Assembly (NCBI GenBank): GCA_032249095.1 | Contig: JAVVGN010000016.1 | Location: forward strand, 1 to 31,606 | DNA length: 31,606 nucleotides | Direction of reading: 5' to 3' | DNA from: Candidatus Caldarchaeales archaeon | Lineage (GTDB): Archaea > Thermoproteota > Nitrososphaeria_A > Caldarchaeales > Calditenuaceae | Part shown: positions 1 through 31,606 of the stretch, piece by piece | Position numbering within the stretch: the first letter of the stretch is position 1 | Layout: each line of letters opens with the position of its first letter | Translations under genes and position numbers: made by a program | The notes under the pieces: generated by a model | What the model was told of the DNA's origin: nothing | Databases searched by the model: none | Seen by the model: only the letters and a program-made list of their open reading frames with translations

Positions 1-276
1 GAGGCCATCGAACTCCTCTGGAAACCTTCCAACACCATAGGCGTATAGGTCGTCGTCATAGGCCTTACTAACTCCCAAGAGCCTGAGCCTGCCGTCCCTT
101 GAGGGCCTACCATTCGTATATAAATGGTAGTATAGCCTCTTGAGGAGTCTCAGGTTATCTATTAGGCCCTTCCTGTACTTGTGATATAAGTGGCCTATGT
201 CCGCTACCGCTAACCACCTACCGTCCTTAAAGTATAGGCATAGGGCTCCTGCATGTAGCCTAAGCCTCTCAAACAT
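1..276 (-). CDS. hypothetical protein, N-terminal part (gene runs off the left edge of the window)
   Basis: Absent from the ORF track because no stop lies in the window. By hand translation the reverse frame is open from 711 down to 1. ATG at 276-274 gives MFERLRLHAGALCLYFKDGRWLAVADIGHLYHKYRKGLIDNLRLLKRLYYHLYTNGRPSRDGRLRLLGVSKAYDDDLYAYGVGRFPEEFDGL. This is a K/Y/L/R-rich, protein-like composition in a relatively AT-rich stretch. The start may lie upstream: GTG 354 or TTG 390 would add an acidic tail and a CGDC motif. Confidence 0.4.
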   Translation of the reverse strand, partial: MFERLRLHAGALCLYFKDGRWLAVADIGHLYHKYRKGLIDNLRLLKRLYYHLYTNGRPSRDGRLRLLGVSKAYDDDLYAYGVGRFPEEFDGL

Positions 277-415
277 AGACCCCTCTCCGCAGTCTCCGCA
301 TCTGCCAGCCTCGGCCTCCCCCTCACCTTCCTCGGCCCCCTCTGCCCGCTCCACCGTCGCCTCCTCCCCAACATCCTCCTCAGCCTGCAACTCCTCGGCC
401 TCAGGCTCTCCAGAT

Positions 416-715
416 GTGAAGCTGTCTAGGGTGGTTAGGAAGCGGCTTAGGAGCGATGCTGAGATTGAGGAGGTCGTTTCCAAGAGGCTTGAGAGGTCTG
501 GTAGCGCGGTCGTGATGAGCATACTTGGAAACTTCTCGGTGGATAGGGGGGAGTTCAGGACGGCCTCGGAGCGCGTCGTCTCCGTGATGTCTAGGATGGT
601 TGAGAGGGATCCGGCGAGGCTTGAGCTCACCGGCTCCGGGGTCAGGACCGTCATAAGGCTCAGGCAGCCCCCGAAGCCTCCCGAGGCTCCGGAGCAGCGG
701 CCGGCCGAGGGCTAG
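416..715 (+). CDS. hypothetical small protein (about 99 aa)
   Basis: This is the C-terminal two-thirds of ORF 197..715. From GTG 416 the translation (KLSRVVRKRLRSDAEIEEVVSKRLERSGSAVVMSILGNF...) is protein-like. The part upstream (197-415) is S/P-rich low complexity and overlaps the reverse-strand gene. Same orientation as, and 44 nt upstream of, the methyltransferase. Confidence 0.4.
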   Translation: MKLSRVVRKRLRSDAEIEEVVSKRLERSGSAVVMSILGNFSVDRGEFRTASERVVSVMSRMVERDPARLELTGSGVRTVIRLRQPPKPPEAPEQRPAEG

Positions 716-759
716 GAGGGCCACAACCCGATTTATATCCCTTCTACGCGGTCTATCCA

Positions 760-1587
760 GTGATAGCTCTAGGGTCCGTCTCGTTTCCAGAGCCTAGGAG
801 GGTCGAGGTTCCTGTGGCTCCGGCCTTCGGGCCCTACCGGAGGTTCTTCCCCCGCGAGGCGGTCGGGCACCCGGCCAAGGCCAACCTCCACCTGGTCGAG
901 AGGCTGGTGGAGCTCGTGAGTTCTCCTGGTGACGTTGTTCTGGACCCATTCGCCGGGACCTTCTCGACGTGCGTGGTCTCCGTCCTGGCGGGTAGGGGGG
1001 CCGTCGGCGTCGAGATCGATCGGGAGTACTTGGGCTGGGGCCTGGAGGCGTCTAGGAGGGTTTGGGCGGAGTCTGGGAGGTGCTTCCACGCCCTGTGGGC
1101 CGACGCCTCGATGATCGGCCAGCTCCTCCGCCCATCCTCCGTAGATGCAGTTGTTACTAGCCCTCCATATGTCCTCTCCTCTCTGCACGGTGGCGACGCT
1201 GTGAGGAGGCTTGAGAGGGTCCTGAGGGCTGGAAGAGACCCTAGGGACTTCTTCGGGGGCCTGGCCAGGAACGCGGTGCGCGGGCGCTCCCGCAGGCACG
1301 ACTACTACCCCCTCAGCCGCTGGATAGCCCTGATGAGGGAGGTGCTCTCGGGCCTCCGAGAGGTCCTGAGGAGCGGCTCTCTCGCCGCCTTCATAGTCAG
1401 GAACAGGATTAGGCGGGGGTCGCTCCTGGAGCTGGACTCCCTCCTCGCCTCCCTCGCGATTGGGGCCGGGTTCGCGGTCGAGGCGCTCTACTCGGCCCCG
1501 GCTCCCAGGAGCCTATGGGCCAACCTCCTAGCAAGGAGGGGTTTGGAGCTTCCGCGTGAGGATAGGGTCGTGGTCCTCAGGAGCTAG
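760..1587 (+). CDS. SAM-dependent N4-cytosine/N6-adenine DNA methyltransferase-like protein (PF01555-like motifs, permuted order)
   Basis: 'HPAKANLHLVERLVELVSSPGDVVLDPFAGTFST' (aa 37-70) matches the HPxxKP...DPFxGSGTT block. The catalytic 'TSPPY' lies at aa 133-137. 'GVEIDREY' follows motif I, as in N6_N4 MTases. Confidence 0.65.
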   Translation: MIALGSVSFPEPRRVEVPVAPAFGPYRRFFPREAVGHPAKANLHLVERLVELVSSPGDVVLDPFAGTFSTCVVSVLAGRGAVGVEIDREYLGWGLEASRRVWAESGRCFHALWADASMIGQLLRPSSVDAVVTSPPYVLSSLHGGDAVRRLERVLRAGRDPRDFFGGLARNAVRGRSRRHDYYPLSRWIALMREVLSGLREVLRSGSLAAFIVRNRIRRGSLLELDSLLASLAIGAGFAVEALYSAPAPRSLWANLLARRGLELPREDRVVVLRS

Positions 1588-1632
1588 GGCCTAGAAACCC
1601 TATATCTCGGGCTTAGTTGTTTGCTCCTAGGT

Positions 1633-1947
1633 ATGTCGTTGGAGGATAGGTTGAGGGAGGTTCTTGAGAGGGGTGGGGACTGGCGTAGGGTCCCGGTGAA
1701 GGGCCTGCCGGGGGTCTTCGTCGTCAAGGCTCCCGCCAGGGGGAGCAGGCCTGCCTCCCTTGTGGTGGAGCTGAACCCCCTCAACGAGGCCGGGGCGCCA
1801 TCCAAGAGGAGGGGCCTCTACCTCAGGAGCCTCAGGGAGCTCGAAGACTACAGGAAGATGCTTGGAGATGGGAGGCTCGAACAGTTGTTGAGGACCGTCG
1901 AGAAGGTGAACCCTGGGGGAGCGGAGAGGGAGGACCTAGAGATCTAG
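1633..1947 (+). CDS. hypothetical protein (104 aa)
   Basis: ORF 1621..1947; first ATG at 1633 (MSLEDRLREVLERGGDW...). Protein-like composition, no recognisable motif. Its end overlaps the convergent gene by 4 nt. Confidence 0.5.
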   Translation: MSLEDRLREVLERGGDWRRVPVKGLPGVFVVKAPARGSRPASLVVELNPLNEAGAPSKRRGLYLRSLRELEDYRKMLGDGRLEQLLRTVEKVNPGGAEREDLEI

Positions 1948-2384
1948 CGGAGGCCTGTTGGCTGCTCCTCGCTCCTATCCACTATCTTTATTCTTTCTCC
2001 GAGCTTGTCTGTCTTTCTGTAGAGCCATTTCGCCCTCCTCCCGGGCCTCCTCTCCCTCTCCAGTACTTCTAGTGTGGTTAGGTGTTCTAGTGCTGGTCTT
2101 ACGTGTTTGAAGTCTTTTGGGGCCCAGCCCCTCCTTAGGAGTTCTGAGGCTACGTCGCTGGCGCTCCTCCACTCGTCGAGGAAGCCCTCTAGGGCAAGCC
2201 TGACTATCCTTCCGTATAGCTCGTCTTCAGGGACCTTGATGTACTCGTACCTCCTCTCGTAGATTATCTTTGGGACAGAGCACTCTATCCTGACCTCGGG
2301 TATCCTGGAGAGTATTGCGCGGACTAGCTGTTCAAGGGCCTCTACCCTGTGCCTGAGCTCCTCTATCTCGTCCTCGATGCTCAT
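1944..2384 (-). CDS. coiled-coil plus winged-helix-like DNA-binding protein (146 aa), co-oriented downstream of the helicase
   Basis: The N-terminal heptad-like helix is MSIEDEIEELRHRVEALEQLVRAIL. The C-terminal segment SDVASELLRRGW...VRPALEHLTTLEVLERERRPGRRAKWLYRKT has a wHTH-like pattern. It lies 33 nt downstream of the helicase stop. Confidence 0.55.
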   Translation of the reverse strand: MSIEDEIEELRHRVEALEQLVRAILSRIPEVRIECSVPKIIYERRYEYIKVPEDELYGRIVRLALEGFLDEWRSASDVASELLRRGWAPKDFKHVRPALEHLTTLEVLERERRPGRRAKWLYRKTDKLGERIKIVDRSEEQPTGLR

Positions 2385-2417
2385 TCAATGTAGCTATCCA
2401 AATCGCGGTAGATAAGT

Positions 2418-4784
2418 TCAGATGGCCTCCACTACGTCGTGGATTAGTATTGTGGTTGTGCCGTTTAGCTTGGTTATTGTTGCTCTTGCCCTGAATCTTC
2501 TACCCTTCTTTATCAGTTCTCTGGGTCCGTTGTAGGCTGATGGTTCCAGCCTGGCCCTGAACCGGTCGTCTACGAGGACTATGGCGAAGCCCTGGTATAT
2601 CTTCTCTACCTCTATCGTCCTTATCCTTCCCTGCGGCCTAGCAGAGATTGGTCTTGACCTTAGGGCCGCGGCCGTGACGTATCTTTCCCCGACCCTCTTC
2701 ACCAGCCCCTCCCTCAATAGCCTGCCGAGGCTCCTCCTCACGGCCTCCGGGGTGTATGTGTGGCCCTCGTAGAGCTCTTGGAGCGTCGCCCCCCTAGCCC
2801 CAGCCTTGAGTAGCGTCATGTAGATGTGTTTTCGGCAGTGGTGGAGCTCGCTGCTTGACGGGCCCTCGACCTCCATCTCCTCAAGCTCTATCGGATTGAC
2901 CTCCTCAACGGTATCAGAGGTTGGGGCTGACTGCGCGGGTGGTAGCTCTATGGACAGCCCCTCCTCGGCCACGCTTTTCTGCTCCTCCCGCTCAGCCCTG
3001 TGTTCCCGATCCGCGGTTTCCATCTCTATTGCATGCTCTCCCTCCTCTTTCCTCCTCCATGGCCAGGGTGTCCCGGGCCGGGGCCTCTCGGCCCTCCTCT
3101 CCAGACTGACCGTCTTGTTTGATGCTTGTCTGAGTATCTTCTCCATCTTCCTGGCCCTCCTGTATCCTTCTCTGAAGTAGTACTCGTCTACGGTCTCCTC
3201 GGCCACTAGTATTACTGCCTTGCCGGGAAGCCTCCTCCCAGTCCTGCCCCTCCTCTGTATGTATCTTATCCCGGAGACGGCTGGCTCGTAGAAGACTACT
3301 AGGCCGCACTCAGGTATGTCTAGCCCCTCCTCTCCTATGCTGGTCGCGACTAGGACGTTGTAGGCTCCCTCCCTGAAGGCCTTGAGCGTCCTAGCCTGCT
3401 CCTCCTGCGTCATCCTGGGGCCCTGCTTCCCCTCCGCCTTGCCTATGAATAGTGCTGCCCTATACCCCCTCTCCCTGAGCCTCTCGACTAGGACCTCGGC
3501 CGTTGCCCTGATGTTGGCGAAGACCAGCACCCTGTCGTCCCCCTTCTCGGCGAAGTGGGCTGTGAGGACCGATGCCAGCGCCGCGACCTTCGTGTGGTCC
3601 GCCCTACACTCGTTGACCATCATCACGAGCCTCCGGTACTCCGGCATCCCGGCTATCATCCTGTGGCTCCTGAGCTCCGACCTCCCTATCTCCTCCAAGT
3701 ATCGTCTCAGGCTGTGGACGTGCTGGCTCTCTATCAGCTCCTCGGCGTGGTATAGGCTTAGTGCCGCCGAGATGAGGGCCATGTAGTGCATGTTGGGTCC
3801 TTTTACTCCCGCCTCTATCTCGGCCCTGAGCCTGTTCATCAGGCCGACTAGGACCTTCCTGTTGACGGCTTCGCGGGGGACCCTGAGCAGCCCGCCTATC
3901 CTCAGCCTCTCCAGCACCGACTCTATCATCCTCCTTATCTCCTGCCTGATGGCCTCGTATTCTTTTGGCAGTGCGACCCTGACCCAGCTAACCTTTACCC
4001 CCGGTATGTATCTCGATACCTCCTCCTCTTCCTCGCTCATCCAGACTATCTGCTCTATCCATAGGTTCCTCACGACCTCTACGACCTTCTCCTCCTCGGA
4101 GCCCGGCGACGCCGTCAGAGCAAGGATTAATGGATACGGGCACCTCCTGACGTACTCCTCCGCGAGCCTCGTGTAGGCGTATCGGCTCCTAGACCTGTGG
4201 CACTCGTCGAAGACTAGGAGAGCGAACTCCTCCAGCCCCACCAGGCCCCTCCTATAGTCGTTGAGGACTGCCTGCGGTGTCGCGGTGAATATCCTGACCC
4301 TAGGATCTCTCCAGACCATCGGCCTCCCGCCAGTCTCCCCGGTCACCGCCGCCACCTCGTGGCTCTCCAGCCTAAGGTGCCTCAGGACGGATTCCCTGTG
4401 CTGTAGCGCCAGGGGCTTCGTCGGCGCCATTATCAGGACCCTGCATCCAGGATATCTGTGGAGGAGCTCCGCGGCCACCAGCTCCGCTATTACCGTCTTC
4501 CCTAGGGCAGTCGGTAGGACCACGAGTGTGTTGGCCTGTAGAGCCCTCTCAACCATCCTCCTCTGGTACTCCCTGTCCTCTAGGACTCCCTCCCTCACCA
4601 TCGGGTGCTCAACGTAGCTGGCCCTGGGTGCCGAGAGTTCCTCCCTCACCTTCAGTATGTGCTTGCAGGCCGTGTGCCTGTAGGTGTAGTGGGGGCATGT
4701 GCAGCTCCAGGAGCCCTCGTCGCTAAGCGTGACCATGTATTCTACTCCTGGCTCCGACTGGCTCGGCACCCGCCAGCTCCTCAA
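2418..4784 (-). CDS. SWIM zinc-finger / Hef-FANCM-Mph1-like (COG1111-type) SF2 DEAH helicase with C-terminal wHTH and beta-rich domain
   Basis: SWIM CxCxnCxH motif: 'SCTCPHYTYRHTACKHI'. Helicase motifs: I 'LPTALGKT', II 'DECH', III 'TASPG', VI 'QRRGRTGR'. A large insertion sits between the RecA lobes, as in Hef/RIG-I-like enzymes. An acidic linker is followed by 'ATLQELYEGHTYTPEAVRRSLGRLLREGLVKRV' (wHTH-like) and a basic beta-rich tail of about 70 aa. The start is TTG 4784; GTG 4769 and ATG 4736 are alternatives, but ATG 4736 would cut into the SWIM strand. Confidence 0.85.
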   Translation of the reverse strand: MRSWRVPSQSEPGVEYMVTLSDEGSWSCTCPHYTYRHTACKHILKVREELSAPRASYVEHPMVREGVLEDREYQRRMVERALQANTLVVLPTALGKTVIAELVAAELLHRYPGCRVLIMAPTKPLALQHRESVLRHLRLESHEVAAVTGETGGRPMVWRDPRVRIFTATPQAVLNDYRRGLVGLEEFALLVFDECHRSRSRYAYTRLAEEYVRRCPYPLILALTASPGSEEEKVVEVVRNLWIEQIVWMSEEEEEVSRYIPGVKVSWVRVALPKEYEAIRQEIRRMIESVLERLRIGGLLRVPREAVNRKVLVGLMNRLRAEIEAGVKGPNMHYMALISAALSLYHAEELIESQHVHSLRRYLEEIGRSELRSHRMIAGMPEYRRLVMMVNECRADHTKVAALASVLTAHFAEKGDDRVLVFANIRATAEVLVERLRERGYRAALFIGKAEGKQGPRMTQEEQARTLKAFREGAYNVLVATSIGEEGLDIPECGLVVFYEPAVSGIRYIQRRGRTGRRLPGKAVILVAEETVDEYYFREGYRRARKMEKILRQASNKTVSLERRAERPRPGTPWPWRRKEEGEHAIEMETADREHRAEREEQKSVAEEGLSIELPPAQSAPTSDTVEEVNPIELEEMEVEGPSSSELHHCRKHIYMTLLKAGARGATLQELYEGHTYTPEAVRRSLGRLLREGLVKRVGERYVTAAALRSRPISARPQGRIRTIEVEKIYQGFAIVLVDDRFRARLEPSAYNGPRELIKKGRRFRARATITKLNGTTTILIHDVVEAI

Positions 4785-4796
4785 GCTGGCCCGACT

Positions 4797-4827
4797 ATGC
4801 TCCCGGCTCTAAAAAGGTTTTATGGTC
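4797..4827. promoter_or_regulatory. quasi-palindromic A/T box (TAAAA-AGG-TTTTA), copy 1; putative bidirectional BRE/TATA promoter
   Basis: atgctcccggctctaaaaaggttttatggtc. The box centre lies about 27-30 nt from the helicase TTG start (leaderless-type spacing on the - strand). It also lies upstream of the + strand micro-ORF. A near-identical copy occurs at 5116-5146. Confidence 0.4.
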
Positions 4828-4886
4828 TTCGTGCTATACGTCGTTCAGGGAGATCTTATATTGAGGTGATCTTTAGTATAGCTGAG

Positions 4887-4970
4887 GTGCAAGCAAGGAA
4901 GGCAAAGGCGAGGAGGAAGGCTCGGGCGAAAACCAAGAAGGCGGCTAAGAGGCCCGCAAGGAAGGCTTGA
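4887..4970 (+). CDS. putative Lys/Arg/Ala-rich micro-protein (27 aa from GTG 4887; 34 aa from GTG 4866)
   Basis: The frame reads (IFSIAE)VQARKAKARRKARAKTKKAAKRPARKA*. It lies between promoter copy 1 and a T5 tract at 5071. 'gctgagg' sits just upstream of GTG 4887. It is below normal gene-calling size, so the call is weak. Confidence 0.25.
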   Translation: MQARKAKARRKARAKTKKAAKRPARKA

Positions 4971-5070
4971 AGGAGCCGGCGGAGCCCAAACCGGAGGCCA
5001 CTCCTGAGGAGAAGCCTGCCGGAGAGGCGGCGCCCGCCTAGGAGCCCGAGTCGTCCACAAACCATCCACG

Positions 5071-5078
5071 TTTTTATT
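5071..5078 (+). terminator. oligo-T tract (tttttatt), putative archaeal terminator of the short purine-rich transcript
   Basis: A T5 run follows the purine-rich 4880-5050 segment and precedes promoter copy 2. Confidence 0.3.
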
Positions 5079-5115
5079 GGGGTCCGCCAGCATCCCTGGC
5101 CAAGGAATCCTGGCC

Positions 5116-5146
5116 ATGCTCCCAGCTCTAAAAGGGTTTTAGTGCC
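5116..5146. promoter_or_regulatory. quasi-palindromic A/T box, copy 2; putative promoter of the Hjc-like gene
   Basis: atgctcccagctctaaaagggttttagtgcc matches copy 1 at about 26 of 31 positions. The shared 'ctggcc' further upstream extends the match. It lies 45-60 nt upstream of ATG 5187. Confidence 0.4.
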
Positions 5147-5186
5147 TCTAACAGTTATAGCTGTTCGCGTGGGTGGTTTGTTTGGC

Positions 5187-5495
5187 ATGAGCTATAGGAG
5201 GGGGAGGAGGTTCGAGTATATTGTTAGGGATCTGTTCAGGAGTAGGGGGTGGTTTGTTGTGAGGGCCGCGGCGTCGAGGCCGGTGGACCTCGTATGCCTG
5301 AGGAGGGCTGGTGTGGGTGTGGTGGCCGTGCTGGTCGAGTGCAAGTATGGGGTGGGTTCTCCTAGGAGGTCTGACGCGGCTGGGCTGGTCGCCGCCGCTC
5401 GGAGGGCGGGCGCCACGCCGGTCCTAGCCTTTGCGGAGAAGAGGGGAAGGATGAGGATGATAGACGCAGAAAAGTGGTTAGACTTCACTCCCTAG
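5187..5495 (+). CDS. minimal Hjc/Hje-type Holliday-junction-resolvase-like PD-(D/E)xK endonuclease (102 aa)
   Basis: MSYRRGRRFEYIVRDLFRSRGWFVVRAAASRPVDLVCL...VLVECKYG has the Hjc pattern RKGxxxERxxxxxLxxxGFxVxRxxxS..DxIA...IExK. The catalytic set is intact at E10, D34, E51 and K53. First ATG of ORF 5142..5495. Confidence 0.75.
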   Translation: MSYRRGRRFEYIVRDLFRSRGWFVVRAAASRPVDLVCLRRAGVGVVAVLVECKYGVGSPRRSDAAGLVAAARRAGATPVLAFAEKRGRMRMIDAEKWLDFTP

Positions 5496-5597
5496 GCCAA
5501 GTCAGGTAGATAGGGAATCCTCCTCCACTTACCCGCGCCTCAATTGTCTGGAAGCCCTAAATATTGTTCCTTAGTCCCAGAGGGTTGTGGCGGCTTG

Positions 5598-6506
5598 ATG
5601 AGGGCGAGGTTTCTGGTGGCTGTTTTGGTGTTGGCGGCGCTGCTGTTCTCGGTCCTAGCGCTAGGCGGCATCTACAAGACTGGCGAGCCTGGGGGGAGGG
5701 GGGTTGCAACTCCCCTCTACGAGTCTAGAGGTGGGGCTGAACTAACAATTACTACGCGGAGAGAGACGACGCAGGGATCCACACAAACCACGGCTCACGA
5801 AACCATAGTGATATACTCCGCTCCCGAGAGGTGGCCGGAGGCGAGGCGGTACGCTCTTTTCGAGATAATCGATGTTCCGGGGAACGTATCCCTCTCTGTC
5901 GTCTACTTTGAGCGGGTTCCGAGCCTGAATGCAATCTACTACGAGCCGCTCCCGAATGGTTCGGTGGTAACACACTTCAACGTAACCTACATGCCGAGGC
6001 AGAACGAGACGGTCTACTTAGCGACCCTCGCATACGTCATTCGGGGCGATCCTAGGGAGCGGGGGATCGACGTGCCGGAAACTCTTTGCATCCGGCGGCA
6101 CGAGAACCCGTTGACGTTGGCTAACTGCTTCATAATCCCCGCCCTGGCCACGGACCTGCTCCTCGGGACGATCACAAGGGCGCTGGATCTTGGGCTGAAG
6201 ATCTTGTCGGGAGAGGAGTTGAGGCTGGACCTCATCGACGAGAATGGCAAGCGCTACGCCCCTGTGGAGAGGGTTGTCGTCGGTGTGATGAATATTACAG
6301 CGAGTGGTGGGTCCTGGTATCTGGCCTACAAGGAGTATGCCCTGCGGGGCCTAGGAGAGCACGTCATAGGCAGAGGCTCTTATGCCTTCATACTGCCTAG
6401 GGGCGCTAGGCCCCAGTACCTCTACCTATACGTCTCCAAGACCGGCCTACTATCCGTCTTTGATCCCGAGAAGGAGCGGCCGGTCGCCCTGATTAGGGTT
6501 GGTTAG
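5598..6506 (+). CDS. N-terminally anchored/secreted protein with multiple N-glycosylation sequons, function unknown
   Basis: From ATG 5598: MRARFLVAVLVLAALLFSVLALGG, a signal or anchor sequence. NxS/T sequons are NVS, NGS, NVT, NET and NIT. An A/T box (ctaaatattg, 5557-5566) lies upstream. Confidence 0.6.
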   Translation: MRARFLVAVLVLAALLFSVLALGGIYKTGEPGGRGVATPLYESRGGAELTITTRRETTQGSTQTTAHETIVIYSAPERWPEARRYALFEIIDVPGNVSLSVVYFERVPSLNAIYYEPLPNGSVVTHFNVTYMPRQNETVYLATLAYVIRGDPRERGIDVPETLCIRRHENPLTLANCFIIPALATDLLLGTITRALDLGLKILSGEELRLDLIDENGKRYAPVERVVVGVMNITASGGSWYLAYKEYALRGLGEHVIGRGSYAFILPRGARPQYLYLYVSKTGLLSVFDPEKERPVALIRVG

Positions 6507-6564
6507 GGTGGGGCTAGGAGCTGAGCGAGTCCTTCAGGAGGAGGATGAGGGCCAGCCTGTCGCC

Positions 6565-14214: not shown

Positions 14215-16120
14215 GCCTCCGCGACCTCCAAAACAATGCAGCCACCCCGGCCACCACCGCAGCCAGTAAGACAAATACCACGCTAGACGCCTGAAGTGGC
14301 TGGCTCTGCGCCCCCTCCTGCCCACTCTCCCTCACAGGTATAGTGAGTTCTAGATTGAACCTCTCCAGATGCTCTACCCTAAACACATCCTTGTACTTAA
14401 TCAGTAGTGTGCCTCTGAAGACGGGGCTGTTGGGGTTGACCCTTAGGTTGAAGGGTACCGGAGCGTTAGGCTTTATCTCGCCTAAGAAGAGAGAGTTCTC
14501 CCCCATCTCCGCGCCTTCAAGCTTTATCGAGGAGAAGAGGGCGTCCGATATTCCCTCGTTGAGGATGTTGCCAGTCAGGAAGTAGTCGCCACCTATCGTG
14601 ACTACCTTCAGGTCATATATTGTGAGGGTTACATATCCCTCAACTATGAATCCGATCTCCCGATCCTCTGACGCTCTTTCCTCCTTGTCTGCCAAGACAT
14701 AAGTCGAGGTTAAGTAGATCGTGGCAGAGGAGCCAGACACCGCGGGGTCCGCGTAGACCTCCATGACTAATTCAGCTTTCTGTCCAGGCTTCAGTGATTC
14801 GAACAGCCAGTTATTTGATCCCAGTATTGTGATGCCGGGTGTTCTGGGAGTTGCTGTGATCGATAGTCTCCTAATCTCGCCGCTATGGATGTTTTCGACG
14901 GAGACGGATACTTTCTGTGGTGACCCAGCCCTGATGCTAGGTTGGGAAAAGATCAGGAGATTGGGGGCCTTCGGCGGTATATCACCCACCAACACGGTGA
15001 GGATCGATGTCGATGACTTTCTGTTGCCAGCTGCATCTTTGTAGGATATTATCAGGGGTAATTGGTATACGCCGTTAGCCGCGGCTTGTGCCGCCGCCAC
15101 GTTGGTCGTTATGGACCGCCTCTCTCCGGGGAGCAGGTTGTCTATACTCCAGGAAGTGGCTCCAGACAAGCCCGCTGGTGCAGGACTTTGCCCAGCCTCG
15201 ACCACCACATCATATGCAGGCGCAGTCCCGATGTTCTCGATGTATAGGACAGCCTCGGCGGTACCGCCGGGCTCGACGCGGATCTCTTGAGCCCATACCC
15301 GCACATCAATAGACTCTATCTCGGGCCTCTCTATGTATAGACTCAAAGCCGCAGGGTATTCCACCCTTACGCCTATCGCGTTCCTATATGTGAGTGACGC
15401 GGATAGCACGGTAACGGATCCACCCGCCTCCCTTGGAGCGTGGATCTGAAGGACGGTATGAGCTTCCTCCCCCGGTCTAAGCGTCCCAACTATCCAAGGA
15501 TGCTCCGGGAGAATTATTGCTGTGACGCCGCCAGGCTGCGGCGTAAAAGAGACTCTCAAGTCAGATGCGGGGCCACTCCCCTCGTTGCTAACTCTGAGCT
15601 CGACGTTGTTGATTAATCCGGGCTTGACGCTGGTCGCATTGAGAGACAGCTTGATGAGCGGCCTCCCGGGGATATTGATCTTGACCGGTATAAACTGTGA
15701 TCCTCTGCTCTCTCCGACGATCCTATAACTGAGCTCTAGAGTCGCCTGATAGTCCAGTCCCACAGCCGCAGATGGCTCGACATCTAACACGAATGTCAGC
15801 TCGAACGCCCCTCCTGGTGGAACGATTCCAAGAAAGTGTGACTCGACTACTCTAGGGTTATCCCTGTTCTGCGACCTGAATTGTGGCGGCAGCCAAAGCT
15901 TCCCAACAACATTAGAGATGCTGTCCTCCTCATACTCATTTCCTAGCGCAATCGTGAGCCGCGCGCCGCTGTCTCCGGGCGCAACCTCATCCCTTACGCC
16001 GCCCTGTCCCCAGTAGCTGCCTAGGTATCTAACATCGTTTGCGGAGGCCACGATAACTCCGCCAGTTAGAAGGGATATTTGCGTCAATAGGATAAGGGTA
16101 GCGGCAACTATTCTACGCAT
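14192..16120 (-). CDS. large extracellular repeat-domain protein (COG1361/CARDB, S-layer-domain-like) with signal peptide and C-terminal TM anchor
   Basis: MRRIVAATLILLTQISLLTGGVIVASA is a signal peptide. Several beta-rich modules of about 100 aa follow, each with a 'LxPGExxxxxxxV' pattern. The C-terminus SSVVFVLLAAVVAGVAALFWRSRRH is a TM anchor with a basic tail. The gene is embedded between the ABC ATPase and the permease, overlapping both. Confidence 0.7.
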   Translation of the reverse strand: MRRIVAATLILLTQISLLTGGVIVASANDVRYLGSYWGQGGVRDEVAPGDSGARLTIALGNEYEEDSISNVVGKLWLPPQFRSQNRDNPRVVESHFLGIVPPGGAFELTFVLDVEPSAAVGLDYQATLELSYRIVGESRGSQFIPVKINIPGRPLIKLSLNATSVKPGLINNVELRVSNEGSGPASDLRVSFTPQPGGVTAIILPEHPWIVGTLRPGEEAHTVLQIHAPREAGGSVTVLSASLTYRNAIGVRVEYPAALSLYIERPEIESIDVRVWAQEIRVEPGGTAEAVLYIENIGTAPAYDVVVEAGQSPAPAGLSGATSWSIDNLLPGERRSITTNVAAAQAAANGVYQLPLIISYKDAAGNRKSSTSILTVLVGDIPPKAPNLLIFSQPSIRAGSPQKVSVSVENIHSGEIRRLSITATPRTPGITILGSNNWLFESLKPGQKAELVMEVYADPAVSGSSATIYLTSTYVLADKEERASEDREIGFIVEGYVTLTIYDLKVVTIGGDYFLTGNILNEGISDALFSSIKLEGAEMGENSLFLGEIKPNAPVPFNLRVNPNSPVFRGTLLIKYKDVFRVEHLERFNLELTIPVRESGQEGAQSQPLQASSVVFVLLAAVVAGVAALFWRSRRHASHRHS

Positions 16121-16814
16121 TCAGCATCACCTCCGACTCGATAACCCCATCCTTTATCCTCACCACCCTGTCACCGTATTTCGCCACTTCGGGGTTATGT
16201 GTAACGACGATAACTGTTGTGCCTAAGCGCTTGTTGATGTCTCTAATGACCTTGACTATTTGCTCTGAGGTTTTAGTATCGAGGTTTCCCGTCGGCTCAT
16301 CGGCTAGCAGGATCTTAGGCTTCCCGACGATTCCTCGCGCTATTGCGACCCTTTGCTGCTCTCCCCCACTGAGCTCCAGCGGCCTCTTATTGGCGAGGTA
16401 CTCAATCCCCACTAGTTTCAACGCCTCCGTAACCTCAGCCTTCCTCAGATCTGGCGGCACACCTCTGATCGCCAGGGGAAGCTCCACATTCTCGAAGGCC
16501 GTCAGCCTGTTGACAAGGTTGAAGGACTGGAAGACAAATCCGATCAGGCGGTTTCTCATGTCGCTGAGCTCTGCATCGGACAGCCGTGAGACATCTATGC
16601 CATCTATGATTACTTTACCGCTCGTCGGCCTGTCGAGTGTTCCGGCTATGTGGAGCAGAGTTGATTTTCCGCTGCCGCTTGGCCCCATGACGGAAAGCAT
16701 CTCACCCCTATGGACGCTTAGTGAGAGCCCCCTAAGCGCAGGATACTCCGTCTTACCAACCCGGTAAATCTTCCAAACGTCTTTGAGGACAATAATATTT
16801 TCGGGGTCGATCAT
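16113..16814 (-). CDS. ABC transporter ATP-binding protein (MacB/LolD-like, COG1136)
   Basis: Walker A 'GPSGSGKST', signature 'LSGGEQQRVAIARG', Walker B 'ILLADEPTGNLD', H-loop 'VTHN'. Confidence 0.9.
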   Translation of the reverse strand: MIDPENIIVLKDVWKIYRVGKTEYPALRGLSLSVHRGEMLSVMGPSGSGKSTLLHIAGTLDRPTSGKVIIDGIDVSRLSDAELSDMRNRLIGFVFQSFNLVNRLTAFENVELPLAIRGVPPDLRKAEVTEALKLVGIEYLANKRPLELSGGEQQRVAIARGIVGKPKILLADEPTGNLDTKTSEQIVKVIRDINKRLGTTVIVVTHNPEVAKYGDRVVRIKDGVIESEVMLNA

Positions 16815-16860
16815 AGCTGTGTCTAAGCGACTTTGTGTCCAGCCCGTATTTTAAGTTGTG

Positions 16861-18090
16861 TCAAAGTATGGTTTGCTGACTTAACAGCTGTGGAATGATA
16901 CTACTAGCCTTAATGTATTTCGCAATACCCATCTTAAGCCCCTTGCCGACGACCTCTAAAGCCTCTTTCAAGCTCTGGAATTTAACGAAGGGCTTCTGGA
17001 GGGCGACTCGCGTAATTTCCCTAAACCTCCACACTCCGAGCGGTATCCATCCCCTGTCAACCTCGAAAAACACAACGGCACCTGCGTTCTCCCTCCTTTC
17101 TCGCAGATACCTCAACACGGATAGCCTGACGGCGTAGTAGGCGCCGCCCGTGTTTTCTGCATAGACCCTCCTCGGCTCCAGATACTCGTGGTCGCTGTAT
17201 ACAAGTCCCGCCTTCACCCAGCCCTCAAGCAGCTCGAACATCCATGGTGTCGGTGCGAGTAGTACGTATGCATAGTTGTGGTGAGCCCCGAATGCGAAGA
17301 GCCTATAATCGTTGATTGACTTGTAATGCTTCACTTGTTTATGGAGCTGGCGGGCGAGGATGTCGTCCATGGCGGTGATGCTCCACTCTGTCGGGACAAG
17401 CTTTCTTCCTATCCTACGCCCAAGGACACCAGCGGATAGAAGCCTTGTTAGATAGTACTCGTTAAAGCCTGCCTCTGAAAGCCGCTCAACAGCCTGCCAG
17501 GTGGTTAGATAGGGGTCCGAGACCACGCGCTCCACCTGCCTAGGTATGTGTGGATTATCCACCACCCTAAGCTGGCCTGCTGGGAAGGCTGGCCCGTAGG
17601 GCGCCGTCCTGAGCCCGAATCCGGGTGCGTATCGAGGGGAGCCCGCGGCTTTCACCTCAAGGTCGATGGGTTTGAGGGAGAGGGAAGACTCTTGGAGAGC
17701 GGACAGGAATTGCCGTGCCCTACTTGCCTCTGCTACGCTTAGGCGTTTCCTACCCAAGACCACGCTAAGCCTCATAGCTAGGAGTTGGTCTAGCTCGACG
17801 CTAAGCCATTCAGGAGGAGACTCTAGAAGCCTCAAGTCAACATCGGGGGAGGTAACTAGGCCACCGCCTGTATACACCCTTGGATAGCCCCATTCGCCAA
17901 CCAATATGTGGGGAGGTGTGGGGCCGAAGATCGCGCCCGTGGCGCTGATGGATCTGATGGCCTGCTTTACAGTGTCACGATAGAAGGGGCACTTCAGGAT
18001 GCTACAGAACCTAGCAACTCCGCGGCAGACTGGGCATGAAAGCACCTCAACCTCTCGCTCAGCAGTCCCCCGCTCTCCCGCCCAGTCCAC
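16861..18090 (-). CDS. Nre-family (DUF650/DUF651, COG1602) archaeal DNA repair protein
   Basis: The N-terminal Cys cluster 'CPVCRGVARFCSILKCP', 'VGEWGYPRV', the size of about 410 aa and the C-terminal 'QQTIL' tail match my recollection of the Nre family. Recalled from memory, not verified. GTG start. Confidence 0.55.
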   Translation of the reverse strand: MDWAGERGTAEREVEVLSCPVCRGVARFCSILKCPFYRDTVKQAIRSISATGAIFGPTPPHILVGEWGYPRVYTGGGLVTSPDVDLRLLESPPEWLSVELDQLLAMRLSVVLGRKRLSVAEASRARQFLSALQESSLSLKPIDLEVKAAGSPRYAPGFGLRTAPYGPAFPAGQLRVVDNPHIPRQVERVVSDPYLTTWQAVERLSEAGFNEYYLTRLLSAGVLGRRIGRKLVPTEWSITAMDDILARQLHKQVKHYKSINDYRLFAFGAHHNYAYVLLAPTPWMFELLEGWVKAGLVYSDHEYLEPRRVYAENTGGAYYAVRLSVLRYLRERRENAGAVVFFEVDRGWIPLGVWRFREITRVALQKPFVKFQSLKEALEVVGKGLKMGIAKYIKASSIIPQLLSQQTIL

Positions 18091-18183
18091 CCCTCGAATA
18101 GATTACGAGGTGGGGTGTTAAAATGTTTATGCAGCCACAACCAAATCGTATAAAACAAGCGGAAAAGATACTATTAGGACGGG

Positions 18184-19407
18184 GTGCTAGCCTTGTACTC
18201 GAGCGAAGTTAGGCCGGCGCTGATAGTGAGCACGTCCGAGCTGATGCTAAAGGGCGGGAATAGGCAGAGATGGCTCCGACTCTTGGCTAAGAACATCTCT
18301 GAGACCTTAGGCGAGAGGGCTAGCAGGGTACAGCTGAGGCAGGCGAGGATTATAGTTTACCCAGATAGTGAGGCGGGTGAGGAGCTAGCTAGAGAGGTCA
18401 GCGTGATCCCCGGCGTGAGGTGGGTCGGCATAGGCTACGTCATGCATAGGGACCAGCAGCTTCTACTCAAAGTGTCTGAAGAGCTGGTAAAGTCCAAGGG
18501 CGCATCAAAGGTAGCAGTGAAGGTCCAGAGAAGCGACAAGTCTTTCCCCAAAACCTCCCTCGAGGTAATGAGGGAGGTCAGTGACCGGCTAAGAAGTTCG
18601 CTTCGAATAGGGATCGACCTCAAGAACCCTCAACTCACTATCTGGGTGAACATACTTCCAGAAGAGTTTCTGCTGGCTTGGAAGAGGATTGAGGGGGTTG
18701 GAGGTCTTCCGGTGGGGGCCTCGGGAAGGGTCTTGGCACTCCTCTCGGGGGGCATCGACTCGCCCGTCGCCGCTTGGTTAATGATGAAGCGGGGTTGCAT
18801 AGTTGATGCGTTACATGTATATGCGCAGCCAACGGCTGAGGGGGCCTTGACCGAGAAGATGCAAATCCTGTTTGAGAGGCTCAGACGCTTCAGCAAGAGG
18901 TCGAGGCTGTACCTCGCGCCATACCATCACTTCCTAGAACTCGTCATGAAGGGCGATACGAGGCTCGAACTCGCGCTCTTCAGGAGATTCCTCAACAGGC
19001 TGGCAGAGGCAGTTGCTAAAGAGATTGGAGCCCTAGCAATAGTGACTGGAGACTCGCTCGGCCAGGCGGCTTCGCAGACTCTGGAAAGTATCTATGCGGC
19101 ATCCTTTGGGCTCGAGCTACAGGTCTTGCGGCCCTTGATAGGGATGGACAAGGAGGAAGTCGTGAACCTCTCCAAGTCACTCGGCCTGTACGAGATCTCT
19201 ACGATGGAGTATAAGGACTGCTGCTCCATAATCATTAGGCACCCCATACCAAGACCTCGACTCGAGGCAGTGAATATGGAGTGGGAACGCCTTGCTCTAG
19301 ACCGGGCTGTCCGAGAGACTTTGAAGGAGATAGTCGTTTACGACGGCACCAACATTGCTCCTTGGAAAAATTTATCAAGGCCTCCGAGCCTCTCCAATCA
19401 GGAATGA
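18184..19407 (+). CDS. thiI: tRNA 4-thiouridine(8) synthase ThiI (THUMP + PP-loop, no rhodanese domain)
   Basis: PP-loop 'LLSGGIDSPVAAW'. An N-terminal ferredoxin-like/THUMP region is present. 'DSLGQAASQT' and a C-terminal 'YKDCCS' Cys pair are typical of archaeal ThiI. Confidence 0.85.
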   Translation: MLALYSSEVRPALIVSTSELMLKGGNRQRWLRLLAKNISETLGERASRVQLRQARIIVYPDSEAGEELAREVSVIPGVRWVGIGYVMHRDQQLLLKVSEELVKSKGASKVAVKVQRSDKSFPKTSLEVMREVSDRLRSSLRIGIDLKNPQLTIWVNILPEEFLLAWKRIEGVGGLPVGASGRVLALLSGGIDSPVAAWLMMKRGCIVDALHVYAQPTAEGALTEKMQILFERLRRFSKRSRLYLAPYHHFLELVMKGDTRLELALFRRFLNRLAEAVAKEIGALAIVTGDSLGQAASQTLESIYAASFGLELQVLRPLIGMDKEEVVNLSKSLGLYEISTMEYKDCCSIIIRHPIPRPRLEAVNMEWERLALDRAVRETLKEIVVYDGTNIAPWKNLSRPPSLSNQE

Positions 19408-19455
19408 TGAGGTTTGTCTCAGCTGAGCTGTGAAGAGACCAGCTCACCCTGACCC
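19401..19455 (+). ncRNA. candidate C/D-box sRNA (2'-O-methylation guide) overlapping the thiI stop codon
   Basis: C box AUGAUGA at 19404-19410, then a 12-nt guide, then D' CUGA at 19423-19426. After 3 nt comes C' GUGAAGA at 19430-19436, then a 12-nt guide, then D CUGA at 19449-19452. A T4 tract lies at 19466-19469. The terminal stem is weak (GG/CC only). Confidence 0.55.
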
Positions 19456-19467
19456 GGTGGACTAGTT

Positions 19468-21069
19468 TTGCCGCCCATTAGTACTCATCCGGTAAAGCAC
19501 TCATCCATAACCTACAGATACCACGAGCAGACTAAGCACAGCTACGCTAGCGTGAGGGTAGCAGCAAGACCGCTTGACTGGTCCAATAAGCCCTATCCTT
19601 TCAAGTACTACGTTTCGGGTGAGAAGATAATTCTCCCCAGAGTCCCCGCTACACCTAGTGCCGACACGCTGGAGTCGCTCACGTGTAGCAGGGGTGGTAA
19701 GGCTAGACGCGCCTTGTCCATGGAAGATGTGGCAACGCTCCTCTTCTTTACGGGAGGGGTAAGCAGGATTAAGAGGTACGGCCGCTATGTTATACCCTTC
19801 CGTGTAACTCCCGCAACGGGGGCGCTACACTCGACGGAAATCTACATGGCCGCGCGGGGGGTAGAGGGGCTGCCCGCGGGTCTTTACCACTTCGACTCGG
19901 GGGAGTTCCTCCTCACGATACTCCGCAAAGGCGTGTACCATGGATTGGTTGCGGAGGCTGTGGCGGACCAGGCCGTGTCAGGGGCGCAACTAATTCTTCT
20001 GCTGACCTCGGTGGGCTGGAGGAACGCGTGGAAGTATGGGGAGAGAAGTTATAGACACTGGTTCTGGGATGGGGGAGCAGTGGTCGCTAATGCCGCATCA
20101 GTCGCCTGCGCAATGGGCCTGCGATACCGAGTTTATTCAGGTTTTGTAGATGAAGCGCTCTGCAGGCTCCTAGCCATAGACGGCGTCTCAGAGGCGCCCA
20201 TTGCATTACTCACCCTCGGCGAACACGAGCCGGCAGAGTATACGGAGCAACACAAGGACATATCTGTCGAGGTTATGGCAAAGGCAGCGCCCCTCCTCGG
20301 GGAGCAAGCTGCCCTTAGACTTATTGAGGAGACGCACCGGGCAACTACGCTCGCCTCGCCCCAAGATGTCGAGAGATGGCGGGAGTCGGTGGCGTCAATA
20401 GAGCGGCGCAAGAGCTTCATTCGGGGAGAGCCCATCCCGAATCCGCCGCCCATGGCCCAGTCGCTCCCGCTCGGAGAGACGATCCTGATGCGGGGGTCCA
20501 CAAGGAGGTTTGCCCGCCGAGATGTCAGCGCAAACCAGCTCTACACCATCCTACTCCACGGGTTCGGGCCTCTCTACTGCGACTTCCTAGCCTCACCGGA
20601 TCACACACTCCTCTACCCATTTCTAATAATAAACAGCGTGGATGGCTTGCCGAGCGGAGCATACAGATATGACCCACAGGAGCGTCGCCTCTACCTACTT
20701 AGGAAGGGCGAGTTTAGAGAGGTCGCCTACTATCTCTGCCTAGAGCAAGAGCTCGCGAGGGACGCATCGGCTGTGATCTTCATCATGATGGATCTTGAGG
20801 AGGTTTTCAGGAGGTGTGGTGAGAGGGGATATAGGGCAGCGCAGCTCGAGGGCGGCATAAGGCTTGGGAGGATCTATCTCGCGGCCTACTCCCTCGGACT
20901 TGGAGCGACAGGCCTGACATTTTACGACGACGATTGTGTCGAGTTCTTCGCGCCAGCAAGCGAGGGCTTGGAGATGTCCACAACGGTAGCCCTAGGCCAC
21001 CCAGCCTATAAGGCGCGTCCGGGAGAAGTATATACACCTGCGTTAAAACATCCGGCGCTCACGTTGTAG
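19468..21069 (+). CDS. two-domain SagB-type dehydrogenase / nitroreductase-family protein
   Basis: The N-terminal 'YRYHEQTKHSY' is the hallmark of SagB-type/nitroreductase proteins. The second domain starts at 'MRGSTRRFARRDVS'. Both halves have nitroreductase-like length. TTG start. Confidence 0.7.
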   Translation: MPPISTHPVKHSSITYRYHEQTKHSYASVRVAARPLDWSNKPYPFKYYVSGEKIILPRVPATPSADTLESLTCSRGGKARRALSMEDVATLLFFTGGVSRIKRYGRYVIPFRVTPATGALHSTEIYMAARGVEGLPAGLYHFDSGEFLLTILRKGVYHGLVAEAVADQAVSGAQLILLLTSVGWRNAWKYGERSYRHWFWDGGAVVANAASVACAMGLRYRVYSGFVDEALCRLLAIDGVSEAPIALLTLGEHEPAEYTEQHKDISVEVMAKAAPLLGEQAALRLIEETHRATTLASPQDVERWRESVASIERRKSFIRGEPIPNPPPMAQSLPLGETILMRGSTRRFARRDVSANQLYTILLHGFGPLYCDFLASPDHTLLYPFLIINSVDGLPSGAYRYDPQERRLYLLRKGEFREVAYYLCLEQELARDASAVIFIMMDLEEVFRRCGERGYRAAQLEGGIRLGRIYLAAYSLGLGATGLTFYDDDCVEFFAPASEGLEMSTTVALGHPAYKARPGEVYTPALKHPALTL

Positions 21070-21123
21070 CCACTCCTCGTTAAGCTCATATCCTGAGCCA
21101 GACGGATCCTTAGTGGAAAGGGT

Positions 21124-22071
21124 TTGAATGTTGGGGATGTCTCGTGTACCGTCTGTGGTCTCGGTAGGGCCGTGTATATGCAGGAGTGGTCTGGAACGAG
21201 GTTTTGCGCCTCGTGCTTCGTCGAGAGCGTCGAGAAGCGTGTCCGGAAGACTATATCGAGGTATGGGCTTCTGAGGGAGGATGACAGGATAGCGGTAGCG
21301 GTCTCGGGTGGGAAGGACAGCCTTGCCCTTCTGAGAATACTTTGGAAGATTGAGAGGGACTTTTCTAATGCCGAGATCGTGGCGGTGTCTGTGGATGAGG
21401 GAATACCGGGCTACAGGGACGAGGCGCTTGAGCTGGCTTCAACATACAGCAGAAAGCTAGGCGTAAAGCACGTAGTATACAGCTTCAAAGACCTCTTCGG
21501 AGTGGGGCTGGTAGAGGCGGATAGAAACGGCCTGCTAGATAGGCTCAGAATCGGGCCCTGCACCCTATGTGGTGTGTGGAGGCGGAAAGCATTAAGCATC
21601 GCCGCAAAAAAGGTAGGCGCAACGGTTGTGGCTACGGCACATACGTTGGACGACATAGTGCAGACATACATTATGGATATGCTGAGGGGGAGCTTCCCGC
21701 AGAACTTAATCGGTGTCCGTAGAGGTGGTGACGGTGTGGTGCCTAGAGTTGCCCCGCTCCGCCTGATTCCTGAGAAGGAAGTGGTCCTCTACGCATACCT
21801 TACCGCAATACCATTCCAACAAACACCCTGCCCCAACGCTGAGAGAGCCCAGAGAGACCTCGTGAGAAACTTCTTGACAATATTCGATGACAGATACCCA
21901 GGTTCCCTATTCGCGGCGCTCCACGCCATCGAGTCGCAGATAAGGGACAATAAGGGGCAGGCGAATCCCTGCGAGGTCTGCGGCGAGCCTACATCTAGGA
22001 AGATCTGTAGGGCCTGTGAGCTCGAGATCGAGTCTAGGAGGCTTATGAAGTTGGAGCCAGCCCTATTCTGA
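21124..22071 (+). CDS. tRNA 2-thiolation PP-loop ATPase, TtuA/NcsA (Ctu1) family
   Basis: N-terminal CxxC...CxxC (CTVCG...CASC), PP-loop 'AVSGGKDSLAL', central 'CTLCG', and C-terminal CxxC...CxxC (CEVCG...CRAC). Confidence 0.8.
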   Translation: MNVGDVSCTVCGLGRAVYMQEWSGTRFCASCFVESVEKRVRKTISRYGLLREDDRIAVAVSGGKDSLALLRILWKIERDFSNAEIVAVSVDEGIPGYRDEALELASTYSRKLGVKHVVYSFKDLFGVGLVEADRNGLLDRLRIGPCTLCGVWRRKALSIAAKKVGATVVATAHTLDDIVQTYIMDMLRGSFPQNLIGVRRGGDGVVPRVAPLRLIPEKEVVLYAYLTAIPFQQTPCPNAERAQRDLVRNFLTIFDDRYPGSLFAALHAIESQIRDNKGQANPCEVCGEPTSRKICRACELEIESRRLMKLEPALF

Positions 22072-22197
22072 CTTCGAGCGGGTGTACACCACATAGACCA
22101 CGTATATTGACAGGCCGAGGAGAAAGAGGAGATAGGCGCCGGTGTAGAGAGAGTCGAAAAACTGTTCTATCGTCATGCCATGCCTCGGAGATGACAT
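22063..22197 (-). CDS. possible 44-aa single-TM micro-protein (below the ORF-track cut-off)
   Basis: Hand translation: MSSPRHGMTIEQFFDSLYTGAYLLFLLGLSIYVVYVVYTRSKSE*. It has a clear hydrophobic helix with a basic C-terminus. 'ggagaggg' sits just upstream of the ATG. Its end overlaps the convergent ttuA-like gene by 9 nt. Confidence 0.3.
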   Translation of the reverse strand: MSSPRHGMTIEQFFDSLYTGAYLLFLLGLSIYVVYVVYTRSKSE

Positions 22198-22212
22198 CCC
22201 TCTCCTAAATAC

Positions 22213-22234
22213 TTTAACTTGAATTTAACTTGAA
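22213..22234. repeat. perfect tandem 11-mer x2 (tttaacttgaa tttaacttgaa)
   Basis: Read directly from the sequence. It lies in the AT-rich spacer upstream of the micro-ORF, at the left flank of IS110-like copy B. Confidence 0.9.
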
Positions 22235-22439
22235 TCTTATATTTCTGGTTTCGGGTTTCCGTGTAGTGTTGTCTGTCCTTTTCCCCTGAATATTACCTCG
22301 TTTCCCCATAGGTATGGCTGTATTGGGATGTCTCCGTGTTCAAGTCCTGGTGTGTGCTTTGGTTTAAATTTCCCCTTCCTTACCACTCCTATCTCTTTCT
22401 ATGATGTGTCCAGCTCGTAGTGAGTCCAAGTTAGTGATG

Positions 22440-23413
22440 GCCCGGTTATTGGGGCCACTATTCCTTATATGCGGGGCTGGTTGGTGTTCTTCTCCGAAAC
22501 GGGTGATGTGGATGGAGTGGGATGGTGGAGAGGTTCCATATAGTTGCGAGGCAATACGAGATAAAGATACAGAACGAGGGCGTGTAGGGATATTGAAGTT
22601 CTATGCGGACGTACATAGAACTAAGAAGAACAAGGAGCGCTCCAGGATCACATATACTTAGGACGAAACGACTTTCAAGCACGTAGATGGCTTCAGCGAG
22701 ATCCCTGCAGGGCCCGGAGACAAGCTATTCATGGATACAATACCACCCCAGCATACGGATGGTGCTATAGAACTACTAAGAAGGGGAGTAGAGGTATACT
22801 ATCTTAGGAGGCTTACATTGTTTAAGAAGGTGCGCGGAGAGCATAAGCTGCCGAAGAGCTCTAGGGGAGACATAAGGGCATTGATGAGTATTAGGAGAGG
22901 TGGTTTAGGAGTGTTACTGAGGACTTCCTAGTCTTGAGGAGGATGATTCTGGCCCATAGGTCTCTATTGAAGACTCATCAACAATTACTCAACAAGTATA
23001 AGGCTTTGTCTGATGCTGAGAAGGAGGTTCTGAAGCCAGCAATCTCCTCGATAGAGAAGCAGATGGTGGAGATGGCGAGGCAGATAGCCGAGGAGGCCGG
23101 TAAAAGATATCTGGCCTACAATGGACTCGTTGAGGTGTTGGGGGTAGGTGGTAGATCTTCGGCCTTGGAGGCTCTTGTGGAGGTCTTTACCTATGCGGAG
23201 TGGTCGTCTTGGCGTAGGGTCAGGAACTATTTCGGCCTATGGGATAGGGATGGGAAGACCCACTACCACAAAACAAAGGCTAGAAACGCGCTCGAGACAC
23301 TGACACTAAGCATCAAGGGATACAGGATAAATGGCAGGGACATAGAAGAAGTCTTGAAGATCATATGTCTAAACTTGAAGACCCGGAAGGCCGGGATTAT
23401 TGCTCAAGCCTGA
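22440..23413 (+). pseudogene. IS110-family (DEDD) transposase pseudogene, copy B (at least 3-4 frameshifts or stops)
   Basis: The intact C-terminal ORF 22934..23413 reads ...GLVEVLGVGGRSSALEALVEVFTYAEWSSWRRVRNYFGLWDRDG...ARNALETL (PF02371-like). ORF 22731..22931 reads KLFMDT...GAIELLRRGVEVYYL...KSSRGDIRALMSI, resembling the EATG / KTDxxDA region. The frame switches near 22890 (ALMSI | ERWFRSVTEDFLVLRRM). Further upstream, the fragments GDVDGV, FHIVARQYEIKIQNEGV and GILKFYADV lie in three different frames. Confidence 0.55.
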
Positions 23414-23456
23414 CGGAGAAAAACCCAGGAGGCTGGAGCGGCTACTATTAATAACC

Positions 23457-23501
23457 CACAACTCGCAGGAGAGTTTTGAGTCTCTTCTCCTGCGAGTTGT
23501 G
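23457..23501. repeat. perfect 16-bp inverted repeat (hairpin, 13-nt loop) in the 3' tail of IS110-like copy B
   Basis: cacaactcgcaggaga (23457-23472) pairs with tctcctgcgagttgtg (23486-23501). The homologous shorter hairpin in copy A lies at 11058-11080. Confidence 0.9.
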
Positions 23502-23613
23502 TGGCAGCTTATATTAACCCTTCCGGCCTTCTGGGTTCTCTAAAGTCGGGTTGAGGCCTAACAACCCCTTCCCTCTTTCCCCTTCATTACTTCAAATTAT
23601 GGTTATAGTTGGA

Positions 23614-23659
23614 GCCGGTCTCTACGCCGCCGAAAAAACCTTTAGCGCCGACCGGCGCA
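23614..23659 (-). terminator. possible reverse gyrase terminator: 7-bp inverted repeat enclosing a T6 tract (on the - strand)
   Basis: gccggtc (23614-23620) pairs with gaccggc (23653-23659). The A6 run at 23633-23638 is T6 on the coding strand of rgy, about 100 nt past its stop. Confidence 0.3.
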
Positions 23660-23739
23660 AGACCGTTCTAAGGGAATAGGTCTCCGCGAGTATTTCAAGA
23701 AACCGCGTTAGGTCCAAGACAGAAAATATAACCCCTATC

Positions 23740-26700
23740 CTAGGCCGCTCCGGTTGCGATCGGCAGAATCTCCCTATGAAGGTCTCGCAGGACATCAAGA
23801 TAGCTTACCCTGCCCGACTCAACCTCGTCCATCAGAGCCTCTAGCCTCCTTGTCAGCTCCTCCGAGACGAGGTGACCATAATTCGACGTCAAGAAATCGT
23901 AGACCCTCTTGCCCAGATTGGTCGCCAATAATCTTCCCCGGTTCTGGAAGATGTAGCCTCTCTTATAGAGGATACCGATTATGTGGGCGTACGTGCTTGG
24001 TCTGCCGATGCTCCTCTCCTTCATCAAGCTAATCAGGTCTCCCTCCCTGAATAGCGGAGCAGCCGGAACCTTCCTCAGCGAGAGATCGACAACCTTCTGG
24101 ACACCTATCGGGAGCTGCTTCTCGATCCTGACCGAGGGATAAACCAGCGTGAAGCCTGGGCTCGCGATACCCGTAAGTCTCTCAAGCCTCAGAACCTCGC
24201 CCCCAACCCTGATCCTATATATGCTCTTCTGGACCCTGGCGCTGGTCATCTGGCTCGCGATGAAGCGCCTGAATACTAGGTCGTACAGGCCGAGTTCCTC
24301 GCTCTCGAGCCTCGCCGGTATCCTGAGCATCCCCGACTGGATGTAAAACTCTAGCTGCCGCCTGTTCAGCGGCTTCGTCGGCCTAATACACTCATGAGCT
24401 CCAGGGGCGCCGTAATGTCTGGGAGAAAAGAAGCCGCTATGGTTCTCCTCGATATATGTCCGCGCGACACTGATCCCTGTCGTAGAGACGTAGGTAGAGC
24501 CTGTGCGGTGATATGTTATTAGTCCTGACTCGAAGAGGGTTTGGGCTACACGCATCGTCTCAGAGGCTCCCATCTTGAGAATTATTGAGGCGTCGCGGAG
24601 AAGGGAGTCAGTTGTGTAGGGGGGTGGTGGTAGGACCTCTTCCTCAGAAACTCCCTCAACCGAGACCTCGATGTATAACGCATTCTCCTTGAAGAGTGCG
24701 GCCATTTCTTGGACCCTCGGCGGTTCAACTAGCTCCAGCTCCGTGCCGTCCTCAAGCCTCAGCAAAGCCATGATCCTCCTCTTTTTCGCCTCTTCCATTC
24801 TTTGAATGATCCAGCCTAGGACTGGGGTCTGGACCCGCCCAGCCGAGAGGGTCTTCCTACCGAAGTGCTCCCATAGTCTGCGGCTAAGCTCGAATCCCAC
24901 CCAGCGGTCCTCTATCCGCCTCACGACCTGCGCCTCGACAAGCGGGAGGGAGATATCCCTCGGCGACCTCAACGCCTCCCTAAGGGCGCGTCTAGTTATC
25001 TCGTGAAGCTCGAGACGCTTGATATTCCTGTTGAAGGGGTTGACGCTCACGTATAGGTCGTATCCTATTTTCTCCCCCTCCGAGTCGGGGTCCGTAGCGA
25101 TCAGCACCTCGTCAAACTCCAGCGCAAGGCTTCTAAGAGCCTCTATGATCCCCTTCTTACTATACAAATTTGTTGAGCCGCAGTTGGGGCATGCATCACC
25201 GCTCGTCAACTGGGCACCACATCTAGCGCACTTCCTGATCGTCGTATAGACCGGCACATAATCCACCCCCTCCAGAAGGACTCCGTGAAAACCACTCTCC
25301 GTGGAGAGATCCACAACATGCCCCTGAGACGCGGCAAAGCACGCAACGTAGCCCTCACCCATCGATTCGAAGACTGTGAGTCCATCGATCTCGCGCCTAG
25401 AAGGGGAGCCGAAGAAGTATGAGAGTGTGCGGGCCTTGGTCGGAGACTCGACTATGACTAGGGCCGAGCGTAAGAGGTCGACGTCGCCGACTGGTATGCG
25501 GCCCTCCATAATCTGGCGGATCCTCTGTCTATCCTCGTCGCACTTCCTGAACTCCTCTGCCGCAATGGACTCGGAGTATTCTCTGAACTCCTCCTCGTAG
25601 AGGGATTCGAGTCCACGCATAAGGCCCCTGAAGGCCTTCTCGTCGTCAACTAAGACTATGGATACGCCTCGCGTTATGCCGGCAGCGTACAGCCTCGATG
25701 CCCTGCCCGAGGCCTGTACATAGCCATCTATGTCTGGGAGGATTATTGAAAACCCCTGATCGCTAACCCTTAGCCTAAGGTCGTGCATCTCCGCTATCCT
25801 CCTGATCTCCCCCTCTTGGATGGCGCTGCGCAGAAGCTCTCGAGCCCTCTTCACTGCTCTGTAGACGTAGCCGGCGAAGCCCTCTGGTTCTTTACCGCTC
25901 TCCAAGGCTTTTCTGACCTCCTCAAGGACGTCAGCCCGCGTCGGTATGCATTTGAAGAGCATTCCCGAGACTGCTAAGACCTCGCTCCTATACCCCTCCT
26001 CAAGAATCGGCATAAGATACCTTATCACGCTCTGCAGGGCCGAGGGCCTATACTCGTTCCATGAGACAAGTAGCTCGCGTCTCGGAACACCCGCAAATAT
26101 CACATACCTGATTCTCTCCGGTAGATCAATTCCCCGCGCTAAGGGGCTTCTCGTGCTCGCAACGCCTATTAGGACCTCGTAGTCCCTCCTGACGAATCTC
26201 TCAAGCATCTTGGGGTTCATCCTCTCGTAGGCATAGGAGGGGATCCCGCTCTGGTTAAGGTGTCTGGCCAGGGTCTTCGCCAGCTGCAGGCCCCCTGACT
26301 GAGGGACGAATACGAGGCATCCCCCACCGTGTCTCCTGATCAGCTCCTCCACTTGACTTTCGATATCTTTGCTAGGCCTCAGGTAAAGATTTGCTATATT
26401 TCTAACTATGTCGATTTTGCTGCCGGGCTCGAAGTTTAGGGCCTTCCTGAAGAGTTTCACCCTCTTCGTTCTCCTTCCACGAACCGTCGCACCCGCCACT
26501 ATCAAGACGCTCTCAGGCTTCGCGGGGGTCTTAGGGTCTTGGGGGGTGCCCGGGCCCTCCGCGCGTGGGTTATCTTCCTCAGCCAAGAGCCTCTCGATCT
26601 GAGCCTCACTAAAGCCCATCAGGTTGAGAACCTTATCGATGTTTCGGGGAGACTTAAGGAACGAGTCTACATCATCGACGAATATGAATTTGAACCTCTT

Positions 26701-27273
26701 ATCCTTGATTAGGTCGAAGCGCGAGTATAGAAATCTGTCAGTCGTGACAATTATATCGAAATCTCCGGCCTGTATTTTTTTGATCGCTTCCTCCATTTCG
26801 CGTTTCCGCATCGAGGAGTAGTATCCGACTACTCGCGGCTTGTGTGGAGATAGGAGCTGGGTGTAGGAGGCGGCGCGGTCAAGAATGTGCTGGACAAGTA
26901 GGCTCGTGGGGACCAAGATGTATGACTTCTGGTTTTGGAGCGCGTTATGTAGGGCCGTGACCAGGCAGAAAGTTGTTTTTCCGGTCCCAGTAGGCGCGAC
27001 TATGGAGAAGCTTCTTCCCAGCAAAACCCTCTTTATCCACGTTCTCTGAAGGGACCAGGGCCTAGAACCGATGAGTCTCTGGAAAAACTCCTCAAACTCT
27101 GAGACCTTCTTGTGGAGCTGAAGGATCTCGGAGTACCTCCCAGGCTTTATCTCGACGACCCGCCCCTTCTCGACCCCGATTAGGCATGAACGGCAGACCC
27201 CATATTTAACTAGCTCCTCGTCTAAAATCGCCGCATCGCAGTTTGGGCATAGGCCGTCGTAGATTGACTTCAA
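23740..27273 (-). CDS. rgy: reverse gyrase
   Basis: 1177 aa. N-terminal Zn finger CPNC...CRSC. The helicase-like domain has 'APTGTGKTT' and 'FVDDVD'. The C-terminal topoisomerase IA module has Toprim 'IVESPTKA', an inserted CARCG...CPNCG finger and active-site 'ITYHRTGSTY'. TTG start. Confidence 0.95.
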   Translation of the reverse strand: MKSIYDGLCPNCDAAILDEELVKYGVCRSCLIGVEKGRVVEIKPGRYSEILQLHKKVSEFEEFFQRLIGSRPWSLQRTWIKRVLLGRSFSIVAPTGTGKTTFCLVTALHNALQNQKSYILVPTSLLVQHILDRAASYTQLLSPHKPRVVGYYSSMRKREMEEAIKKIQAGDFDIIVTTDRFLYSRFDLIKDKRFKFIFVDDVDSFLKSPRNIDKVLNLMGFSEAQIERLLAEEDNPRAEGPGTPQDPKTPAKPESVLIVAGATVRGRRTKRVKLFRKALNFEPGSKIDIVRNIANLYLRPSKDIESQVEELIRRHGGGCLVFVPQSGGLQLAKTLARHLNQSGIPSYAYERMNPKMLERFVRRDYEVLIGVASTRSPLARGIDLPERIRYVIFAGVPRRELLVSWNEYRPSALQSVIRYLMPILEEGYRSEVLAVSGMLFKCIPTRADVLEEVRKALESGKEPEGFAGYVYRAVKRARELLRSAIQEGEIRRIAEMHDLRLRVSDQGFSIILPDIDGYVQASGRASRLYAAGITRGVSIVLVDDEKAFRGLMRGLESLYEEEFREYSESIAAEEFRKCDEDRQRIRQIMEGRIPVGDVDLLRSALVIVESPTKARTLSYFFGSPSRREIDGLTVFESMGEGYVACFAASQGHVVDLSTESGFHGVLLEGVDYVPVYTTIRKCARCGAQLTSGDACPNCGSTNLYSKKGIIEALRSLALEFDEVLIATDPDSEGEKIGYDLYVSVNPFNRNIKRLELHEITRRALREALRSPRDISLPLVEAQVVRRIEDRWVGFELSRRLWEHFGRKTLSAGRVQTPVLGWIIQRMEEAKKRRIMALLRLEDGTELELVEPPRVQEMAALFKENALYIEVSVEGVSEEEVLPPPPYTTDSLLRDASIILKMGASETMRVAQTLFESGLITYHRTGSTYVSTTGISVARTYIEENHSGFFSPRHYGAPGAHECIRPTKPLNRRQLEFYIQSGMLRIPARLESEELGLYDLVFRRFIASQMTSARVQKSIYRIRVGGEVLRLERLTGIASPGFTLVYPSVRIEKQLPIGVQKVVDLSLRKVPAAPLFREGDLISLMKERSIGRPSTYAHIIGILYKRGYIFQNRGRLLATNLGKRVYDFLTSNYGHLVSEELTRRLEALMDEVESGRVSYLDVLRDLHREILPIATGAA

Positions 27274-27348
27274 CCGCTCTCCACTACCCTATATTTAGCT
27301 AAGCTCATCCTCAAATATCATTCCATCAAGAGCTAATCTGCGGTTCCG

Positions 27349-27888
27349 GTGGACCAAAGAACTAGAGAGCGCGTTAGAGCGGAGGCCCCGAGCGGTGGGA
27401 TAGGAGAGGCTGCGGTCGCAGCGATATTGACATCCAGCGGAGACATCCTTGTGGTCAGGAGAGCGGAGAGGCGGGGAGACCCCTGGAGCGGTAATTGGGC
27501 GCTTCCCGGGGGGTTTTGGAGGGTTGGTGATAGTGACTTGCTCTACACGGCTCGGCGTGAGGTTCTTGAGGAGACGGGAATCGACTTATCCTCCATGAGG
27601 CTCGTGGGCTGGCTCTTTCCCCGCAGCTCGTCTCTAATTCCACGTATAAGGGTCCACCCAATAGTCGTTTACTCTATTGGGAAACGAGAGGCGAGACTCT
27701 CTGATGAGCTCTCCGACTACAGGTGGGTCCCCCTCCAAGGTTTCAGGGAAGAGGAGAGGTCTGTAGAGACATGGGAGGGAAGGCGGAGGGTTCCGGCGTT
27801 GGTCTGGGAAGAAGTTGTCGTCTGGGGCCTCACGCGCGATATCGTCCTCGATATACTGGGAATAGCTTCAGCCGGTCTTCTCGACTAG
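27349..27888 (+). CDS. Nudix hydrolase
   Basis: 'PGGFWRVGDSDLLYTARREVLEETGI' is a Nudix box. The core REVLEETG is intact; the upstream Gx5E part is slightly off-register (Asp in place of Glu, plus one extra residue). GTG start. Confidence 0.8.
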   Translation: MDQRTRERVRAEAPSGGIGEAAVAAILTSSGDILVVRRAERRGDPWSGNWALPGGFWRVGDSDLLYTARREVLEETGIDLSSMRLVGWLFPRSSSLIPRIRVHPIVVYSIGKREARLSDELSDYRWVPLQGFREEERSVETWEGRRRVPALVWEEVVVWGLTRDIVLDILGIASAGLLD

Positions 27889-28557
27889 CATGGCTCTAGA
27901 AATTTTAATATGTCCCCGGTCTCCGAGCCACACCAGTGTATACTCGACGCTGAGGGGCATCCTGTAGATGGGCGCGTCGAGCACTAGGGTCTCATATTCG
28001 CCACCCTCGCCGGCAGGGTTGAACCCCCAGCGCTCGGAAAGCCTGAGCAACTCGTCGACGCTTCCCCTGTCCAGACATCTCCCAACCCATTCGCTACCTA
28101 GCCCAGCGGTGCTGACCGCGGCGATCATTACCCGATACCTCCTTGCGAGCAGCTCTTCTAGTATCCGTCGGGGTTCGGCTCCCCAGTTCGGAGCCAAGTG
28201 AAGTAGGCCGAGTTTGGCTGCCAGGTTGTCTATCCTGCTCTTCTGGTAACGGCTCGCTATGGCTCCGCTGAGTATGCCGTCTGCACCATACTCTTTGGCG
28301 ATCCTTGCCACCTGGTCGGCGAGCTCCTCCACCTCCCTCTCCCTCTCGCCGCTTACTTGCACGTAGGCGTGCTCCAGCCCCATAGACTTGGCAAGGATGT
28401 GCTGGACGCCGAGGCATGCTGTGTGGAACATCCAGGAATCCTCTGTCGATGGCCGCGTGGTTAGTAGGAGGGCTATCTCGTGCCCCGCCTCAAGAGCCTT
28501 CTGGACCGCGAGGGTGGAGTCTTTCCCTCCGGTATATAGGGCTATGAGGCGCGCCAT
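27868..28557 (-). CDS. dph6: diphthine-ammonia ligase (Dph6 / MJ0570-family PP-loop ATPase)
   Basis: MARLIALYTGGKDSTLA is the PP-loop variant. 'GAIASRYQKSRID' and 'AGEGGEYETLVLDAP' are collinear with the MJ0570 family. The ATG overlaps the leuB stop (TGATG). Confidence 0.8.
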   Translation of the reverse strand: MARLIALYTGGKDSTLAVQKALEAGHEIALLLTTRPSTEDSWMFHTACLGVQHILAKSMGLEHAYVQVSGEREREVEELADQVARIAKEYGADGILSGAIASRYQKSRIDNLAAKLGLLHLAPNWGAEPRRILEELLARRYRVMIAAVSTAGLGSEWVGRCLDRGSVDELLRLSERWGFNPAGEGGEYETLVLDAPIYRMPLSVEYTLVWLGDRGHIKISRAMLVEKTG

Positions 28558-29579
28558 CAGGATAGGCCGAGCTTGGCGAGAGCTATCCGCAAGATCTCGT
28601 CTGCGACCATTTGACCGGTCGCTGATCCGCCTAGGTCAGGAGTCAGAACTGATCCCTTGTCAAGGAGCTCCGAGACGGCCGACTCGATGGCCCTACCCGC
28701 CGACAAGAGCTTATCATCGCGCCTCTTCCCCCCAAGCCAGCTCAGCAGGTAGGATGCTGAGAGAATTGTAGCTATAGGGTTGGCAAGAGAGGGAGCGAGG
28801 CCTGGGGCTGACCCATGGACAGGCTCGAAGATCCCGTGGCGGTCCCCTATGTTGGCTGAGCCGGCTATACCGATCGAGCCAGTAACACCGGCGGCCAGGT
28901 CTGACAAAATGTCCCCAAACATGTTGGGTGTGAGTACGACGTCGAACGCGGAGGGATTCACCACCAACTGGTAAGCAGCATTATCGACGTACATCTCATC
29001 CACCTCCACCCCGGAGCCGCTCAGCACTTCTGTCGCTATGTCGCGGAAATATCTGTAAGAGGCGAGGACGTTTCCCTTATGCACGATCGTGACCTTTCTG
29101 CGTCTACCCATAGCCATCTCTAGAGCAACACGCGCAATCCTCTCGGTCCCTCTCCGCGTGATGACTAGCAGAGAGACAGCGTGGTCAAGGCCAATATCCT
29201 CCACGCCCTTATACAGATCCTCAGTGTTCTCCCTCACGATAACGAGGTCCACACCGCTCCAGTATGTCCTAACGCCCGCGTAGGTTTTGAATGGCCTTAT
29301 GTTGGCGTAGAGGTCGAGCCTTTGCCTAAGATACACTATGACATCCTTGGCTGTCTCGCCGACAGGACCCTTTAGGCAGGCGTCCGATGCGGCGATTCTT
29401 TGGATCGAGTCGTTCGGGAGAGGCTCGCCACTCTCGGCAGCCACCTTGTCACCTGCAGGCGCCTCGACTAGCTCGAATGCCACTCCGAGCCCTTCTAATA
29501 CCCTGCTGAGTATCCTGACGGTGTGGGAGACGACGACGGGCCCTATACCATCCCCCTGGATGACTGATATGCGGTACAT
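28557..29579 (-). CDS. leuB: 3-isopropylmalate dehydrogenase (beta-decarboxylating dehydrogenase family; could also act on homoisocitrate)
   Basis: MYRISVIQGDGIGPVVV, 'IVRENTEDLYKG', 'NMFGDILSDLAAGVTGSIGIAGSANIG' and 'FEPVHGSAP'. Close in pattern and length (340 aa) to crenarchaeal LeuB. Confidence 0.85.
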   Translation of the reverse strand: MYRISVIQGDGIGPVVVSHTVRILSRVLEGLGVAFELVEAPAGDKVAAESGEPLPNDSIQRIAASDACLKGPVGETAKDVIVYLRQRLDLYANIRPFKTYAGVRTYWSGVDLVIVRENTEDLYKGVEDIGLDHAVSLLVITRRGTERIARVALEMAMGRRRKVTIVHKGNVLASYRYFRDIATEVLSGSGVEVDEMYVDNAAYQLVVNPSAFDVVLTPNMFGDILSDLAAGVTGSIGIAGSANIGDRHGIFEPVHGSAPGLAPSLANPIATILSASYLLSWLGGKRRDDKLLSAGRAIESAVSELLDKGSVLTPDLGGSATGQMVADEILRIALAKLGLS

Positions 29580-29591
29580 GCCTCGGGATGG

Positions 29592-31286
29592 TCAGAGCCT
29601 CGGCAGAGTCACAGCCCCGATGGATGCGGAGGCCACTAGGGAGGCGTACTTGGCGAGCAGGCCCGACGTGGCCTTCGGAGGCTTCAGGACCAGACTCTTA
29701 ACCCTCCTCTCAATCTCCGCCTCCGGGAGCAGTAGGTCTAGAACACCCTTCTCTGTGTCAATAAGTATCATATCGCCGTCCTTGACGACCGCTAATGGGC
29801 CTCCGACCGCGGCCTCCGGCGAGACGTGCCCAACCATAATCCCCTTGGTAGCTCCGCTGAACCTACCATCAGTAACCATGGCCACCTTCTCCCCCAGCCC
29901 TGCCCCCGCGAGGGCCGCAGTGACCCTAAGCATCTCGGGCATGCCGGGCGCCCCCTTCGGCCCGACATACCTGATCACGAGGACGTCGCCCTCCTTTACG
30001 GCTCCATCGCGGATGGCTCTAAAGGCGTCTTCCTCGTCGTCAAAAACTTTCGCAGGTCCTTTGAATGTGGTGACGCCTGTTGCAGCCACCTTCACGACAG
30101 CCCCCTCGGGGGCGAGAGACCCGCGAAGGATCCTTATCCCGCCCGTTGGCTTAATTGGTCTTGAGGGATCCTTTACGATGTGTTCGTGGGGGACGCTTGG
30201 GAGTGGATACTCGTTAAGGCTCTGGGCCAGAGTTTTCCCCGAGACTGTTAGGACGTCACCGTCTATCAGCCCCGCCTTTAAGAGCTTCTTAAGGATCAGA
30301 GGCGCTCCTCCGACTCTGTCCAGATCCATCATGACGTATTCGCCCGCCGGCCTCATGTTGAGTATGTAGGGGGTTTTGCGGGAGATCTCGTCGAAATCGT
30401 CGAGCGCCAGCCTTACCCCCGCCTCGTGAGCTATCGCCAATAGGTGGAGGACGCCGTTTGTCGAGCCTCCCGAAGCCATGAGAACGGTTATCGCGTTTCT
30501 GAGGGCCTCGTAGGTGAGTATGTCGCGCGGCTTAATACCATTCTCTAGGAGGTTTCCCAGGGCCTTCCCGGTCTCGTAGGCATATATCGCTCGCCTTGAC
30601 GACGTTGCTGTGGGGCTAGAGCTTCCGAGAAGCGCCACCCCTAGAGCCTCACTCAGCAGCGCCATCGTGTTTGCTGTGAAGAGGCCGGCGCAGGCCCCAT
30701 ATGTAGGATGAGCGGCCAGTTCTACTTGGAGCAGCTGCTGCTCCGAGATTTTCCCCGAAATGTACGCCCCTACATACTCGTGGACATCCTCTATCGTTAC
30801 TTTCTTGTCACCAATGAAGCCAGGCTCTGCCGACCCACCATATATGTAGATGGAGGGCCGGTTTATCCTCGCCATAGCCATAATAAGGCCAGGCTGTGTC
30901 TTATCACAGCCACCAATCGCCACAAACCCGTCGTATGCGTGGGCCACTATCTGCGCCTCAACACTGTCGGCGATTAACTCCCTACTGACCAGGCTATACC
31001 TCATACCCGGCGTACCCATCGAGATATTGTCGTTCACCACAATAGTCGGCATCGCTAATGCGGCGCACCCCGCCTCACGCAGACCCTGCTTCGCGTAGCC
31101 CGCCAAGCCGAGCGTGTGGAAGTTGCATGGGCCCGACTCGCTCCACGCGGTAACTACTCCTACGAGAGGCTTCCCTATGTCGCTGGGGTCTAGTCCAACA
31201 GACCACAAGAAAGACCTATGAGGACTGTTAAGTATTCCGGCAAATCTCTCGGTGCTGTACTCAGTCCCCTTTCTAGTGCTCTGCAT
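29592..31286 (-). CDS. ilvD: dihydroxy-acid dehydratase
   Basis: 'GGCDKTQPG', 'ITDGRFSG'-type '[12 protein letters not shown]', and '[16 protein letters not shown]'. ATG at 31286 (the track's TTG at 31289 is one codon upstream). The box 'tatataaaag' at 31311-31320 lies 25-34 nt upstream. Confidence 0.93.
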
Positions 31287-31364
31287 CAAGCATTAAGCGG
31301 GCCGACGGGATATATAAAAGACTTCGCATCACGTCCCCGATAGTGTCCAAATAAGCATTTTTGC

Positions 31365-31606
31365 TCACCTCCCCCTCGCAGCCTGATAGTATAGTGTGAA
31401 TAGGTTTAGGAATAGTTTGAGGTTTGTGATTCCCTGTACGTGGTTTCTCGCGCTCATCTTGTGGTGGAATACTAAGGTTCTCTCCTTCAGGTATCTGAAG
31501 AATCTCTCTACTCTATTCCTAATGCCGAACCTCTCATGCCTATACTCCAGCCCAAGCCTCTCAAATGCCCACCTATACCATGGGCCTTTATCAACCAATA
31601 CCAACG
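31365..31606 (-). mobile_element. C-terminal fragment of a DDE transposase, IS6-like (IS240/ISA1214-type); the gene continues beyond the right edge
   Basis: VLVDKGPWYRWAFERLGLEYRHERFGIRNRVERFFRYLKERTLVF... matches the IS6-family third-acidic-residue region (tDxxxxY..A...h....NNxiExxHxxlKxR...F). The frame is open to the window end. Confidence 0.5.

What the first reader, a model, noticed from the sequence alone, without database searches (positions are those of the whole stretch)
1944..5495. Candidate 'split Hef' module: SWIM-Hef/FANCM-like helicase-wHTH fusion + small wHTH protein, divergent from a mini-Hjc nuclease
Seen: the 788-aa protein fuses five parts in this order:
- an N-terminal SWIM finger (CTCPHYTYRHTACKH)
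- a Hef/Mph1/FANCM/RIG-I-type helicase core (PTALGKT, DECH, TASPG, QRRGRTGR, with an inter-lobe insertion)
- an acidic linker
- a wHTH
- a basic beta-rich tail of about 70 aa

It is followed 33 nt later by a coiled-coil/wHTH protein. Across a 400-nt spacer, under a duplicated promoter box, sits a 102-aa Hjc-fold nuclease.

Established: euryarchaeal Hef joins this helicase type to an XPF/Mus81-type nuclease domain, whereas crenarchaeal XPF is a short form lacking a helicase domain.

Inference: the helicase and a separately encoded junction-cleaving nuclease could form a fork- or junction-processing system, or an anti-MGE system, with an architecture I do not recognise as described.
Basis: partly seen in the sequence, partly recalled or inferred. 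Interest (0 to 1): 0.72.

Follow-up and report, generated by a model that had tools for sequence, protein, structure and literature searches.

The report
Nuclease-less Hef helicase beside Hjc resolvase
A hot-spring archaeon keeps a Hef/FANCM-type DNA helicase that has lost its nuclease next to a small Holliday-junction-cutting enzyme and a conserved, unnamed 105-residue partner protein, which looks like an ordinary chromosomal fork-repair locus with some undescribed parts rather than a new kind of system.

Summary
The 788-aa ORF (2418-4784, -) has these parts, in order:
- a SWIM finger
- a Hef-type SF2 core with a Hel2i insertion
- an acidic linker
- a confident wHTH
- a conserved basic beta-rich tail

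A 146-aa ORF follows 33 nt later. A catalytically intact 102-aa Hjc-family nuclease lies 402 nt away on the other strand, and a 33-nt box is duplicated between them.

- **Known part.** The helicase is the nuclease-less "ERCC4-like helicase" (COG1111). The literature already reports it as encoded apart from XPF in Aigarchaeota and Thaumarchaeota.
- **Hjc link.** Hjc sits next to SWIM-bearing helicases in 8 of 9 sampled contexts, in three different arrangements. It is absent beside the non-SWIM relatives.
- **146-aa protein.** It occurs only in close relatives of the window.
- **The conserved partner.** It abuts the helicase gene in 19 of 34 informative clusters.
- **Other neighbours.** In other lineages the neighbours are XPF with PolB, or NurA with HerA.

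The setting is chromosomal with housekeeping genes, and no defence model matches. However, one near-identical strain has the helicase-Hjc block replaced by a GmrSD restriction gene.

Best reading: a fork- and junction-repair module. It is a new variant of a known kind.

The parts
1633..1947 (+). 'p108': an unannotated ~105-aa protein family and the most conserved gene partner of this helicase family. Its 3' end overlaps the 146-aa gene by 4 nt.
   Evidence: Homologues directly abut the helicase gene on the same strand in L012, L013 and 19 of 34 informative 90%-identity clusters from 80 metagenome loci. It has no Pfam, NCBIfam, PHROG, PADLOC or PDB-sequence match. The AF2 model has pLDDT 56.
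1944..2384 (-). 146-aa protein with an N-terminal coiled-coil-like segment. It is lineage-restricted, and its fold was not established.
   Evidence: It is found only in L001-3 and L015-19, which are close relatives. It has no family match and only a weak SlyA hit at E = 0.55. It is not homologous to the 'p125' family that occupies similar positions elsewhere (hhalign probability 7%).
2418..4784 (-). 788-aa nuclease-less Hef/FANCM-type helicase (COG1111, 'ERCC4-like helicase').
4647..4733 (-). SWIM zinc finger (residues 18-46, CTCPHYTYRHTACKH).
   Evidence: Pfam PF04434 scores 24.0 bits against a cut-off of 19.6. Only 2 of the 150 best 50%-identity representatives carry it.
3234..4571 (-). SF2 helicase core: Hel1 (residues 72-232), Hel2i helical insertion (284-367) and Hel2 (401-517).
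2865..3047 (-). Acidic, poorly conserved linker (residues ~580-640). The invariant PWPW motif (residues ~574-577, about 3053-3064) lies just before it.
   Evidence: From the translation and from the alignment conservation.
2658..2855 (-). Winged helix-turn-helix (residues ~644-709).
   Evidence: AF2 pLDDT is ~90. Foldseek hits are IclR, CymR and Rio2 wHTH domains. There are weak Pfam TrmB, EutK_C and Crp HTH hits, and homologues carry precomputed HTH_11, DeoR and HTH_24 hits.
2424..2627 (-). Conserved basic beta-rich C-terminal domain (residues ~720-787). Its topology is b1-b2-b3-helix-b4-b5, which is OB-like by inspection.
   Evidence: AF2 pLDDT is ~65. The domain is conserved in ~21 of the 150 best representatives, including Bathyarchaeia and Nitrososphaerota. 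It has no PDB sequence match.
4790..4822 (.). Promoter-box copy 1. It contains a quasi-palindromic TAAAAAGGTTTTA. Its minus-strand TTTTTA lies ~26 nt upstream of the helicase start codon.
   Evidence: The TATA-box assignment is inference.
4823..5108 (.). 286-nt segment between the two box copies. It is absent from relatives such as L016, where one ~90-nt divergent intergenic region serves both genes.
5109..5141 (.). Promoter-box copy 2, ending 46 nt upstream of the Hjc ATG.
5187..5495 (+). 102-aa Hjc-family PD-(D/E)xK nuclease ('mini-Hjc'). The catalytic residues are E10, D34, E51 and K53.
   Evidence: Pfam Hjc scores 30.7 bits. The closest solved structure is Pfu Hjc 1gef at E = 4e-4. The family has 86 clusters of 84-127 aa. 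Catalytic columns are conserved in at least 99% of members.

Best explanation
This is a chromosomal DNA-repair locus of a Caldarchaeales (Aigarchaeota) archaeon.

What the parts are:
- The 788-aa protein is the lineage's nuclease-less 'split Hef' helicase.
- It keeps Hef's branched-DNA translocase core (Hel1, Hel2i, Hel2).
- The XPF nuclease and HhH2 of euryarchaeal Hef are replaced by a wHTH plus a small basic beta domain. That replacement is shared with Bathyarchaeia and other Nitrososphaerota.
- In this branch an N-terminal SWIM finger has been added.

Proposed mechanism (inferred, not shown):
1. The helicase loads on stalled forks or junctions through Hel2i and the accessory DNA-binding domains.
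2. It uses ATP to regress or branch-migrate them.
3. The ~105-aa p108 protein acts as its accessory subunit.
4. The four-way junctions produced are cut by the co-expressed Hjc dimer. In other lineages the flaps or forks would be cut by the separately encoded XPF.

What is shown: the domain content, the conserved gene linkage and the chromosomal context. What is inferred: the biochemical activities, any physical complex and the role of p108.
For: Helicase identity:
- The core is Hef-type and lacks a nuclease.
- The literature records a single ERCC4-like helicase gene, separate from XPF, in Ca. C. subterraneum and Thaumarchaeota.
- The only species-representative genome hit is a Ca. Caldarchaeum MAG.

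Gene linkage:
- p108->helicase is a tight same-strand pair in L012, L013 and 19 of 34 informative clusters.
- L005 has p108, Hjc and the helicase all on one strand.
- Hjc is adjacent in 8 of 9 SWIM-helicase contexts, despite three different arrangements.
- p108 is followed by an Hjc in L048-51 (PF01870, 23.6 bits).
- XPF and PolB lie upstream of p108->helicase in L093/L094.
- NurA and a HerA-like ATPase lie upstream in L013/L014.
- The helicase and Hjc were lost together in strain variant L015.

Context:
- The window carries reverse gyrase, Nre, ThiI, TtuA, IPMDH and ILVD.
- There are no viral-contig relatives.
- hef and hjc are synthetically lethal in H. volcanii, so both serve replication restart.
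Against: - No biochemical or interaction data exist for this family.
- In Haloferax, Hef and Hjc act in parallel pathways, and Hef localisation is independent of Hjc. Adjacency may therefore reflect co-regulation rather than a complex.
- Hjc adjacency is confined to one clade (Caldarchaeales), so the contexts are not phylogenetically independent.
- One Hjc orthologue (L006) has no helicase within -7/+5 kb.
- The non-SWIM helicases show no Hjc nearby, although the family HMM has limited reach.
- p108 has no recognisable fold.
- The locus lies in a variable region with R-M genes, and one strain has GmrSD in its place.
Confidence: 0.55

Rival explanations
1. Neighbourhood without mechanistic coupling. 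The helicase, Hjc and p108 are independent housekeeping repair genes. They stay close through inherited synteny or shared regulation. They act in parallel restart pathways, as in Haloferax, rather than on each other's products.
For: - Hef and Hjc define parallel pathways, and Hef foci are Hjc-independent in H. volcanii.
- The Hjc orthologue in L006 sits alone among housekeeping genes.
- Hjc adjacency is restricted to one order.
- p108 is unlinked to the helicase in 14 of 34 informative clusters.
Against: - Adjacency survives at least three rearrangements (operon, divergent, 3-kb insertion) across 56-85% helicase identity.
- p108->helicase genes abut or overlap, which suggests translational coupling.
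- All three pairwise links recur: p108-helicase, Hjc-helicase and p108-Hjc.
- The helicase and Hjc were lost as one block in L015.
Confidence: 0.25
2. Anti-mobile-element system. The SWIM-helicase senses or unwinds invading DNA and the Hjc-fold nuclease degrades it. The pair would be an exchangeable defence cassette, loosely analogous to Hachiman's helicase plus PD-(D/E)xK nuclease.
For: - In strain variant L015 exactly the helicase+Hjc block (window 2430-5493) is replaced by a 198-aa ORF plus a GmrSD type IV restriction enzyme (PF03235, 75.7 bits).
- R-M, toxin or transposon genes lie near several pairs: the window's N6_N4 MTase, RE_MjaI x2 in L004, a 970-aa N6_Mtase/Eco57I protein in L095, TnpB in L096 and PIN in L007.
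- A 43%-identical mini-Hjc lies in a virus-like context.
Against: - PADLOC gives only generic helicase-lobe hits, and nothing for Hjc, p108 or p146.
- Neither the helicase nor p108 has a relative on IMG/VR contigs.
- The helicase is orthologous to the single-copy COG1111 gene listed among core replication and repair genes.
- L005 shows the same p108 partner as the non-SWIM family.
- The wider family sits beside PolB, XPF, NurA/HerA and metabolic genes.
- L015 is one metagenome contig and could be chimeric.
Confidence: 0.1
3. RNA-directed helicase. This would be a RIG-I/Dicer-like helicase working on RNA or R-loops, with the wHTH, the beta domain and p108 acting as nucleic-acid-binding modules. 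Hjc adjacency would then be incidental.
For: - The core is also similar to LGP2, RIG-I, MDA5 and Dicer helicases (E = 1e-35 to 1e-23).
- PF21210 is named as an RNA-helicase helical bundle.
- The top Foldseek hit for p108 is a dsRBD, but it is non-significant (E = 0.69) and comes from a low-confidence model.
Against: - The best matches by far are the Hef helicase domain (E = 2.7e-103) and FANCM (E = 3.9e-64).
- Every recurrent neighbour is a DNA enzyme: Hjc, XPF, PolB, NurA/HerA.
Confidence: 0.07

Closest known systems
Euryarchaeal Hef (P. furiosus, T. kodakarensis, H. volcanii), a helicase-XPF nuclease fusion
   Same: - SF2 core with a Hel2i insertion: 1wp9 at E = 2.7e-103, and NCBIfam Hef at 517 bits over the helicase half.
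- A genetic connection to Hjc in replication restart.
   Different: - No ERCC4 nuclease or HhH2; a wHTH plus a beta domain takes their place.
- An extra N-terminal SWIM finger.
- A dedicated ~105-aa gene partner.
- The score is below the NCBIfam cut-off of 610.
'ERCC4-like helicase' (COG1111) of Thaumarchaeota and Ca. Caldiarchaeum subterraneum, noted as encoded separately from XPF (Nunoura et al. 2011, PMC3082918)
   Same: This is that gene family: same lineage, same nuclease-less state, and XPF encoded elsewhere.
   Different: In the library searched, the literature records only presence or absence. It does not describe the SWIM finger, the C-terminal wHTH plus beta domain, the p108 operon or the Hjc adjacency.
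Eukaryotic FANCM, Mph1 and Fml1 with their small partners (MHF1/2, FAAP24)
   Same: - A Hef-type translocase without an active nuclease: FANCM 9el5 at E = 3.9e-64.
- It works with small accessory proteins and remodels forks and junctions (established knowledge).
   Different: - p108 shows no detectable similarity to histone-fold MHF or to ERCC4-like FAAP24.
- The C-terminal domains are different.
Archaeal Hjc (P. furiosus 1gef, S. solfataricus 1hh1)
   Same: - It matches the Pfam Hjc domain over positions 6-92 of 93.
- The E/D/E-x-K catalytic set is conserved.
   Different: - It is shorter: 98-102 aa against 123-143 aa.
- It is very divergent: NCBIfam Hjc equivalog 16 bits against a cut-off of 70.
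- PGAP names its orthologues 'hypothetical' or 'restriction endonuclease'.
Sulfolobus PINA-Hjm(Hel308)-Hjc junction-processing set and bacterial RuvAB-RuvC
   Same: The concept of a branch-migration motor paired with a junction resolvase (PMC6061704, listed).
   Different: - The motor family is different: Hef-type SF2 rather than a AAA+ hexamer or Hel308.
- Here the pairing is genomic only and has not been tested.
Hachiman (HamA PD-(D/E)xK nuclease plus HamB helicase) and other helicase-nuclease defence systems
   Same: A two-gene helicase plus PD-(D/E)xK nuclease layout, located in a variable region.
   Different: - No specific PADLOC model matches: HamB scores E = 1.2e-5 on the generic lobe only, and there is no HamA match.
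- The context and the phyletic pattern are housekeeping.

Membership tests
Euryarchaeal Hef (NCBIfam NF010337, helicase-nuclease) | SF2 helicase core with a Hel2i-type insertion most similar to Hef | tested here: met
   1wp9 at E = 2.7e-103. NF010337 scores 517 bits over model positions 3-552. PF21210 matches residues 284-367.
Euryarchaeal Hef (NCBIfam NF010337, helicase-nuclease) | C-terminal XPF/ERCC4 nuclease domain plus HhH2 in the same polypeptide | tested here: not met
   No ERCC4 or HhH hit. Model positions 553-781 are unaligned and the score is below the cut-off of 610. The C-terminus folds as a wHTH plus a beta domain.
Nuclease-less 'ERCC4-like helicase' COG1111 of Nitrososphaerota/Aigarchaeota ('split Hef') | Hef-type helicase without a nuclease, in a Thaumarchaeota/Aigarchaeota-lineage genome | tested here: met
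   The relatives come from Nitrososphaerota, Bathyarchaeia and Ca. Caldarchaeum MAGs.
Nuclease-less 'ERCC4-like helicase' COG1111 of Nitrososphaerota/Aigarchaeota ('split Hef') | A separately encoded short XPF nuclease in the same genome | not testable with these tools
   There is no XPF in the 31.6-kb window, and the rest of the genome is not available. XPF is seen 1-2.7 kb upstream of p108->helicase in the related loci L093 and L094.
SWIM zinc finger (PF04434) | CxCxnCxH signature scoring above the Pfam gathering threshold | tested here: met
   CTCPHYTYRHTACKH; 24.0 bits against 19.6. It is conserved in homologues.
Archaeal Hjc (PF01870 / NCBIfam NF040854) | Hjc domain above the Pfam gathering score | tested here: met
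   30.7 bits against 21.1, covering positions 6-92 of 93.
Archaeal Hjc (PF01870 / NCBIfam NF040854) | Catalytic E...D...E-x-K residues | tested here: met
   E10, D34, E51 and K53 are conserved in at least 99% of 76 members.
Archaeal Hjc (PF01870 / NCBIfam NF040854) | Equivalog-level similarity to characterised Hjc | tested here: not met
   NF040854 scores 16 bits against a cut-off of 70.
Archaeal Hjc (PF01870 / NCBIfam NF040854) | Dimeric, structure-specific cleavage of four-way junctions | not testable with these tools
   This needs biochemistry.
Known anti-phage defence systems (PADLOC-DB 2.0) | Specific model hits to both components of a described system | tested here: not met
   The helicase gives only generic Helicase_C-lobe hits, and the Hjc, p108 and p146 proteins give none.
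FANCM-MHF / FANCM-FAAP24 type complex | A small partner with a histone fold or an ERCC4-like fold | tested here: inconclusive
   p108 has no sequence match. Its AF2 model is low-confidence (pLDDT 56) and gives no Foldseek match.

The most novel reading that the evidence does not exclude
In Nitrososphaerota and Bathyarchaeia the nuclease-less Hef helicase forms an obligate complex with the unannotated p108 protein, much as FANCM works with small partners. In Caldarchaeales the SWIM finger recruits the short Hjc. Together they would form a motor-plus-resolvase 'resolvasome' for stalled forks and Holliday junctions. That would make this helicase a candidate for the long-sought branch-migration partner of Hjc in these archaea.
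Probability: 0.25. Interest if true: 0.68.

Novelty: new variant of a known kind. Interest (0 to 1): 0.5.

Why it matters
- Archaeal Hef is the ancestor-like relative of FANCM, Mph1 and the RIG-I/Dicer helicases. Outside Euryarchaeota it is known only as a gene-presence call.
- Here the nuclease-less form proves to have its own conserved C-terminal module (wHTH plus a beta domain) and a dedicated small partner with no annotation. It also has recurring genomic links to Hjc, XPF and NurA/HerA.
- That yields concrete, testable hypotheses about how TACK archaea restart forks and resolve junctions. It also gives a name-worthy new protein family (p108).
- If the helicase does hand junctions to Hjc, it would bear on which motor serves Hjc in archaea.
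- If not, this is simply a better annotation of an ordinary repair locus.

Tried and rejected
Searches that returned nothing specific:
- PADLOC and PHROGs on all six local proteins gave nothing specific.
- Viral-contig scans for p108 and the helicase gave no relatives.
- Profile searches of p108 (A3, A6) and of the beta tail (A5) against PDB sequences gave only chance-level hits.
- Pfam on 19 diverse p108 members gave nothing meaningful.
- A paper search for Hef + SWIM + archaea + helicase found nothing relevant.

Structure predictions that did not resolve a fold:
The shallow alignment gave pLDDT 56, and Foldseek found nothing below E = 0.69.
- Foldseek on the C-terminal model recognised only the wHTH, so the fold class of the beta tail is unassigned.

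Scans that failed or were too narrow:
- The metagenome scan with the beta-tail alignment failed because it had no sufficiently conserved stretch.
- The single genome-contig scan, run with the whole helicase, returned only one locus because its patterns were too specific.

Hypotheses rejected:
- p146 is not related to the 'p125' coiled-coil family found at the equivalent position elsewhere (hhalign probability 7%).
- The 286-nt segment between the box copies is not a repeated mobile element. It has no other copy in the window or in 97 loci.
- A second Hjc, a second p108 or an XPF in the window: none was found.

Full report
**1. The observation.**
- The helicase is 2418-4784(-), 788 aa.
- A 146-aa ORF lies at 1944-2384(-), 33 nt downstream.
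- An Hjc-like ORF lies on the other strand. Its conserved start is ATG 5187, giving 102 aa and a 402-nt spacer.

*Helicase domains.*
- Pfam finds SWIM (residues 18-46, above threshold), DEAD, the Hel2i-like helical bundle and Helicase_C.
- NCBIfam's 'Hef nuclease' model scores 517 bits but aligns only over its helicase half, positions 3-552 of 781. The score is below the cut-off of 610.
- The closest solved structures are the P. furiosus Hef helicase domain (E = 2.7e-103), then FANCM, then LGP2 and RIG-I.

*C-terminal region.*
- An AlphaFold2 model of residues 630-788 gives a confident wHTH (pLDDT ~90).
- It gives a moderately confident five-strand, one-helix domain (pLDDT ~65).
- Foldseek recognises only the wHTH.
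- The strand order b1-b2-b3-helix-b4-b5 looks OB-like. That is my reading of the DSSP string, not a tested match.

*Intergenic region and Hjc.*
- The 'duplicated promoter box' is real: 33 nt at 85% identity, at 4790-4822 and 5109-5141. The core has two matches against 0.00 expected.
- The small nuclease passes the Pfam Hjc threshold.
- Its E/D/E-x-K residues are conserved in at least 99% of 76 family members.
- It is far from characterised Hjc proteins: NCBIfam 16 bits against 70, and 1gef at E = 4e-4.

**2. Where it comes from.**
- The identical helicase is on NCBI assembly GCA_032249815.1.
- The only species-representative genome with a relative is a Ca. Caldarchaeum MAG at 57% identity. That genus belongs to Caldarchaeales, Nitrososphaerota.
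- The rest of the window is ordinary chromosome: reverse gyrase, Nre, ThiI, TtuA, diphthamide synthase, IPMDH, ILVD, an ABC transporter and tRNA-Ala.

**3. What is already known.**
- Nunoura et al. 2011 state that Ca. C. subterraneum has a single ERCC4-like helicase (COG1111). They also state that, unlike Pyrococcus Hef, the helicase and the XPF nuclease are encoded separately there, as in Thaumarchaeota.
- So 'split Hef' in this lineage is established, and the cognate split-off nuclease is XPF, not Hjc.
- I found nothing in the searchable library on the domain additions or on the gene partners.

**4. The wider family.** A sensitive search of 1.84 billion representatives found three kinds of relatives.
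- Two clusters share the full SWIM-to-tail architecture (62% and 38% identity).
- About 21 of the best 150 share the core plus the C-terminal beta tail, but without SWIM.
- The remainder are classical Hef proteins matching only the core.

Named members are from Bathyarchaeia and Nitrososphaerota MAGs, annotated only as 'helicase-related protein' or 'FANCM'. The tail is a well-conserved ~65-aa domain.

**5. Neighbours: the 146-aa protein.** It occurs only in the window's close relatives (L001-3, L015-19) and has no family match. It is not a conserved partner.

- Hjc is directly upstream and co-directional in L005 and L007.
- It is divergent across ~90-400 nt in the window, L016-18, L095, L096 and L097.
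- It is 3 kb away, behind an inserted 953-aa gene, in L004.
- That is 8 of 9 distinct SWIM-helicase contexts, spanning 56-85% helicase identity and three arrangements.
- The exceptions are L012, the most divergent SWIM helicase with short flanks; L006, an Hjc orthologue among housekeeping genes with no helicase nearby; and a 43%-identical Hjc in a virus-like context.
- No Hjc was detected beside any non-SWIM helicase. The family HMM has limited reach for distant Hjc.

**7. Neighbours: the missed partner, p108.** The ORF at window 1633-1947(+) ends 4 nt inside the 146-aa gene. It has homologues in L005, L007, L012 and L013.
- In L012 it is 10 nt from the helicase start. In L013 it abuts the helicase start.
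- A metagenome scan with a p108 alignment found 282 loci, of which the best 80 were kept.
- Of 69 loci with enough downstream sequence, 32 have a tail-type helicase abutting or overlapping on the same strand.
- At 90% clustering, that is 19 of 34 informative clusters.
- L005 has p108, Hjc and the helicase all on one strand.
- In L048-51, p108 is followed ~280 nt later by a 164-aa Hjc-family protein (PF01870, 23.6 bits) with no helicase in view.
- p108 matches nothing in Pfam, NCBIfam, PHROGs, PADLOC or PDB sequences, and its model is unreliable.
- It has a conserved basic stretch followed by a terminal E-[VI]-I-E-[LI] tail.

**8. Other recurrent neighbours.**
- In L094 the order is PolB, a short XPF (218 aa, ERK motif plus HhH2), a 229-aa gene, p108 and the helicase, all on one strand. 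L093 has XPF 2.7 kb upstream.
- In L013 and L014, a NurA-domain protein and a DUF87 (HerA-like) ATPase precede p108->helicase.
- Every recurring neighbour is a DNA replication or repair enzyme.

**9. The promoter region.**
- Relatives such as L016 have a single ~90-nt divergent intergenic region with one TATA-rich element.
- The window has a 319-nt duplication or insertion that gives each gene its own copy of the box.
- Together with the operons in L005 and L007, this argues for linked regulation. The TATA assignments are inference.

**10. Evidence pointing the other way.**
- Contig L015 is 96.8% identical to window 428-2429. It then replaces exactly the helicase-spacer-Hjc block (2430-5493) with a 198-aa ORF and a GmrSD type IV restriction enzyme. 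Homology resumes at window 5494.
- R-M, toxin or transposon genes also lie near several helicase-Hjc pairs.
- L016-18 lack window 5494-7161.

So the pair sits in a variable region and can be lost as a unit. That supports treating the helicase and Hjc as one unit. It also keeps a defence reading alive at about 10%.

Against defence:
- There are no specific PADLOC hits and no viral-contig relatives.
- The helicase is orthologous to the single-copy core gene.
- L005 shows the same p108 partner as the non-SWIM family.
- The wider family sits in housekeeping contexts.

**11. Mechanism (inferred).**
- The Hef helicase domain and FANCM, Mph1 and Fml1 remodel forks and junctions; this is established for those proteins.
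- hef and hjc are synthetically lethal in H. volcanii and serve alternative restart routes.
- I propose that the helicase, with p108, regresses or branch-migrates stalled forks. The co-expressed Hjc, or XPF elsewhere in the genome, would cut the products.
- The wHTH, the beta domain and SWIM would replace the junction-binding and dimerising role of the lost nuclease and HhH2.
- SWIM presence and Hjc adjacency coincide, which suggests that SWIM mediates that link. This is a single-clade correlation.
- The Haloferax data (parallel pathways, Hjc-independent Hef foci) caution that co-location may mean co-regulation rather than a complex.

**12. Verdict.**
- It is a member of the known nuclease-less COG1111 helicase group.
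- The undescribed parts are the domain additions, a conserved unannotated partner family, and a clade-specific link to a short Hjc.
- It is a new variant of a known kind, of moderate interest (0.5).

Noticed in passing
window 1633-1947 (+): An unannotated ~105-aa protein family ('p108') with no match in any library. It has a conserved terminal E-[VI]-I-E-[LI] tail. It is the most conserved neighbour of the helicase family (282 metagenome loci).
   Followed up: yes
L015 2854-5351, against window 2430-5493: In a near-identical strain contig (96.8% over the left flank), the helicase+spacer+Hjc block is precisely replaced by a 198-aa ORF and a 556-aa GmrSD type IV restriction enzyme. It could be a real strain polymorphism or an assembly chimera.
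   Followed up: partly
window 4823-5108, including 4887-4970 (+): The 286-nt segment between the duplicated boxes is absent from relatives and has no other copy. It carries three degenerate 23-nt direct repeats. It also has a possible 27-codon K/R/A-rich ORF (VQARKAKARRKARAKTKKAAKRPARKA), placed downstream of the plus-strand side of box copy 1.
   Followed up: partly
L093 2806-3462; L094 4447-7407: A short XPF nuclease (218 aa, ERK motif plus HhH2), preceded in L094 by a family-B DNA polymerase. It lies on the same strand 1-2.7 kb upstream of the p108->helicase pair. This is the actual 'split Hef' nuclease sitting nearby in one lineage.
   Followed up: partly
L013/L014 1851-5562: A 622-aa NurA-domain protein and a 619-aa DUF87 (HerA-like) ATPase lie directly upstream of p108->helicase on the same strand. 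Both are larger than typical archaeal NurA and HerA.
   Followed up: partly
L007 9802-10179 (-); L012 6553-6921 (+); L021 4090-4416; L024, L029, L066, L068; L072 4322-4717: A second unannotated small family ('p125'): an N-terminal coiled coil plus a C-terminal 'LPWRPY..G.GEW.Y...G.Y.Y' domain. It recurs near p108 or the helicase in at least 15 loci. It is absent from the window, where the unrelated 146-aa gene occupies the same position.
   Followed up: partly
L005 ~4512; L007 ~12988; L012 ~7068: Small zinc-ribbon proteins with the motif YC.RCR...C..CG..LR.SPRKK recur within a few kb of the module in three loci. None is found in the first 9 kb of the window. L005 (5368-5640) and L012 (3104-3499) also share a C[IL]IC...C..C protein.
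   Followed up: no
window 5494-7161: The 320-aa (5544-6506) and 188-aa (6565-7131) ORFs have no family match. They are missing from relatives L016-18, where Hjc is followed directly by the homologue of window 7162 onward. This is another variable segment at the same junction.
   Followed up: partly
L095 5720-5914; L096 4208-6025: In two metagenome contigs the SWIM region (L095), or the SWIM region and the core (L096), are in different reading frames. This means frameshifts, either sequencing errors or decay of the helicase beside an intact Hjc.
   Followed up: no
window 760-1587 (+): A 275-aa N6/N4 DNA methyltransferase. Its only Pfam match places the model's C-terminal part (161-216 of 221) at protein residues 36-91, so it is a permuted or partial match. 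No cognate restriction gene was recognised in the window.
   Followed up: no
window 16861-18090 (-) and 23740-27273 (-): An archaeal Nre-family protein (Nre_N plus Nre_C) and a reverse gyrase lie in the same window, 12-19 kb from the helicase.
   Followed up: no
L005 3639-4458 (-): Two to three weaker p108-like matches (E = 7e-17 to 9e-4) lie just upstream of the bona fide p108 in the Ca. Caldarchaeum locus. They suggest local paralogues or decayed copies.
   Followed up: no
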